A stretch of 64,000 bases of DNA from a virus (Duplodnaviria; Heunggongvirae; Uroviricota; Caudoviricetes). The stretch is taken from the IMG/VR virus record IMGVR_UViG_3300028840_008157; one strand, written 5' to 3'. The translations under genes and the position numbers were made by a program. Of the stretch, positions 1-64,000 are shown in pieces. The number at the start of each line of letters is the position of its first letter. Position 1 is the first letter of the stretch. The notes beneath the pieces are model-generated. The model was given only the letters and a program-made list of their open reading frames with translations. It was not told where the DNA came from and did no database searches.

Positions 1-6
1 AACGAC

Positions 7-276
7 ATGAGTAACTGGGGCTTGGTTTCGTTCGTCATGGGGCTGGTCATGGTCCCGATCTGCGTCGGCCTGTCCTGCTGGGCCGACAACGGGGCGTTCA
101 TGCTCCTGTACCCCGCCGTCATGGGCGCGATGCTCTGCCTGTGGGTCAGGTCGTTCCAGTCGGGGGGCTTTCGGGTCGTCAAGGCTGGCTCGTCCTACGG
201 GCGCGGCCCCCGCTGGCGATACCCGTACAGGTACAAGGCGATCAAGGCCGTCGTGAGACGCTGCCAGCCCAGGTAG
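7..276 (+). CDS. small membrane protein, hypothetical
   Basis: ATG ORF with two hydrophobic segments and a basic tail. Confidence 0.55.
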   Translation: MSNWGLVSFVMGLVMVPICVGLSCWADNGAFMLLYPAVMGAMLCLWVRSFQSGGFRVVKAGSSYGRGPRWRYPYRYKAIKAVVRRCQPR

Positions 277-328
277 GCCGAAGGCCCGTCCTTGGGGTTG
301 GATTCGGGGGAGAACAAAGGAGACAAGC

Positions 329-616
329 ATGAGCTACGCCGATCAATGCCGCATCGACTCCATTCGCCGCGCCGTTCGCCGCCAGCGGTTGCTGGATACG
401 CCGCGAACGACCGTCTTCAGCGAGGGGCAGGTCGAGGAGGTCGTCATTCGCGACGGCATCCCGTCCGTCCAGCCCGCGTTCGACGCCGAGGGCAAGCCCG
501 TCCTGAGCCGGTCCAAGGGGACCGAGGGGGACACCCGCCGCGACGAGCTGGCCGCCGAGCGCGAGGGGTTCGAGTACCGCCTCAAGCGCGTCGTCGAACG
601 CCGCAAGGCGAGCTAA
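329..616 (+). CDS. hypothetical protein
   Basis: AAGGAG SD before ATG; GC3-rich codons. Confidence 0.7.
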   Translation: MSYADQCRIDSIRRAVRRQRLLDTPRTTVFSEGQVEEVVIRDGIPSVQPAFDAEGKPVLSRSKGTEGDTRRDELAAEREGFEYRLKRVVERRKAS

Positions 617-735
617 CGATCTTTCTGAGGGGAGCGGGGGCCGCCCCTACCGGAGGGGCGGATCATCCCCCGCGACGGCCAGGCCGGCCGAAGGCCCGGC
701 CTTGAGGCCGAACCGAGGGGGAAAGGAGATCAACG

Positions 736-948
736 ATGGCGAAGGCGAACGAGAAGAAGAAGACGAACGAGGCGCGCAAGAAGAACCGCCGCGCCGCCGC
801 CTGCCGCGAGAGCTTCATGCGTGGTTTCGCGCGCAAGAAGAAGAACTACGCCAAGGACGCGGCGGCATGGGCCGCGAAGTCCGAGGGCCGCAAGGTCGCC
901 GAATTCCCCGTCCCCGCTCCGGCGGACAAGCTCGCCTTCAAGGGCTGA
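736..948 (+). CDS. small basic (K/R/A-rich) protein
   Basis: AAGGAG SD; 70 aa; followed by a terminator hairpin. Confidence 0.7.
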   Translation: MAKANEKKKTNEARKKNRRAAACRESFMRGFARKKKNYAKDAAAWAAKSEGRKVAEFPVPAPADKLAFKG

Positions 949-1003
949 CCTTACGCCTGCCTGGTCCCCCACCCCCGCACGGCGGAGGGCGGCCAGGCGG
1001 GCC
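880..1003. repeat. about 124-bp dispersed repeat, copy 1 (copy 2 at about 39440-39563)
   Basis: tccgagggccgcaaggtcgccga...ggcggagggcg is near-identical at both sites, in the same orientation. Confidence 0.9.
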
Positions 1004-1022
1004 GAAGGCCCGCTTTCTTTTC
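997..1022 (+). terminator. intrinsic terminator
   Basis: GCGGGCC-GAA-GGCCCGC hairpin followed by TTTCTTTTT. Confidence 0.75.
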
Positions 1023-1096
1023 GCCTGGCGACGCGTTTCCTACACGGTCATGCCAGGCGGGGCGAAGGCCCGCCCTTGGGGGCGAAAGGGGAAGAG

Positions 1097-1309
1097 ATGA
1101 GATACTACTGCCTGATGGCCCTGCTGCTCGCCGCGTTCGTGACCGTCCCCGCGCTGGCCCTGACGATGGGCTGGCCCTCATTGGACTTCGCCTTTGGCAC
1201 GGTCATCGGGACGGGCGTCCTCATCCCGTTCGGGATGTGGCTCAAGAAGGAGCAGGACGATTGGGTCGCCGAGCACGTGAATGCCCCCCGAGGGCGGTCG
1301 AGCTTGTAG
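1097..1309 (+). CDS. small two-TM membrane protein
   Basis: MRYYCLMALLLAAFVTVP...; purine-rich SD; two hydrophobic stretches. Confidence 0.6.
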   Translation: MRYYCLMALLLAAFVTVPALALTMGWPSLDFAFGTVIGTGVLIPFGMWLKKEQDDWVAEHVNAPRGRSSL

Positions 1310-1356
1310 AGATCGAGTGATCTCGCTCCCGCCCTCGGGCCCCCAACTAACGCCGA

Positions 1357-1382
1357 CCCTCCCGCAAGGGAGGGTTTTTTAT
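1357..1382 (+). terminator. intrinsic terminator
   Basis: ACCCTCCC-GCAA-GGGAGGGT followed by a T-tract. Confidence 0.8.
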
Positions 1383-1732
1383 TACGAAAAAATATAATGA
1401 GAACAGCCCATAGCGCGAAAGGCACAGCCCCCCCCGGTATCCCCGGCCGGGCAAATTTTGGTCCCATCCGGCCGGGTGGCTCATGGGGGAGCCCCTCGGG
1501 ATTGGTGATTGACGCCATGGTATGGGGGTCGGGGGTTTGGTGTTTTCCTGATGGCCCCGTGGGGTCCGGAATGGGACTCCTGGCCGGGTTTGGCGATTGA
1601 CGGGTATCCCGTCCATGGGGGGATTTTGGCGTCCGTCCTTGGGCCGGTCGCCGGCATGGGTTTTCAGGAGGTGACCGATGGGGAAGCGAGTTGGACGGAT
1701 GAATCCCCCGACTCGGGCGCTGCGCGCCCTCG

Positions 1733-2515
1733 TCATGGGGATGGACGAGGCGGGGCTGCGGGCGCTCCTGGGGGACGACGGGTTCGGGAGGCTGGCCCGG
1801 GCGGGCCGGCGGGCGGCGCGGATGGCGCTCGCCGGTTGCCGTCGAGCCAATCGTGCCAGGACATGTCCAGGCCGGCTCCCTTGAGGTACGACTCCCATGG
1901 GGGGATGGTCAGGTTGGCCGACGCCTCGACGTCGTCGGCGAGCCCGGACCATAGGTCGTCGTGGACGTCCCGGCGTTTCTGGAGCGCGGCGACGAGGTAG
2001 TCGTTCATGAGCGCCCTCATCTCCGGTCCCGTGTCCATGCGGCGGAAGGCGTCCCGGGCTCTTCCGGAGACCTCCGACCCCGTTCGGGCGTCCGTCCTGA
2101 GGAGCGCGAAGACCGCCTTCTGGGCGCGGGCCCTGAGGTACGAGTGGGCCGTCGCCCGGAGGCGTTCCCGGAGGCGTTCCCGGACGAGGACGTCGTGGTC
2201 CTGAAGGACGCGCAGCCACGTCGGGGTCAGGAACCACCCGCAGGCCAGGTGGTACTGGGTAGAGCTGCGGCGCCAGATGGCGTTCCGCGCCAAGGAGAGC
2301 TGGTGCATCAGCTCGCCTTTGATGAGGGTTTGCCTGCGGGACGTCCTCCTCGTCCTCCTCACGGCCGACTCGCTGAGCCCGACGCCGGACAGGTACCGGC
2401 CCCAGGGCGGGGTCGCGAAGCGGCCCCTGACCAGGCCGGCCCGGTAGACCGCGTCGGAGTCGCGGACGCGGGCCAGGAAGCCCTCCCATAGGACCTCGTG
2501 GATGAGGTTATCCAT
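1733..2515 (-). CDS. hypothetical protein
   Basis: 260-aa ORF overlapping the end of the upstream gene. Confidence 0.55.
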   Translation of the reverse strand: MDNLIHEVLWEGFLARVRDSDAVYRAGLVRGRFATPPWGRYLSGVGLSESAVRRTRRTSRRQTLIKGELMHQLSLARNAIWRRSSTQYHLACGWFLTPTWLRVLQDHDVLVRERLRERLRATAHSYLRARAQKAVFALLRTDARTGSEVSGRARDAFRRMDTGPEMRALMNDYLVAALQKRRDVHDDLWSGLADDVEASANLTIPPWESYLKGAGLDMSWHDWLDGNRRAPSAPPAGPPGPASRTRRPPGAPAAPPRPSP

Positions 2516-2732
2516 CGCGGGGGACGTCCTGGTTTTGCTCGAGCCTGTCGGCGGTCTCGCGCATGGCCTTGACGATGTCCTCGCGCCGGGCGTTGCTGAC
2601 GTACTGGCAGAGGCCGGGGTCGTCGAAGAGGACGAGGAAGAAGAGGGTCCCCTTGGGGGTTCGCTTGGAGACGTCCCGGGCCAGCCCGTTCAGCAGGTCG
2701 CGGAGCTGGGGCTCGGTCATGTTCTTGAGCAT
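2508..2732 (-). CDS. hypothetical phage protein
   Basis: AAGGAG SD; FFLVLFDD...QYVSNARREDIVKAM. Confidence 0.65.
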   Translation of the reverse strand: MLKNMTEPQLRDLLNGLARDVSKRTPKGTLFFLVLFDDPGLCQYVSNARREDIVKAMRETADRLEQNQDVPRDG

Positions 2733-2925
2733 TTACGGGCTCCTTTTCGTCAGGGCGGGCGGATTGACGGCCCATGAGTGCCAGCCCCCCCACTCGATCA
2801 CCACGGCGGTGAGGAACGAGTCGCAGTTCCATCCCACCATGGGTCTCCACGACAAGCCCAGGGACTCGGCCATCGAGGATATCCTCGCGTCCCCTGAGGA
2901 CGCGCTTGACGTTGTTCATGTCGGT

Positions 2926-4212
2926 TCACGCCTTCATGTTGTGAACGGGCTTGATCCTGGCGACGATCCTGGCCGTCGGGGCGATGGCCTCCTCGATGAC
3001 CCTGGCGTCCTTGTAGGCGCCGGGGGCCTCGTCGAGGGGGACGTTGGTGGTGAAGACGCCGGCCTGGCGCATCTGGTCCTGGGCGTCCCTGAGGGAGAGC
3101 TGCTTCCTGGCCTTGGTCCGCGACAGCACGCGGCCGGCGCCGTGGGGGGCGGAGTGGTTCCACTCGGGGTTGGAGCGGCCCTCGCAGATCAGGATGCCGT
3201 CGCGCATGTTGAAGGGGATGACCATGCGCTCGCCCCGGTAGGAGCGGATGGCGCCCTTGCGGATGGTCATGTCGTCGAAGTCGATGAGGTTGTGGACGGA
3301 GGCGACGCGGTCCCGCTCGGTGGCGCCGAGGGCGGCCAGGACGTGCCCGATGATGACCTCGCGGTTCCAGTCGGCGTAGGCCTGGGCGAAGGCCATGTCG
3401 AGCATGTAGCCGGTCGCGTCGTCGCCGGTCAGGAACTCGAGGTGCTCGGGGACGCTGGCCCGCTCGGCGTCGCGCCTGGCCTTGAGGGCGTCGATCCGGG
3501 CCCTGCGCTCGCGGCCCATGCATTCCTTCTTGATCCTGGCCACCTCGGCCTTGAAGTCCGCCTTGGAGCCGCCCTGGGTCCTCTTCTTGGCGAGGCCCTG
3601 CCAGTAGTTGGCGACGCGGAGGCCGAGGTTTCGTGATCCGGTGTGGACGGTGACCCAGGCGTTGCCGTCGTCGTCCCTGCCGATCTCGACGAAGTGGTTG
3701 CCGCCTCCCAGGGAGCCGACGCTTCGGAGGACCTTGGTCGGGTCGGAGCCGACGCGCTCGCAGGTGGACAGGAACTCGTCGGCGGGGGACATGGCGACTC
3801 CGGCGTCGGCCCCGAAGAGGGCCTGGATCCTGGCCTTGTGGGACCTGAAGCGCTCCCAGGGGAAGGCGTCGATGGAGACGATCTTGGAGGGGTTGATCTC
3901 GAAGCCCATGGGGACGAGTCGGCGGACGCGGTGGTCGAGCATCTCGTGGTCGGGGAGGTCGGCCTTGCCGAGGTTGACGGAGCACACGCCGCAGCCGACG
4001 TCGACGCCGACGACGTTGGGGATGACCTTGTCGGTCAGCCTCATGGTGAAGCCGATGACGGAGCCCTTCCCGGCGTGGGTGTCGGGCATGATGGCGACGG
4101 GCTCGGAGAAGGCCTCGTGGTCGAGGAAGGTCTTGATCTGGTCGATGCATTCCGGCTCGACCTGGTCGATCATGACCTTGGCGGTCCCGTGTTTTCCCTT
4201 GAGCGTGATCAT
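2926..4212 (-). CDS. rtcB: RtcB family RNA ligase (tRNA repair)
   Basis: Start MITLKGKHG; motifs MPDTHAGKG, VGVDVGCG, GSLGGGNHFVE, HTGSRNLG, HNLID, IPFNM, SAPHGAGR, DEAPGAYK. Confidence 0.95.
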   Translation of the reverse strand: MITLKGKHGTAKVMIDQVEPECIDQIKTFLDHEAFSEPVAIMPDTHAGKGSVIGFTMRLTDKVIPNVVGVDVGCGVCSVNLGKADLPDHEMLDHRVRRLVPMGFEINPSKIVSIDAFPWERFRSHKARIQALFGADAGVAMSPADEFLSTCERVGSDPTKVLRSVGSLGGGNHFVEIGRDDDGNAWVTVHTGSRNLGLRVANYWQGLAKKRTQGGSKADFKAEVARIKKECMGRERRARIDALKARRDAERASVPEHLEFLTGDDATGYMLDMAFAQAYADWNREVIIGHVLAALGATERDRVASVHNLIDFDDMTIRKGAIRSYRGERMVIPFNMRDGILICEGRSNPEWNHSAPHGAGRVLSRTKARKQLSLRDAQDQMRQAGVFTTNVPLDEAPGAYKDARVIEEAIAPTARIVARIKPVHNMKA

Positions 4213-4610
4213 GGATGCTTCCTCCCCGCTTCGATCATGGCGGCCAGGTGCAGGAGGCACGCTTGCAGGTGGCGTCCGATGGGCGTCCTGACGTCGATGG
4301 CAACGGACGATCCCCGGCCCGCGGCCCGCTTCCTGCGCTCCCGAAGCGCTTGCAGGTGGCGCTCGACGGGCGTCCTGATGCCGATGGCGACGGACGATCC
4401 CCGGCGACCCGTGGCCAGTTTCCTGCGCTCCCGAATGGCCCTCAGCCGCTCGTCCCTCGTGACGACCTCGAAGCCCCGCAGGGGGAGTCGCAGGACGGGA
4501 TCCAGGACGGACCTCGCCCTGGCCTTCGGGTACCACGCGACCTTGCGCGAGATCGCCTCGTCGGCCCGCACCGCGCCGTCCAGAAGGAGGTCGATCGGTT
4601 TCCTGCTCAT
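4209..4610 (-). CDS. basic hypothetical protein with an internal 29-30 aa tandem duplication
   Basis: GGAG SD; RERRK..GRxGSSVAIxxRTPxxRHLQA occurs twice; stop overlaps the rtcB start. Confidence 0.6.
   Translation of the reverse strand: MSRKPIDLLLDGAVRADEAISRKVAWYPKARARSVLDPVLRLPLRGFEVVTRDERLRAIRERRKLATGRRGSSVAIGIRTPVERHLQALRERRKRAAGRGSSVAIDVRTPIGRHLQACLLHLAAMIEAGRKHP
4261..4435. repeat. imperfect tandem repeat, 2 x about 87-90 bp
   Basis: gcttgcaggtggcg...cggacgatccccgg...ttcctgcgctcccgaa at 4261 and 4348. Confidence 0.85.
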
Positions 4611-4659
4611 GGCTTGCTCCTCCGAACGCGCCCGTCGGGCCTTCGTTTCACTCCCCCCA

Positions 4660-4688
4660 AGCCTAACCCCGAACCGCGTGCGTGTCAA
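4660..4688 (-). promoter_or_regulatory. sigma70-like promoter for the rtcB operon
   Basis: TTGACA-17nt-TAGGCT. Confidence 0.55.
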
Positions 4689-4772
4689 CCCTCGTCTCGT
4701 TTCCCTTTGTCGTGTAAGGGTTTAGGGTCCGAAACCAAAAAATCGCGAAAGCATGGATCGATGACCATTGAT

Positions 4773-4810
4773 CGTAGGACGTAGGACGTAGGTCGTAGGA
4801 CGATGGTCGT
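4773..4810. repeat. heptamer tandem repeat (CGTAGGW)n
   Basis: cgtagga cgtagga cgtaggt cgtagga cgatggt cgt in a divergent intergenic region. Confidence 0.75.
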
Positions 4811-4873
4811 GTGGGATTTTTAAGTGGATTGGGGGGTTTCCCGCGATAGGGTCGGGGGTCAGGAGGAGACGAC

Positions 4874-5155
4874 ATGTGGGACGCATCGTGTTGGGGGCGC
4901 ACGACGCGACCCCCGAGGGGCAGGCGCTACATCCACTTCGACATGTTGGACCTGAACGACTGCAACGTGTCCTCGGGCTACGCGCTCGACGTCTCCTGCT
5001 TCCTGCCGAACCGGTCCGGGCGGCAGTACAAGATGACCGTCAGGCGGTGCGTCATCGACTTCCCCCTGGGGAGGTCGTCCATGGACCGGATCGAGGCCGA
5101 GGCGGCGAGGAGGGACGTCATGCAGGCCACCATCCTGGGGATCGACGATGACTAG
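4874..5155 (+). CDS. hypothetical protein
   Basis: AGGAGGAG SD before ATG. Confidence 0.6.
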   Translation: MWDASCWGRTTRPPRGRRYIHFDMLDLNDCNVSSGYALDVSCFLPNRSGRQYKMTVRRCVIDFPLGRSSMDRIEAEAARRDVMQATILGIDDD

Positions 5156-5169
5156 GTTGGCGTTGGCGT

Positions 5170-5607
5170 TCATCCTGCTGCTGGCCGGCTGCGGCGGCCG
5201 GCCCGCTCGCGAGACGGGCGGCGTGGACCCCGAGGTCTGGCGCCCGGACGTGAGCGAGGGGGAGGCGCGGGATCGGTGGGGGCGCTTGTTGCCTCCGCCT
5301 CGGCCCTGATCACGAATTCCTTCATGATGATCCTCATGGTCATCGACTCGACGGCGAGCCAGACGGCCTCGTTCCTGCCGAAGGGGGACACGTGGTTGAT
5401 CCCGTCGTGTCGCTTGTAGGGGACGCGGAACGGCCCGGTTCCCTGGAGGGAGGTGGAGGGGAGGAAGAGGCCGTTGATGACGCGTCGGGCGATCTCCTGG
5501 ACGGGGTCGCGCCAGCCCTTCGGCCTGGCGATCCTGCGCATGATGGCCTTGTCGACGTCCTCGCAGAGGCGGTCGATCTCGAGCGACGGCTCGATGGGGT
5601 GGTTCAT
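5170..5607 (-). CDS. hypothetical protein
   Basis: MNHPIEPSL start, coupled to the upstream gene by ATGA. Confidence 0.5.
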   Translation of the reverse strand: MNHPIEPSLEIDRLCEDVDKAIMRRIARPKGWRDPVQEIARRVINGLFLPSTSLQGTGPFRVPYKRHDGINHVSPFGRNEAVWLAVESMTMRIIMKEFVIRAEAEATSAPTDPAPPPRSRPGARPRGPRRPSRERAGRRSRPAAG

Positions 5608-5876
5608 CGTTCGCGTCCCAGTCGTTCCACGCGTTGCCTGAGTTCCCACAGGTATAGTTCGAGCTCGCCGAGGGGCTTGTCGTTCATCCAGGCGAGGTTG
5701 GCGGCGTCGAAGAGGGCGGCGGCGCGCTCGTTGATCCACGGGGCCGGCCTGCCGTAGCAGAGGGTGGCGGAGCGCCGGTCGGGCGGGTAGGCGGTCAGGT
5801 CGGCGTACTGGAGGACCAGCGGGCCGGAGAGCCTGGGGTGCTGGTCGAACATCCTGACGTGGATGGGGATCCTCAT
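5604..5876 (-). CDS. hypothetical protein
   Basis: MRIPIHVRM start; ATGA overlaps on both sides. Confidence 0.55.
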   Translation of the reverse strand: MRIPIHVRMFDQHPRLSGPLVLQYADLTAYPPDRRSATLCYGRPAPWINERAAALFDAANLAWMNDKPLGELELYLWELRQRVERLGRER

Positions 5877-6076
5877 GGCTTGCCCTTGAACCTGAACGCC
5901 TCGGCGATGAGGTCGAGGGGCGCGCCCCTCCCGGGCGCGCCCCTCCATCGTTCCAGGGCCATTTCGATCCCCGGGATCACGAGGTGGAGCCTCAGTTCCC
6001 AGTCCGGGGCGGGCTCCCGCAGGGCGGGCTTGACGTATTTCCACGCCTTCCATTCGAGGCTCCTGTGGATCGTCAT
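5873..6076 (-). CDS. hypothetical protein
   Basis: MTIHRSLEW start; ATGA overlaps. Confidence 0.5.
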   Translation of the reverse strand: MTIHRSLEWKAWKYVKPALREPAPDWELRLHLVIPGIEMALERWRGAPGRGAPLDLIAEAFRFKGKP

Positions 6077-6354
6077 GGGCGCTCCAGTTCTTGGGCGATC
6101 GACGCCTCCCAGAGTCCGACCCCCTCCCATTGCTCGCGGAGGAAGTCGTTCCACGGCTGGTTTCCGGTGGCGTCGGTGGCGTCGGGATGGGACCTGAAGA
6201 GGGTGGTGGGGGGCATGACGGCGTCGCCGGCGACGGTGGCGGTGGCCTCCCATTGGGGATGGGCGGGGTCGGGGCGGTTGTCGAGGCCGCAGTAGACCCG
6301 GTAGGCCCTCTGGTCGTAGCGGTAGAATCCCTTTCGGAACCTGATGTTCCTCAT
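6073..6354 (-). CDS. hypothetical protein
   Basis: MRNIRFRKG start; ATGA overlaps. Confidence 0.55.
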   Translation of the reverse strand: MRNIRFRKGFYRYDQRAYRVYCGLDNRPDPAHPQWEATATVAGDAVMPPTTLFRSHPDATDATGNQPWNDFLREQWEGVGLWEASIAQELERP

Positions 6355-6572
6355 GTCGGGTTCTGCCGCTCCCTCCATGCCTCGTTAAGGGATTGGACTC
6401 CCTCATGCCCGGCTTCGTCGTAAAAGGCCGAGAAGAGCGTCGGCGAGATTCCGGACGCATCTCCGAACATCCACGAATTCATGACTGCGGGGTCGATGCG
6501 TTTCTCCATTTCGTCGTTCGCCTTGTTTTGCAACGTTCGACGCACGAAGTAAGGACACAATGGTTTCGTCAT
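6351..6572 (-). CDS. hypothetical protein
   Basis: AAGGAG SD; MTKPLCPYF start. Confidence 0.55.
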   Translation of the reverse strand: MTKPLCPYFVRRTLQNKANDEMEKRIDPAVMNSWMFGDASGISPTLFSAFYDEAGHEGVQSLNEAWRERQNPT

Positions 6573-6623
6573 GGCGCTGTCTCCTTCCCCGCAACGTACC
6601 ATGGGGACGAGGAATATTCAAGC

Positions 6624-6848
6624 CTATCGCGTTCTTGCTCGGGCTCTTCGAGTTCGCCATGCCTTTCTGGCGGCCTCCCCGCGCTTCCGCCTGGTCTCCC
6701 AGGCTTTCTCGGCGGCCTTGGAACCGGATTCGGGGTCGGCCTCCAGCCGGGTATCCCACGCCTTCTTGGCGGCCTTGATCCCGGCCTTCGGGTCCTTCTT
6801 CAGTCGCGTCTTCCACGCCTTCTCGGCGGCCTTGCGTTGGTCCCTCAT
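6624..6848 (-). CDS. small basic repeat protein (AAxKAWxTR x4)
   Basis: AAGGAG SD; promoter directly upstream; four copies of the motif. Confidence 0.75.
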   Translation of the reverse strand: MRDQRKAAEKAWKTRLKKDPKAGIKAAKKAWDTRLEADPESGSKAAEKAWETRRKRGEAARKAWRTRRARARTR

Positions 6849-6872
6849 GGTTTGTTTCTCCTTTCGACGTGT

Positions 6873-6900
6873 AGCATACCATGGATTACGTTCGTGTCAA
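6873..6900 (-). promoter_or_regulatory. sigma70-like promoter
   Basis: TTGACA-16nt-TATGCT with TGn extension. Confidence 0.6.
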
Positions 6901-6948
6901 ACGCCTGGGAGGCAGGCTTCGACCAACTTATTTTTTTTAAGGATTTGC

Positions 6949-6976
6949 TTGACTAGTCCTAGATGCGCGGTATGTT
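6949..6976 (+). promoter_or_regulatory. sigma70-like promoter for the RHH-helicase operon
   Basis: TTGACT-16nt-TATGTT, divergent from the 6873-6900 promoter. Confidence 0.55.
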
Positions 6977-7009
6977 TCTTCGTGGCGGCGAGAAAAAGGA
7001 GGAAGGACG

Positions 7010-7726
7010 ATGAAGAGGGACAAGAGGGACAAGATGGTCGCGTTCTCCGTCACGGGCGGGGAGAAGAAGGCGCTCGAGAAGATGGCGGAGGAGAAGGGAT
7101 TGAGCCTGGGAGCGTTCCTTCGTTCGCTGTGCGCGAAGGCCGGGCGCGACGACGAGTTCAACAGGCTGATGCGCGAGCGGCAGCCGGAATGGTTCTCGGA
7201 CTCCGCGACGGCCAAGAAGAAGAAGCTGCTGTCGATGCCTCGCGGAAGCGAGCGCCCGGTCCAGAAGAATCCGCTGGGGGCGGCGTTGTCGAACTACTCC
7301 GTCAAGACGTCCGCGTCGTACGACGCGGAGTTTGACCGGAAGATCAGGGCACGGCAGCCCCAGTGGTTCGTCAACACCGCCGAGGAGAACAAGAAGAAGC
7401 TGCTCGCCATGCCTGTAGGCTGCAAACGCCCGGCCAAGTCGACGAGACTTGGGGGCGCCCTGTCGAGGTACCTGTCGCCGAGTTCCGGGTCGTACGACCC
7501 GGAGTTCACCCGTATACTAACCGTTAGGCAGCCTGGCTGGGGAAAAACTCTGGTGATGCAGAAGGTCGGGCGCAAGCTGCGCGACGAGAAGCCGGAGAAG
7601 TTAGGCGAGATCAAGCCCGGCGCGGACCCCAAATTCTCCGACAAGATCGGACCGTGTGGCGGTCCCGGCTGGTATAAGAAACCAAGCAAGAAGACCAAGC
7701 CCAAGCAGAAAGGCAAGCGCAAGTAG
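7010..7726 (+). CDS. ribbon-helix-helix-like protein carrying 2-3 copies of a roughly 58-aa repeat
   Basis: N-terminus VAFSVTGGEKKALEKMAEEKGLSLGAFLRSL (RHH pattern); repeats LLxMPxG..LGxALxxY..YDxEF..RQPxW; AGGAGG SD. Confidence 0.8.
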   Translation: MKRDKRDKMVAFSVTGGEKKALEKMAEEKGLSLGAFLRSLCAKAGRDDEFNRLMRERQPEWFSDSATAKKKKLLSMPRGSERPVQKNPLGAALSNYSVKTSASYDAEFDRKIRARQPQWFVNTAEENKKKLLAMPVGCKRPAKSTRLGGALSRYLSPSSGSYDPEFTRILTVRQPGWGKTLVMQKVGRKLRDEKPEKLGEIKPGADPKFSDKIGPCGGPGWYKKPSKKTKPKQKGKRK

Positions 7727-7735
7727 GTTTTTCAT

Positions 7736-7795
7736 TGGACGCCGCGTGGCGTCCATGCTCCTGGGGCCGGGGAAAGCCGCCTCTCCCCGGCCCCA
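7736..7795 (+). other. two intergenic hairpins
   Basis: TGGACGCC-gcgt-GGCGTCCA and TGGGGCCGGGGA...TCCCCGGCCCCA. Confidence 0.6.
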
Positions 7796-7813
7796 ATTTG
7801 AAGGACGAGCGGA

Positions 7814-10800
7814 ATGAGTTCTCAGCCGATGATCCGTAGCAGGTGGCGTAGGACCGGCGGGTTCGTGGTCCCCGAGCCGGAGAACCCCAAGATCCTGAGG
7901 CCGGGGCAGAGGCGGGGGTTCGACGCCCTTGCGTCCGGGAACGGGAGCGCGCCGAGGAACATCATCCTCAACGCCGCCACCGGATGGGGCAAGTCGTTGC
8001 TCATCAAGGCCATAACGATCCGGGTACTTACCTCCCATCCCGAGGTCAGGGCTCTGATCGCCGTCCCCCAGACGGTCATCGGGGCGAACTTCGGGGCCGA
8101 GGAGTTGGATGTTCCCGGGGTCGGACACGTTAGTTGGTTTCCCAGGCAGTTGTGCGGTCCGTGCGACGACAGCAAGGTGGAGGCGCTTAAGGGGTTCCTG
8201 CGCGCCCGCTCGAAGGTATTGGGGACGGACGTCAACAGCAACGTCATGGTATGCTCGCACGCGACCATCGTCAAGGCGTTCAATTCCTGCACGCCGGTCG
8301 AGAGGGAGTACTTGTTCCGGGACGTGATGATCTGGTTCGACGAGGCGCATCACGTCCAGAACGCGGAGTCGACGGTAGGCTTGACCGTCCGGAACGAGGC
8401 CGGCAAGCTGATCGACTTCCTGCTGGATCACGGGGAGCGCGTCGGCCTCGCCACGGCGACGTTCTTCAGGGGAGACCGGACGGGATTATTGTCGCCGGAG
8501 CAGGCGCGTCAGTTCACGCGGTTCGACTTCCCGTACGACGAGTACCTGTCGGGGATGAAGTACCTGAAGGGGTTCGACCTGGACTTCGTCCCGTGCGGGC
8601 TGGACTTCGTCCCGGCGATCGAGTCGATCGCCAAGGACGAGATTCGCAAGGACATCGTGTTCGTCCCGCCTACGCAGACGCTCTCGCCGAAGCACCGGAT
8701 GGGGAAACGGGAATGCGTCAGGAGGATCGTGGAGTCGTACAGGAAGGCGTTCGGCGGCCAGGTCAGGAGGGGGCCGGTCTTCATCGACATAGTGAACGAG
8801 GGGCGCAGGCTGCGGATCATCGACATGGTCGACGAGCGCAACCGGGAGAAGAAGAAGGCGTACATCAACGGGATCAAGAGGTTGCCGCCAGAGGAACGGG
8901 CCGGGGCTTTGGACGTCATCATCGCCATGAACACGTTCAAGGAGGGGGCCGACTGGCCGTGGGCGGACCGGGCCATCGTGGTCGGCTTGCGGAAGTCCCT
9001 GGTGGAAAACGTCCAGATCGTCGGGCGCCTGCTCAGGGACGTCCCCGGCAAGGAGCACGTGGTCCTCAAGCAATTGCTCCCGTTCGCGGCGACCAAGGAC
9101 GAGTCCAAGCTGCGCGGGCTCCTCAACGACCACGTCAACGCGGTCTGCCTGACGATGCTGATGGAGGACGTGATCAAGCCGGTCCGGATCAGGGTCTCGA
9201 TCCCCGGGACGTCGGGGACGACGAGCTTGGCGCGTGACTGGCTCGCGGAGTCTCTCTCGGACGAGAACGACCAGCTCTCCGTCATGACCGAGGCCATGGC
9301 CGCGCTCAACTCGATCTTCGACGAGGACGGGTTGACCGGGCAGAAGGCGTTCGACGAGTTCGTTAAGAGACTTGAGGTGATTCTGGAGGTCCATGGCGGA
9401 GCGACTTGCCACGTCCGGGAGATAGGGGCCAAGATATGGGCCAGTGGCGTCCGCAAGGGCGTCGACGAGCGGACGCTCGAGGGTTTCACGTTCGAGCAGC
9501 TCGTCGAGCGGAACCCCGTGGACGGCCTGAAGGGATGGGTGGCCCACCTGGGGTTCAAGTCCCTGAAGGAGATCGCCAGGGCGTGGAAGGCACATCAGGC
9601 GGCCGAGAACAAGCGCAAGCTGCTGGCGATGCCCAGGGGTTGCAAGAGACCCAGTTCAAAAACGACCGTTCTTGGCGCGTGTTTGGCGTCATATACAAGA
9701 AAGTCATCTTCTTCCTATGATCCAGAATTCGACAAGGCCATCAGGAAGAAGCAACCAGGATGGTTCGTAAACCCGGCTGACGAGGCAAAAAGAAAACTAC
9801 TCGAAATGCCTACCGGAAGCGAGAAACCACATACGAAAGGTAATCCAGGTTATGCCTTGAATTACTGCAACAAGAACCACCCGCGTTATGATGCCGCTTT
9901 TCACGAAAAGCTCCAGGTCAAGCACCCAGGATGGTTTGTCTCGAAAAAAAGAATCCTCCTCGAAATGCCCATTGGCAGTAAGAAGCCCCATCATAAAACG
10001 TCTTTGGGGATTGCTCTCAGATGTTATGTTCAAAAAGGCAATACTTCCTATGATGCAGAGTTTGACAGGGACATCAGGGAGAAGCATCCTGATTGGTGGG
10101 AAAAACCACAAGACAAGACCAAGCAAACATTGATGGATTTTCCCGTCGGGCATGAAAGACCAAAAGGATCGACTAAATTAGGGGCCGCTCTCTCTCGTTA
10201 CACTACGCGAAAATCCGATTGTTATGACTCCGAATTCGACAAATCCATACGTAACAGGCAGCCGGGATGGTTTCCTCGATGCGAAATTAAGCAAGAGCTT
10301 CTCGCAATGCCGAAAAAGGGGGGAAAACCTTTTACTCGAAAAGGAAGAGACGCGAGGCTAGGTCGTGCCCTTTATCGGTATACGACTAAGACGCATAAAG
10401 ATTACGATCCCGTTTTCGACAAAGCCATCAGGGCAAAACATCCGGAATGGTTTCAAAAATCATCCGACAAGACCAAACGGCAGTTGCTTGGACTTCCTCC
10501 GAACAGCCATGTTCCTTCGGGGAAGGCCAATTGTTTGCGTACATATACAACGAAGTCACATAAATATTATGATGCTTCCTTCGATGAGAAAATAAGGAAA
10601 AAACAACCCCAGTGGTTCTTCAACAAAGTCCAAGAGAAGAAACGCCTGTTGCTCGAATTGCCTCTTGCTGCGCCAAGACCACAACGTGGTACCGACATGG
10701 GGGAAAACTTGGCGAGATATACAAGGCGCGGGTCGTCATCTTATGATGAGAAGTTCCACGAGAAGGCCAAAAGAAGATTTCCACAATGGTTTCGAAATGC

Positions 10801-11344
10801 TGACAAAACCAAAAAACTCCTCCTGGAGATGCCGCCTGGGTGCGAAAGACCGTCCCTCAAGGCCATATCCGCGGCTCTTTCGTCATATACAAGATTAAAG
10901 TCTCCTTGTTACGACGCCGACTTCGACAGGAAAATCCGCGCCCGGCAACCCCAGTGGTTTGTCAACACCGCCGAGGAGAACAAGCGAAAGCTCCTCGAAA
11001 TGCCCATCGGTTCCAAGAAACCACACGTTCAAACCCTGCTCGGAAGCGCGCTCCGTCGATATACGATGCCCGGTCGCGGTGGCGGTAGTTACGACCCCGG
11101 CTTCACCAAGAAAATCCGCGAACGCCAGCCCCAATGGTTCGTCACTCTGACGGCCTCAAACAAACAAAAGCTCCTCGAAATGCCCGTCGGTTCCAAGAAA
11201 CCACACGTTCAAACCCTGCTCGGAAGCGCGCTCCGTCGATATACGGTTCCGGGTATCGTTGGCAGTAGTTACGACGCGGACTTCGACAGGAAGATCAGGA
11301 AACGCCATCCCCAATGGTTCCCCCAGCGGAGGAAGCGAAAATGA
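7814..11344 (+). CDS. SF2 (DEAH-box) helicase/ATPase with ten C-terminal roughly 58-aa repeats
   Basis: Walker A ATGWGKS, Walker B FDEAHH, motif III ATAT, FKEGADWP, QIVGRLLR; ten repeats ending PxW[FW]. Confidence 0.9.
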   Translation: MSSQPMIRSRWRRTGGFVVPEPENPKILRPGQRRGFDALASGNGSAPRNIILNAATGWGKSLLIKAITIRVLTSHPEVRALIAVPQTVIGANFGAEELDVPGVGHVSWFPRQLCGPCDDSKVEALKGFLRARSKVLGTDVNSNVMVCSHATIVKAFNSCTPVEREYLFRDVMIWFDEAHHVQNAESTVGLTVRNEAGKLIDFLLDHGERVGLATATFFRGDRTGLLSPEQARQFTRFDFPYDEYLSGMKYLKGFDLDFVPCGLDFVPAIESIAKDEIRKDIVFVPPTQTLSPKHRMGKRECVRRIVESYRKAFGGQVRRGPVFIDIVNEGRRLRIIDMVDERNREKKKAYINGIKRLPPEERAGALDVIIAMNTFKEGADWPWADRAIVVGLRKSLVENVQIVGRLLRDVPGKEHVVLKQLLPFAATKDESKLRGLLNDHVNAVCLTMLMEDVIKPVRIRVSIPGTSGTTSLARDWLAESLSDENDQLSVMTEAMAALNSIFDEDGLTGQKAFDEFVKRLEVILEVHGGATCHVREIGAKIWASGVRKGVDERTLEGFTFEQLVERNPVDGLKGWVAHLGFKSLKEIARAWKAHQAAENKRKLLAMPRGCKRPSSKTTVLGACLASYTRKSSSSYDPEFDKAIRKKQPGWFVNPADEAKRKLLEMPTGSEKPHTKGNPGYALNYCNKNHPRYDAAFHEKLQVKHPGWFVSKKRILLEMPIGSKKPHHKTSLGIALRCYVQKGNTSYDAEFDRDIREKHPDWWEKPQDKTKQTLMDFPVGHERPKGSTKLGAALSRYTTRKSDCYDSEFDKSIRNRQPGWFPRCEIKQELLAMPKKGGKPFTRKGRDARLGRALYRYTTKTHKDYDPVFDKAIRAKHPEWFQKSSDKTKRQLLGLPPNSHVPSGKANCLRTYTTKSHKYYDASFDEKIRKKQPQWFFNKVQEKKRLLLELPLAAPRPQRGTDMGENLARYTRRGSSSYDEKFHEKAKRRFPQWFRNADKTKKLLLEMPPGCERPSLKAISAALSSYTRLKSPCYDADFDRKIRARQPQWFVNTAEENKRKLLEMPIGSKKPHVQTLLGSALRRYTMPGRGGGSYDPGFTKKIRERQPQWFVTLTASNKQKLLEMPVGSKKPHVQTLLGSALRRYTVPGIVGSSYDADFDRKIRKRHPQWFPQRRKRK
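10987..11245. repeat. near-identical 79-bp direct repeats, 180-bp period
   Basis: 10987-11065 vs 11167-11245 differ at one base (ATC vs GTC). Confidence 0.9.
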
Positions 11345-11991
11345 AGGCACTCGCCATGGACTGGTCGTGCCGGAAGAAGACCACGGCGCGCCGGGAGACC
11401 ATCATCGAGCCCTTCCGGGAGGTCATGGGCGAGCGCCTCGACCGGTCCTTCCAGTACTGGACCATGTGCGGGAAGTGCTTCGCCGAGGACGGATCGCCGT
11501 TGCCGGGTTGCGAGCTGGACCAGGTCGTCGAGGCGCGGCTGGTCGACCCGGAGCAGTTCGTCGGGGTCGACGTCGACCCGGCGGTCGTCGAGGGGAACGC
11601 CAGGGCGTGGCCCGGGGTCAGGTGGCTCTGCGACGACTTCTACACGGCCATGCTATCCGCGACGTCGGACCGGTCCTTCAACCCCGGCATCGTGAACTGC
11701 GACACCCCGTTTCGGGTAGAGCGCGGAGCGAGGGCCATGGGCAACATCATGATCCTTCTTAACTCCCACGCCAGGAACGACGTCATGCTGGTCGCCAACG
11801 TCGTCGGGGCCGTCAAGTACTACGGTTACGAGTCCGACCCGATGAGCGTCCTTTCGGAGAACGAGGCATTCAGGTGGGCTTGGCAACACGGAAAGTGGGA
11901 ATTCTACAAGGACGCCGTTTACGAGTATCAGGGGTCGGGGACGAACGACCTGACCACGATGTGTAGCCTCGTCTTCTTCAAGAAGGCCTAG
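11341..11991 (+). CDS. hypothetical protein, possibly SAM-dependent methyltransferase-like fold
   Basis: ATGA-coupled to the helicase; FVGVDVDPAVVEGN...WLCDDF...IVNCD resembles Rossmann MTase motifs. Confidence 0.6.
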   Translation: MKALAMDWSCRKKTTARRETIIEPFREVMGERLDRSFQYWTMCGKCFAEDGSPLPGCELDQVVEARLVDPEQFVGVDVDPAVVEGNARAWPGVRWLCDDFYTAMLSATSDRSFNPGIVNCDTPFRVERGARAMGNIMILLNSHARNDVMLVANVVGAVKYYGYESDPMSVLSENEAFRWAWQHGKWEFYKDAVYEYQGSGTNDLTTMCSLVFFKKA

Positions 11992-12410
11992 TCGAACAAC
12001 CCCAATCGCTGGTTGAAGTCGACGATCCTGAAGGCGTAGCCGGACGGGTCGGGCGCCTCGGGGAAGAGGCTCTTGTACTCGGGCAGGTTGGCGAGCGCCT
12101 CCGGGTGGAAGTGCGCCTTGGCCTCGGCCCTGGCTAGATCCGCGACCTCCTCCGGGAACACGTCTGGGGCGCCGATGGAGACGATGATCTTTCGCGCCGC
12201 GTCGTCGACCTCGCATCTCCCGGTGATCGCCTGGGCGCGGCCGGGCGGGTTGACGTCCTTGAACGTGTGGGCGCCCCTCAGGCCTCCCATGCCGACGTGG
12301 AACGACCCCCGGTCGGGGTCGAGCCACCAGATCATGGAATGCATCGTGTCGGTGTTGGGGTCGTGTCCGACGTCCAGGTAGTCCCTGTATGCCCTTCGAT
12401 ACCACCTCAT
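11988..12410 (-). CDS. stand-alone copy of the GH-PNT / GRCEVDD domain
   Basis: MRWYRRA leader; paralogous to three domains of 16584-19061. Confidence 0.85.
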   Translation of the reverse strand: MRWYRRAYRDYLDVGHDPNTDTMHSMIWWLDPDRGSFHVGMGGLRGAHTFKDVNPPGRAQAITGRCEVDDAARKIIVSIGAPDVFPEEVADLARAEAKAHFHPEALANLPEYKSLFPEAPDPSGYAFRIVDFNQRLGLFD

Positions 12411-12445
12411 GAGGTCTGGTTGGGCGCGAGCGGGGGAAATACCTG

Positions 12446-12697
12446 CTACGTCGTACCGCGATCATGAACCGAATCCCAGATGGGCCCGACGAGTTCGACC
12501 CCGAACGAGTTGGGGGAGAGCGACGAGGCGGTCGGGGCCGTGAGCGTGACGAACGAGGAGGGGCCGAAACCGTAGGCCAGGGTTTCGGCGCCGTCCTCGG
12601 CCGTTCCGAGCCCCATGGCGAAGGACGAGAACTCCCTGAGTCCCGCGTCCGACAGGTTCGAGCGGAACTGGAACTTGGTGATCTTGAGGGCTTTCAT
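12446..12697 (-). CDS. hypothetical protein
   Basis: Member of an ATGA-coupled minus-strand chain. Confidence 0.5.
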   Translation of the reverse strand: MKALKITKFQFRSNLSDAGLREFSSFAMGLGTAEDGAETLAYGFGPSSFVTLTAPTASSLSPNSFGVELVGPIWDSVHDRGTT

Positions 12698-12882
12698 GAT
12701 CTTATTTTCCTGATCACCTCCACGTATTCATGCATGATCCACTTCGCGGGCCGCGATCCGATGGGGGACAGCATCTTCTCGATGACCTTTAGGCCGACGC
12801 CCTGCGGAACGGCCTTGGCTAGCTTCATGGCGATCGTCGAGCCGTAGTACATCTTGGCGGCGTGGTCGAGCTGCTGTCTCAT
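12694..12882 (-). CDS. hypothetical protein
   Basis: ATGA-coupled chain. Confidence 0.5.
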   Translation of the reverse strand: MRQQLDHAAKMYYGSTIAMKLAKAVPQGVGLKVIEKMLSPIGSRPAKWIMHEYVEVIRKIRS

Positions 12883-13091
12883 TTCGTCGGCCTCCCATGC
12901 CTATATTTGCCCCACAATGCGGCGTTGGAACGCATGAGGTCGCGGAACCAGCGGTTGCTGGCCCTGGAGGGGACGTCGAGCAGCGCCGTCTCCTGGTTCT
13001 TCTTGTCGGTCCCGACCATGATGAAGTGGGCGGTGTTCGGGCCGTTGTCGTCGGAGATGCCCATCATCCGGATTTCGATGTTGCGCCTCAT
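12879..13091 (-). CDS. hypothetical protein
   Basis: GGAGG SD; MRRNIEIRM start. Confidence 0.5.
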   Translation of the reverse strand: MRRNIEIRMMGISDDNGPNTAHFIMVGTDKKNQETALLDVPSRASNRWFRDLMRSNAALWGKYRHGRPTK

Positions 13092-13267
13092 CGTTCCGTC
13101 CTCCTGTGGTCGATGGTCCAGCGCCACCATCCGCGGATGACGACGTCACGGTTTTCCTTGGGCATCATTCGCAAGGAAGCCTTCGCCACGACCACCGATC
13201 TGATGTCGACGCGACCCATGTCGCCGACCTGCCTGGCGAGCATGGTCTCCAGCTCCAGCGGTCTCAT
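13088..13267 (-). CDS. hypothetical protein
   Basis: GGAG SD; MRPLELETM start; ATGA overlaps. Confidence 0.45.
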   Translation of the reverse strand: MRPLELETMLARQVGDMGRVDIRSVVVAKASLRMMPKENRDVVIRGWWRWTIDHRRTER

Positions 13268-13542
13268 GTCGCTCTCCGAATCCAATCCAATCCAAGCAGG
13301 GGTTCTCGTCCCACCCATAACGGCGAGGCGTTCCCGAACTCCTCCGTTATGGCGCCCCACGGGCGCCGCATGGCGATGGCGTATGTGGTGAACGCGAGTT
13401 CCGCCGGGGAGCCGTGGATGACGTGGGAATCCCAGGAACCTCGACCGGGGCGCGGCTGGCCCGCCTGCCGGAACAAGTCCATGCGCGGTTCGCATGCACG
13501 CGAGGCGTCGCGGATCATCCCGCGCCAGGGGACCTCGTTCAT
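13264..13542 (-). CDS. hypothetical protein
   Basis: MNEVPWRGM start; ATGA overlaps. Confidence 0.45.
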   Translation of the reverse strand: MNEVPWRGMIRDASRACEPRMDLFRQAGQPRPGRGSWDSHVIHGSPAELAFTTYAIAMRRPWGAITEEFGNASPLWVGREPLLGLDWIRRAT

Positions 13543-13784
13543 GGCATCACCGTCCAGGCCGGGTGGGTGCCCTCGTCGATGGGCCTGCAATCAAAGGCTC
13601 GCGACATCATGGCGGGGTGGACGGACTCGTTGTGCGTCTCGACGCAGTGGTCGAACAGCTCGTACATGCTCGCGGCGGCGGCGCGCCACGTTGAGAGCAC
13701 CACGTCGGCGGATTCCGTCCCGACGCGTCTTCGCGCCTCTTGCTCGGGGTTCTTGACGAGCGCCAGGAACTTGTCTCGCTTCAC
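13539..13784 (-). CDS. hypothetical protein
   Basis: GGAGG SD; GTG start; coupled. Confidence 0.5.
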   Translation of the reverse strand: MKRDKFLALVKNPEQEARRRVGTESADVVLSTWRAAAASMYELFDHCVETHNESVHPAMMSRAFDCRPIDEGTHPAWTVMP

Positions 13785-14098
13785 GGCCTGTGTCCTCCCT
13801 TCTTGGGGATCCTGCGGCGCCACGCCTGACGGAGCCATCCCATGTAGGGGTCGCGACCGGCCTCCCACGCGGCGTCATCGGGGAAGCGGCCCTGCGGGAG
13901 ACGGTAGTTTCGAGTGGGGAAGTTCTCGTACAGGTCGTCCATGTCCTCAATGTCCAGCCGGGGGGGGCGACGCACTTTCCTGTAGGCCTCGCGCAGGGCC
14001 TCGTCGTCGCGCATCAGCCTGTTGTCCAAGTCCAAGAGCAACTGGTATATTTTCTCCCCGGCGACGGAGATCATCCTACCGGTCGGGAGCCTGGTCAT
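13781..14098 (-). CDS. hypothetical protein
   Basis: GGAGG SD; MTRLPTGRM start. Confidence 0.55.
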   Translation of the reverse strand: MTRLPTGRMISVAGEKIYQLLLDLDNRLMRDDEALREAYRKVRRPPRLDIEDMDDLYENFPTRNYRLPQGRFPDDAAWEAGRDPYMGWLRQAWRRRIPKKGGHRP

Positions 14099-14304
14099 TT
14101 CCCCTCCTCGTCTCCGACGAAGAACCGAGGCAACATGACGAGCTGGCCCCTCGAGATCATGCCCCGGATGGTCATCCCGTTGGCGGTCTTTTCCCTTGGC
14201 GGGGGAAAGGTCGCCTGGCAGCCATGGGCCAGGCAGAAGAACGCCCCGCATCGTGCGTCCCAAGACACGGAGGCGTTGCCGCAACGGGGGCAAGAATGGA
14301 TCAT
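14095..14304 (-). CDS. small zinc-ribbon protein
   Basis: CPRCG...FFCLAHGC. Confidence 0.6.
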   Translation of the reverse strand: MIHSCPRCGNASVSWDARCGAFFCLAHGCQATFPPPREKTANGMTIRGMISRGQLVMLPRFFVGDEEGK

Positions 14305-14326
14305 TCCAAGAACCCCCCTTCGTGGA

Positions 14327-14626
14327 TCACGCCCATTCGCTCCTCCTGAGTTCCTCGCGGTTGATGGAGTCGTCGAGGAACGCCAGCGCGACCGCCCGGA
14401 CGCCCTCGCCGTCGTCGTCGAACCCGTTCATGACGGAGTTGATGACGTGTTCCTTGACGAGATCGTCGAGGAGGCGCAGGAAGGGCTGCCTCCCGGAGAC
14501 GACGTTCGGCCCCATGGAGCTGATGATCCTGACGGCGTCGATGGGGGCGCTCGAGGTTAGGTTGCTGACGAGGAGCCCGTTGTGGCATGCCCGGAGCGAC
14601 GTCAGGTGAGGTTCGATTCGAGTCAT
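14327..14626 (-). CDS. hypothetical protein
   Basis: GAGGAG SD; coupled. Confidence 0.55.
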   Translation of the reverse strand: MTRIEPHLTSLRACHNGLLVSNLTSSAPIDAVRIISSMGPNVVSGRQPFLRLLDDLVKEHVINSVMNGFDDDGEGVRAVALAFLDDSINREELRRSEWA

Positions 14627-14847
14627 GCGTTGCTCCTCGGATGCGTTACGGCGATTTCAAGGACGTGTTCGTGGATGAAATCGGGCCAGTCCTGCTCGAA
14701 CAGCGCGTTCGTGATGAGCCAATCGTCTTTCGGCGAGGAGCCGATGATTCTCAGGGCCATGCCACGAATGACGACTTGTCCCCCTTTTGGGTCGAATATC
14801 CTCCTCGTGACGATCGAGACCATGAGTTGCCAGTCGACTTTCTTCAT
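14623..14847 (-). CDS. hypothetical protein
   Basis: GGAGG SD; ATGA overlap. Confidence 0.55.
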   Translation of the reverse strand: MKKVDWQLMVSIVTRRIFDPKGGQVVIRGMALRIIGSSPKDDWLITNALFEQDWPDFIHEHVLEIAVTHPRSNA

Positions 14848-15098
14848 TCGCCCGGCCTCCCCGCGATTAGCCCCGTGTACTTGCCCATGGCGTCATTAGC
14901 GGACCGGACGACGTAGTCGTTGATCATGTCGACCCACGGCTGGTCGAACGGGAGGGCTTCGGTGGTGACCATGCCCATGAAGCCGGGGCATTGTCCGATG
15001 AGCCTGAGGTGCATCCACCTCCACGCGACCTTCCCGATGCGCTTGTGGAGCTCCTTCTGGGCCTCGACGACGGGCCGTTGCCAGTGGACGATCCTCAT
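14844..15098 (-). CDS. hypothetical protein
   Basis: MRIVHWQRP start; ATGA overlap. Confidence 0.5.
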   Translation of the reverse strand: MRIVHWQRPVVEAQKELHKRIGKVAWRWMHLRLIGQCPGFMGMVTTEALPFDQPWVDMINDYVVRSANDAMGKYTGLIAGRPGE

Positions 15099-15343
15099 AT
15101 GTCGACCCCCTGGAGCCAAGCGCAGACCCGATCCTCGTGGAAACGCATGGTTCGCGTCGCGAGGGGGAAGTCGATGAACGAGTGGACCATCATGACGCGA
15201 CGCGGTTGCGAGACCGGGATTTTCAGGTCCTCGAAGACGTGGACGAACCACCAGTCGCCGCTTGCCGATGGAGACCGGAAGAGCGGCTTGGGCATCCTGC
15301 CCTGCGCGTCCTCGATGGTCTTGTGCCAGCGGATGGGGGTCAT
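15095..15343 (-). CDS. hypothetical protein
   Basis: MTPIRWHKT start; ATGA overlap. Confidence 0.5.
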   Translation of the reverse strand: MTPIRWHKTIEDAQGRMPKPLFRSPSASGDWWFVHVFEDLKIPVSQPRRVMMVHSFIDFPLATRTMRFHEDRVCAWLQGVDI

Positions 15344-15588
15344 TCGTCGGGCTCCCTTCCCGGGTCGTATCGTCCGGCCGCGTAGTCGAACTGCTCGTCC
15401 CTGACGGCGACGATCCAGGGGATCGCCCAGCCGCCCCGCGCCCTCCGGCGCAGGCTGATGGGGGACTGGTGTCCGTTGACTTTCCAGAAAGCCTCGTTGG
15501 AGGTTCCGAAGAGGATGGCCCGGAAAGCCTCCCCCGTGAGCGATCGCCACCACTCACAGACGGGGCGAATACGGCGGATCGCCCTCAT
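15340..15588 (-). CDS. hypothetical protein
   Basis: GGAGG SD; MRAIRRIRP start. Confidence 0.5.
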   Translation of the reverse strand: MRAIRRIRPVCEWWRSLTGEAFRAILFGTSNEAFWKVNGHQSPISLRRRARGGWAIPWIVAVRDEQFDYAAGRYDPGREPDE

Positions 15589-15806
15589 GACGACACCTCC
15601 CAGAATACTTCCTCGGCGTGGCTCGAGATGAGGAACAGGGGTTCCGCCAAGTCCTCCCAACGGTCGAAGATCGACGATCCAAATGAGAAGAGCGGCTTCC
15701 TCTTGCGCTGCCCGTCGTACTCCCCGTCGAATATCATGTAGTCGAGCCTCGCACTGATGCTCCTGGCCACGTACTCGAAGTTTAGGGACGGAGTGAAGGC
15801 GATCAT
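15585..15806 (-). CDS. hypothetical protein
   Basis: GGAGG SD; ATGA overlap. Confidence 0.55.
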   Translation of the reverse strand: MIAFTPSLNFEYVARSISARLDYMIFDGEYDGQRKRKPLFSFGSSIFDRWEDLAEPLFLISSHAEEVFWEVSS

Positions 15807-16132
15807 CGCCCCTCCTCCGCCAACGGGTTCGCGATGCCCATCGTCGCCCAGTTACGGGTGACGATGCCGAACTGGTCGGCGTCGATGGACGTCACCTCGA
15901 AGAAGGTGACGTCGCCCCTGATGGTCGTGGTTCGGTTAATCTTTCGCAGGCGCGGGTCGAGTCTTCTCGGGGGGTAGGGTGGACCACCACTCATGAAGAA
16001 CCACCCGTAAGGCCCCCCGTCTCGTCCCATCCTATGGTCGGCCTCCCTGTCGGCGTCTACGAACAGGGATTGCCATTCGACGACGCGTCTAAGTCGCAAC
16101 AAGACCTTCAGCCTGTTCAGGGCCAGCCCCAT
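15803..16132 (-). CDS. hypothetical protein (first gene of the chain)
   Basis: AGGAG SD; directly downstream of a promoter. Confidence 0.55.
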   Translation of the reverse strand: MGLALNRLKVLLRLRRVVEWQSLFVDADREADHRMGRDGGPYGWFFMSGGPPYPPRRLDPRLRKINRTTTIRGDVTFFEVTSIDADQFGIVTRNWATMGIANPLAEEGR

Positions 16133-16155
16133 GGGTTTCTCCTGCCCAGTTACAC

Positions 16156-16184
16156 ATGATACGACTAGATCGGGGGGCAGTCAA
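16156..16184 (-). promoter_or_regulatory. sigma70-like promoter
   Basis: TTGACT-17nt-TATCAT. Confidence 0.65.
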
Positions 16185-16200
16185 GTTGTAGCATGTAGGC

Positions 16201-16587
16201 ATGAGGGCGCTGGACATATACGTCAGGATGGATGACGGGAGCAGGGGCCCGTTGTTGGCGACGGGGTACGTCAGGCTGCTGGTGGGAGGTCGCGGCGCGT
16301 ACGTCGAGATCGACCCGTCGCAGCTCGAACGGGACCAGGTCGAGCCAGAGCCGGGCCAGGAGTACCGCTTGTCCGAGGAATGGCGCGAGAAGGCGTTCTA
16401 CGGATGGTATCGTACCAAGGCTGCCCACCGGAAGGTTTACGAGCAGTTCCGGCACGTGGGATACGCCGACTACGTCCCCGGGCTGTTCTACGTGAGCCCC
16501 GAGGACGTCGTCTTCGAGGGGGAGATGCACGTGGAGGTATCCAAGGCCCTCAGGAAGAAGCTAGAGGAGCCAAGCCTGGGCTTCTAG
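16201..16587 (+). CDS. hypothetical phage protein
   Basis: 128 aa; GYVRLLVGGRGAYVEI...KVYEQ..VGYADY.PG.FY. Confidence 0.7.
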   Translation: MRALDIYVRMDDGSRGPLLATGYVRLLVGGRGAYVEIDPSQLERDQVEPEPGQEYRLSEEWREKAFYGWYRTKAAHRKVYEQFRHVGYADYVPGLFYVSPEDVVFEGEMHVEVSKALRKKLEEPSLGF

Positions 16588-19061
16588 TTGAAGGTATGGA
16601 CTTGGAACTTGTATCTCGACGGGTTAGGGGCGCCCGGGAAGAACCGCTTGTATGTTGGGGAAGTGGCCAGGATTTTGGGATGGAACTCGGCGACGAGCTC
16701 GGCCTTGATGCGCTCGACGAGATCGTCCGGGTACATGTCGACGGCGCCGAAGGAGACGTTGACCTTTCGTAATCCGTCGTTGACCTCGCATCTCCCGCTC
16801 GGGGCGTACTTGACCCCCCGGTAAACGTCCTCGTCCTTCTCCGTCCCGTGCCACTCGTCGAACTTGTCCCAATCTGCGTGGCCTAACCCAACGACCCCCT
16901 CTTCCGTCTTATTCCATGCCTTATCTACGATTATCTTCTCGCTGGCTGGATCGAACATCCAGATCATGGAATGGAGCTTCTCGGAATCAACGTCGTGTCC
17001 TATTTCCATGTAGTTCCTGAACGCGACGCGCTCGAGGAAACCATGGGTCGCCGCGAACGGGTACTCGGGCGTCCTCTCCATGCCCGCGGACAAGTCCGGG
17101 TTGATGGCGAAGGAGTAGCCCGAAGGGTCGGGAGCCCTGGGGAACAGGCGCTTGTAGGTTCGGGATTCGGCGAGGGCTTGGGGGTGGAACTCGGCGGTCA
17201 GCTCGGCCTTGACGTTCTCGACCGTTTCGTCGGAATGGTAGAAGCTCGGGGAGGCGAACGAGACGCGGACGGTCCCCGCCGCGTCGTCCACCTCGCAACG
17301 ACCGAAGGGGGTTTCCTCTCCGCCGGCCCGCTGGAACGCCGGCAACTCCTCGTGGATCATCTGGGGGGTGGCCTTCAGGACGACCAAGCGGCCGTCCGCG
17401 TCGAAGAACCACATCATGTTGTGAAGGGTTCTCGTGTTCGGTTCGTGCCCGATGGCCATGTAGAAGCCACGACGCTCGATCGGGGTCCTTGAGGACGCCA
17501 TGTTGAACAGGGTTTGGAAACGATAACCAGTGGGGTCAGGGGCGTTGGGGAAGAGCTTCCGGTATTCCCTGGACGTGGACAGGACGTCCGGATGGAACTC
17601 GGCGACCATCTCGGCCCTGGCGCGTTCCACGACGTCGTGCGGGTAGTCGTCGGGGTCGGCCAGCGAGACCACGACGCTCTTCTCGACGTCGTCGACCTCG
17701 CAGCGTCCGTAGGGGGAGCGCCTGGGGGCTTCCTTCCATTCTTTCCATTCTCCGTGATGGAGCGTTCTGCCTCCGACATCGACGTGAACCTCTCCGGTAT
17801 CCGGATCGAAAACCCAGAGCATGGAGTGGAGGGTGTCGGTATTGGGCTCGTGCCCCACGTCCATGTAGGTTTTGTCCCACGCCACGCGGACGATCACCGG
17901 GACGCGCTTGGCCCATCGCCTCTCCAGCTCGGGATGCCTGAGCTCGTTGATCTCGTCGAGGAGATCCTTGTCCAGGCCGAGCCGCTCGACGACCAACCCA
18001 TGGACGTGGACCAGGTTCAGCGCGAGGGAGATGGAGCGCATGGCCTCCTGCATGTCATCGACGGAGGGCTTTTTCTTCGACATGTATCGCCCGGCGTCGT
18101 CGAGTTTTTGGAGGGCTTGCTTCGCCGCCTCGAGGAGCGGTCCGTGGTGAAAGCTGACCGGTTCTTTTCTCCCGAATTGGTTCTCCCTTTCGTGGTGCCC
18201 GATCCACGCCTGGATGGCGGATCGAAGGTCGGAAATGAGGGTCGGGGCCACGTGGTAGAAGGAGGCCTTCGCGTTCTCGAACTTGGTTTCGGCCTCGTCG
18301 GATTGGACGCGACCAAGCCATCTTTGTCGCTCGAATAAGTCGAGCGTGAGATCGGCCCTGTGCAGTTCGATCAGGTCCTTTCGTAGCTTCTCCCTTCGTT
18401 CCGGCATCGCGGACCTGGCGACGTCGACGAATCGCTTCACTATCGCGACGACCTGCTCGGTGGTCGGGGTTTGCAGTTTCACCGGTCCCAGCCGATCCTC
18501 GGGGAAGGACATGTGTACGTTCCCGATGTCGCTTCCTATGTAACCGCCGATCTCGACGGCGGCGCCGTCCGGGTCGCGTTGCCGAAGGGCGACTACCCTC
18601 ACGGTGTAAGGCGGGTCGGACTCGCTTACGTACCAAATTGCCTCCTGGTCCCACGCGGCCTTTTCGTCCGCATGAAACTCATCCTGGAAGGCTTCTTCGA
18701 GGGCTTCATGGATGGGAAGCTCGAACTTCCTCCACGCGTGGTGGGAGAGGACTTCCTTGGCGACGAAGGCCGGGTCGTACGGGGTGTCATCGGGTCCGGA
18801 ATCGTTGTCTAGGTCCAGCTCGATGTCGCCGGCGGGCTTCCTGATGACGAAGTATCCGTTGAAGGTAGACGGCAACGCTTCCGTCGTCCCGATGATGGTC
18901 GTTCCTTCGTCCTGGCCCAACCAGCCGAGCTCGTCGGCAGACGAGGCGGCCCACTTCATGCCGGTCAGGCTTTCCAGCTCCAACGCGAAGGCCTGGTCGT
19001 CCTTGGATGCCTTCCACGCGACCCTGATGCCGCGAGTTATTTTGACGATGACGTGGCTCAT
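16584..19061 (-). CDS. 825-aa multidomain protein with three tandem GH / GRCEV[DN]D domains (putative polyprotein)
   Basis: Three internal paralogous domains, each similar to 11988-12410. Confidence 0.85.
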   Translation of the reverse strand: MSHVIVKITRGIRVAWKASKDDQAFALELESLTGMKWAASSADELGWLGQDEGTTIIGTTEALPSTFNGYFVIRKPAGDIELDLDNDSGPDDTPYDPAFVAKEVLSHHAWRKFELPIHEALEEAFQDEFHADEKAAWDQEAIWYVSESDPPYTVRVVALRQRDPDGAAVEIGGYIGSDIGNVHMSFPEDRLGPVKLQTPTTEQVVAIVKRFVDVARSAMPERREKLRKDLIELHRADLTLDLFERQRWLGRVQSDEAETKFENAKASFYHVAPTLISDLRSAIQAWIGHHERENQFGRKEPVSFHHGPLLEAAKQALQKLDDAGRYMSKKKPSVDDMQEAMRSISLALNLVHVHGLVVERLGLDKDLLDEINELRHPELERRWAKRVPVIVRVAWDKTYMDVGHEPNTDTLHSMLWVFDPDTGEVHVDVGGRTLHHGEWKEWKEAPRRSPYGRCEVDDVEKSVVVSLADPDDYPHDVVERARAEMVAEFHPDVLSTSREYRKLFPNAPDPTGYRFQTLFNMASSRTPIERRGFYMAIGHEPNTRTLHNMMWFFDADGRLVVLKATPQMIHEELPAFQRAGGEETPFGRCEVDDAAGTVRVSFASPSFYHSDETVENVKAELTAEFHPQALAESRTYKRLFPRAPDPSGYSFAINPDLSAGMERTPEYPFAATHGFLERVAFRNYMEIGHDVDSEKLHSMIWMFDPASEKIIVDKAWNKTEEGVVGLGHADWDKFDEWHGTEKDEDVYRGVKYAPSGRCEVNDGLRKVNVSFGAVDMYPDDLVERIKAELVAEFHPKILATSPTYKRFFPGAPNPSRYKFQVHTFN

Positions 19062-19066
19062 GCCGT

Positions 19067-19504
19067 TTAATACCAGTCCGGACCCGTGGATGGCGATCCG
19101 CGGAGTACCTGCTCGACCTCCACCTGGACGATGGCGCTGTACCCCATGCCGTGGGGACCGGGCGTGAGCTTCAGGACCTTGACGTCGGTGAGCTCGGGTC
19201 CGTCCGTGATCGATTCGTCGACTTCCAGCTCCGGGGTATGGGCGGCGTCCTCCATCTTCCGCATGAACTCGTCGTTCTCGAGGAAGATCTCGGGGACGTC
19301 CTTGAGCTCGTCGATCTCCTCGACGACGTAGGCGTCGCTGGTGACCCGGAAGGTGGCCGTGACGTAAAGGCGCTGGGACGCCCTGGAATAATCCTCCTCG
19401 TCTCCTCTCATGGCGTAATCGAGAGAATCGGCCTCGTCCTGGAAGGATAGGAGGACGGAGTCCATATCGGCGGTCCTGGTCATCTTCCTGTTGTACCAGT
19501 CCAT
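19067..19504 (-). CDS. acidic hypothetical protein with MDWYNRKMTRTA leader
   Basis: AGGAGG SD. Confidence 0.75.
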   Translation of the reverse strand: MDWYNRKMTRTADMDSVLLSFQDEADSLDYAMRGDEEDYSRASQRLYVTATFRVTSDAYVVEEIDELKDVPEIFLENDEFMRKMEDAAHTPELEVDESITDGPELTDVKVLKLTPGPHGMGYSAIVQVEVEQVLRGSPSTGPDWY

Positions 19505-19512
19505 CGTTCCTC

Positions 19513-19974
19513 CTAGGCCATGAAGCCCGGCTTGTCCTTCCCGGTGAGCCTCTTGTACTCCTCGAGGAGCGGCTTGGCGCGCGGGTCGTTTGGGTTGCCT
19601 ATGCCGTAGAGCTGTGACTTGATTTCCTCGAGACGTTTGGACGCGTCGACGGGTGGCCCGGGCTCGGGATGGGGTTCTTTCTTCTTTGTGGCCCACTTGC
19701 GGGCCAATTCGCCGAGATCGCCAGGGTACCCGGAATCCTCGATGCCCTCTGGGCTTATGACGAGCCATTCGAACGGGTATTCCCCGCTGGGGTCGTCGTC
19801 GGCGCTTATGACGATGTCGGTACCTGGGACGTGATAGGTATCCGGCTCGAACTCTTCATCTTCGGGGAGGTCTTCGTCGATGACGCCCGCGTCAAGGAGC
19901 GGCTGCGCCTCTTCCTCGACCATCTCTTCCCGGTCCGCGCCCCAATGCCGCCACGCCCTTCGATACCAATGCAT
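19513..19974 (-). CDS. acidic hypothetical protein with MHWYRRA leader
   Basis: AAGGAGG SD. Confidence 0.75.
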   Translation of the reverse strand: MHWYRRAWRHWGADREEMVEEEAQPLLDAGVIDEDLPEDEEFEPDTYHVPGTDIVISADDDPSGEYPFEWLVISPEGIEDSGYPGDLGELARKWATKKKEPHPEPGPPVDASKRLEEIKSQLYGIGNPNDPRAKPLLEEYKRLTGKDKPGFMA

Positions 19975-20037
19975 GGAACGACCCTCCTTCTAGGGCCGTT
20001 TTCGTACCGAATCCTTGATTTTCCTTGGGGAGCTGCC

Positions 20038-20286
20038 TTATGGATCGGGGGTAGCCCAGCGATACGCGCGAGGACGGTAGGATTCCCACGCGTCCTCCCA
20101 CGCTTGTCCTCGGATGGCGATGTCCCTGCCGTGGGCGTCGTCTAATGCGCCGAAGAGCGTCCTTCGCACCAGAAGGGAGACGTCCGTGGTGGCCGCGATC
20201 TCGACGATCGAGGTGCCTACCATGACGCGGGTTATGAAGGATCCCGTCAGGTCGAAGTAGGAGTAGAACTCGATGGGCGTCCGCAT
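20038..20286 (-). CDS. hypothetical protein
   Basis: MRTPIEFYS start. Confidence 0.45.
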   Translation of the reverse strand: MRTPIEFYSYFDLTGSFITRVMVGTSIVEIAATTDVSLLVRRTLFGALDDAHGRDIAIRGQAWEDAWESYRPRAYRWATPDP

Positions 20287-20290
20287 TTGG

Positions 20291-20518
20291 TTACCCCAGC
20301 GACGTCCCGTCAACGGCTTGCCGGTACGCCCTGTCCCGATCCTCTGGCGGCAGGTCGTAGAAGTCGGATACCCCTCCGCGCTCGCAGGCGACGTCCATGG
20401 CCGCCGCCCTTTCCTCTGCCGGAAGGTCCCAGAACCCGTAGTTGACGGCGTTGTTGGACCGACAGCCGGACCTATGCAACCCATCGATCATCCCGCATTC
20501 CTCGCACGGCATCGTCAT
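20291..20518 (-). CDS. small Cys/His protein with a duplicated F.DLP.E.R..A motif
   Basis: CEECG...H..GC; FWDLPAEERAAA and FYDLPPEDRDRA. Confidence 0.55.
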   Translation of the reverse strand: MTMPCEECGMIDGLHRSGCRSNNAVNYGFWDLPAEERAAAMDVACERGGVSDFYDLPPEDRDRAYRQAVDGTSLG

Positions 20519-20805
20519 TTCCCTTTCCTCATCCTCTTCCTGGCCTCGTTCCTGTGCTTCTTGCGCGCCTTCTTGTTGTTGCCCGCGAATCGCATGCGCG
20601 CCACGGGATCGAATTCCCGCTCGACGACGCGGAACCCGACGTTTGAGAGGCGCGCGACGAGGGTGAGTTCCCTGCCCGGGAAGACGCAATGAACGACCCA
20701 TGCCCTGTCCCCGTCGGTGGTTACGCCGATGACGCCCTGGACGTTCTTGAGGTCCTTGCGCTGCCGTTGGGTCGGGAACGGCGTGATTTCCATCAGTCGT
20801 CTCAT
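20515..20805 (-). CDS. hypothetical basic protein
   Basis: GGAGG SD; ATGA-coupled. Confidence 0.55.
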   Translation of the reverse strand: MRRLMEITPFPTQRQRKDLKNVQGVIGVTTDGDRAWVVHCVFPGRELTLVARLSNVGFRVVEREFDPVARMRFAGNNKKARKKHRNEARKRMRKGK

Positions 20806-21038
20806 GCGCCCCTCCCGTCGACGATCATTTCCACGAACCTCCGGTTCATGATGTCACGCATGGAGGGTATCGCCCGCCCCACGCGGTTCTCGCCCCATCT
20901 CCTGGAGACGTTACTCCGGTACCTGAATAGTGGTTTTGGTAATGACGACATGGGGGACTGAACCTCGAACGTTTCGGAGCCACTTTCGCTCACGATGGAC
21001 TCCAGCTCGAATCGAACGCCGATCAACCTTCTAGGCAT
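20802..21038 (-). CDS. hypothetical protein
   Basis: Coupled chain. Confidence 0.5.
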   Translation of the reverse strand: MPRRLIGVRFELESIVSESGSETFEVQSPMSSLPKPLFRYRSNVSRRWGENRVGRAIPSMRDIMNRRFVEMIVDGRGA

Positions 21039-21543
21039 GACGCCTTCTTTCGAACATGTATGTCAGCCAGCGAGGGCAGGCGGGTTTCCCGTATACGTAT
21101 TCCTCATGGTCTTTCAGGGAGAACTCGCAGGCTCTTCGGAGGCCGGGATCGTGTTTCCCGTCCCTTAGCAGGGAGATGATCATCGTGACCTGTTCGCGCC
21201 TGCGCTCGTATTCCACTTCCGCCGCTTCCTCCTGTCGTTCCTGGAACTCCGCCAGGTATTCCCGGTATCGTTCCTGAACCTCGAGATACTTCCATTGGCC
21301 GAGGACGAGATAGAGCCTCCATCGGCGGAACGCCTCCTTGACGAGCCCCGCGAGCGCCCCGATCGAGAAGACGGTTAGCTCGCCGATCTCGTAGGCGACG
21401 TACATGCTTATGATGGCCATCATGTTCTTGGACGCCGCTCCTATCGCGACGAACGAAAAGAACATGACTACGCCTGTCCTCCGGCGGCCTTCCTTGGCCT
21501 TGTCGGCGTCGTGTTTCAACCTGGAGACGTACTCTCCGATCAT
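21031..21543 (-). CDS. membrane protein with coiled-coil tail
   Basis: Hydrophobic segments followed by an E/R-rich helix. Confidence 0.55.
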   Translation of the reverse strand: MIGEYVSRLKHDADKAKEGRRRTGVVMFFSFVAIGAASKNMMAIISMYVAYEIGELTVFSIGALAGLVKEAFRRWRLYLVLGQWKYLEVQERYREYLAEFQERQEEAAEVEYERRREQVTMIISLLRDGKHDPGLRRACEFSLKDHEEYVYGKPACPRWLTYMFERRRHA

Positions 21544-21559
21544 GGCCTTAGCCCTTCCA

Positions 21560-21985
21560 TCAGCGAGCGTCAAGCAGTTCCCGCGCCCTCTTGCATATGT
21601 GACATCGACATCTCGACTTGACGCCCGCATTGCCGCTGACGTCGTCGTCGTGCCCGTCGACGTACATCTGGAGGAGCTCCTTCAGCTTCTCGACGTCCTG
21701 GCCTCGCTTTCCGATGGAGATGATCCCCTTCAGGTCGAGTCCTGTGACGACGGAGACGGGGGTTGGCTCGATGGACTTGCCAGCCCTGGCCAGGACGGAT
21801 TCGATGGTCGTGAACCACGATCGTCCTATGCGCCACGCCAGGATGTCGCCTCGCCTGGCGATCCTGAGGAGGTCGCTCTCCTTCCACCCGGTACGCGTGG
21901 CGGCGTCCTTCAACGGGACGAAGGCGCTCCCCAGGGCCGGTTTCGTCTTTGGCTTCGATCTCTTTCTTTTCTTTCTGGTTTTCAT
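21560..21985 (-). CDS. excisionase-like helix-turn-helix protein
   Basis: VPLKDAATRTGWKESDLLRIARRGDILAWRIGRSWFT (HTH_17-like); C-terminal CRCHIC. Confidence 0.7.
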   Translation of the reverse strand: MKTRKKRKRSKPKTKPALGSAFVPLKDAATRTGWKESDLLRIARRGDILAWRIGRSWFTTIESVLARAGKSIEPTPVSVVTGLDLKGIISIGKRGQDVEKLKELLQMYVDGHDDDVSGNAGVKSRCRCHICKRARELLDAR

Positions 21986-22027
21986 GTCATGTCCTCGGTG
22001 GGTATTAAACCATTATTACACGACGTG

Positions 22028-22210
22028 TCAACCATGCCCAACGTGCCATTTCTTGCAGAACGGGCATCGGTACGCGGAGACGTTGACGTCCTCGTCCAGT
22101 CGCTTGAGCGACCTGACGTGGGCCATGGCCGCCCCCTCGCTCTTGTGCCTGTGTTTCCCACGGCATCGCTTGCGGTGCTCGAGTCGCTTGAGCTGCGTCT
22201 TGACGGACAT
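22028..22210 (-). CDS. small Zn-binding phage protein
   Basis: CRGKHRH...AYRCPFCKKWHVG; GAGG SD. Confidence 0.75.
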   Translation of the reverse strand: MSVKTQLKRLEHRKRCRGKHRHKSEGAAMAHVRSLKRLDEDVNVSAYRCPFCKKWHVGHG

Positions 22211-22211
22211 G

Positions 22212-22580
22212 TCATTCTTCCTCGGGGCGTTTATACGTCGACAACGCCCCTTCCGGGAGGGGTTCCATTGGCATTAGCTTCCTGGCGATGTCCATCGAGG
22301 AAGGGCGCCTCATCATCATCTTGATCAGGAGGATCGCGGCGAACAGGCTCGTAGTCGGGTGCTCGACTTGATACCACCGGTCTTCCTCGTTTCTGGTTAT
22401 GCGCTTGAGTCCTTCGCTGGCGGTCTCGGCGATGGACCACACGATCCTCGGGGAAGAACCCGAAGGGGCGAGGGAAGTCGCGTTTACGTTGATCGCGATT
22501 CTCCAAATCAACTCCCTCGAGACGCGATCATGAAGTGTTCTCATGACTATCGCCGCCAGGGGCATTTCGGTTGGTTTCAT
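22212..22580 (-). CDS. hypothetical protein
   Basis: MKPTEMPL start; ends IARKLMPMEPLPEGALSTY. Confidence 0.55.
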   Translation of the reverse strand: MKPTEMPLAAIVMRTLHDRVSRELIWRIAINVNATSLAPSGSSPRIVWSIAETASEGLKRITRNEEDRWYQVEHPTTSLFAAILLIKMMMRRPSSMDIARKLMPMEPLPEGALSTYKRPEEE

Positions 22581-22930
22581 GACGCCGTCCCCTCCCCCTT
22601 CAGCCATTTGGCGATGATTTCCGGGTCCTCTCGCTCCTCGACGTAGGAGTTTTTGCCGACCGGGAAGACGTGGCATCCCGAGTTTCGCGAGACGACGACG
22701 TGGAACGCCCCGTCGTCCGTCGCGCAGAAGAGGGTGAATGCGTTCATGAAGAGGCAACATCCACCGTCCGAGTTGATGACGCGCACGGCTGAACGTCGCC
22801 TGTCGACGTAGTCCTCGGGCTGCCCATCGACCTTCTCCTTTGCCCACTCGGGGAGGTTCTTGAACCCGACGAACTCCTTCTCGAACTTCTCGAAACTCTT
22901 CACGGTGGCTTTCTTACGTTTCGCGGGCAT
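22577..22930 (-). CDS. hypothetical protein
   Basis: GGAGG SD; TTGACG-16-TATCAT promoter at 22950-22977. Confidence 0.65.
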   Translation of the reverse strand: MPAKRKKATVKSFEKFEKEFVGFKNLPEWAKEKVDGQPEDYVDRRRSAVRVINSDGGCCLFMNAFTLFCATDDGAFHVVVSRNSGCHVFPVGKNSYVEEREDPEIIAKWLKGEGTAS

Positions 22931-23037
22931 TTTCTTTCCCTCCGATGGGATGATACCTCGGTGGCTCGCGTCGTCAAGGAGGAAGCCAGCGGGGCGCTGT
23001 CGTATTCAACGACTAGCGGGATTACCGGAGGAATGTC

Positions 23038-23343
23038 ATGAAAATCCAGAAGATGGCCGCGACGTCCGGGTACCTGGACGGACTCATGAAAGTTTTGGCC
23101 AAGAAGGAGGAGGACTGGCCTGCGTCCGAGGACCTCAAGGAAGGGACGTTCGACGCGTGGTGCAAGAGGAATGGCTTCGGCGACGGCGCGTCCGCGAGCT
23201 GCGCCGACAAGGCGCTGGACAGCGACTCCGAGTCGGTCCGGGGGAAGGCCATGTTCTACCTGAACACGGTCAAGCCGGAGGGACACGAGGGCGTCCTGAA
23301 GAAGCATCGCGAGAAGACCGAGAAGGAAGAGAAAAAGGACTGA
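23038..23343 (+). CDS. hypothetical protein
   Basis: GGAGG SD; GTFDAWCKRNGF...CADKAL...KAMFYLN. Confidence 0.7.
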   Translation: MKIQKMAATSGYLDGLMKVLAKKEEDWPASEDLKEGTFDAWCKRNGFGDGASASCADKALDSDSESVRGKAMFYLNTVKPEGHEGVLKKHREKTEKEEKKD

Positions 23344-23348
23344 CGCGC

Positions 23349-24830
23349 GTGGACGCAGATTCCCGTCTGAAAGAAATCTGGAACCGGATCAAGTCCCTCT
23401 GCGAGGACGCGGAGAAGAAGCCGGCCCTCGGGAGGTGCGCCGACGTGCCTGGTTATTCCGAGCTCGTGGACGAGTACAACGAGCTGGCTGAGGAGCACGG
23501 GAAGACGCCGCTGGGATGGGCGTCACCGCGGGGCGGCTGGGCGACCGCGGCGTGGATCGAGGACAACTTCAGGTTCGCCTCGAGGCCGGTCAAGGTTCCC
23601 GAGGAAGCCAAGCGCGACGTGTCCAAGCTCGTCAACACGCTCCTGGTGATATTGCCGAAGGCGGTCGAGCAAAAAAAGATCACGCCCGACGGCGCCACCC
23701 CGTTCGGAGAGATATACTTCGCGGACCCGTACGCGAAGCCGGGGGAGCCCCCCAACCTGCTCGTCAACATCATCCTGGCAAGGATTCCCAGCCTCGCGGC
23801 CATCGGCGAGGCGATCGTCACGACGCCGTGGCGGAAGAACGTCGATGAAACCCGCGAATGGGACATGTACGTCAGCACGGAGCGCCTTTTCGGCTTCCTC
23901 GAGAGAATCTTCAGGGAGTACGCGTTGCTCTCCATGCAGGGGGTCCGCGAAGCCCAGATCATGAAACACCTCGACGGCCGAAAGAACTCGTTCGCCACCG
24001 AGCTTTACGACAGCATGATCCACGAGGTGACGCACGCCGTGGACCGCGGCAGGGAAGAACCGAAGAACCCGAGGACGATCCCCCAGGCGAACCCGCTCCT
24101 GGCAATCCTCTTCGAGTTGGCCAAGGATTCCGTTGGAAAGGAAGACTCCCTCGAAAGGACGAGGGGGCAAGTGGCCGTCAAGCTCATGGATTTGGGCATG
24201 CCGCCCGAATCGATCGTCCAAAAACTCGTTCCAAGGGACGAGGCCGCCAGGTTGTTGCTTCGGCACAAGGAGGACGTGAAGAAGGAGGCCGTGGCGTATC
24301 ACCAAACGCGCTCGGAGTTCAACGCGTTCACCGGGATGCTGACGGAGGCGATCCGCTCGTGGCTCGCGAACGTCGCGGAGGAAAACGAGGCTGCGTTGGA
24401 GGGCGCCCTGGAGAGCGTAAGGGTTTGGTTGCGGTTGCCCGAGAAGGAGTCCTTGTCCATGGAGGGTATCCCGGATAACGCGTTCGGGGGATTCATACAC
24501 GAGGCGGCCCCATGGATGGAGCTCCTGAAACCCGACCAGAAGAGGCGCCTTCGGAAGAGGATATGGTCCGTCCTGGAGTCGTACAAGGAAGGATTGCCGG
24601 AGTTCAGCCCGTATCGCGGGACGTCCTACGGGGAGGGATGGAAGAAAATACTCGAATCACAACCAAAAGCGCCCGAACTGGAAGACGTCCACGAACAATG
24701 GCTAGACAAGGCGTACGGGCCTAGCCCAGAGAAGCCCATGGTCACTCCATGGCCCGAGCCGGAGGAGGAGCCACTCGTGGCCTGGGTGTCAGGTAACTGT
24801 CGGTTCTCCTCTAAGCCGAGCTTGGACTAG
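23349..24830 (+). CDS. protein with HExxH zincin-like motif (putative metallopeptidase domain)
   Basis: GTG start after AAGGA; MIHEVTHAVD with downstream EFNAF. Confidence 0.65.
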   Translation: MDADSRLKEIWNRIKSLCEDAEKKPALGRCADVPGYSELVDEYNELAEEHGKTPLGWASPRGGWATAAWIEDNFRFASRPVKVPEEAKRDVSKLVNTLLVILPKAVEQKKITPDGATPFGEIYFADPYAKPGEPPNLLVNIILARIPSLAAIGEAIVTTPWRKNVDETREWDMYVSTERLFGFLERIFREYALLSMQGVREAQIMKHLDGRKNSFATELYDSMIHEVTHAVDRGREEPKNPRTIPQANPLLAILFELAKDSVGKEDSLERTRGQVAVKLMDLGMPPESIVQKLVPRDEAARLLLRHKEDVKKEAVAYHQTRSEFNAFTGMLTEAIRSWLANVAEENEAALEGALESVRVWLRLPEKESLSMEGIPDNAFGGFIHEAAPWMELLKPDQKRRLRKRIWSVLESYKEGLPEFSPYRGTSYGEGWKKILESQPKAPELEDVHEQWLDKAYGPSPEKPMVTPWPEPEEEPLVAWVSGNCRFSSKPSLD

Positions 24831-25078
24831 AAGCGAGTCTTGACGGCCTTCCGTTTTATCTTTCGTTCAAGCCATTGATGCATGAAGTTGCCGATCACGG
24901 CGGCGTCATTTTCCCGGCTCAGAAGGTCTACGACGCATGGCGAAAGGATTCGGACGTCGAAGGGCTTGTAGTTCTTCGAGTTCTTGCGGAACGTCCAGAT
25001 GGACAGCTCCATGTAGTCGGGGTGGTTGTATTGATTGTAGCGATAAGCATGTATGCGAACCTCGAACTGCCTCCTCAT
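24827..25078 (-). CDS. hypothetical protein
   Basis: GAGG SD; ATGA overlap. Confidence 0.55.
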   Translation of the reverse strand: MRRQFEVRIHAYRYNQYNHPDYMELSIWTFRKNSKNYKPFDVRILSPCVVDLLSRENDAAVIGNFMHQWLERKIKRKAVKTRF

Positions 25079-25590
25079 GATGGATCCTCGGGCTGGATGT
25101 TTGTGACATTGACCGACCCATCCTCATGCTGGACGGTTCCCGACTCGCCAGAGTCGATCTGGTCGAATATCTTCTTCCCGGCCTCCATCGCCCGTTTCGT
25201 ATGCTCCGTTTCCTTGCCTTTCCCAAGGTCGTCGATTACCTTCCTGTAGGCGTCCCATCGATCCGAGGTATCGGTCACCTCCGCGATCTTCTTGGCCGCT
25301 TCGGACATGTCGTCCGGAACCTTGAACTCGAACTTCCAGTAGGTCGAGTCTCCTTCGGCCTCGTGATTAGCGACGTAGTTGTCCCAAGAGGCGACGTCCT
25401 CTAGGACGTCGTCGTTCCCGTTATCGGAGTAGTTGCGATGCAGGATCATGACGGAGGACGCGTCCGGCGTTACCCAGCAATCTCGGAACCTCCCGAGCCT
25501 GTTGAACTTATCCTCGTCTACGCCTATGAGGGCGAGGACGTAGGGACTAGCTGGGTTGACGCTCATGATCATGTTGTAGAGGCCGCTCAT
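25075..25590 (-). CDS. hypothetical phage protein
   Basis: GGAGGAG SD; MSGLYNMIMSVNP..GRFRDCW; TTGACA-16-TATCCT promoter upstream. Confidence 0.75.
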   Translation of the reverse strand: MSGLYNMIMSVNPASPYVLALIGVDEDKFNRLGRFRDCWVTPDASSVMILHRNYSDNGNDDVLEDVASWDNYVANHEAEGDSTYWKFEFKVPDDMSEAAKKIAEVTDTSDRWDAYRKVIDDLGKGKETEHTKRAMEAGKKIFDQIDSGESGTVQHEDGSVNVTNIQPEDPS

Positions 25591-25703
25591 GTCTCTCCTC
25601 CATGATTGAAGGATAACCGCGAATCAACTCGTGTCAAGGCCGCATGTCGGAGGTTTTTGTGTAAGGCCGGAAGAAGACGACAGTGGTAGAGGAGGGACAC
25701 GCG

Positions 25704-26114
25704 ATGCGCGTCGCAGCGGTCGTAACGATCCTGTCGTTGGCCCTCCCGGCCATGGCGATGGACGAGAGCCTGGTCGCATGGTCGGAGATGAAGGGCGAGG
25801 TCGCCAAGGCGGCGACCGAGTATCTCGAGGCGTTCTCCACGGTCAGGGAGCGCGAGAAGTGGAAGGCTCGGATCAAGGAGAGGACGAAGGAGCGCCCGCT
25901 CCAGGACATCGCCCTTGACTGGTTCTTCGACAACCGAGGCGACATCGAGGACAAGAACCCGAAGGCCGTCAAGACGGGTTGCATGTTCATGCTGTTGTTC
26001 GTCGAGACGGGGACGCCGCCGCCGGTCCGGGTCAGGGAGCGGATCACCAGGGAGAACCTGGAGGAGCTCGCGAACTATCTACGTTCGGAGGTCGCCAACT
26101 TAAAAAAGCAGTAG
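25704..26114 (+). CDS. secreted hypothetical protein (Sec signal peptide)
   Basis: MRVAAVVTILSLALPAMA; GGAGG SD. Confidence 0.7.
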   Translation: MRVAAVVTILSLALPAMAMDESLVAWSEMKGEVAKAATEYLEAFSTVREREKWKARIKERTKERPLQDIALDWFFDNRGDIEDKNPKAVKTGCMFMLLFVETGTPPPVRVRERITRENLEELANYLRSEVANLKKQ

Positions 26115-26341
26115 GCCGACATCGCCTGCATTACGCTGACGGACGGCATTGATCGTTCGAGGAACGTTTCCCTGTACTTGCTGGGCATGTCGACCCACGC
26201 CGATTCAAGGGTTACGTATCCCATTCGTCCGTGGTCCCCTCCTCGCATCTGCGCCATCGACCTGTATCGATTCCTGGGTCCACGCAGGTTACTCGGACCC
26301 GCCGTCGCCCACCTGCAAAATTTGATCGGTTTCCTCATTTT

Positions 26342-26620
26342 TTACTCTTCCCATTCCGGGTCGCCCGAGAAGTAGTACCTCGGTATCCCGTACGTGAATA
26401 CCAGGTAGTCGTGCAACATCTGCCGCAGCCGGATGTTCACCGGAGAATCATCGACCAGGGGCCGCATGACCTCGAGGTAAAACGACCCGGCGCTGAACGT
26501 ACGAGCATCCGGAAGACCCGCTAAATGGTAATGCCGATCCCCCCTGAAGGCGTTGACGGACATGTATTCCGGCCAGAAGATAAAATGTATTTCCTTTCTG
26601 CCCCTTTTCTTCTTCTTCAT
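26342..26620 (-). CDS. hypothetical protein
   Basis: GGAGG SD; MKKKKRGRK start. Confidence 0.55.
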   Translation of the reverse strand: MKKKKRGRKEIHFIFWPEYMSVNAFRGDRHYHLAGLPDARTFSAGSFYLEVMRPLVDDSPVNIRLRQMLHDYLVFTYGIPRYYFSGDPEWEE

Positions 26621-26772
26621 TCCTCCCTCCACAGGAGGAGGTGGACGCCCCACTCCATGAACCCGATGCGTAACCTCAGGAACCACTTCTCGTTCCTGAA
26701 CGACATCCAGAAACGGTTCCTGGGTCGGTTGTCGACCCATACCCAGAACCTAGGACGCGGTACCCAGAACAT
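26617..26772 (-). CDS. 51-aa Trp-rich peptide (below the ORF-track cutoff)
   Basis: GGAGG SD; MFWVPRPRFWVWVDNRPRNRFWMSF...; ATGA-coupled to the next gene. Confidence 0.5.
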   Translation of the reverse strand: MFWVPRPRFWVWVDNRPRNRFWMSFRNEKWFLRLRIGFMEWGVHLLLWREE

Positions 26773-26852
26773 CGTGTCCTCCGTGAACCATTATCCTCGC
26801 TCAAACGTTAATATATACGACGGAACGTGCCTATTTCAAGGGGGGCTTCAAG

Positions 26853-28409
26853 ATGCCTACGGAACTCATCGAGGAACAACTGATCGACGAGGAGCTGGAC
26901 ATGGCCGAGGAGGACGGTTCCATTTTCGACTCCGTCGCCGGGAACCTGGGGGGAGCCCCATGGTGGATCATTTCTGGGGCGTTCCACGGGCTGTTCCTTC
27001 TCCTCATCACGCTCGTCAGCATGGCGATCATCAGGCCCACGACCAGCGACGTCATCGTGACGACGAGCCTGGAGAAGGCCAAGCCGCCCGAATACGACAA
27101 GAAGAAGCCCCGCGACGTCTTCAAGAACACCGTCGAGTCCCCGGAGGACTTGCCTCCGGTCGAGCATCCCATCGTCACCCACGAGGAGGTCGAGGTTTCC
27201 GACCACACGGAGACGGCCGACGACATGGAGAACGCGACGGCCAAGGGAGACAGCATGGATGCCATCTCCGACGTCCCGTTGGGCGGCGTAGGTTTCGTCG
27301 CGTCCATCGGGCTCGGAGGCGGAGGCGGCGGGAAATTCGGGCAACGGAGCGGAGGCGGGAAGAGGCGCCTGATCGCCAAGGGCGGCGGGTCGCGCGCCAC
27401 CGAGTCGGCCGTCGAGGCCGCGTTGCGATGGCTGGCCAAGCACCAGGAGGCCGACGGACGTTGGGATACCCAGAAGTACGGGGCGCAGCACAAGACCGAC
27501 ACGGCCGCGACGGGCTTCGCGCTCCTGGCCTTCCTCGGGGCCGGGCACACCGAGAGGGTGGGACAGTACAAGGACAACGTACGCCGAGCCGTCGCGTGGC
27601 TGAAGTCCAGGCAACAGGCCAACGGTCTGATCTTCGATCAGACGGACGCGGGCGGCCACAGGGGCGTCGGATACCCGCACGCCATCGCCGGCATGGCGAT
27701 GGCCGAGGCGGCCGGGATGGCCAACATCGCCGACACGAAGGCGGCGGCCCAAAGGGCCATCGACTACTCGACGAAGGTTCACCAGCAGGGAACGGGATAC
27801 GACAAGAGCGGTTTCCGCTACAAGGCCAAGCAGGCGGGCGACCTTTCCGTCAGCGGATGGTTCGTCATGCAGCTAAAGTCCGCCAAGGTGGCGGGATTGA
27901 ACGTGGACCACGGAAGCTTCGAGGGCGCGATCAGGTTCCTCGACAGCGTGGAACGCAAGGGGGCTGGCGGCGATAAGGGTTATGGATCCGCGTCGATCTA
28001 CTCCTACATGCCGACCAATCATCACGAGCATACGGCCCATCGCCTGACGGCCATCGGGAACCTGTGCCGCCAGTTCCTCGGCTGGAAGAAGGAGGACTTG
28101 CAGGCCAGCGTGTCTTGGTTCATGGACAAGGGCGGAGTCCCGGATGGGTGGGGCGAGGGCCAGACCGACCTATACTACTGGTACTACGGAACGCTCTGCG
28201 TGTTCCAGCAGGGCGGAGACCTCTGGAAGCGCTGGAACGAGGCGATGAAGAAGACGCTTTGCGAGTCCCAGCGAAGGGGCGGCGACGAGGACGGATCGTG
28301 GGACCCGGTCGGTTCCTATTCAAAGGAGTGGGGACGCGTCGGACAGACCGCCATCGGCGCCCTGTGCCTCGAGGTCTACTACCGGTACCTGCCCATGTAC
28401 AAAAACTGA
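26853..28409 (+). CDS. membrane-anchored prenyltransferase/squalene-oxidase-repeat (terpene cyclase-like) protein
   Basis: TM WWIISGAFHGLFLLL; ALRWLAKHQEADGRW, TGFALLAFLGAGH, DLYYWYYGT, GSWDP..GRVGQTA..LCLEVYYRY. Confidence 0.9.
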   Translation: MPTELIEEQLIDEELDMAEEDGSIFDSVAGNLGGAPWWIISGAFHGLFLLLITLVSMAIIRPTTSDVIVTTSLEKAKPPEYDKKKPRDVFKNTVESPEDLPPVEHPIVTHEEVEVSDHTETADDMENATAKGDSMDAISDVPLGGVGFVASIGLGGGGGGKFGQRSGGGKRRLIAKGGGSRATESAVEAALRWLAKHQEADGRWDTQKYGAQHKTDTAATGFALLAFLGAGHTERVGQYKDNVRRAVAWLKSRQQANGLIFDQTDAGGHRGVGYPHAIAGMAMAEAAGMANIADTKAAAQRAIDYSTKVHQQGTGYDKSGFRYKAKQAGDLSVSGWFVMQLKSAKVAGLNVDHGSFEGAIRFLDSVERKGAGGDKGYGSASIYSYMPTNHHEHTAHRLTAIGNLCRQFLGWKKEDLQASVSWFMDKGGVPDGWGEGQTDLYYWYYGTLCVFQQGGDLWKRWNEAMKKTLCESQRRGGDEDGSWDPVGSYSKEWGRVGQTAIGALCLEVYYRYLPMYKN

Positions 28410-28636
28410 CAAGTCCTCGGGCGACGGCCAGACCACCGACGCCTTCTGATGAACGAAGTCCGACATGAGGCGCTTGGCCTCGGGAGACGGGCCTGTCGTG
28501 GGAACATCAAAGGCGTACGAGGGATGGTCTATGCGCCCTACTTCCTTGGGACCTAGGGTCCATGCTCGCTCGATGATCGCGTAGGCATCGAATACCGTCA
28601 CCGAGCGAACAAACGGTTCGACGGGCAGGAACGCGT

Positions 28637-28894
28637 TCATACCCCCCACGCTTCCTTGTAGAGCAGGTCAAGGAGCTTCTCGCGGCCTTCTTCGTCTAGC
28701 GCCAATGCGTATATCGACTCGGGCCAACGAGCCTTCGCCTCCGGAAGGGCCGTTGTTATCCACACGTCCTCGTGGACGATCTTCCATCCGATCCTCAACG
28801 TCGTCGGGTCGTTCGCAATCTCTATCTTCTGCGGTTCGTATTTCCTCAGGACGTCTATGACGTCCTCGAACCTATGGGCCGTTATCACCTTCAT
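28637..28894 (-). CDS. hypothetical protein
   Basis: GGAGG SD. Confidence 0.55.
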   Translation of the reverse strand: MKVITAHRFEDVIDVLRKYEPQKIEIANDPTTLRIGWKIVHEDVWITTALPEAKARWPESIYALALDEEGREKLLDLLYKEAWGV

Positions 28895-29198
28895 TGGTCA
28901 TCCTCCATACCGTGGCGGCCATGATTTGCTGGATCATAATCCATTGGTTATGAGCCTCCGTGGACGCCCATGGATGCGTGTCCTTCAGGCCATCCTTGGC
29001 CTGCTCCAGCATCCCGACGGCCTCGCACCAGGGCCGTACCTCCGTGACGGACCACTTCTTCCCGCCTTCCTCGAACATTATCGCCGATATCGTGACGATG
29101 GCGGAGAGGCGCTCGATCGGGCCGAATGTGAGGATGTACCGCCGGGCGTCGAAGTTCGCGTGTTTCCAATGCGTCAATGCCTCGAACAAGTCCTTCAT
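28872..29198 (-). CDS. hypothetical protein
   Basis: Likely start MKDLFEAL (uncertain). Confidence 0.5.
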   Translation of the reverse strand: MKDLFEALTHWKHANFDARRYILTFGPIERLSAIVTISAIMFEEGGKKWSVTEVRPWCEAVGMLEQAKDGLKDTHPWASTEAHNQWIMIQQIMAATVWRMTNEGDNGP

Positions 29199-29216
29199 GC
29201 GGCGTATGATATGTCC

Positions 29217-29582
29217 ATGAGAACCAGAGTCAAGGGCCAACCAATGGACGAACCGGTAAGGCACATGGAGACCGACTTGGACGGCGTCCCGCTATCGTCG
29301 TGGATCATCGACGAGTCGGAGACGATCAAGCTCGGGGACGAGGAGATCGAGTTTCGCGACCCGTCCAGGATCGTGATCGAGAGCGGCGTGAGGCCGATGG
29401 AGCCCGAGACCATGGTTCGCATGGTCGCGATCCAGGAGCTCCGGAAGGCCATAGGGGACAAGAAGGGCGTATTCGCCTACCTGTTCTACCTGCGCCGGGA
29501 GGAATCCCACCCGTTCTTCGCCGTTAGGGTGGTGGAGAACGAGATGGACGTCGAGGTGCTTCCTGACGTCAAGTCGCCGTAA
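29217..29582 (+). CDS. hypothetical protein
   Basis: Acidic ORF with genome-typical codons; start uncertain. Confidence 0.55.
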   Translation: MRTRVKGQPMDEPVRHMETDLDGVPLSSWIIDESETIKLGDEEIEFRDPSRIVIESGVRPMEPETMVRMVAIQELRKAIGDKKGVFAYLFYLRREESHPFFAVRVVENEMDVEVLPDVKSP

Positions 29583-30399
29583 ATACGGCAAGCCCGTCCT
29601 TCGGGACGCGCATGGGCTTGCGGCGACCATTGAACCATGATCGCTCGTCGTACTTGCCTATCCATTCCTTCTTCCACCGATCACTACCCAACGTTTCCCA
29701 TAATTGATGCTTCGCGGGGTCGACCCTCCTCATCGACACCTCCCCGGAACGGAGTTGGTCAGCGATCTCTCTCATCGGCATCATGATCGGGGCGTTCGTG
29801 ATCGGGTTTTGGGCTCGCCAGATGACCTGCGGGTAATACTTGTTTCCCGACGGGGTTTCCCTCTTGTGGGGGACGTGCGGTGACATGGACGCCTCGTGTA
29901 CCATGAGGTCCCAGATGAGGCCCCCGTACGGCCCCTTTCCGAACGCCGACTTCAGCTCCCCAAGTCGATCCGTCGCGGGACGGTCCTCGTCCCTGAAGAG
30001 CATCACGACGGGGATTTGGTAGAGGTGTTGGATGGACAGGTAGCGCATGACGAGCCTCGCCTCGCAACCCGTGGCGTTGTACTTGCTTAGTTGTGGGAAG
30101 TCCTTGACCTCCAGGTAGGCCATCGCCAATCCCGGCGAGTTGATGATCTTCATCCGGGGGTCGTTCCCCATCAGGTCCGGGGATCGTAGGCCGGCGTAGG
30201 CCGAGAAGTCGTTGGGGTTCGGATAGTCGCCCTTGGCGTCGTCGGAGAGATAGATCGGGTCGACGTCCATCTTGAGGCCGACGTTCATCCCGGAGGCTAG
30301 TATGTCGGGAACGTAGTATTTCCTGATCAGTTCATGGTTCTTCTTGTTCCTGGCGTCGAAGTCGGAGTCGTTGTCGTATTCCGTTGGAAAGTGCTGCAT
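29569..30399 (-). CDS. hypothetical protein, possible PD-(D/E)xK nuclease
   Basis: GGAGG SD; SPDL...YLEVK spacing. Confidence 0.6.
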   Translation of the reverse strand: MQHFPTEYDNDSDFDARNKKNHELIRKYYVPDILASGMNVGLKMDVDPIYLSDDAKGDYPNPNDFSAYAGLRSPDLMGNDPRMKIINSPGLAMAYLEVKDFPQLSKYNATGCEARLVMRYLSIQHLYQIPVVMLFRDEDRPATDRLGELKSAFGKGPYGGLIWDLMVHEASMSPHVPHKRETPSGNKYYPQVIWRAQNPITNAPIMMPMREIADQLRSGEVSMRRVDPAKHQLWETLGSDRWKKEWIGKYDERSWFNGRRKPMRVPKDGLAVFTAT

Positions 30400-30470
30400 T
30401 TGTACCCCTCCTCGTGAACGTGAGCGGAATACCAAAACGAATAAGACGTCGGCAAGACACGTCTTTTTTC

Positions 30471-30692
30471 TTATCCATCACGCTCGTGATTATACGCGCT
30501 GTCCAGGCTATCTGAATGCCTGAGGAAGGGCCAGAACCAAGGTTGCGTCCTCCACGCGGCGGCGATGTGATCCTGGGCTTCAGGGGTCATTCGATCATTG
30601 AATCGGAAGGTACGCCCGTAGGCCCCGGATTCTCGATTCGTGACGTGTACGCTGAAGACGCCTAGGTACACATAAAAATATCGTCTATTCAT
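30471..30692 (-). CDS. hypothetical protein
   Basis: MNRRYFYVY start. Confidence 0.45.
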   Translation of the reverse strand: MNRRYFYVYLGVFSVHVTNRESGAYGRTFRFNDRMTPEAQDHIAAAWRTQPWFWPFLRHSDSLDSAYNHERDG

Positions 30693-31011
30693 TTTCGCGC
30701 TCGATGTCCCCGACGGCTCGGAGGACGTCATGGATGGTCATCGACCACGACTTTCTTTCTAGGCTGGCGATCACCGCGCGCTTGAACCGTTGATGAAGAT
30801 CAACGGCCCTCTCGTCGTCGCCTAGCGCGTCGGCTAGGATGGCCAAGGAGGACTGGGCTGGCCCGGAACCGCCGTAACCCCATTCGAAGCCGTCGGGGGA
30901 ATGGTTCCAAAGGTCGTTGCGAGGGTCAAGATCGCGAGTTTGCCCCTCCTCGTCGACGATGATCCTGCAACCGAATCCGTCCTTACCCCTCGTCCCTCGG
31001 TACGTTTTCAT
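30685..31011 (-). CDS. DUF6166-like protein
   Basis: NHSPDGFEWGYGGSGPAQ..LAILAD signature. Confidence 0.8.
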   Translation of the reverse strand: MKTYRGTRGKDGFGCRIIVDEEGQTRDLDPRNDLWNHSPDGFEWGYGGSGPAQSSLAILADALGDDERAVDLHQRFKRAVIASLERKSWSMTIHDVLRAVGDIERENE

Positions 31012-31255
31012 TCCTTTGGTCCTCCAGTCCTCGTGGGACAAAAACGCAGACTTCCCATCGCTCCTTGACGAAGGATTCGACGTGTTCTATCCCGTTGGTC
31101 GGCCATAGTTTTTTCATGTATTCCGACGCTTCGTGAACGGAATCCTCCGGGCACCCGAGGAATTCCCTCCTGGAGATCGAAAACCGTCCGGATCGTTCGA
31201 CCCATCCGACTAGGACTCCCGGCGGGACGTCTATGTCAGGCCCGGACTTACTCAT
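30983..31255 (-). CDS. hypothetical protein
   Basis: GAGG SD; coupled. Confidence 0.45.
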   Translation of the reverse strand: MSKSGPDIDVPPGVLVGWVERSGRFSISRREFLGCPEDSVHEASEYMKKLWPTNGIEHVESFVKERWEVCVFVPRGLEDQRNENVPRDEG

Positions 31256-31499
31256 CGTCCGCCTCGCGCTTGTACAGGTTCAACTCATCCAGTAATGAAG
31301 GCAAGCCCTCTACGAACATGCCAAACAGCATCGCCTCGCGATCCGTCATCGGTTCCATGAAATGCGCGCATAGTTCACAAACCGAGTAGATCGTCCCGTC
31401 CGGAAGACCGTCCACGCGAATGGCGCAGTCGTCGCATAGGATCTCCTCGCAAAAGCAGCAGATCCTCCTGGGCCTTGGATGGTTGCATTCGTCTTCCAC
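31248..31499 (-). CDS. Cys-rich zinc-finger protein
   Basis: CNH..CCFCEEILCDDC..CELC. Confidence 0.55.
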   Translation of the reverse strand: MEDECNHPRPRRICCFCEEILCDDCAIRVDGLPDGTIYSVCELCAHFMEPMTDREAMLFGMFVEGLPSLLDELNLYKREADDE

Positions 31500-31509
31500 G
31501 AGTCACCAT

Positions 31510-31974
31510 TCAGAATTCGTCAGTCTCGACGTCGTCTTCGGTCTGGAACTGGAGGTCGAATGGCTTGGCGATCTTGCCCCTGGCGACTACGCCGTCCGTA
31601 TCGGGGAGTATGACGCGCAGGACGAAGCGGTTTCCCTCCTTGACGGCCATGAAGCCGACGGGCATCCCCTTCAGGATTCCATTGGCCTCGTCGCCCTCCT
31701 TGAACTTGGAGCCTTCCTTGATCTTGTCGACCAGTCCGTGGAGTATGCCGCCCGCGACGTTGGGTTCCAGGGGATACACGATCTGGAAGTCGGGGTGACC
31801 CAGGAAGTTGTCGATGTTGTGGGTATGGACGTTGACGAGACCCAGACCGTCCGGCTCGGTGACGAAGTGGATGAGCCATCCGTGCTTCTCGATGATCTCC
31901 CGCTCCCTCTCCCGAAAGGCCTCCTCCCCGTCGCGGCAGCAAGCGCATTCGCATTCCTTCTCGTGGTTCTCCAT
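31510..31974 (-). CDS. DUF4262-like protein
   Basis: IIEKHGWLIHFV..HTHN..GHPDFQI..VILPD; AAGGAG SD. Confidence 0.7.
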   Translation of the reverse strand: MENHEKECECACCRDGEEAFREREREIIEKHGWLIHFVTEPDGLGLVNVHTHNIDNFLGHPDFQIVYPLEPNVAGGILHGLVDKIKEGSKFKEGDEANGILKGMPVGFMAVKEGNRFVLRVILPDTDGVVARGKIAKPFDLQFQTEDDVETDEF

Positions 31975-31984
31975 GTTCGGCTCC

Positions 31985-32335
31985 TTAACCGTTGAAGAAG
32001 ACGTCCAGCTCGAACTGGGTCATTACGCCCCCGTTGAACCCGTACTCGACCGTCGGGCTACCGTCGTTCCCGTAGCGCAACATCGCGAGGGTCGTTTCCC
32101 TCATGGCCCCCATCCACCTATGGTAAGAAGCGCCGACGTTGACGTTCCGGACGTTCCTGTACGCCGGACCGCAAAGATTTTGTATGTAGAAGAAGCGCCT
32201 TCTCAACCCCCTCAACAGCGCGAGGGTTGATTCCTGGGTAGGGCTCATCCAACTGTCCCAATTGAAATGAACGGGCCGACGAGCGTTCCTCCACGACGGT
32301 TCTCGTACATGTACATGGGGCAGCGGCTTCCTCAT
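31985..32335 (-). CDS. hypothetical protein
   Basis: GGAGG SD. Confidence 0.45.
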   Translation of the reverse strand: MRKPLPHVHVREPSWRNARRPVHFNWDSWMSPTQESTLALLRGLRRRFFYIQNLCGPAYRNVRNVNVGASYHRWMGAMRETTLAMLRYGNDGSPTVEYGFNGGVMTQFELDVFFNG

Positions 32336-32447
32336 TCTTCCTCCGTGGTCATTAAACCACGTGATCGGCGCCCGTCAAGCCAAAAGGAAGCCATCCGGGC
32401 TCCGTCGTACATAGCCGGAGAGGTCTCGTTTCTCAAGGAGCCCGGAC

Positions 32448-33689
32448 ATGCCCAGGAATCCACGCGAATTCGGATTGATACCCAAGAGGCCGGAACCGAA
32501 GCCCGTCGCTCCGGAGCCGTCGCTCCAGACGGACATCGAGGGCGTCGACGAGGACTTCCTCGCCGTCATCACGTCCCGCTTCGAGGGCATGGCCCTCGAG
32601 GACGTCGTCGAGTTCCTCAAGAATCCGGACAACGAGAAGGTCAAGGAGGATATCGAGACCGCCATAAGGGCCAGGAAGAGGCTCAGGGAGATGGGAGACC
32701 CCGAGGAAGCGGTGACCATCGTGAGCGAGGAGGAGGATCTTGACCCGTCGCTCCCGCTATCATCCCCCGCCACATCCGTTCACGACCTCGAAGAAATCCT
32801 CGCTGAAGACCCAACCAAGGAATTCGTCGAATTCGACCCCGAAAAGGCCGAGGACGTCCGGGTCGAGTCGAAAGGCGAGGAACGCGGACGAGCCGAGATG
32901 AAGCAGAAGTATCCTGGCGTCCCCAGCAAGTTCCAGCCTACGGAACGAGCGCTCGAGAGCCTCGGCTCGATGCTCAAGCAGGTCAAGACGGCCTCGGGAT
33001 GGAACACGCCGTTCATACCTGGTCGTTTTTTCGGATCCCCCGAGAATCTCGCCCGGGAGGCGATGGGCATCGTTTCCAAGATCGCATGGAAGAACATCCC
33101 GTTCGAGTACAGCCGCAAGCCCGGCAGGCAACCAAAGCCGGGTGACTTGGCAAACCGCTATTGCCCCAAGTGCAAGAAGACGACCAAGCACAAGCTCCTG
33201 GAGGGCGGCGGCGAGGAATGCGTGGAACTCCACGAGGAGCTCGAAAAGACCAAGCCCGAAAAGAAGTGGAAGGAGTCTCCTGAGGAACTCATAGAGCTCG
33301 GGAAGATGCTCTTGGGCGAGGGCGAACCCAAGAACGCGTCGTCCAAGGTCGTCGTCAAGGTATCCGGAGTCGAGGTCGCCACGGACAAGGTTCAGGCCAA
33401 GCTCCTTGACTTCAGGGACCAAATCAGGTCCCAAGGACGGGACTCGGCGGACTTCCTGAAGAGGAGAATGATCGACGGCCCGATGATGGACATCGAGAAG
33501 ATCATCGAGGAGGGAGACGTGGAGGGCATCGCCGCCCAATACTACCCGGGATGGACGACGGAGGACTTCCAGGCGTACCTAGAGGGACTTAGGAACTTGT
33601 CCGAAGAGATCGACCAGGCGCTCGCCAACCCGACGTCGGAATTCTTTACGACGGCTTCGCGCAACGTCGTCGTAAGAATGGGCTTCTAG
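32448..33689 (+). CDS. 413-aa multi-segment protein with a Zn-ribbon
   Basis: AAGGAG SD; RYCPKCKKTTKH; VKTA, KIA and VVVKVS linkers. Confidence 0.8.
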   Translation: MPRNPREFGLIPKRPEPKPVAPEPSLQTDIEGVDEDFLAVITSRFEGMALEDVVEFLKNPDNEKVKEDIETAIRARKRLREMGDPEEAVTIVSEEEDLDPSLPLSSPATSVHDLEEILAEDPTKEFVEFDPEKAEDVRVESKGEERGRAEMKQKYPGVPSKFQPTERALESLGSMLKQVKTASGWNTPFIPGRFFGSPENLAREAMGIVSKIAWKNIPFEYSRKPGRQPKPGDLANRYCPKCKKTTKHKLLEGGGEECVELHEELEKTKPEKKWKESPEELIELGKMLLGEGEPKNASSKVVVKVSGVEVATDKVQAKLLDFRDQIRSQGRDSADFLKRRMIDGPMMDIEKIIEEGDVEGIAAQYYPGWTTEDFQAYLEGLRNLSEEIDQALANPTSEFFTTASRNVVVRMGF

Positions 33690-34018
33690 TCGCCCATTAT
33701 CGACATGAGCTCCTTCTTGGGTATCTCAGGTTTGAACTGTTCGAACTCGGCGACCTTCGATGGCTCTCTCGGGGGCAACTTGACGCGCCTCATCTTGGAA
33801 GCCTTCTTGATGACGCACTTGTCGCAGATGAACGCCTGCAAGTACTCGTCCCCGTCCTCGTCGTAAACGCGGCTACCGAAGTTTCCCGCCGAGTGAAAGA
33901 CGACCCCGTCGTACGCGATGTTCCACGAGTTGACGTGGTCAAGGGGGGGAGCCGCGCTGATCTTTCCGTCGCAGACGACGCATCGGACCGTCATCATTCG
34001 GTCCGTTTTCTTCGACAT
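33686..34018 (-). CDS. zinc-finger hypothetical protein
   Basis: CVVCD...GNFGS.VYD...ICDKC. Confidence 0.65.
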   Translation of the reverse strand: MSKKTDRMMTVRCVVCDGKISAAPPLDHVNSWNIAYDGVVFHSAGNFGSRVYDEDGDEYLQAFICDKCVIKKASKMRRVKLPPREPSKVAEFEQFKPEIPKKELMSIMGD

Positions 34019-34425
34019 TTCCCGTCTCCTATCGCGGCCAATTGATGCGCCAGGAAGCACGTCTCCTCGACGACGTCCATGAACGTCCAAGCGCGATCCC
34101 TTACGAACGGCGACGAGAGTCGCCCCCACGCGGACTTCATTTCCTCAACGTCCAACGGCTGCCCGAGCGCGTCCCCGGCATGGGCGCAGTCAAACCCGAA
34201 CCACGTGCCGTCCTCCGTCGTCCGGCTGAACGTCAGTCCTCCGTGGGCGTAGACGTCCTCGGCCTCGGTGGCCTCGTCGTAGCCCATCCCATGGAGGAGA
34301 TGATTGACGGGGACCTTCGCGTACCCGCAGAACGCCATGGGCCCCTGGAGGACGGCGCATTCGATGCCCTCGTGAACCCATCGGTGGAGGATTCTGTCCT
34401 CCGGTGGCCAAGTCGCCTCTTCCAT
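33994..34425 (-). CDS. hypothetical phage protein
   Basis: CGYAKVP..HGGLTF..WFGFDCAHAGD, a motif set common in phage proteins. Confidence 0.75.
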   Translation of the reverse strand: MEEATWPPEDRILHRWVHEGIECAVLQGPMAFCGYAKVPVNHLLHGMGYDEATEAEDVYAHGGLTFSRTTEDGTWFGFDCAHAGDALGQPLDVEEMKSAWGRLSSPFVRDRAWTFMDVVEETCFLAHQLAAIGDGKCRRKRTE

Positions 34426-34441
34426 GCACGTATTATTCCCC

Positions 34442-34470
34442 TTGACGTCCACGAAATCAAGTGTTATCCT
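34442..34470 (+). promoter_or_regulatory. sigma70-like promoter
   Basis: TTGACG-17nt-TATCCT with TGn. Confidence 0.6.
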
Positions 34471-34487
34471 GAGGTCGGAGGTGAAAC

Positions 34488-34955
34488 ATGGCCAAGAAAG
34501 GACCTGACCGGGTGGCGACGGCCAAGCTGCGCCAGATGGAGAAGGACAAGGCCAAGGAGTGGAAAACCCTCGTTTCCGACCACGATGACGGGGACTACGC
34601 GGAGGTTCTAGAAATCCTGCGTTTCAAGCTGGAGAGGGTTCGCGTCCACATCGCGACCCGCAAGTTGGTCAAGGACGCTTCCAGGATATCCAAGGAGATA
34701 AGGAAGGTGACCCACCTCCTCGACAAGGTCATCGCCGACCAGTACGAGGAGAGGAGATCGCGTCGGTTCTTCGCCAGGCATCGAATCCAGAGGAAGTTGG
34801 GCGTCGATTCCAAGGGCGTACTCCGGACTGGAGTCCCGGAGGACCTGAGGGGCGAATTCATGGCGGAGATGGAGGCGGCGTTCGACGAGCGCAAGGCCGA
34901 CCTGAAGCGCGCCTTCGACATGATGGCCGACAAAATATGGACGTGGTGGGAATGA
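34488..34955 (+). CDS. hypothetical phage protein
   Basis: GGAGG SD; D.DY..LE..FKL...I.TWWE. Confidence 0.75.
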   Translation: MAKKGPDRVATAKLRQMEKDKAKEWKTLVSDHDDGDYAEVLEILRFKLERVRVHIATRKLVKDASRISKEIRKVTHLLDKVIADQYEERRSRRFFARHRIQRKLGVDSKGVLRTGVPEDLRGEFMAEMEAAFDERKADLKRAFDMMADKIWTWWE

Positions 34956-35215
34956 TCATAGACGCCGCCATGGGATGGAACGCCGATCCGACGTTCGATT
35001 ATGGTCCCGTCGTAGTGATCGGCACGCAGACGTTGCGCCTCGGTCGAGACGCGGCGAAGATTCTGGAGCGATACATCTCCGTCGCCCTGGAACGCAGGTC
35101 GACGCTGCCGTTTGAAAGGTCGGACTTGCTAGAATGGCCTAACACGTGGAGGGAGCACGACCTGCTCCTGCGAAGACTCGAACTCTACGACCCCCATTGG
35201 CGGGTGCCCCGTTAG
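34952..35215 (+). CDS. hypothetical protein
   Basis: ATGA-coupled. Confidence 0.5.
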   Translation: MIIDAAMGWNADPTFDYGPVVVIGTQTLRLGRDAAKILERYISVALERRSTLPFERSDLLEWPNTWREHDLLLRRLELYDPHWRVPR

Positions 35216-35279
35216 CACAAAAAACGGATTGACACATGACCTTCACGAGGTATCCTTTCTCGTGGAAGGAGGAAGCGTC

Positions 35280-35552
35280 ATGATCGACGTCCCGTGGTTC
35301 GAGGACGACGTCACGTTCCATGACAAATACAAGGGCGCGTTGCAAGTCGAGACGGAAGAAGACGCGGAACGATACCTTGAGGGTTGCATAGAGCATCATC
35401 TTCGCGTCGACCCGGAATCGTCCGAGGAGGAGGCCAGGGAAAAGGTCCTGTCCAGTCTCGGCTACTACGCCGGTTATTGTGGCATGGAGGCCCGCGAGAA
35501 GGTCGAGCGGCTATTCGGCGCGATACATCCGGTTCTTCGGGAGCGTCCGTAA
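35280..35552 (+). CDS. hypothetical phage protein
   Basis: AAGGAGG SD; LGYYAGY..R.KVERLFGAIHP; TTGACA-16-TATCCT promoter at 35229-35256. Confidence 0.7.
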   Translation: MIDVPWFEDDVTFHDKYKGALQVETEEDAERYLEGCIEHHLRVDPESSEEEAREKVLSSLGYYAGYCGMEAREKVERLFGAIHPVLRERP

Positions 35553-35658
35553 TAAATGGACGCCGGAGGAAATTTTGAAGGCCGGAATGGAGATGGGTAG
35601 AAGGATGAGGGATCGAAGTGGCGGAGGGTTGAACTGACGTTTGCCTGGAGGGCGAAAC

Positions 35659-36057
35659 ATGAAGACGAAAGAGGTCGAGAAGGAGCTTCGTTCGATGGGA
35701 ATCCATCCCCTGACGGAGGACGGGAAGCGGTTCTACATGTCCGGGGACTCTCGAGTGTTGATCCAGGAAAGAGACGGCGACATCCTGTTGTCAAGCGTCG
35801 TTGGACTCCTGTCCGAGGTTCTGGAACAGAACATCCCGAACGCCCTGGTCGCGTTCCTCGACGCGAACCAGCACCTACAGCCGGCTTCGCTTGGAATAAT
35901 GGTCGAGAACAACGACATGGCGGTAAAGGCGATGGTCCTCATCGACAGGGTATCCGACAGGGGATCGTTGCAGAGGTCGTTGAACGCGCTGGAGATGGCG
36001 ATCCGCGCGTCGGCGGCCATCATGTCTCAGGCGGCCTCGGAGGTCGCCCTGGCCTAG
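35659..36057 (+). CDS. YbjN/CesT (type III chaperone-like) fold protein
   Basis: GGAGG SD; LDANQHL..ASLGI pattern and size. Confidence 0.55.
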   Translation: MKTKEVEKELRSMGIHPLTEDGKRFYMSGDSRVLIQERDGDILLSSVVGLLSEVLEQNIPNALVAFLDANQHLQPASLGIMVENNDMAVKAMVLIDRVSDRGSLQRSLNALEMAIRASAAIMSQAASEVALA

Positions 36058-36128
36058 CATCGCCCGGGGGCGGTCGGCGTTGCGCGAACTGGCGTCGCGC
36101 TTTCGTCGACCGACCCCCAAAATCATGG

Positions 36129-36371
36129 TCATTTATGAAGGCATCCATTGCTGGTGTCAATCATGTAGTCCGGGTCGATAGTCGTGTGGTTATGGCCATC
36201 GGTAAGCCTTCCCCTGTACTGCCCGCATCGGGAGCATTTCTCGATGGTGGCGCGTAGCACGAGGCCCTTCCTAACGTCTCCCGTCAGGCTGCTTATGGCG
36301 TTGCCCTTGCACAGAGATGACGAGGTAACCTCCCAGAGGTGGGCTCCGAAAAGGCATCTGAGTGGCTTCAT
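36129..36371 (-). CDS. DUF1660-like small Zn protein
   Basis: LRCLFGAHLW...CSRCG. Confidence 0.6.
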   Translation of the reverse strand: MKPLRCLFGAHLWEVTSSSLCKGNAISSLTGDVRKGLVLRATIEKCSRCGQYRGRLTDGHNHTTIDPDYMIDTSNGCLHK

Positions 36372-36384
36372 CCCATCGCCCCTT

Positions 36385-36870
36385 TTAGGTCCCGTAAACT
36401 TCGAGTCTACGGAGGAACATCCTCGCCGACATGATGGGGAACGCGTTCATGTCCCCATGCAGCAGAAGGCTGGCGATTGCTGATCCTCTCTTGGCAGCCG
36501 CGTGGCAAATCTGGGCTTTGATGACGGGATGGGCGGCGTGAATTCGTTCCGGGTCGCTGGTGCAGATCACCCATCCCAACAGCAACCTCCTTGGATCGTG
36601 GGCCACCATGACGAAGGCTTCCTCGTCCTTGGCGAGGATTTCCCTCAGGACTTTCTTGATCCCCTCGACGAACTCATCGAACTCCTCCATGATGTCCTCT
36701 GGGACTGATCCGCGCCTGGAAATCTCCCGAACCTGACCGGATACCCAAGGTTCTGGCTTGGGAACCGGTCGCCTTGGCTGTGTCCCCCGTTTCTGGCTCG
36801 TCTCTTCTCCGGGTAGCGTTCCGGCGGCCATGGCGGCCGCGCCCCCGGCGATGAAGGTTCTACGATCCAT
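36385..36870 (-). CDS. protein with twin-arginine (Tat)-like signal
   Basis: MDRRTFIAGGAAAMAAG; GAGG SD. Confidence 0.65.
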   Translation of the reverse strand: MDRRTFIAGGAAAMAAGTLPGEETSQKRGTQPRRPVPKPEPWVSGQVREISRRGSVPEDIMEEFDEFVEGIKKVLREILAKDEEAFVMVAHDPRRLLLGWVICTSDPERIHAAHPVIKAQICHAAAKRGSAIASLLLHGDMNAFPIMSARMFLRRLEVYGT

Positions 36871-36871
36871 T

Positions 36872-37720
36872 TTACCTCTCTCCTTTCCCCGCTGGGTTAT
36901 CCATCCCGAGCGCCTGCCAGAACTCGTCGGCCGAGCTCTCGCGCCCGTTCATGTATTCCTCCATCTGCGTCTTCGTCTTGACCGGGACGTCGTCCATGTC
37001 GGGGACGCTCTCCATCAGGACGCCCTCGCAGGGTTCCATGACGAAGTCCATGTGTAGCAGCTCGGACATCGGCCTCAGCTTCTCGACCGACCCGTAATGA
37101 CAGGTGGCCGACCACGAGCATTCCATGGGGTTCGTCAGCTTGTTCCCGCATGGCATCTTCTCCACGTCGTACCTCGTCATCCATCCAACGGCCCATGACC
37201 GGCAGAGCTCGGAGTTGTAGACGAAGAAGACGAACCTGTCGGCGGACCCGGCGTCGGATTGCTTGACGATGACGCGGCGCGGGTTGAACTCGCCAAGCGT
37301 CCTTGTGATGACCATCACGTTCCCGAACTTGCGCCTGCCGCCCGATGGGCTGGCGTCCGGGGCGACGCGGTACAGCATCGACAGGCAGAGGTCGGCGGAG
37401 ATGGCCTTCATCTCGGTCTGGACGGACGTGTTCCTGAGCGTCGCCCTCGAGTGGGCGACCGATTCCATGAGCGTCCGGTCCATGGCGCGCCGGATGGCCG
37501 GAGGGGATGGTTCCGGGCCCTCCTTCGAGACGAGGCCACGCATGTAGCTGCGATGCTCCTCCGGCCATGACTTCTTGATGTCATCGATCTGGGACTGGAA
37601 GACCGAGTCGGCCTTGTACTTGAACGTCCCCTTCCGCAGGGAAGCCTCGAGGTTCTTCATGGCCTCCTCGGCCTGGTCCGCGTCCATGATGTGGGTTCCC
37701 TGCTTGTAGAAGTAGATCAT
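36872..37720 (-). CDS. hypothetical protein
   Basis: 282-aa ORF; GGAGG SD. Confidence 0.75.
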   Translation of the reverse strand: MIYFYKQGTHIMDADQAEEAMKNLEASLRKGTFKYKADSVFQSQIDDIKKSWPEEHRSYMRGLVSKEGPEPSPPAIRRAMDRTLMESVAHSRATLRNTSVQTEMKAISADLCLSMLYRVAPDASPSGGRRKFGNVMVITRTLGEFNPRRVIVKQSDAGSADRFVFFVYNSELCRSWAVGWMTRYDVEKMPCGNKLTNPMECSWSATCHYGSVEKLRPMSELLHMDFVMEPCEGVLMESVPDMDDVPVKTKTQMEEYMNGRESSADEFWQALGMDNPAGKGER

Positions 37721-37920
37721 GTCGATCCTCCGCGAATGTTTGACTGATCTGAGACGTATGCCCCGATTCTATGGCCCGGAAAGCGCCCGTCGAAGTACGC
37801 GTCGATGACGGGCTCGAAACGACTGGGCGGGGATTCCTTTCCTCGAGTCTGCCAGTAGTGGACATCCTGCCACAGGGGTGTCTTCTCTATGATGAGTTGC
37901 TGGAAACGGATGGGCCGCAT
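37717..37920 (-). CDS. hypothetical protein
   Basis: ATGA-coupled to the next gene. Confidence 0.5.
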   Translation of the reverse strand: MRPIRFQQLIIEKTPLWQDVHYWQTRGKESPPSRFEPVIDAYFDGRFPGHRIGAYVSDQSNIRGGST

Positions 37921-37925
37921 TACGG

Positions 37926-38330
37926 TTACTTCCCCTGAGTCCCGCTACATGATACGGGCTTCATCGGCAAGTCAAGCGATTTCCCGGAAAGCGCCAGCGG
38001 AAGCTTGCGAAGCCGTCCCATCATTTCCTTCACTGGAAGGAAGGCAACCGCCGTCATCTCGTCGCCGATGTCGGGCTCGATGAACGTCGCGTACGGCGAC
38101 TCCGGGATCGTCTCCGACGTCCACCCGGAACACAGGTCGGCCCACCAGTAGAGATCGTCCTCGCCCTTTACCTCGAGGAGGACGATGGTCTTGTGGTGCT
38201 CGGCCCATTCGCGAACCTAAGGCTCGTGACCGTTGCGGAGCATGAACTCCGCAACGGCGTGACAAGCCTGCACGGCCCGCTGGGCCGGGGACAGGTCCGA
38301 CCTGACGAGGACGTACAGTTTCTCGTTCAT
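37926..38330 (-). CDS. PTH2-like peptidyl-tRNA hydrolase with in-frame TAG at codon 38 (38217-38219); requires amber read-through
   Basis: Manual translation: MNEKLYVLVRSDLSPAQRAVQACHAVAEFMLRNGHEP*VREWAEHHKTIVLLEVKGEDDL...FIEPDIGDEMTAVA..LRKLPLA; family motifs continue in frame across the TAG. Confidence 0.85.
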
Positions 38331-38674
38331 GAGACCACCGCCATTCCGACGGCCCGGCAAGCCCTCGCGAGGGCGCGAAGTCTACGGAGCGCCCCGTAGG
38401 CGACGCGGCTGGGCCGCTTCGCGTGGTTCCGGAGCAACCCCTCGTCGATCATGGCTTTCACCTGTTCCTTGGTGATCTCCGCGATCTGGTCGGGGTCGTA
38501 GTCGAAGGCCTTCGCGATGGCTTTCTGGGTCAACAACACGGACGCCTTTCGCTTCAACCCGACGTACTCCTTCCACCTGGGGTGGCGGGGGTTGATGAAG
38601 CAGTCCTTCTTGAGCTTGAAGATCGCCATCGAGACGGCCTTCGTCTGCTGGGTGAGGCTGTTCTTGATCGTCAT
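38327..38674 (-). CDS. basic hypothetical protein, coupled to the PTH2-like gene
   Basis: AAGGAG SD; its TGA overlaps the ATG of the PTH2-like gene. Confidence 0.75.
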   Translation of the reverse strand: MTIKNSLTQQTKAVSMAIFKLKKDCFINPRHPRWKEYVGLKRKASVLLTQKAIAKAFDYDPDQIAEITKEQVKAMIDEGLLRNHAKRPSRVAYGALRRLRALARACRAVGMAVVS

Positions 38675-38698
38675 CTTGTTTCTCCTTCGGTTCTAATA

Positions 38699-38716
38699 GG
38701 TCCATTTCGATGGACC
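38699..38716 (-). promoter_or_regulatory. hairpin between the leader peptide and the next RBS
   Basis: GGTCCAT-CGAA-ATGGACC. Confidence 0.55.
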
Positions 38717-38747
38717 CCGTTTCAGAAAATGGGGAAAAAGACGACGA

Positions 38748-38780
38748 TCATGGGCCTCGGATCATCTAGGTCATGGTCAT
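38748..38780 (-). CDS. putative leader peptide MTMT(TAG)MIRGP
   Basis: AAGGAGG then ATG ACC ATG ACC TAG ATG ATC CGA GGC CCA TGA. Confidence 0.6.
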
Positions 38781-39094
38781 TCCTCCTTTCTTTCCTTGAT
38801 CATCTCCAACGCGGTCTCCGCGGACACGTTCCAAAAGTCCATCGCGCCGCTGACCTCGTAGATTTTCTTGACGTGGACCTTCCATGGCCAAAACGGCGCT
38901 TCGCCGCCGCTATTGATTCCGGCGAGTATCCTGGCGTCGTCGTCCTTCTCGTCCTCGAGAAAGTCGATCAGCTCGTCGAGTGATTGGAAGTACTGCGAGT
39001 GGCGGGAGACTTTGTGGCGCGTACAACCGCAATTGCAGGATTCAACTTCGTTGTCTCGGTCATATACGAGGAGGTAGCCGGTTACCTATGTCAT
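38777..39094 (-). CDS. 105-aa hypothetical protein with in-frame TAG at codon 3
   Basis: ATG ACA TAG GTA ACC GGC TAC..., then open (VTGYLLVYDRDNEVESCNCGC...MIKERKEE) to a TGA overlapping the leader ATG. Confidence 0.6.
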
Positions 39095-39101
39095 GTTATT
39101 T

Positions 39102-39177
39102 TGGCGCTTCCGATGGGAATCGAACCCATACGGCCGGGTTTAGAACCCGGTGCTCTGCCTAGTTGAGCTACGGAAGC
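39102..39177 (-). tRNA. amber suppressor tRNA (anticodon CUA), tRNA-Trp-like body, encoded CCA
   Basis: GCTTCCG TA GCTC AACTAGGCA GAGC A CCGGG TTCTAAA CCCGG CCGT ATGGG TTCGATT CCCAT CGGAAGC G CCA; fully paired cloverleaf, 76 nt. Confidence 0.95.
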
Positions 39178-39197
39178 ACGTCCTCCTTTCGTTATTC

Positions 39198-39226
39198 ATC
39201 TTATACGCCAAAAATATACTTGTCAA
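39198..39226 (-). promoter_or_regulatory. sigma70-like promoter for the suppressor-tRNA operon
   Basis: TTGACA-17nt-TAAGAT, about 20 nt upstream of the tRNA. Confidence 0.7.
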
Positions 39227-39686
39227 CCTTTTCGTTTGTTCCTTCCACAGAAGGTTTTTGTTTGCGAATCACAATTGGGACACAGAAAACGAAGGTTTAT
39301 AAGACGATGGTCGTTACGTATCCCATTAACGTGATCCAAACGAAGAACGAGCGACTTGCCTTCCCATACTGGTTGCAGGCCACATGTAGCGCATTCGTAT
39401 TTTAATAGTTTATCTCTGAAAATAACCCTTCGAACCGCGTCCGAGGGCCGCAAGGTCGCCGACTTCCCCGTCCCCGCTCCGGCGGACAAGCTCGCCTTCA
39501 AGGGCTGACCTTACGCCTGCCTGGTCCCCCACCCCCCGCACGGCGGAGGGCGACCTGGCGGGCATCCTGACGGTATCGATAATTGCTTCCGACGATGGCC
39601 CTATTAAGCAATCGTAGTGCATGGGCAATGGAAATGCTGTTCTTGATGGCCGAAATGAAAACGTCGTCTTCTTCCCATCGATTCAT
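39223..39686 (-). pseudogene. HNH endonuclease disrupted by a roughly 124-bp foreign segment
   Basis: N-half MNRWEEDD...GSNYRY and C-half KYECATCG...LDHVNGIRNDHRLINLRFLCPNCDSQT are in different frames; AT-rich, with a GC-rich insert. Confidence 0.85.
39440..39563. repeat. about 124-bp dispersed repeat, copy 2
   Basis: Matches 880-1003 with about 3 substitutions and one extra C. Confidence 0.9.
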
Positions 39687-39768
39687 TTTTTATCCTTTCC
39701 TAACCCCCTTTAATCATACGGTTGTAGGTCAAAATCGAAAAGAAAACTCCTCCACGGGTAGGAAATCT

Positions 39769-39820
39769 TTGACAGTTGAGGTATAAGTAATCTTAGCGAC
39801 GTTGACAGTTGACTGTAAAC
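39769..39820 (+). promoter_or_regulatory. putative promoter/operator: TTGACAGTTGA twice, second copy part of an imperfect palindrome
   Basis: ttgacagttga at 39769 and 39802; ttgACAGTtgACTGTaaa; directly upstream of the MerR-HTH gene. Confidence 0.55.
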
Positions 39821-39832
39821 ATGAGGTGGACG

Positions 39833-42800
39833 ATGAACATCAAGGAAATGGCAGAACTGGCGACCACGATCATCGAGGAGAACATCGGACCGATCAACGT
39901 GGACGTCAGAACCATCAGGTATTACGAGACTTACGGGGTCATGGAGAAACCCCCCAAGAAGGGCCGCGAGAACGATTACGGGATCGAAAACCTCAAGCGC
40001 CTGGTGGCCATCAAGGCTCTCCAGTCAAGGGGCATCAGCCTTGGCCAGATCAAGAAAGAGAACGTAGATGTCGATGGCGTCCTGCGGAGCGTCGGGATCG
40101 ACCCGCTCGTCGTGGGTGCCTTCATCGAGAGGGAAATCGAAGAGTCTCGGGAGAAGCCCGAGAGGGAGGATGACATGAGCGTCAAGGGTCAAGCGGAACC
40201 GAAGAAGGAAAAGAAGAAGGAAAAGGAAGGGGGTTCTCCCTTGATCCTTCCGCCGGAGAAGGACGACAACAGCCTTTCCGTCGAGGTCACGAACCAGATG
40301 ACGTTCATGCCGATGAAGGACCGTCTCTTCGTCGGCTCATCGTTCGCGTTCGTCGACGGGCCGGACGACGAGATATCCAAGCTGATCTACGCCAAGCTAC
40401 ACGGGCAGCTCAAGAAATCCAAGAAGATGAAGCGCGCCGTCATACCCGTGTCCGGGGAGGTCGAGCTTTTGGGATGCGTCGTCAAGGGTGGCCGAGGGAA
40501 TAGAAACCAGCTCGGCGTCCTGGTCCCCGACAAGGACTCCTACAGGGAGGGCGACGACGTCGCCCGCGTACTCGTGTTCGAGCCCGAGAGCAAGGGCAAG
40601 TCCGTCCAGCTCGACGTCAAGCTCAACGGCGCGCCTCTCGACGTGATGAACGTCCCCATCGACGACAACGGCTGCGGCATCGCCCGCGTCCCCACGCTGG
40701 TCGCCGGGAAGTACGAGGTTCACGTGAATGGTAGCGGCGACTGCTCCTTCGAGGCCAGTCGTTACGAGCTCGACCCGCTGACCATCTCGGTTACGGCGTC
40801 CCGCAAGACCCCGGAGGGCATCGAGATCGACCTGTCTGCCGAGCGGTTCGGGAAGCCGATGAAGGGGAAGGCCGAGGTCAGGCTCATCGACGACGGAACC
40901 CCGATCTCCGAGCAGGTGGTCGAGTTCAAGGACGGCGTCGTGACGAGCAAGTGGGACGACCTCGGGGAGGGGAACGCCTCCGTCATGCTGACCCCCGCCG
41001 ACGACAAGTCGCTCATCGCGAGCGCGCCGATACTCGGCTCCAGGAGGGAGGAACGCGAGGACACGACCATCTCCCGCATGGGTCGCGTCATGACGGCGTC
41101 ACTGATGGCCTCGAAGGGCGCCCGTAAAGAGCGCGGCATCTACGTCTCGGAGGAATCCGTGACGAACGCGCCGATCTCGCTGGAGTCCGTCTTCTGCGAC
41201 AATGGAAAACTGAACCTCAAGTTTTCCGCCGACGCGTCCAAGGTGACGGTCGCGGTTTCCGACCCGTCCTCCGGTGAGATCGAGATCTACGACGTCGGCG
41301 ACGTCTCGAAGGGATCCAAGAGGTCGATCAAGGTCAACTCCGCGTTCGCCCTCGTCTCCGTCGGCGCGTTCGTCAAGGACAGGCCGTGGGAGGCCAACGC
41401 GACGGTGATCAACCCGTCGAGGGGCGAGTTCAAGCTGTCGATGCCTGGCGAGGGGTTGTTCGAGCCGGGTGACGAGATGGAGATCGACCTCACGTCCAAG
41501 GAGCCTTGCAGCGTGTTCCTCAAGGTCGTTGACACGCGCGTTAGGGCCATGTACGAGCCCGTGGTGGCCATCGCGTCCAAGGCCAAGTCCTGGTTCTCGA
41601 GGGAGATGCTCGGGCTGCTGACGGGAAACGCGTGGAAGCCCGTCATCGTTGACGGCATGTACCGATACATGAGGGGTTTCACGGGACCGACAGGTCCGAC
41701 GGGTTGGACGGGTTCCTCCGGCGCGAGCGGACACGGCTACCCGGGTGGCCGGCGGCGTCTGTCGCAGGCCAGGGTCATAAGCCGTCGAGGCGCGGTGCCC
41801 TACGACGACGCCATGACGAAGGGCGTTGCCGGATCTCAGGGTTCGTCCGGCGACCCGTCCTACCATGTAAGTTACCACGCGACGCCTGACTCGACCTTCC
41901 TCGGGACGGACGACCACAAGGTCTATGCGGCTTCGCTGGCCCCTCCGGCGGCGAACGCGATGGGCTCCGAGGAACTGACCTCCGGCGGGGGGATTTTCCT
42001 GTGTGACTCGATCAACGTCGAGATGCCAGAGGTCGCCGAGATGGAGTCGAGAAAGTCGGACGCGGACGTCGTCTTCTGCGACCTGCTCCGGGTGCCGAAG
42101 TCGGGGCGCAAGGTCAAGATCAAGCTGCCGGACAGGATCGCCTCGTACGACGTCAAGGCGTTCTTCGTCAGCGGCAACGATTGGTCCGAGGCGGAGGAGA
42201 AGGCCGTCGCCATCAAGCATCTCTACATCGAGCCAATGATCCCGGCCGTCGCGGTCCCAACGGACCAATGCCGCGCCGTGGTCGTCAACGGCAAGGACTG
42301 CGAGGCCATCGTCACGGTAAACGGCGAGAAGGTCGAGATCACGCGCTTCAAGACCCCCGACGGGGCTTCGGTCATGCTGACCTGGGCGGCCCTTCCCGGC
42401 GTTCACGAGGTCGCCGCGACCTACAAGGGACACTCCGACAGGGTGTCCAAGATCGTCGAGCCACCGGGCGAGGAGATCGTCCTGTCCCAGGAGACGCACG
42501 TCATGGCCAAGGGCGAGACGTACGAGCTCGAGGAGGACGCCCTGTCCGCGTACGTGATGCCGGGCCTCGAGGAGGAGCTGGAGACGGTCGTCCACGTGAC
42601 GGTCAACTACGAGCATTGCTGCTGCGAGCAGACGGCGGCCAAGATCGTCGCGGCCTGCGTGGCGGCGACGGTCGGCAACGACGGCGACAAGGCCAAGGCG
42701 TACAAGGCCATCGCCAACGGGCGCGCCCGGCTGAGGAGCCTCTACAACGGGGGCGCCTTCAACTACTATCCTGGGCACGGGGTCAACGCGTGGGCCTCCG

Positions 42801-43684
42801 ACCTGGCCGCGAGGCGCGTCGCCCAAGTCGACGTCAAGGATGCCCCGAAGGACGTCGCCGAGGCTCTCGACGACATCCGCAAGATGGGCGTCTCCGTCGT
42901 CGCCAGCGCCTCGTCCAGCTACCAGAGCGACCTGGAGGCCGCCTTCGCGAAGGGCGACTTCTCGTCCGTCTCGACGACCGACGCGATGACGGCGGCCTCG
43001 TCCGTCAAGGGCGGATCATCGATGGCCATCGCCGACGCCGCCTACGCGGCTTCGTGCCTGCTGCGATCCGGAAGGATCGCCCCGGGCATCCAGGTCGCCA
43101 ACGAGGTCGCCAAGGCCGTGGCCCCCGCGAAGGGGGGAGCCATGTACGGGACGAACGACATGCTCGGCTACCTGATGATGGTCATGTCCCTCTCCGATAC
43201 CGGCGTGATCCCCGCCTCGGGCGGCAAGGTCGTGGTCGACGGGGCGAAGAAGGACGTCGTCGACGCGACGAACGACCCGGCGACGAGGATCGAGGCGACG
43301 GACAATCCCGTGGCCATCCGTATCAACCGCGTCAAGAAGCTGCGGCTCGACGAGGAGACGTCGGAAGTACCGATCGAGGTCAAGCTCGTCGGGGCCAAGG
43401 GCAAGAAGGTGAAGGCCGGCCAGATGGCGCGGCTCGTCGTCCGGACGGACGGCTACAAGGCCGGGGACGTCGTGGTAGTCAGGCTTCCACAAGGACTCAG
43501 CCGGGTCGTCGGTGGAGGCAAGCAGAAGAAGTTCCAGGTCGACTTCGAGGGCAAAAACGAGGTTTCCATCGACCTCGTGGCCCATGAGGCGGCTGAGCAG
43601 CAGATGGGCGTAGTTGTCCGGAACATGTATGACTCGTCGAGGATCGGATCGGCGGGCTTGATCGACGTGAAGGTCGTCGCGTGA
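39833..43684 (+). CDS. MerR-type HTH fused to an alpha-2-macroglobulin-like thioester protein
   Basis: VRTIRYYETYG..P..GR...Y....L..L..IK.LQ..G.SL..IK (MerR); KLPDRIASYDVKAF; YEHCCCEQTAA (CxEQ); C-terminal VRLPQGL..RNMYD. Confidence 0.8.
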   Translation: MNIKEMAELATTIIEENIGPINVDVRTIRYYETYGVMEKPPKKGRENDYGIENLKRLVAIKALQSRGISLGQIKKENVDVDGVLRSVGIDPLVVGAFIEREIEESREKPEREDDMSVKGQAEPKKEKKKEKEGGSPLILPPEKDDNSLSVEVTNQMTFMPMKDRLFVGSSFAFVDGPDDEISKLIYAKLHGQLKKSKKMKRAVIPVSGEVELLGCVVKGGRGNRNQLGVLVPDKDSYREGDDVARVLVFEPESKGKSVQLDVKLNGAPLDVMNVPIDDNGCGIARVPTLVAGKYEVHVNGSGDCSFEASRYELDPLTISVTASRKTPEGIEIDLSAERFGKPMKGKAEVRLIDDGTPISEQVVEFKDGVVTSKWDDLGEGNASVMLTPADDKSLIASAPILGSRREEREDTTISRMGRVMTASLMASKGARKERGIYVSEESVTNAPISLESVFCDNGKLNLKFSADASKVTVAVSDPSSGEIEIYDVGDVSKGSKRSIKVNSAFALVSVGAFVKDRPWEANATVINPSRGEFKLSMPGEGLFEPGDEMEIDLTSKEPCSVFLKVVDTRVRAMYEPVVAIASKAKSWFSREMLGLLTGNAWKPVIVDGMYRYMRGFTGPTGPTGWTGSSGASGHGYPGGRRRLSQARVISRRGAVPYDDAMTKGVAGSQGSSGDPSYHVSYHATPDSTFLGTDDHKVYAASLAPPAANAMGSEELTSGGGIFLCDSINVEMPEVAEMESRKSDADVVFCDLLRVPKSGRKVKIKLPDRIASYDVKAFFVSGNDWSEAEEKAVAIKHLYIEPMIPAVAVPTDQCRAVVVNGKDCEAIVTVNGEKVEITRFKTPDGASVMLTWAALPGVHEVAATYKGHSDRVSKIVEPPGEEIVLSQETHVMAKGETYELEEDALSAYVMPGLEEELETVVHVTVNYEHCCCEQTAAKIVAACVAATVGNDGDKAKAYKAIANGRARLRSLYNGGAFNYYPGHGVNAWASDLAARRVAQVDVKDAPKDVAEALDDIRKMGVSVVASASSSYQSDLEAAFAKGDFSSVSTTDAMTAASSVKGGSSMAIADAAYAASCLLRSGRIAPGIQVANEVAKAVAPAKGGAMYGTNDMLGYLMMVMSLSDTGVIPASGGKVVVDGAKKDVVDATNDPATRIEATDNPVAIRINRVKKLRLDEETSEVPIEVKLVGAKGKKVKAGQMARLVVRTDGYKAGDVVVVRLPQGLSRVVGGGKQKKFQVDFEGKNEVSIDLVAHEAAEQQMGVVVRNMYDSSRIGSAGLIDVKVVA

Positions 43685-43693
43685 GGAGTGGCC

Positions 43694-43957
43694 ATGAAGA
43701 AGATGCTTGGATCGAAGACGACGAAATGCCCCGAATGCGGATCAGACTGGGAGTACGATGTCAAGGGCAAGAAGTACTCCCGCCTGATCGGCATTGAGAA
43801 CCCAAACGTCTACGACGGGATATCGTGGTGGCGATGTCCTGACTGCGGGGCGACGTGGAGTCGCTGGAGCGGGGAACTGGAAGACCACAAGGAAAAAAAG
43901 GACTGGGTCGCGATCGCCCGCAAGGCGCGCAACAAGTGGCTTCGGGAGAACCCTTAG
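43694..43957 (+). CDS. zinc-ribbon phage protein
   Basis: CPECG..YSRLIGIE..YDGISWWRCPDCG. Confidence 0.75.
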   Translation: MKKMLGSKTTKCPECGSDWEYDVKGKKYSRLIGIENPNVYDGISWWRCPDCGATWSRWSGELEDHKEKKDWVAIARKARNKWLRENP

Positions 43958-44226
43958 CGCCTCTTTTTCCTGGCCTTGTACTTGCCGATGCGCGGACGCG
44001 CCACCTTGGGATGCTTGCGATAGTGGGCGTCGTTGTAGAGGACGGACTGGACAAGCTGCGACAGGTATCCGCGCGTCCTGCCTCTAGGGACCTTGAAGAG
44101 GTTGTCCCTCTTGCCGCGTTCGGCGATCTCGCTGGGCCCGATGGGTTTCTTGGCCTTCCTGAGGATCCGTGCGGCGGTTCCGAGGATCGTCATGTTCGTC
44201 AGGACGGCGCTGCTCTTCTTTTTCAT
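43954..44226 (-). CDS. winged-helix (HARE-HTH-like) basic protein
   Basis: MTILGTAARILRKAKKPIGPSEIAE; GGAGG SD. Confidence 0.65.
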   Translation of the reverse strand: MKKKSSAVLTNMTILGTAARILRKAKKPIGPSEIAERGKRDNLFKVPRGRTRGYLSQLVQSVLYNDAHYRKHPKVARPRIGKYKARKKRR

Positions 44227-44335
44227 CTCACTTTCCTCCTTTGGGGTATGATACGGCGTCCGGGGTGTTTTCGGGCCGTTCCCGTAACAGGTTGACGACA
44301 CATGATTTTGTGGTATCATTCGTACGGAGGATTGC

Positions 44336-44896
44336 ATGAGGAAAAAGCTAGATCGCATCATCGTCATCGATGTTGAGTCGACCTGCTGGGATGACCGAGA
44401 GGAGGCCAAGAAGAATACCAGCGAGATCATCCAGATCGGCGTGGCCGCCCTGGACGTCAACACGCTGACCGTGCTCCAGAGGAGCGAGTACATGGTCAAG
44501 CCGGTCTTCTCGAAGGTCAGCGAGTTCTGCACGAAGCTGACCGGGATCACGCAGGAGGACGTCGACGAGGGCGTCGAATATCCGGAAGCCATCGCCGCGC
44601 TCGTCGAGGAGTACGAGGTCGAGCGCAGGCCGTGGGCCAGCTACGGGGATTATGACCGCAAGCAGTTCCTCCATAATTGCCGCCTTCGCAGCGTTCCATA
44701 CCCGTTCGGGGACCGGCACATCAACGTCAAGACGCTCGTTGCGTCTGCGATGGGATGGCCCAGGGAGGAGGGCATGGACGTCGCGATGAGTTTCATCGGC
44801 CTGGAGCTCAAGGGGGTTCATCACAGGGCCGGCGACGACGCGGCGAACGTCGCCAGCATCCTCGGGTTCGTCCTCCACGGGGTCAGGGAACCATGA
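44336..44896 (+). CDS. DEDDh 3'-5' exonuclease (ERI-1/KapD-like)
   Basis: VIDVESTCW, EIIQIG, FCTKLTGITQ, YGDYD, HHRAGDDA; TTGACG-16-TATCAT promoter at 44292-44319. Confidence 0.92.
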   Translation: MRKKLDRIIVIDVESTCWDDREEAKKNTSEIIQIGVAALDVNTLTVLQRSEYMVKPVFSKVSEFCTKLTGITQEDVDEGVEYPEAIAALVEEYEVERRPWASYGDYDRKQFLHNCRLRSVPYPFGDRHINVKTLVASAMGWPREEGMDVAMSFIGLELKGVHHRAGDDAANVASILGFVLHGVREP

Positions 44897-45084
44897 GGAA
44901 GGCGATTCGCAAGCGCGTCCCGATATTCCATCCCGTCGGGAGGTTCTTCTCCGCGTTCCCCTACGGGGTCAGGGTAAAGACGTTCACGGCGTTCTTCAGC
45001 GACAGGGAGGTTTTCCGGACGAGGAGGGTGATGTTCGCGGACGTCCAATCGCTGGATGAAAAGGAGAGGCCGACGCCACGATGA
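44893..45084 (+). CDS. hypothetical protein
   Basis: ATGA-coupled on both sides. Confidence 0.5.
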   Translation: MRKAIRKRVPIFHPVGRFFSAFPYGVRVKTFTAFFSDREVFRTRRVMFADVQSLDEKERPTPR

Positions 45085-45701
45085 AAAGCCCATTGGCCAA
45101 ACTATATGACGAGGTGGACAAGTTCGGATTTTCCAAGACCGCGAAGGAGCTTTGCGAAAAAGCCCTTTCGCTGGATGGGTTCGACGAGTATCCCGCCTCC
45201 CTCGACAAGCATCATTCGTTCGTTGGGGGGCTGGCCACGCATACGCTCGAGGCCCTCCGGGTCGCGAAGGCGCTCTGCAAGATAACGCCTGGCGCGTCGA
45301 GGGACGTCGTCGGTACGGCGGTCATATTCCACGACGTCGGAAAGTTGGAATGCTACGATCAAGTCCAGGAAGCCGGACCCGTCCGGGGATCGTTTTTCAG
45401 CGGCATTTACAAGAAGAACGAGCGCTACTTCGAATCCTACCACATCGTCATATCCTGGGAGATATTCAGGACCATGGTTTGCAAGTTCGTCTCGAGGCTA
45501 CCCGATGGTTTCGTCGAGCAGGTCAGTCATTGCATCCTGGCCCATCACAGGCTCAAGGAGAACGGAAGCCCGGTCAAGCCCGTGACCAAGGAGGCGTGGA
45601 TAACCCACGTGTCGGACTCCTCCAGCGTCACGATCATGTCCGACGAGTTCCCGTTGGCGAAGGATTACAAGGCTGGCGAGGTCACGTACCGGATACATTG
45701 A
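45081..45701 (+). CDS. HD-domain hydrolase (YhaM-like)
   Basis: PAS..HHSFVGGLATHT, HDVGK, HCILAHH, SP..P.TKEA. Confidence 0.9.
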   Translation: MKSPLAKLYDEVDKFGFSKTAKELCEKALSLDGFDEYPASLDKHHSFVGGLATHTLEALRVAKALCKITPGASRDVVGTAVIFHDVGKLECYDQVQEAGPVRGSFFSGIYKKNERYFESYHIVISWEIFRTMVCKFVSRLPDGFVEQVSHCILAHHRLKENGSPVKPVTKEAWITHVSDSSSVTIMSDEFPLAKDYKAGEVTYRIH

Positions 45702-45854
45702 CCATGGAATGCGTGGACTCTTACCATCGCTTACAGAGTTGGTATGCCATACGCATTGCCACCTCGAAAACTGTTAAATGGGACGTTCGTGAAAAGATTC
45801 TGTCCAGCATGAACGTTGACTTGAGGTTGATAACGCGCCCGTACGCGTCCCGGT

Positions 45855-46292
45855 TTACCGTTTTTTCTTCTTCCTCTTGGCCCGTACGGACCCCGTCTTC
45901 GCCCTGACGACCTTCTTCTCCACGAAGTCGTCGCCCCTCTCCATGTTGACGATCGCCTTCTCCTCCTTGGCGAACTTCCTCCTCCGGGCCCCGCTCGTGT
46001 TCCTCAGGACGACGCGGAACACGCATCTCTCCCCGAACTCGTACTGCTTCCCGATGGCCTCGTGCCCGTCGTAGCTGACGTTTACCACGAACACGTTCGG
46101 GTCCTTGATCTTTTGAAGGAGGCGCCCCACGGCCTGCGGGGGCGCATCACCGGGGTCGTATACCTCGACGACCTCCCCCATCCCCACCAGGGGCGTGTTG
46201 CATAGTAGCCGGTTGTGCTCGGTGTCGATGGACATCATCCGGAAAATGGGCTGCCTTTTCATATTCGCGTTCCTCGCCATACCTATATTCAA
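45855..46292 (-). CDS. hypothetical protein
   Basis: 145-aa ORF; start uncertain. Confidence 0.6.
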   Translation of the reverse strand: MNIGMARNANMKRQPIFRMMSIDTEHNRLLCNTPLVGMGEVVEVYDPGDAPPQAVGRLLQKIKDPNVFVVNVSYDGHEAIGKQYEFGERCVFRVVLRNTSGARRRKFAKEEKAIVNMERGDDFVEKKVVRAKTGSVRAKRKKKKR

Positions 46293-46382
46293 TATACACG
46301 ACGTGATGGCCTTTTTCGTGCCTCGGACGCACCATATGCCGTATCATTGGCTTCGAAGGACTATTTATTGTATGGAGGCGAG

Positions 46383-47252
46383 ATGCCTTATTCACCGGTT
46401 TGCGTCCTTTTCGGCGTTCATGGGGTCATCGGGCGTTCGATACACAAGAAGCTCTCGGAGCGCCTGCCCGACTACAAGATATTCGGTTTTGACCGGTCCA
46501 GGGTCGACGCCTCCTCCATGGATCAGGTATCATCCGTTATCAATTACGTTAACCCCGACTTGGTCATCAACTGCGTCGGCATGAGCGACCCCGAACGTTG
46601 CGAGAACGACGTCATGGCGGCTTTCAAGGCCAACGCCACGATCCCCGAGGTCATCGCCTCGTGCTGCTCCAACAAGAAATGCAAGTTCGTCCATTTCAGC
46701 TCGTACGCGGTCTTTCCCGGGCGCGATACTTCATATACGGAACGATCTCGACCGCGCCCGACGAGCGCCCTCGGAAGGTCGAAGTGGGACGGGGAAATTG
46801 CCGTCCAGAAGCTCTCCAAGGACCATCTGATCATCAGGCCCGGGTTCCTTCTGTCCCCCGACAAGAGGAATTGCCTGGCCGACTGGATATCGAGGGCGAA
46901 GCGCAACGGGAAGGTCATGGTCAGGGAGATGAAAGTCAGCCCGATCGACTCCGTCGACCTGGCGGAGGCGGTCATGGCCCTGATCGACGGGCACGCCAGC
47001 GGGTTGTTCCACGTTGCGAACCGCGGCGTCGCAGAGGTTCACCAGATCGCCGAGTCGGCCATCTCGATGGCCGGATTGAGGGCCAAGGTGGCGCAGACGC
47101 CCGACATCCTTAACTCGTGGTTCAAGTCGCCGACTCCTCGGACGGTAATCCTTTCCTCCTCGAAGTACGCGAAGACGACCGGCGGCAACATGAAGCCCTG
47201 GAACGATTCGCTTCGCCATTGCCTCTTCAGCATGAACAAGCCTAAGGAATGA
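46383..47252 (+). CDS. dTDP-4-dehydrorhamnose reductase (RmlD)-like SDR, degenerate
   Basis: GVHGVIG, PDLVINC, VHFSSYAVF, P.S.LGRSK.DGE, GLFHVAN; GGAGG SD. Confidence 0.8.
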   Translation: MPYSPVCVLFGVHGVIGRSIHKKLSERLPDYKIFGFDRSRVDASSMDQVSSVINYVNPDLVINCVGMSDPERCENDVMAAFKANATIPEVIASCCSNKKCKFVHFSSYAVFPGRDTSYTERSRPRPTSALGRSKWDGEIAVQKLSKDHLIIRPGFLLSPDKRNCLADWISRAKRNGKVMVREMKVSPIDSVDLAEAVMALIDGHASGLFHVANRGVAEVHQIAESAISMAGLRAKVAQTPDILNSWFKSPTPRTVILSSSKYAKTTGGNMKPWNDSLRHCLFSMNKPKE

Positions 47253-47270
47253 GCGCGCCCGCGACAGAAT

Positions 47271-47519
47271 ATGACGGTGGAGGTGGCCATGACCATCGGA
47301 TCGCCGCGAGTCAATACCGGGTTGCCCATACCGGAGGAGGAGACGGAGCCCGTCGTGGACGAGAAGGACATCCCGACGCAGCGACCCTACCGGTTCAGCG
47401 GTTATCAAACGAACCAGACGCCGGATGGTATATCCCACGTCTACCGACACCAGTACCAGCCGTTGTGCTGGTCGCGCCGGGCGGCCTACGCCTACCGGTC
47501 GAAGCTCTGGAAACCCTGA
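47271..47519 (+). CDS. hypothetical protein
   Basis: ORF upstream of the terminase; start uncertain. Confidence 0.5.
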   Translation: MTVEVAMTIGSPRVNTGLPIPEEETEPVVDEKDIPTQRPYRFSGYQTNQTPDGISHVYRHQYQPLCWSRRAAYAYRSKLWKP

Positions 47520-47569
47520 TCGCAGGTTCGCGCTCCTTTTCCACGGAACTATATTGAAAAGGGGGTATT

Positions 47570-49357
47570 ATGCCCAAAAAGAAGCGCGATCCTCTCATCT
47601 CGATGATCGACGACGTCTTGCAGGAGGGCCGTTCCGGAGGCCGCAAGATCGTCGACATCATAACCTTTTGCAACGACCCCGCTTACCTCAACTTCGGTGG
47701 ACAGAACCCGCCGATCGAGTTGTGGAAGATGCAGCAAATCGTGCTGAAGATGTTCTATCGGGGAACGAGGGGCAACGAGCACATCGAGCTGGACGAGGAG
47801 GAACTCGACGAGCTGCGGCGGATATGCAAGGAGGAGGACCTCGATTACGAGCCGGCCCGAGGCGGTTTCCAGCAGGTCATCGAGAAGTACTACCGCAGGA
47901 GCCCGATCCGGACCTTGCAGCTTGTCATGGGACGTCGCTCGTCGAAGACCTTCATGGTCAGCGTCATCGCGGCGTACGAGGCTTACAAGCTCCTCGAGCT
48001 CGGAAACCCGCAAAAGTTCTACAAGATGCCAGCCAACAAGCCCATCGCGATCGTCAACGTCGCCGTGTCGTCTGACCAGGCTTACGACCCGCTGTTCCTG
48101 GAGATCTTGTCAAGGATCACGAACAGCCCTTACTTCGCCGACAAGATCAGCCCGTCCAGCAAGAAGAGCGAGCTCTACCTCCTCACGGACGCGGACCGCG
48201 AGGAAATCGCGCGGCGCAGGGCCGAGGGGATCAACATCGAGCTCGAAGGCTCGGTCGTCCTGATATCCGGCCATAGCAACTCGAGGTCGATCCGAGGCAA
48301 GGCCACGATCGCGATCCTCTTCGACGAGTTCGCGCACTTCATAAACACGTCCGGTCGATCCTCGGGCGACGAGGTTTACTCGGCGCTCGCTCCTTCGACG
48401 CAGCAGTTCGGCAACGACGGCAAGCTCGTGTTGCTCAGCGACCCTAGGGAAAAGGCCGGGATCTTCTGGGCTCTGTTCGAGATGTCCCAGCAACGCGAGG
48501 AGAAGGAAGGCGGCGCGATAGTCTACCCACACGACAACATCCTCTCGTTGCAACTCCCGACGTGGGTCATGAACCCCGGCGAGAACTTTACGAGGGAGAA
48601 GTTGGAGCGCGAGGAGAGGCCGAAGGACCCGCTCGCTTTCCTGAACTCGTACGCCGCCCGGTTTACCGGCGAGATGGGCATGCAGATGTTCGACCGCGAG
48701 CGTCTCCAGGCTTGCGTGAACACGAACTACAAGGAGCCGATCCTCGGAGACCCGCGATACGCCTATTACGTCCATCTCGACCCGGCTACGACGTCGCACA
48801 ACTACGCGCTCGCCATGGTACACGCCATACACGTGAGGAATGATCGCTCCGAACACAGGACGAGGGTGATCGTCGACCTTATCAAGTCGTGGAAGCCATC
48901 GGGGGAGGGTCCCGTCGACATTACTCGCGTCGAGAAGTACATCATCGAGCTCGCGAAGAAGTTTCGCATCGTCCAGATTTCGTTCGACGCGTTCCAGTCC
49001 GCCCAGACGATCCAGCGACTCAGGGTTCTAGGGTTAAGGGCGATCGAGACGCCGTTCCTCCCTAGGTACACTTCGGAGATATACGGCGAGCTCCGGAACC
49101 TCGTCCACCAGGGAGACATAGTCCTCCCGATGGACGACCAGCTTGTCGGGGAGATGAGGGAACTCCTGTACAAGATCAAGGGCAAGAACCTCATCAAGCC
49201 CATGATCAACCCGAGATCGGAAATGTACGCGTCGGACGACTGCGTCGACGCGCTCGCCGGCGCGGCCTTCCAGGCCATGTACTCGAAGGTCAGGGCGGCC
49301 CTACCAAGGTCGGCCATCGCCTACACGCCGGTCGGCCCGTGGGCCGGCAGGAGGTAA
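47570..49357 (+). CDS. terL: phage terminase large subunit
   Basis: Walker A VMGRRSSKT, Walker B ILFDEFAHF, RNase-H-like YVHLDPA, FDAFQS and DDCVDALAG. Confidence 0.92.
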   Translation: MPKKKRDPLISMIDDVLQEGRSGGRKIVDIITFCNDPAYLNFGGQNPPIELWKMQQIVLKMFYRGTRGNEHIELDEEELDELRRICKEEDLDYEPARGGFQQVIEKYYRRSPIRTLQLVMGRRSSKTFMVSVIAAYEAYKLLELGNPQKFYKMPANKPIAIVNVAVSSDQAYDPLFLEILSRITNSPYFADKISPSSKKSELYLLTDADREEIARRRAEGINIELEGSVVLISGHSNSRSIRGKATIAILFDEFAHFINTSGRSSGDEVYSALAPSTQQFGNDGKLVLLSDPREKAGIFWALFEMSQQREEKEGGAIVYPHDNILSLQLPTWVMNPGENFTREKLEREERPKDPLAFLNSYAARFTGEMGMQMFDRERLQACVNTNYKEPILGDPRYAYYVHLDPATTSHNYALAMVHAIHVRNDRSEHRTRVIVDLIKSWKPSGEGPVDITRVEKYIIELAKKFRIVQISFDAFQSAQTIQRLRVLGLRAIETPFLPRYTSEIYGELRNLVHQGDIVLPMDDQLVGEMRELLYKIKGKNLIKPMINPRSEMYASDDCVDALAGAAFQAMYSKVRAALPRSAIAYTPVGPWAGRR

Positions 49358-49359
49358 CC

Positions 49360-51561
49360 ATGTTCAACTTGGCGCGGCGACGCGGCATCAAGCCAGGGGA
49401 GACCGAGAAGGAGAAGCTCCTCAAGGTCGTCCACAAGGAGAAGCTCAAGAACAGGAAGGCCAGCGTCGAGGACGATGCCGGGAACATCGCCCTGCTATGC
49501 GCCCAGACGGACCAGGATCCCGCCTCCATCATGGATGACGAGTACTGGACGTGGGTCAAGGAACACGACAAGGGATACTACAGGGACGTCGTCAAGAAGG
49601 CCAAGGTCATCGCCAGGCAAATGGAGCACGAGGCGGAAAACCCGTCGCCGAAGGCCAAGTACGTCCCGCCGGCACCCATCCCCAAGCAGAAGCCTGGCGG
49701 GGAGGGCGGCATGCCGGCGATGGCCTCGAGGCCCGTCATGTTCCTCAAGCGCAACGACGGACGCTATCGGCTGATGGGCACCTTGGCTGGAGACCTGCTG
49801 TCAGGCAAGCTTCCGCTCCTCGACGACGAGGGGAACGCCTTCTTCATGAAGGTCAAGGACGACGCCTCCGTGGACCGTTTCGGGCCGTCCGCCATAGAGG
49901 CGCTCAAGATACAGGAATCCCTCCCTGACGCCATGCGCTCGGCGGCCGTTCGATACCTTTCGTCCCTCGATCTCGCCGACGCCAGGCCGCTCGCCAGGTC
50001 GATCGTTACGCGTTACCTGAGGAAGAAGAAACTCGACATGCTCCCGTTATCCGTCGAGCTGAAAGGGGAGAGGTTCGCCTTCCTTTTGAGGCTCGGTCTC
50101 GAGCCGGAACCCGACGAGTGCCAGGCGCTCCGCGAGGAGATGGGAAGGGCGATCACGCCCGTCGTCTCCAGGCTCCGCGACGCGATGCTGATGGACGGCG
50201 TCGAGATCGAGGAGGTTCCGGCCCCGATGCCGTTGTTCACCCCGCAGGGAAAGAAGGCTTCGCAGGGCATGGAATTGCCGTTCGGCGACGCGTCGTCGTC
50301 TCCGTCGTCGCTCTCGGCCGATGACGTGGATGACTCGATCGACGTCCCGTCCCTGGTGATGACCATCTCGTCCCCGGACACGGACGACGAGACCCGCGAG
50401 TCCGCCACGAGAAGGCTCGTGGAGATCATTTGCAGGCTTCCCGCGATATACGAGAGGTACGAGTTATCCGAGGCCGACTTGAAGTCCATCGCCTCCGCTT
50501 GCGGGGCCAGCCCCGCCGTCGAGCGGCTCTCGTCGTTCGTCAGGCTCTTCCGGGCCGACGACGCCGAGCTCATGTCGTCCTACTCGGAATCCGAGGAGGA
50601 CCGCAGCCTCATCGCGTCCCTCGTCGGCAACCAGGGGCGCCGCAACATCATCGACGCCGTCCCGGAGATGTCGCGTCAGGGCGACGCGTTCGTCCCCGAG
50701 TTCCTGGAGGCCATCGACCCCGAGAAGGGGGCGTCGTTCATCGAGTCGCTCGTGATGCCCGGTGACGGCATGTTCGAATGCCCGGAGAAGATCATCTCCA
50801 GGAAGATCATCGAGTCCATCTGGAAGAACCCGCTGGGGACCATCGTCCCGAAGGCGCTGGACTCGTTCCCCATGGCCAGGGACTTCGCCATCCTGACTAT
50901 CTTCGTGGAGGACGGCGTTGGCGAGGCCATCAAGGCGATGGAGAAGATTCCGGGTTTTCAGGACGACAAGTCTTGGCACGGGACGCTCCTCGCGTCGGCG
51001 TGCGCCAAGACCGGCGACGAGAAGGCCATGAAGCTAGCCTACTTTATCACGGGGGCGACGCCATCCGACGTCATGGAGTTCGCGGGACGCAGGGCCGCCG
51101 CTTGGTACATGAGGGCGAACAGGATCGGCCCCGACGGGGATCCGATCCCGGAGGCGTCCGAGATTCTGTCTGCCCCGGAGGACCCGCTCCCGCTCGCCAA
51201 GTCGCTCAACGCCATGGGCGATCACCAGGCCATGCTGATCCTCCTCAGGGCGTGCGCCAGGAGGGCCAGGCGCGGGTTCGCCAAGGACATGTGGTACGCG
51301 GTCTCGTTCATGGCCGACGCTCTTCGGGCGTCCGGGCAAGGGGACGCGGCGGACAAGATACTTTCCACCATCGGGGTCAGGATAGACGACGACTCCGGGA
51401 CCATAAAGCGAGTCCCCAGGACGAGAAAGGTCGCGACGCGTTCCGGCGCCACGCTCGTCGGCAAGGACGGCGTTTACGTCCGAGACGGAGTGGCCTACGC
51501 GTGTGACGCGGAGACGGCCGCCTCCTTGGAGGACTTCGGCGTCGGCGAGGAGAAGATGTAG
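49360..51561 (+). CDS. large helical hypothetical protein
   Basis: GGAGG SD; MFNLARRR start; directly after terL. Confidence 0.8.
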   Translation: MFNLARRRGIKPGETEKEKLLKVVHKEKLKNRKASVEDDAGNIALLCAQTDQDPASIMDDEYWTWVKEHDKGYYRDVVKKAKVIARQMEHEAENPSPKAKYVPPAPIPKQKPGGEGGMPAMASRPVMFLKRNDGRYRLMGTLAGDLLSGKLPLLDDEGNAFFMKVKDDASVDRFGPSAIEALKIQESLPDAMRSAAVRYLSSLDLADARPLARSIVTRYLRKKKLDMLPLSVELKGERFAFLLRLGLEPEPDECQALREEMGRAITPVVSRLRDAMLMDGVEIEEVPAPMPLFTPQGKKASQGMELPFGDASSSPSSLSADDVDDSIDVPSLVMTISSPDTDDETRESATRRLVEIICRLPAIYERYELSEADLKSIASACGASPAVERLSSFVRLFRADDAELMSSYSESEEDRSLIASLVGNQGRRNIIDAVPEMSRQGDAFVPEFLEAIDPEKGASFIESLVMPGDGMFECPEKIISRKIIESIWKNPLGTIVPKALDSFPMARDFAILTIFVEDGVGEAIKAMEKIPGFQDDKSWHGTLLASACAKTGDEKAMKLAYFITGATPSDVMEFAGRRAAAWYMRANRIGPDGDPIPEASEILSAPEDPLPLAKSLNAMGDHQAMLILLRACARRARRGFAKDMWYAVSFMADALRASGQGDAADKILSTIGVRIDDDSGTIKRVPRTRKVATRSGATLVGKDGVYVRDGVAYACDAETAASLEDFGVGEEKM

Positions 51562-51633
51562 AAGGAGAATGGCATAAAGACACCCTGGCCGGAGAGGAAA
51601 CGAGACGCTGAGGGCAGGGAGTAAGGGGGCATC

Positions 51634-52881
51634 ATGTTCTTGTACAAGCACATGGACGGTCGCGTAGGGATCGGACCTGGTTCCTGGTTCGCCATCAAGG
51701 ACGCGCTCGGCAAGGACGAGGCCGGCGACCTGGTGGAGCGCTCCGAGGACAATATCCCGTGGAGATACGAGATCATCAGGATGGACGAGCCCGGCCTGGA
51801 GGCCATGACCTCCGTCAGGCAGTTGCCGTTAATCGTCGAGGGAGAAGAAATGGGAACGTTTCACGAGGTTACCCCGGAGGCTTCGGCCGCCTCCGTCAAG
51901 AGGACGATCATCGCGGCCGACGAGCACGTCGACAGCAGGCTGGAGGAAGACCGCTCCGAGCTTGGCGAGGAGCCGCCGGCCACCACGCTCGAGGACGCCG
52001 TCGCGGATGATCGGAAGGACAACGACGCGCAGGTCCATCAGCCGATCGAGAAGAACCTGCGCGACCAGAAGATGGACAGCCCCAACGCGGGCGCTCAAGG
52101 CATCATGGAGGCGCGCCTGAACCAGGCGAAGACGACTCCTTATCCGCACAGGAACGAGGAGGCTTGGGCTCGGACCGGCGACAAGCGCCAGATCAACGCG
52201 CTCCCCGAGGAACTCGGAAAGTCCAGCGAGGACGAGAAGCGCGAGCGATGGAACGTCGCCAACAAGAGCGGCCCGAAACGCATACTCGACGAGGACGTCG
52301 GGAAGCAGCTCTCGCTCCCCAAGACGACCATCGAGCAGAAGGTCGCGTTCAACCTGAAGGAAAAGCGACTCGCGTCCATCAAGCCTTACGAGCCGTACCT
52401 CGAGTACAGGGCGAGCAAGCGTGGCGGCTGGTCCGACAGGTTTGCCTCCATCCGCGAGATCGACGACGAGCTTCGAGAGATCATGTCCAAGAACGCCGTC
52501 TTGTCTGACGAGCAACGGGAGAAGATCGACGAGCTCAAGGAGAAAAAGGCCGAACTGGCCTGCCCTGGCGCCAAGATTCGCTCCCGTGGCAAGGGCCGTG
52601 GCAAGGGCCGTGGCAAGGGGAAGGGCCCCATAGGGGTTCCACTCGGCGAGAAGGTTCGCGAGCGACGGCACCTCTCTAGGAGCGCCATGGTCGGCGAGAA
52701 GAAGATGGACCATGCCGAGTACCAGAGGAAGCTCAAAGCCAAGTCCGACGAGGAACTCAAGTTCATCATCAAGGACGCGCGGGAAGCCATCGAGGCCAAC
52801 CCCGACAACCCGAACAACGGATACTACCAGGACGAGATAAGCTACGCGGGCATGGAACTCAGGCGCAGGGGAAAGGCTTGA
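51634..52881 (+). CDS. hypothetical protein with RGKG repeats
   Basis: 415 aa; AFNLKEKRLAS motif; 12-bp repeat x3 at about 52584-52620. Confidence 0.8.
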   Translation: MFLYKHMDGRVGIGPGSWFAIKDALGKDEAGDLVERSEDNIPWRYEIIRMDEPGLEAMTSVRQLPLIVEGEEMGTFHEVTPEASAASVKRTIIAADEHVDSRLEEDRSELGEEPPATTLEDAVADDRKDNDAQVHQPIEKNLRDQKMDSPNAGAQGIMEARLNQAKTTPYPHRNEEAWARTGDKRQINALPEELGKSSEDEKRERWNVANKSGPKRILDEDVGKQLSLPKTTIEQKVAFNLKEKRLASIKPYEPYLEYRASKRGGWSDRFASIREIDDELREIMSKNAVLSDEQREKIDELKEKKAELACPGAKIRSRGKGRGKGRGKGKGPIGVPLGEKVRERRHLSRSAMVGEKKMDHAEYQRKLKAKSDEELKFIIKDAREAIEANPDNPNNGYYQDEISYAGMELRRRGKA

Positions 52882-53349
52882 ATGTTCAACCTCCGGCGCA
52901 TACGGGAGGCCGTCCACGGACGAGGCGACCTGTGGGTCGAGGTGGGGCCGTCCACGGCCCCATCCTCGTTCTCGTCACCGACGCCCATGAACTGGTCGCC
53001 GAACTACGGCGGCCGCTGGCGAACCAACATGCCCGGCTCGGGGGATCACCACATCAACGACGACTCGGACAAGCCGAAGAGCACGCGCGGGAAGCCGGAG
53101 GACTTCGACCCGGAGAACAAGAACAACCTGATCAATGACAAGTTGGAGGCCGGCCTGGAGAGGTGCGTCGTGACGTACTTCGCGAGGGACGGCGAGGATC
53201 CCGAGAGACAGGTCGAGCGGCTGGAGAAAGGGGGACTCAAGCCGAGGATCGAGGGGAACCAGATCGTCGTGGAGGTCGAGGGACTGCCCGCGGCGACGAG
53301 AGTGCAAGCGCTCCTTCCAGGAGCGGTGATAACGATCAAGACGAAGTGA
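52882..53349 (+). CDS. hypothetical protein
   Basis: MFNLRRIREA start; abuts the upstream stop. Confidence 0.75.
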   Translation: MFNLRRIREAVHGRGDLWVEVGPSTAPSSFSSPTPMNWSPNYGGRWRTNMPGSGDHHINDDSDKPKSTRGKPEDFDPENKNNLINDKLEAGLERCVVTYFARDGEDPERQVERLEKGGLKPRIEGNQIVVEVEGLPAATRVQALLPGAVITIKTK

Positions 53350-53362
53350 AAGGAGACTTGAG

Positions 53363-54214
53363 ATGATCGTTAAGAGCCTGATCGAGGATGACAGCAAGCT
53401 GACGTTGGATTGCGCGAAGGCGACCTTACACAAGGACAGCAAGGTCGAGATCGAGGACGTGTTCTATTGGAACCCGGAAGTCCAGGGCGCGATGAAGCTC
53501 GGCATGATCGAGGTCGTCGGGAAACCGCCCCCGAAGCCCAAGGATACCGACGACACCCCCGAGGAGAAGAAGATCAAGTACAGGAACGTCCACGACTCGA
53601 AGATATGCTTCGAGTGCATCAAGGACTACGCCGACCCGGGGCAGTTCATACACATCCCCGAGTCCAAGATATCCACCGAGCGCGAGATACAGAACGCGAT
53701 CGCGTGGGGCATGATCGAGCGGGCCGACGGGAAAAATACCCCCCAAGCCCCGAAGGCATCTAGGCAAGCCGTCAAGATCGACGAGTTCGACGCAGACGAT
53801 GCCAAGGACGAACTCGCCGGGCTCGTCAAGGAGCCCCTCCCGGAGGTCGAGTTGTCAGAGGCGGACAAGAAGATAGCCAAGTCGAGGTCCAAGAAGACCA
53901 AGGCCAAGAAGAAGGCGAAGTCCAAGGCCAAGAAGGACGCCAAGAAGTCCGACTTCAAGCCCAAGGCGATATCGTCTTCCGGCGTCGAGGATGGCGGCGA
54001 CGACCTCTATTCGGAGACGAAGGTCGTCGACCCGTCGGCCGAGCCGAAGAAGAAGGACGAGCCGCTCCCCGTCGATGCGGTCGAGGAGGATCCCGTCACT
54101 GGTATGCCCAGGAAATCCAAGAGCTTCGGGTTCATGGACGTCTTCGAGGGCGCGCAGATCGGGAAGAAGAAGGCGACGACCAAGGAATCGTCCGAGGACT
54201 CGGAGGGCTTCTAG
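53363..54214 (+). CDS. hypothetical protein with two similar N-terminal modules and a K-rich region
   Basis: EVQGAMKLGMIE and EIQNAIAWGMIE; AAGGAG SD. Confidence 0.8.
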   Translation: MIVKSLIEDDSKLTLDCAKATLHKDSKVEIEDVFYWNPEVQGAMKLGMIEVVGKPPPKPKDTDDTPEEKKIKYRNVHDSKICFECIKDYADPGQFIHIPESKISTEREIQNAIAWGMIERADGKNTPQAPKASRQAVKIDEFDADDAKDELAGLVKEPLPEVELSEADKKIAKSRSKKTKAKKKAKSKAKKDAKKSDFKPKAISSSGVEDGGDDLYSETKVVDPSAEPKKKDEPLPVDAVEEDPVTGMPRKSKSFGFMDVFEGAQIGKKKATTKESSEDSEGF

Positions 54215-54882
54215 TGCATCTCAGACGTGCCGACCTTAACGGATGGCGTTACGCGACCAGGACGGCCGCTAGGGAATTCGTGCTCCCGCGAGCGAGGGAC
54301 GACGGGTCCCTCGGACTGGTCGGAGGAGAGGCACTACGCCTCGGCGCCGAGGGCCCATGTCGGGCGCGAAATGAATACGCCGACTTGGCGCTCCTCGACG
54401 CCGAAGGCGAAGGCATGCCGCTCGCCAGGATGGACTTCGCCGAAGGGGACATCCTCTGCGCGTACTTCCCCGCCAGCGGCCTTGTCATCCCGGGCAGGGC
54501 CGGGCGAACGACGCGCGGTTACGAGATGGAACCCGCGACGCGATGTCCTGGCGGCGAAAGGGCGTTCATCCTGACGGAACCCATGAACGCCCTCGTCACG
54601 GCGAGCTTGCCATCGTCGGGGGACAGGATACCGATCCTGCCGCGCCTCGGACTGACCTCGTGGCTCATGGCCTGCGGGTCGAGGGCGGCCGAGGACGCGA
54701 GGGAGTACGACGTCGATCACGGAGGCGAATTCTTCGTCATCCGTCGCCGCGGCGGCAGCCCCATCCTGAGGGGACGCTTCAAGGGCGGAGACAACGAGCA
54801 CGAGGACGTCTCCTGGAGGATCGCCACGTTGGGACTCGGGGGATTGATCGGCGACTACGATCTCGAACGGGAGGAAGAATGA
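54214..54882 (+). CDS. hypothetical protein
   Basis: GTG start overlapping the upstream stop. Confidence 0.6.
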   Translation: MHLRRADLNGWRYATRTAAREFVLPRARDDGSLGLVGGEALRLGAEGPCRARNEYADLALLDAEGEGMPLARMDFAEGDILCAYFPASGLVIPGRAGRTTRGYEMEPATRCPGGERAFILTEPMNALVTASLPSSGDRIPILPRLGLTSWLMACGSRAAEDAREYDVDHGGEFFVIRRRGGSPILRGRFKGGDNEHEDVSWRIATLGLGGLIGDYDLEREEE

Positions 54883-55076
54883 GGCTATTCGTCAATCGAC
54901 CCGTCCGATGGAACGACGGTTCCCGTGACAGGACGGGGAAGGTCAAGCAGATACTCGGTGACCACGTCGTCATCAAGGCCGACTCCGGGGAGGAATACAT
55001 CGTCGCTCGGTCGTCCGTTGGAAAGCCGACGACGACCAGGAAAGCGATGACCATCATCGCGCCGGAAAGGAAATGA
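54879..55076 (+). CDS. small SH3/KOW-like beta protein
   Basis: RPVRWNDG..RTGKVKQILGDHVVIKADSGEEYIV; GGAGG SD. Confidence 0.6.
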   Translation: MRLFVNRPVRWNDGSRDRTGKVKQILGDHVVIKADSGEEYIVARSSVGKPTTTRKAMTIIAPERK

Positions 55077-55079
55077 CGC

Positions 55080-56756
55080 ATGCCTCGCGAGAGCATGACC
55101 GTACTCGTCATCTCTTCCTCAGACGAATCCCGAGAGGCCGCCTACGTCGTCGTCAGCGGCCTGAAGGACAACGGTCATGACGGTCTCATCTGCTGCTCCC
55201 CTGAAGCCGAGACCAGGATCAAGCCCGACCTGAGGCTTGACGAGGAGACGAGCCTCGGCGGCGTCAGCGGCGTCGTCGTCCTTGACGACGGCGGAGACGC
55301 AGAAGCCTGCGCGAAGATCGTCTCGAGGGCCAACAAGGACGACCTCGTCGTGGGCGGCATCGGCCCAGGGTGCCTGATCATGGCGTCCTGCGGCATCCTG
55401 AAGGATCATTACGTTTGCGACGGCCTGCCCGAGGAGGCTTACAAGGGGAAGGGCGTCGAGAAGGTTGAATCCCCTTCCGTCCGCAGCGACACCGTCCTGA
55501 CCTGCTCCGACGTGAGGATGGCCGACGGGTTCCTGTCGCTCGTCATCGACGCGCTCGGAGGAAAGGCCAGGCGCGTGGTCACAGGTGACGACGCTCCGGT
55601 CACGGAGGCGAGCCTCCTCATCGTCGACGACACCTCGGCGTGGCCGGACTACTGGGGCGTCGCGAGGGAACTGGACAAGAAGGGGTGCCGGACGTTCATC
55701 GGGCGCTGGGAGGACGTCGACGTCGCTTCCGGGAGGGCCGGTTGCCTGTCGATGGGCCCAGACGGCGTCAAGACATGCATGACGGTCGGCATCCCCAAGA
55801 CGATATGGTTCAGGCAGCAGATGCCATTGCGCGACGCGGCCTGCGCCGTGTCCGAGCTGGAGTCGCTGGGATGCCGGAACGTCAACTCCTCGGAGTCCAT
55901 CAGGCTCGCCTCGGAGCCCCTTGACGAGCTGCTTGGCGGCGTCGTCGAGGTCGGGAAGCCCGACGAGCAGGGGTTCAAGGTGATCGCCAATCGTGGCGAA
56001 GACGGGTGGAAGGCCGAGGCGCTGGGTGACGTCCGCGAGGCCGTCGAGTCGGCATGCACCGCTTTCCAGTCATCCCTTGACGACCATGACGGCGCGAACA
56101 GCGTCAGCGTCCGGGTGACCCTCCGCGATGACCGCCCCACGATCAACGGCATCGACCCCCTGGATTCGGACATGGCCATCGACGCCCGCGGCGACGACCC
56201 CGTCACGCTCAGGGCCATCGTCGAGAGGGAGATGGCCCACGAGGGGATGTGGCTCCAGCCTGACGGCAGGCTGGCCATACTGGAGGACGGCCACTTCAAG
56301 AGGCTCCCCCCCGAGGAGGCTTTGCTCGACCTCAGGAAGAAGGTCCTGTCCGCCATCAGGAGGGAGATCGAGGAATCCCATCGGGGAAAGGAGGACGTCG
56401 CCATGAAGCGCGCGCGCAGGCTCTCGCGTCGCGCCAGGCACAGGTTCTTCCTCGCCTTCGAGCTGCTGGGCGCCAACGTGACGACGGCGTACGGCCTGTA
56501 CCCGTCCGGAGTCGCCGGACCGTGGGCTCACCTGGACATCCCGATGTTCGAGAGGGTCTTCCAGTGGCAGGAGGGCGACGACTGGCTGAAGGATCGGGAG
56601 AAGGCGATCAGCAAGTTGCCCAGGTACAACCCACAGTACGACTTGCACGGGTTCTACTTCAAGTGGATAGAGCCTAGGAACCTGGCGTACGCCTGGGAGA
56701 ATCGCTTCAACGAAGGGTCGTACCCGATGCGCAACGTACTCAACCTAAACAGGTAG
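55080..56756 (+). CDS. protein with a degenerate DJ-1/PfpI-like N-terminal domain
   Basis: ..VVGGIGPGCLIMASCGILKD...VRSDTVLTC resembles the DJ-1 fold. Confidence 0.65.
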   Translation: MPRESMTVLVISSSDESREAAYVVVSGLKDNGHDGLICCSPEAETRIKPDLRLDEETSLGGVSGVVVLDDGGDAEACAKIVSRANKDDLVVGGIGPGCLIMASCGILKDHYVCDGLPEEAYKGKGVEKVESPSVRSDTVLTCSDVRMADGFLSLVIDALGGKARRVVTGDDAPVTEASLLIVDDTSAWPDYWGVARELDKKGCRTFIGRWEDVDVASGRAGCLSMGPDGVKTCMTVGIPKTIWFRQQMPLRDAACAVSELESLGCRNVNSSESIRLASEPLDELLGGVVEVGKPDEQGFKVIANRGEDGWKAEALGDVREAVESACTAFQSSLDDHDGANSVSVRVTLRDDRPTINGIDPLDSDMAIDARGDDPVTLRAIVEREMAHEGMWLQPDGRLAILEDGHFKRLPPEEALLDLRKKVLSAIRREIEESHRGKEDVAMKRARRLSRRARHRFFLAFELLGANVTTAYGLYPSGVAGPWAHLDIPMFERVFQWQEGDDWLKDREKAISKLPRYNPQYDLHGFYFKWIEPRNLAYAWENRFNEGSYPMRNVLNLNR

Positions 56757-56768
56757 CGGGTCATATAC

Positions 56769-59453
56769 ATGATCATCGTCAAGAAGGCAGCGGAAGAGTT
56801 CAAGCCCTTGCGACCGGTTCGCAGGCCGCAAGTCCCGGCGACGCCAACGCCCTTCGAGGAGGAGGAACCCGGCGTCCCGGAGGAATATACCGGACCGTTA
56901 TTGGCCCCGCGGCCGCAGGCCCTCGTCGAGCCAGAACCAGAGATCCCGGAGCCGGCCGAGCCGGAGCCGGAAATCCCGGAGCCGGCCGAAGAGGAACCGG
57001 AAATCCCGGAGCCGGCCGACGAGGAAGGCGTCATGAGGGACGAGCCCGAGCTGCCCCTCGTCGAGAACAAGCCGAAGGTCATCATCAAGTCCCCGACCAA
57101 GCCGGTTCCCTTGGGGACGCCATCTCAAGAGTGGGGATGGGAGAGGAATGATCCAGGAATCGGACAGTCGATGGACGAGGACGAGGAGGAGGAGGAGGAG
57201 TCCCTGACCGACGAGCCGATCGCGACCCCGACGGAGATCACGTCGGAGATGGACGCGATGGGGCTCCACTTGTCTCAGCTTCTCGGCCCGATGAACGAGA
57301 AGAAGGAAGAGGCGATGAGGGCGGGCGGCGACGAGGCGGTGTACGCCCTCTGGGACGACCCCGAGTTCGAGCAGGCGCAGGAACAGGCGAGGTCCCTCAT
57401 AGACAAGATCGTCAACTCCAAGATGGAATTCCAACAGCGGCCAGGCGAGAAGCCTAGGGAGCCCCAGACCGCCGAGGACTACGTCAGGGACAGGCACAGG
57501 TCGCTAATCTCGCTCAAGCAGTCGAAAGGAGTTCCCTCGGAGCAGTTGCAGGAGATACCAGAGGCCGACGACGCCCTGTACGACATGATCATGGCGTTCG
57601 CCGAGAGCGCCCACGAAAACCCCGGGGCGAAGAACAGCCTGACGGCCTACATCATCGCCAACTGGCGCCGGTTCATGGAACCCCCCAATCCGTTCTATCG
57701 CTTCATGAAGTACATCAAGAACCCGAGGACCACGGTCACAGAAGAGGTTCGCAACGAGGGGGCCGAGCGAGGCTGGTCGTGGCCCAGGCAAGTACTCGAG
57801 CAGTACAAGCACGACGCCTGGGGCGACCCGAGCAAGCCCTATTCCCCAGAGGCTATCGAGGAGCGCGTCAGGAAGGGCGCGGAGTGGTGGGAGAAGATGT
57901 ACGAGCGCATCCAGAAGTCGGGCAAGGTGCTTCCCGACTACATGGAGGAGGCGGACCCCATCAAGATCAACCTCAAGAAGATGCCAGATGGCCGTTTCAA
58001 GGGCGATACCGCCGCCATCCGCATCATGTCCGAGGTCTTCGACTTCACGGCGCAATACCACCCCGACCTGGCGGAGGCGCTCGGTCTGATCACGAGGACT
58101 CCGGCCACGCTGAAGAAATATCGTCAGGACGGCGAGTTCGGCATCGACCCGAACAAGGCATTGAATCCGGACGTCCTAGACTGGTGGAACGAGATGTACG
58201 GCAAGATCTCGTCCCGCGTCGAGGGATTGCCCCCCATGAGCCTTTCCCAAGCCTCATCGCGTCAGGACATCGCCGCGATGAAGAAGGCGTTCGACGACTT
58301 CGTCGGGCGATATCCCAAGGAGGCCATCAACCTTGGGATGGCCGACGCCGACGTCATAATCTCGCATCCCTACAAGAGGAAGGGAAGCAAGTATTACATG
58401 TCCGACGAGATCACGGACCCGATCAGGCGCCAGGTCAGCGAGAAGAAGGTCCAGGAAGCCATCGAGTCAGCAGGAAAGACCAAGTCCATGAACGCGGAGG
58501 ACCAGGAAGGAAGGAAAATCCAGGTATCCGAGGAGGACGTCAAGAAGGAGACCGGCGAGCTCGCCGGCCTCGCCGAGGACAAGAAGATCGTCAACCCGAT
58601 GACCATGTTCCGGAGGAAGTACAAGCCGCAAGCCTACGGACCGGACACGCGGAGAAGTCCCAAGAAGAAGTCACGCGAGGACAAGAACAAGACCACCGAG
58701 GCGGGCATACTCTCCGCCGTCTGGGGGCGGCAGGTCGCCCGTGAATTCATGATGGGGAAGGACCTCGAGCGGAGGGTCAAGGCGACGCTCGATCACCACG
58801 TCTCGGACGACGAGCTGCACAACATCATGCTAGAGCACGACATCTCCCGAGCCTACGGGCCGCTGATCGACCTCTACTTCAAGAGGAAGCCGGAGGCGAT
58901 GAAGATCCTAGGCGAGGCCGGTCGCAAGTGGGAGTCCATCAGGCCTTCGTTCTCGATCGGCGCCACGCCGGAGGCCATCGAGAGGGAGACGAAGCGACGC
59001 CAGGCGGCGCTCTCGATCATCGCCGATCACGTCACGACGCCGAAGAGCGTCGAGAGGGAGATCGCCAAGACCATCGCCGGGATGCCCCTCGAGCGTGGCG
59101 GCTCGGGCGGATTGTACAAGCCGGAGCACATGGTCAACAAGGAGCTCGGCGAAAAGAACGCGCTGGAGAACGTGGCCACGATGAACGCCCTGTTCGAGCG
59201 GCTCCGGTCCAAGTTCCAGGGGCGCGGAGAGTCCAGGGGGCACGCGCTGAAGAAGTTCAACGACGCGGTCCGAGAGGTGGTCGGCAGGATGATAGGCGCC
59301 CTCGCCAACGACGACACGTTCGCCAGGATCGAGCGCGACCTCAGGAGCAAGGGATTCAATCTGAGGGGCGGATCATGGAGGTCCGCGCTCATGTCGCACC
59401 TGCGCATCGTCCGGTTCGCCCTACGAGGGCTCATGATGGAGAAGGTGTCATGA
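56769..59453 (+). CDS. 894-aa hypothetical protein with EPEIPEPA repeats
   Basis: MIIVKKA start; three 30-bp repeats at about 56930-57020. Confidence 0.85.
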   Translation: MIIVKKAAEEFKPLRPVRRPQVPATPTPFEEEEPGVPEEYTGPLLAPRPQALVEPEPEIPEPAEPEPEIPEPAEEEPEIPEPADEEGVMRDEPELPLVENKPKVIIKSPTKPVPLGTPSQEWGWERNDPGIGQSMDEDEEEEEESLTDEPIATPTEITSEMDAMGLHLSQLLGPMNEKKEEAMRAGGDEAVYALWDDPEFEQAQEQARSLIDKIVNSKMEFQQRPGEKPREPQTAEDYVRDRHRSLISLKQSKGVPSEQLQEIPEADDALYDMIMAFAESAHENPGAKNSLTAYIIANWRRFMEPPNPFYRFMKYIKNPRTTVTEEVRNEGAERGWSWPRQVLEQYKHDAWGDPSKPYSPEAIEERVRKGAEWWEKMYERIQKSGKVLPDYMEEADPIKINLKKMPDGRFKGDTAAIRIMSEVFDFTAQYHPDLAEALGLITRTPATLKKYRQDGEFGIDPNKALNPDVLDWWNEMYGKISSRVEGLPPMSLSQASSRQDIAAMKKAFDDFVGRYPKEAINLGMADADVIISHPYKRKGSKYYMSDEITDPIRRQVSEKKVQEAIESAGKTKSMNAEDQEGRKIQVSEEDVKKETGELAGLAEDKKIVNPMTMFRRKYKPQAYGPDTRRSPKKKSREDKNKTTEAGILSAVWGRQVAREFMMGKDLERRVKATLDHHVSDDELHNIMLEHDISRAYGPLIDLYFKRKPEAMKILGEAGRKWESIRPSFSIGATPEAIERETKRRQAALSIIADHVTTPKSVEREIAKTIAGMPLERGGSGGLYKPEHMVNKELGEKNALENVATMNALFERLRSKFQGRGESRGHALKKFNDAVREVVGRMIGALANDDTFARIERDLRSKGFNLRGGSWRSALMSHLRIVRFALRGLMMEKVS

Positions 59454-59818
59454 TCGTCCTGGCCAACGTCGACAGGAGGAACGGGCTCGTCATCGAGTAC
59501 ATGGTCGACGAGTTGTTCGGCGGCGACGCCGCCAGGGGCTTCGTCGCGAGGATGCTCTGCAAGGGGCCCGAACTAACACCCGAGCGGATCGAGAACGTCA
59601 TGGAGGCGTCCAAGCGCAAGTTTCCGAAGAGGTACGAGATAAGCAGGCGCACCTCGTTGGCCCCCTTCGTGCTAGGCGTGAAGCAGGAGATCGAGTCGTT
59701 CCTGTCGGACCCGGAGAACGTGCGACGCATGTCCGAGGAGATCGGGTTGCCCGAGAAGGACGTCGCGGGAGAGGCCGTCAAGGTCGCGGCGGCCGTCAGG
59801 AGGAGACATGCCGATTAA
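59450..59818 (+). CDS. hypothetical protein
   Basis: ATGA-coupled. Confidence 0.65.
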   Translation: MIVLANVDRRNGLVIEYMVDELFGGDAARGFVARMLCKGPELTPERIENVMEASKRKFPKRYEISRRTSLAPFVLGVKQEIESFLSDPENVRRMSEEIGLPEKDVAGEAVKVAAAVRRRHAD

Positions 59819-61178
59819 GAGGGTACGGGAGGAACGCGAGGGCGGCATGTTCGACTTCCTCATCAAGAGGCCGACGGGAAGGAGCCCTTTCCTGACGGAC
59901 GAGGAGGCGCGCGTCCTATACGACCTCTGGAAGACGTCCAAGCTGGGGGATCGCAGGTTCGTTCCGGGCCGATCAGAGATAAACTCTTTGAAGGCAAAGG
60001 GTTACCTTTCCGGGGCCATGGAGCTAGAGCTAACCCCGCGAGGGAAGAAGGTCATCGTCGAGATGGTGACCAACGAGCCGAGCGTCCTGGAGAAGTCCTC
60101 GGAGCCTCCCCCCTACAGCAAGATCAAGGCGGCCGCCAAGAAGCGGCCGCGCCAGTCCTTCCTCCAGAAGAAGGGATCCAAGGAGGAGCGAGCTTTCAAC
60201 CTCAGGAACACGCGCGAGGCCATGAAGAAGGAGGCCGGCGTCTGGGACATCATCTCGTCCCCCTTCCGCGACTGGTGGGCCAAGGCGAGGGGGCGCATGG
60301 GCGACTGGGGCTCCCAGATGGGAGCCACGACGGGACCCGAAAGGGAGCTTTGGAAGAAGGTCGAGCGAGAGAAGCAGATCGCGCAGCGTTACCTCGTCCA
60401 GATATGGAACTCGATGACGGACGCGGCGACCGGCGTGCAGGGCGCCGCGATCGCGAGGGCCGTCTCCACGTTGATGCCCGCGCTCGAGGAGTTCCGAAAC
60501 GTCATCGGGACCGTCGTCCCGATCATGCCGCCACCGCCCATCCCGGAGGCCGGAGAGGTCATCGACAAGAACCAATTCCAGCGATTCTACGACAGGCTGG
60601 ACCAGACGGTGAAACAGTGCTCCGGCCCCGTAGGATGGCAGAACGTCGTCCAATACGCGAGGAACAAGGAGCACGCCTCGATATCCCCCCTGGCGATGCC
60701 CAAGGGGGCCGAGGACCAGACGTTCGAGAACGAGTTCAAGAGGCTCGTCGCCGCCATCAACAGGCGCGTGACCGACGTCGGAGGCGGCGCGTCCGAGATC
60801 ATCCCCAAGGAGGTCGTTGACGACATACTGGACAACTACGACGGCATGAAGCTCGTCGACGCCATGACCGACCTCGTCATGAAGGCCAGGGGCATCGAAT
60901 TCGTGGACAACATGGCGAGCCGGATCACCTTCTTCATCATGGACAAGCTGAACCCGAAGTTGTCGGAATACAGGCGCCAACTAGCCGCGTGGCTCAGGTC
61001 ATCGGGAAGAGGCGGTCGAAGCGGCGCCTACGAGCTCAACAACTGGGACAAGTACATCGACCAGATCGAGAAGGACATCGCGGTCAACGTCAAGAACATC
61101 ATGCAGCAGAAGTTCACGCGATTGTTCGGCGGACAAGCCCCCGAGGCCGCTGGAACCCGACGGGAGATGGCTACGTAG
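59808..61178 (+). CDS. hypothetical two-segment protein
   Basis: AGGAG SD; wHTH-like LKAKGYL...LTPRG segment, then AFNLRNTREAMKKEA linker. Confidence 0.8.
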   Translation: MPIKRVREEREGGMFDFLIKRPTGRSPFLTDEEARVLYDLWKTSKLGDRRFVPGRSEINSLKAKGYLSGAMELELTPRGKKVIVEMVTNEPSVLEKSSEPPPYSKIKAAAKKRPRQSFLQKKGSKEERAFNLRNTREAMKKEAGVWDIISSPFRDWWAKARGRMGDWGSQMGATTGPERELWKKVEREKQIAQRYLVQIWNSMTDAATGVQGAAIARAVSTLMPALEEFRNVIGTVVPIMPPPPIPEAGEVIDKNQFQRFYDRLDQTVKQCSGPVGWQNVVQYARNKEHASISPLAMPKGAEDQTFENEFKRLVAAINRRVTDVGGGASEIIPKEVVDDILDNYDGMKLVDAMTDLVMKARGIEFVDNMASRITFFIMDKLNPKLSEYRRQLAAWLRSSGRGGRSGAYELNNWDKYIDQIEKDIAVNVKNIMQQKFTRLFGGQAPEAAGTRREMAT

Positions 61179-61608
61179 GCCGTTTCCCCCTCTTCACTAT
61201 CTTCTTGGCCATGAAATCCACGGGAACCGAACTCGTCCTACAGGCCGCTTCCCGCGCCACTTCAGGAGAAGTCTCGGGCAGTTCCCCGTCGACGAGCGAC
61301 GCCAACTCTTGAAGCTCCTCGAGCGCCTCGTCGTCATCCAACGGCGCGATCGCCGGGGACTCGATCCAGGGCTCGTCCTTGTCCCAGTAGCTCGTGTCCG
61401 GGTCCTCTACCGGGAACTTGCCCTGGACCTTCCCGCAATCTAGGCAAACCTTGATCCCGATCCCATCGCCGTCCGATATGTTATCGACCCCCGGCGCGTA
61501 CCCGTGATAAGACTTTCCCTTATACTCGAAGAAATTACCGTCGCAAGCCTTGGAGTATCCGTCCAGGATTCGTTCACTCCCGCAACGATCACATTTATCC
61601 ATCACCAT
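61171..61608 (-). CDS. zinc-finger hypothetical protein
   Basis: CDRCGS..KACD..CLDCGKVQG; AGGAG SD. Confidence 0.7.
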   Translation of the reverse strand: MVMDKCDRCGSERILDGYSKACDGNFFEYKGKSYHGYAPGVDNISDGDGIGIKVCLDCGKVQGKFPVEDPDTSYWDKDEPWIESPAIAPLDDDEALEELQELASLVDGELPETSPEVAREAACRTSSVPVDFMAKKIVKRGKRPT

Positions 61609-61613
61609 TTCTC

Positions 61614-61880
61614 CTACATGAACGCCGGTCCGTGCGACATGTTATGGTCCCGTTCCTTGGCACAGGACATCTTGCTTTGGTCGTCGCGCGCGCGCCGAAT
61701 ATCACGAATCTGGATATTGATCCAGTCCCTTACGGTCAGGATGTCGAGCATCCCATGGAGGAGGGCGACGTCAAGAACGCTGTCACGAACGTAAAGGGAC
61801 GACCTGAATGCGATCACGTCCTTCCTCGTCTCGAGGGGAACCTTGCGACCCAATTCCAGCAAGAGATGAGCCCGCTTCAT
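61614..61880 (-). CDS. hypothetical protein
   Basis: GGAGG SD; ATGA overlap. Confidence 0.5.
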   Translation of the reverse strand: MKRAHLLLELGRKVPLETRKDVIAFRSSLYVRDSVLDVALLHGMLDILTVRDWINIQIRDIRRARDDQSKMSCAKERDHNMSHGPAFM

Positions 61881-62068
61881 GCCTCCTCCTCGTAGTTCAT
61901 GCCCAGGCGATCAAGCTCGTCGATGAGGTCCTCTCCCTCGTCATCCTCGATCTCGACGACTATCCCCCCGGACATCCTTATGACATTCTCCACCGATCCG
62001 CGCGTCTTGGCCCACCTCTGGAGGAAGTCGATCGCCTTGACGCGTCCGTTGAATATCGTGATCTCCAT
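61877..62068 (-). CDS. hypothetical protein
   Basis: AAGGA SD; coupled. Confidence 0.6.
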   Translation of the reverse strand: MEITIFNGRVKAIDFLQRWAKTRGSVENVIRMSGGIVVEIEDDEGEDLIDELDRLGMNYEEEA

Positions 62069-62071
62069 TCG

Positions 62072-62380
62072 TCAGTCCTTTATCCTGGAGAGCCTCTCCA
62101 GCTCGGCGATGACGAGCGCCCCGGCGATGACGAGCTGCTTCTGCCTGTCGTGCTTGTCCCGCTTGTCCCAACCCTTGTCCCACGGCCACGCGTCGTGAAA
62201 CCCGTAGAAGTCGTTCCTGACCTTGACCGTGTAGACTTGCTCCGGGGCCGCGTAGCACGCGGCGGCCATGGCCAGCTCGCCCTTGTCGTGCAGGTCGTCG
62301 TGCTCCGGCGACCAGCCCTCGTACGATACCTGACGCTGGCGCTCCTTCTTGATCAGCTCGATGGCTTCGTCGACGTTCAT
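62072..62380 (-). CDS. hypothetical phage protein
   Basis: ERQRQV..EGWSPEHDD.H..GELA.AAACYA..WPW..LVIAGAL.IAE.ER, a motif set common in phage proteins. Confidence 0.85.
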   Translation of the reverse strand: MNVDEAIELIKKERQRQVSYEGWSPEHDDLHDKGELAMAAACYAAPEQVYTVKVRNDFYGFHDAWPWDKGWDKRDKHDRQKQLVIAGALVIAELERLSRIKD

Positions 62381-62440
62381 CGGTTACCTCCTGCCGCGAT
62401 GATACAAGGAGAGAGAGGGGGCCGTTCAGAAAACCATAAC

Positions 62441-62818
62441 ATGGGAGGTTCGACGACCTTGCCAAGGAAGATTCGTCTGATCAGCGTGGCGGAGACCCCC
62501 GAGGAACACGGGAAGGGGCTCATGTTCGTCCGCGACATGGAACCCGACACGGGCATGCTTTTCAAGTTCAAGCACCCGCGCGTCCTTAGTTTCTGGATGA
62601 AGAATACCTACGTCCCGCTGGACATCGCATTCGCGGACTCCGGCGGCAGGATCGTGAAGACCGAGACGATGATCCCGATGTCCCTACGGTCCGTCTCCAG
62701 CGGGAGGCCGTGCGTCATGGCCCTGGAGGTTCCCGCCGGGACGCTGCGAGGGGTCGAGGGATCGACCCTCTCCGTCGAAGGCGAATGGGCGATCATTGGA
62801 GATGATGACGATAGTTAG
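62441..62818 (+). CDS. DUF192 family protein
   Basis: VAETPEEHGKGLMF, GMLF, FWMKNTYVPLDIAF, ALEVPAG. Confidence 0.9.
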   Translation: MGGSTTLPRKIRLISVAETPEEHGKGLMFVRDMEPDTGMLFKFKHPRVLSFWMKNTYVPLDIAFADSGGRIVKTETMIPMSLRSVSSGRPCVMALEVPAGTLRGVEGSTLSVEGEWAIIGDDDDS

Positions 62819-63305
62819 CAATACCCTCAGGACGGCGCAGCCCGCCGATCCGTTCTCCCGATTCGAGGAGGTCCCCGAGGGGGCCGAGCCGTGGTCGGAG
62901 AACCCGGGCGAGCCGACGCCGCCGGAATCGGCCCCCCCGCCGGAGGAGCCCGCGTTCAAGGTCGAGCCGGGTCCCGACGTCGAGCCGATGGACCCGGCGA
63001 TGATCGCCGAGGAGATACCGGAGCCGACGACGGACATCGACGAGATGAACGCCGACCCGACCGTCAGCAACGGCCAGAAGATATACGCGGCGATAACGCG
63101 GGGGATCGGCCTGAAGATAACGTACACGACGCTGCCAAGGGAAGACAACCCCGGCGGCAGTACAACCATTAGGGTGGTCGATCCATCCTTCGTTTACTGG
63201 GCCGGAACCAACCGGGACATCCTCGTCGCGTGGTGCCGCCTCAGGGACGACTGGCGCCAGTTCGCGGTCGAACAGATCGCGCCGGGCGCCGAGCTGACGA
63301 CGTAG
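62802..63305 (+). CDS. WYL-domain protein with a P/E-rich N-terminus
   Basis: ITYT..TIRVVDP...LVAWCRLRDDWRQFAVEQI. Confidence 0.75.
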   Translation: MMTIVSNTLRTAQPADPFSRFEEVPEGAEPWSENPGEPTPPESAPPPEEPAFKVEPGPDVEPMDPAMIAEEIPEPTTDIDEMNADPTVSNGQKIYAAITRGIGLKITYTTLPREDNPGGSTTIRVVDPSFVYWAGTNRDILVAWCRLRDDWRQFAVEQIAPGAELTT

Positions 63306-63315
63306 GGAGGCAGAG

Positions 63316-64000
63316 ATGGCTGAGAAAGAAAACCAGTGGGACCGCGTGATCCAGGCGATGCTCGACGTGGCCGACGTGGCCGACGAGCTCGGGTACTACG
63401 ACCAGGCGGACGTGATCGCCGGGTTGCTGCCCAAGGCCACGCTCGTCAGGACGGCCCAGTACGAGGGTCCCCAGAACTACTTCATCCTCAACCAGCGCGC
63501 CTTCGAGCGCGCGTGGCGGATCAAGCGCGAGAAGAAGGGGCTCTCGCAGCAGGTCCCGATGTCGCCCGAGGAGACGCCCGAGTTCTTCAACTCGGCGCAG
63601 GAGTGCTGGCTTGACGTCCTCGAGGAGTACCAGGACGCGTTGTTCGGCAAGGACGCCGAGATGCTCTCCAAGTACGCGGCCAAGGAGTGGAAGGCTCCCA
63701 CGACAAAACGCAAGTTGTCCACTAAAGCCGTCACCAGGAACAAGCACGGGGAGACCAACGAGTACGACGTGGAGATTCTGGAGGACGAGAGCGGCAAGGA
63801 GATACTCGCCATAACCGGTACGCCGGGGCAATGGTACGTCGACACGTTGAAGGGCGAGGACAAGTGGAGCAGCCACCAGGGCGCGATCCCCAGCTCCGTC
63901 GCCATCGACTTCGGGCAGAACTGGGTATGGACCAACGTCAAGGAAGTCCTCGAGGAGGTCGACTCGGAATCCAAGCCTGAACCCGGCGTCGAGACCGGGT
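63316..64000 (+). CDS. hypothetical protein, truncated by the window end
   Basis: GGAGG SD; MAEKENQW..ADELGYYDQAD..LVRTAQYEGPQ; open to the end of the window. Confidence 0.75.
   Translation, partial: MAEKENQWDRVIQAMLDVADVADELGYYDQADVIAGLLPKATLVRTAQYEGPQNYFILNQRAFERAWRIKREKKGLSQQVPMSPEETPEFFNSAQECWLDVLEEYQDALFGKDAEMLSKYAAKEWKAPTTKRKLSTKAVTRNKHGETNEYDVEILEDESGKEILAITGTPGQWYVDTLKGEDKWSSHQGAIPSSVAIDFGQNWVWTNVKEVLEEVDSESKPEPGVETG

Follow-up and report, generated by a model that had tools for sequence, protein, structure and literature searches.

In bacteria, autoregulation of prfB, the gene for RF2, relies on a stop codon in frame, which senses release-factor activity by means of a +1 frameshift at UGA, and the shift occurs without a special tRNA. 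Among the RAPP/RGPP-type arrest motifs, RGPP gave the most robust arrest (PMC12992588). In large phages, a jumbo-phage PTH2 is proposed by Iyer et al. (PMC7824862) to serve ribosome rescue, and phage XacN1 carries two CUA tRNAs for which no target was identifiable (PMC5852040). The present study concerns a phage operon that encodes a stop-reading tRNA next to genes interrupted by the matching stop. For this operon we favor, with a probability of roughly 0.6, a translational switch gated by readthrough, in which the tRNA competes with release factor and which has both a trigger and an output. The module itself is real, widespread, and undescribed in the literature searched.

The operon lies in what we call the window, the whole stretch of 64,000 nucleotides of viral DNA that was analyzed. 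The window also encodes RtcB, an HD protein, an exonuclease, and a DUF192 protein, which together with its record in a viral collection indicate a large phage, and the sequencing runs that contain its DNA are labeled as sediment and seawater metagenomes, with no RNA run among those listed. The operon has the following features:

39198..39226, minus strand: sigma-70-type promoter-like site TTGACA-17-TAAGAT, 10 of 12 consensus matches
39102..39177, minus strand: amber-suppressor-type tRNA, anticodon CUA at 39143-39141 (ARAGORN, Rfam)
38777..39094, minus strand: ORF1, 105 codons, M-T-[TAG]-V start, TAG at 39088-39086, coding score 22
38748..38780, minus strand: leader ORF MTMT-[TAG]-MIRGP-TGA, TAG at 38768-38766, preceded by a strong Shine-Dalgarno sequence
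38665..38750, minus strand: mRNA hairpin predicted by folding, covering the orfB start
38327..38674, minus strand: orfB, 115 aa, basic, a divergent member of an unnamed phage family
37926..38330, minus strand: Pth2-fold gene, 134 codons, with an in-frame TAG at codon 38 (38219-38217)

On the minus strand the parts run in the order promoter-like site, CUA tRNA, ORF1, leader, orfB, and Pth2-like gene. The anatomy of tRNA, promoter, and reading frames given in a first-pass annotation proved right: ARAGORN calls the CUA tRNA at 39102-39177 (-), and the TAGs at 39088-39086, 38768-38766, and 38219-38217 are in frame. Sites of the TTGACA-17-TAAGAT type number 3 in 2.5 kb versus 1.5 in shuffles, so that the promoter consensus by itself is a weak indicator. 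ORF1 has no Shine-Dalgarno sequence, and its TGA overlaps the first ATG of the leader. Its TAG, at codon 3, stands in a start context equal to the M-T-TAG-I/V gate conserved in relatives, and homology and family searches returned neither a homologue nor a family for it. The ORF1 gate is the weakest of the three in the window, and ORF1 appears to be tied to the system by its M-T-TAG-V start only. orfB has no TAG of its own, and the Pth2-like gene is ATGA-coupled to it. The gate motif was found nowhere else in the window; this operon alone has it.

The main gate is probably the leader together with the predicted hairpin that would control orfB. In relatives, the leader upstream of orfB reads Met-x(1-16)-STOP-(I/V)-x(2-12)-R-G-P-P, or ends in xxPP; it is 5-25 codons long and contains no secretion signal. 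Many of the leaders fall short of the length of known arrest peptides. Among 54 distinct leaders, the motif positions hold Arg in 38, Gly in 28, Pro in 53, and Pro in 45, the enrichment of Arg and Gly being partly built in, as the motif ranking preferred RGPP. Across these leaders the motif Arg is encoded by both CGN and AGR and the Gly by all four of its codons, and because codon use is so varied, selection appears to act on the leader peptide. The Pro codons are mostly CCT, doubling as an anti-Shine-Dalgarno sequence. The window leader ends in RGP-stop rather than RGPP, and a single Pro before the stop is found in 9 of the 54 leaders. A purine after a stop codon is a context that favors suppression, and in 40 of 44 leaders the base directly after the gate TAG is a purine.

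The hairpin of the window (38750-38665) has a predicted energy of -42.3 kcal/mol (z -3.7), and 0 of 200 shuffles were as stable. Its 5′ arm begins at the final stop of the leader, and is predicted to pair with the start codon of orfB and part of its Shine-Dalgarno sequence. Opening the orfB site of the window is predicted to cost 25.1 kcal/mol when a ribosome stands at the TAG and 6.8 when it stands at RGP, and across 55 leaders the predicted medians are 10.6 kcal/mol at the gate stop versus 4.1 at the Pro codons. The drop in cost has a median of 6.6 kcal/mol in the 55 leaders versus 0.3 in 165 shuffles, and it is at least 4 kcal/mol in 80% of the real leaders versus 4% of the shuffles. The position of the ribosome is predicted in silico to control the hairpin over the orfB ribosome-binding site. 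Passage to the last stop of the leader, without stalling, could also melt the stem.

Judged from sequence comparison, the arrangement is widespread and not peculiar to the genome of the window. A scan of viral contigs with a single protein gave no locus, and an alignment search succeeded: an alignment of 30 Pth2-like proteins led to 104 viral stretches, the best 80 of which were kept (about nine pairs among the 80 are near-duplicates, and related loci share designs). A stop-type tRNA lies within the 4-kb flanks in 71 of these best 80 of 104 loci, comprising 57 CUA tRNAs, one CUA tRNA with an odd loop call, one UCA, one UUA, and 11 tRNAs with an 8-nt loop containing UUCA. Four more 8-nt-loop loci recognized by eye (L037, L038, L054, and L055) bring the count to 75 of 80, and stop-type tRNAs account for 83 of the 192 tRNA calls at the 80 loci. 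In the control (569 kb), 0 of 121 loci and 0 of 13 tRNAs were stop-type; this set consists of 120 mostly chance loci of a pattern scan plus one RtcB locus, and its loci are shorter, have fewer tRNAs, and come from smaller phages than the 80 module loci. The pattern scan that supplied these 120 loci was aimed at 8-nt-loop tRNAs, of which it found none. Five of the 80 loci have no stop-type tRNA: L053 and L077 are cut short, the contig that holds L078 is partial, and the genuine exceptions are L049 and L080, the latter a complete genome that has a Pth2-like gene with neither a gate nor a nearby suppressor. The genomes of 185,579 species yielded only 15 loci, all of them on MAG contigs and 13 with a stop-type tRNA (12 CUA, 1 UUA), so that this is essentially a phage system. 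The gated module occurs in phages of 26-64% GC, and the distance from tRNA to Pth2-like gene is often within about 50 nt. A scan with the leader pattern returned 29 loci, of which four were in frame (two known contigs, and two without orfB and the Pth2-like gene), and revealed no further type of downstream gene.

Comparison of these loci shows, at the level of sequence, that the gate codon changes together with the tRNA anticodon, among TAG, TGA, TAA, and TGAA with a +1 shift. Counting leaders found by script, a CUA tRNA goes with a TAG leader at 44 viral loci and one MAG locus, a UCA tRNA with a TGA leader at L058 only, a UUA tRNA with a TAA leader, outside recoded phages, at L083 only, and an 8-nt-loop tRNA with a TGAA leader at 12 of 15 loci. 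In the TGAA leaders, frame 0 hits another stop within 1-5 codons, and RGPP is reached only by a +1 shift; 11 distinct leaders of this kind exist in all, including those of L016, which the script missed, and L049, and none is found at CUA loci. The 8-nt loop may act either by four-base pairing or by a slip after three. At L049, which has a TGAA/+1 leader, the loop of the nearby tRNA is not UUCA and the other three tRNAs are not stop-type. The locus L024, with a UUA tRNA, is cut upstream, and orfB was not found in its record. The TAG-recoded phages Lak-A2 and Lak-B4, whose loci have coding values of 0.70 under table 15 versus 0.36 and of 0.68 versus 0.51, respectively, have a UUA tRNA and a leader that reads MKLQHW-[TAA]. 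Because these phages gate with TAA, the gate must be a stop that still works, as it has to be if a release factor is to compete for it.

Stops of this kind are also found within the Pth2-like gene. A TAG is internal or N-terminal in 25 of 80 genes, with 13 internal (codons 28-67), 15 just after the start, and three both, the N-terminal calls being heuristic; an internal TAA or TGA occurs in 0 of 80. The in-gene TAGs are at several different positions, the tolerant sites being variable loops and tails. Moreover, among 14 CUA loci for which the script detected no leader, 11 have an in-gene TAG, one is truncated, and in the remaining two, inspection by eye shows an ORF upstream with a TAG ahead of RGPP.

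Cultured phages share the arrangement. In mycobacteriophages ET08 and Myrna, start-TAG-GTG precedes the annotated hydrolase and a CUA tRNA lies just downstream; Serratia phage BF has MTH-TAG, another TAG in the next gene, and a CUA tRNA ~3 kb away; and Acinetobacter phage ME3 has MT-TAG and a CUA tRNA. In XacN1 and RAS14, MK-TAG precedes a fusion of an HD-motif domain and a Pth2-like domain, where the HD-motif label was assigned manually and Pfam called only PTH2; RAS14 has the gate, its suppressor being unconfirmed. Aeromonas phage Ahp1 has a Pth2-like gene with neither gate nor suppressor match. orfB was not detectable in ET08, Myrna, BF, ME3, XacN1, and RAS14. The Pth2-like gene is present in more than 200 cultured mycobacteriophage records, and both of those examined have gate and tRNA. 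Annotation pipelines truncate or miss such TAG-gated genes: the gene of Serratia phage BF is absent from the annotation, and that of ET08 was started after the TAG.

The read-through Pth2-like protein of the window matches PF01981 across the TAG (E 2.5e-6, residues 4-62), as would be expected from its first-pass assignment as a PTH2-like protein, and its 28.1 bits lie above the curated cut-off of 23. The NCBIfam equivalog cut-offs are far from reached (22 versus 126 and 18 versus 82). Its homologues align past the TAG to about residue 112, and the window TAG at codon 38 falls in a variable loop. A model of the relative L014 (pLDDT 96) matches the solved Pth2 structures 2zv3, 3erj, 1q7s, and 1xty with TM values of 0.76-0.81. 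In archaeal Pth2 the catalytic set is Lys, Asp, and Thr. The phage family keeps the invariant Gln and His of the QxxH motif, an acid residue, and the last-strand Thr. At the GK lysine position, which we take to be the catalytic lysine site of archaeal Pth2, 77 Pth2-like sequences have Gln in 43, Tyr in 27, Pro in 5, and Lys in 0; in the same sequences the Asp position holds Glu in 75 and Asp in 2, and the Thr of DAGxT aligns to Gly. The DAGxT loop is thereby replaced by EPDxG and the GK lysine by xQ/xY, a pattern that is presumably PTRHD1-like. As the lysine position is never Lys in the 77 sequences, the activity of the enzyme may differ from that of Pth2. On the modeled structure, the protein would be of a tRNA-ester-handling-type fold and not a canonical Pth2.

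The orfB family comprises 2,585 clusters with a near-invariant core, R-x-x-H-I-A-Y...G...I-E, most of which is missing from the divergent window orfB. The latter matches L001 and L004 by tblastn with E about 2e-4, and it scores 22.5 bits against a family profile that includes it. A modeled member of the family (pLDDT 93) consists of a helical hairpin plus short helices. The members share no Pfam or PHROG family, NCBIfam gave none above cut-off for three members, no Atlas feature matched, and a fold search returned only generic coiled-coil matches (Z under 8) plus uncharacterized viral proteins.

The accuracy of the sequence bears on all these points. Contigs of runs X1 and X2 (depth 28-30) cover 36000-39493 with zero differing letters, and both may be the window's own source; the IMG/VR record G001 is identical over 37777-40477 and may be the same assembly. 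The listed pieces of runs X3 and X6 fall outside the TAGs. The strongest argument that error or chance is unlikely is that relatives at ~50% protein identity (L001-L003, L081, and L086) share the TAG at codon 38; the first pass had named sense codons in relatives as grounds for abandoning its proposal, and TAG is what these relatives have. Sequencing error was rejected.

The earlier view that this is not code-15 recoding, as TAG ends ordinary genes, also stands. Table 11 gives 101 gene calls in the 64-kb window, of which 32 terminate in TAG, and the coding cover with this table is 0.89, compared with 0.84 for table 15 (with a gene model trained on table-11 genes); code-15 recoding was rejected on these grounds for the 64 kb examined. 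Backup stops are no closer behind the terminal TAGs of the window than behind other stops (p 0.57), which fits a normally low level of suppression. Flanks gain 0.04 under table 15 versus 0.07 under table 4, and the flanks of the loci with in-gene TAGs gain 0.05 versus 0.08, so that the latter are not recoded.

The window tRNA scores 66.7 bits against Rfam RF00005 with no nonstandard pair marked, and has G1-C72, C2-G71, U3-A70, a discriminator G, and an encoded CCA. It is the only tRNA that ARAGORN finds in the window, and in the nearest record, G001 (111 kb, 67% complete), the suppressor was likewise found without any other tRNA; this 67% complete record yielded no RF-1 domain. A search with a degenerate pattern of the window tRNA gave no matches. 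Across 74 distinct CUA tRNAs, constancy is confined to the anticodon loop, with U33 in 73, A37 in 71, and A38 in 63. The discriminator is A in 32, G in 24, U in 16, and C in 2, pairs 2-71 and 3-70 vary freely, and the 31-39 pair is nonstandard in 26. The variability of the acceptor stems and the location of gates in variable loops and tails suggest that the inserted residue is unimportant, and many of these CUA tRNAs are probably weak decoders.

Two amino acid-specific readings of the tRNA were considered in addition. A suppressor specific for Trp or Gln was rejected; acceptor-stem identity is not conserved. Code-15 suppressors have conserved tRNA-Gln elements, namely a weak 1-72 pair, G2-C71, G3-C70, and G73, from which the G1-C72, C2-G71, and U3-A70 of the window tRNA depart. 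tRNA-Pyl is characterized by a short D-loop, a 6-bp anticodon stem, and the lack of a TpsiC motif, and it goes with pylS/B/C/D. The window tRNA conforms to the standard RF00005 model and has G18G19 and TTCGA, the ARAGORN label of tRNA-Pyl derives from the anticodon, and a Pfam scan of 29 window and locus proteins found no pyl family. Within the scope of these 29 proteins, the pyrrolysine reading was provisionally set aside.

Collectively, we consider it highly probable that the operon is gated by stop-codon readthrough. The first-pass annotation had proposed a local switch in which suppressor and release factor compete; that the gate codon follows the anticodon speaks for this proposal, which overlooked the leader-hairpin, the probable main gate. 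A ribosome that halts at the gate stop would leave the hairpin shut, and a readthrough ribosome would reach R-G-P-(P), melt the hairpin, and free the orfB ribosome-binding site. The Pth2-like gene would then be translated through its ATGA coupling to orfB, and the TAG inside it would act as a second gate that sharpens the response. With suppression normally low, gates in series would give a steep response once termination weakens. The tRNA would be a probe of termination efficiency and not a code-changing adaptor, so that any amino acid would suffice. The most likely trigger would be that release factor runs short or is inhibited during infection, and the Pth2-like protein and orfB would clear peptidyl-tRNA or damaged tRNA from nonterminating ribosomes, with an HD-motif partner probably standing in for orfB in other phages. 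That this trigger and this rescue output are jointly right is an even chance. A broader formulation, to which we give slightly less than even odds, would define a sensor-tRNA class of large phages that has no fixed amino acid identity and serves solely to rival release factors at the stop of a leader. These tRNAs would turn on a rescue module of two proteins whenever termination in the host comes under attack or is exhausted, and a natural UGAA decoder would form one branch of the class.

The gating evidence all fits equally well with a timer, in which the tRNA accumulates in infection and its readthrough turns on the operon and other TAG-gated genes late, release-factor activity being constant. 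The tRNA indeed shares its transcription unit with the gated genes, downstream of a promoter-like site of early type, and recoded stops are proposed as late-gene regulators in the work on recoded phages (10.1101/2021.08.26.457843). However, no gated structural or lysis genes were found, the gate motif in the window is confined to this operon, and strong late suppression would extend 32 TAG-terminated genes without backup stops, so that a timer seems unlikely. In a different view, the suppressor tRNA would itself be the effector, for instance by disturbing host termination, and orfB and the Pth2-like protein would limit it, for instance by deacylation. The tight linkage of tRNA and Pth2-like gene, often within ~50 nt, is in keeping with such feedback, as are the active site altered relative to Pth2 and an output that would scale with suppression; but no target of strong suppression was found, 26 of 74 tRNAs have nonstandard 31-39 pairs that would suggest weak decoding, and we regard an antidote role as quite improbable.

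Two other explanations, drift and tRNA-independent sensing, fit poorly. Nonsense mutations might be tolerated under a suppressor, in early recoding or in a decaying operon, with no switch at all: suppressor acquisition is described as preceding recoding in 10.1101/2021.08.26.457843, the in-gene TAGs are at tolerant positions, and ORF1 is without a homologue. Such drift is nevertheless very unlikely, since the stops cluster in one operon, in a conserved leader-hairpin, in phages of 26-64% GC, the gates switch with the anticodon and become TAA where TAG is already sense, and the flanks gain no more under table 15 than under table 4. Neutral decay was rejected, being largely refuted by the covariation of gate and anticodon. 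Alternatively, the leader might sense termination through host near-cognate readthrough or P-site slippage of the prfB type, in which a +1 shift at UGA needs no special tRNA, and the phage tRNA would then be a passenger. The +1 leader of L049, which has no matching tRNA, agrees with this idea, but the codon before TGAA is CTC, TTC, TTG, or ATG, which, judged by eye, would re-pair poorly after a +1 slip, and the match of gate and anticodon is left unexplained; this last possibility we hold to be exceedingly small.

A readthrough-gated switch would provide a possible answer to the question of why standard-code jumbo phages carry suppressor tRNAs: the CUA tRNAs of XacN1 were without a known target (PMC5852040), yet its Pth2-like fusion gene starts M-K-TAG. 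It suggests that translation termination comes under an unrecognized pressure while phages infect, and it draws attention to the orfB family with its roughly 2,600 unnamed clusters. If the reading is true, the 8-nt-loop branch would be a tRNA that turns stops into frameshifts in nature and that comes with a test sequence of its own, which is of direct interest for code expansion. Furthermore, gate and tRNA are present in cultured mycobacteriophages, which makes the idea testable in a laboratory host.

No description of the module was found in the literature searched, which covered few subscription papers. The terms "phage," "stop codon," and "peptidyl-tRNA hydrolase" have 0 occurrences in the main text of PMC12992588, "suppressor" has 0 in the accessible text of PMC7824862, PMC6514570 contains no Pth2 passage, and the accessible parts of PMC11202043, PMC13023423, and PMC9262239 hold nothing bearing on the module.

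Several described systems nonetheless resemble it. According to the work on stop-recoded phages of codes 15 and 4 (10.1101/2021.08.26.457843), these share with the module a phage suppressor tRNA, in-frame stops, and a proposed post-transcriptional regulation; here, in contrast, the genome continues to end many genes with TAG, gates occur in a single operon only, and the identity of the tRNA is unconserved. The recoded Lak phages have the same module with a different stop, TAA. The likeness to prfB lies in the use of a stop as a release-factor sensor, and one variant of the module also shifts +1 at UGA. The module differs from prfB in having a purpose-encoded suppressor or expanded-loop tRNA, a leader-hairpin, and an output that is not a release factor. 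Pth2 of PF01981 and jumbo-phage PTH2 have the same fold as the module's protein, in which the GK lysine and DAGxT are replaced. Engineered quadruplet and +1 frameshift-suppressor tRNAs, as in PMC9094753 and PMC4764823, likewise have an 8-nt loop in which the middle four bases are complementary to a codon of four bases beginning with a stop, whereas the tRNAs reported here, present in related loci and not in the window, occur in nature, are encoded by phages, and go with a regulatory leader that is cognate to them. Finally, the RAPP/RGPP attenuators (ApcA, ApdA, ApdP, and SecM; PMC12992588) are similar in that a regulated gene is preceded by an ORF ending in an RGPP-type motif, for which the window has RGP-stop, and in that the hairpin covering the next ribosome-binding site is predicted to melt once a ribosome has arrived at the motif. 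In the phage operon, by contrast, the leader is 5-25 codons long and has no secretion signal, and a stop that needs a dedicated tRNA would bar the way to the motif.

A TAG that separates two large genes on the plus strand of the window, as judged from their arrangement, may be a further target of the suppressor tRNA or may be there by chance.

55080-56756, plus strand: 558-aa gene, TAG-terminated (gene calling)
56769-59453, plus strand: 894-aa gene (gene calling)

The 894-aa gene starts four codons past the TAG of the 558-aa gene and in the same frame, and the predicted readthrough product is a 1457-aa fusion; a Pfam scan gave a match for neither protein. Away from the operon, the same kind of scan identified three genes that together possibly constitute an RNA-repair kit.

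2926-4212, minus strand: RtcB RNA ligase
44336-44896, plus strand: exonuclease
45081-45701, plus strand: HD-domain protein

Next to the operon itself lie two reading frames, the second of which is oriented divergently from it.

39223-39501, minus strand: ORF remnant of low GC with a CxxC and an HNH-like motif (sequence inspection)
39833-43684, plus strand: 1283-aa protein with Pfam matches to a MerR HTH, then to alpha-2-macroglobulin-like and Ig-like domains

On its 3′ side the remnant stops at the −35 box of the promoter that drives the TTGACA-17-TAAGAT site's name; Pfam gave it only weak zinc-ribbon matches. A short segment seems to be present in more than one copy, at 39439-39563 and about 870-950, as indicated by additional contigs and a doubled depth in the sequencing-run contig comparison, and the ORFs at both positions have the peptide SEGRKVA(D/E)FPVP in common.

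Among the related loci around the Pth2-like gene, a second type of module carries an HD-motif domain in place of orfB, paired with or fused to the gated Pth2-like gene (locus sequences L217:2809-3370, L218:1940-2800, L219 from 2791, and L220:1949-2809); in Serratia phage BF the HD-motif gene has its own in-frame TAG. In L075 and L076, the gated N-terminus (MT-TAG-IYKL...) occurs a second time, about 1230 nt 5′ of the Pth2-like gene; this duplicate is joined to a long ORF with Cys/His repeats that resembles a homing endonuclease.

The leaders vary as well. In L023 (about 3470-3730) and L028 (about 3450-3709), two TAGs precede RGPP, and the leader appears to extend, by readthrough, a Cys/acid-rich ORF that lies upstream. 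Immediately 5′ of the leader in L005 is an ORF with a GGQ motif (3251-3604), which we take to be release-factor-like and whose stop overlaps the gate region. One locus, L049, is, by its sequence, an exception to the gate–anticodon match: its tRNA (5306-5379), with an odd 8-nt loop lacking UUCA, adjoins a TGAA/+1 leader. Tandem pairs of suppressor tRNAs are present in many related loci, as they are in the cultured jumbo phage XacN1 (L226:1468-3042), where a permuted tmRNA is called at a distance of 1 kb from the tandem CUA tRNAs.
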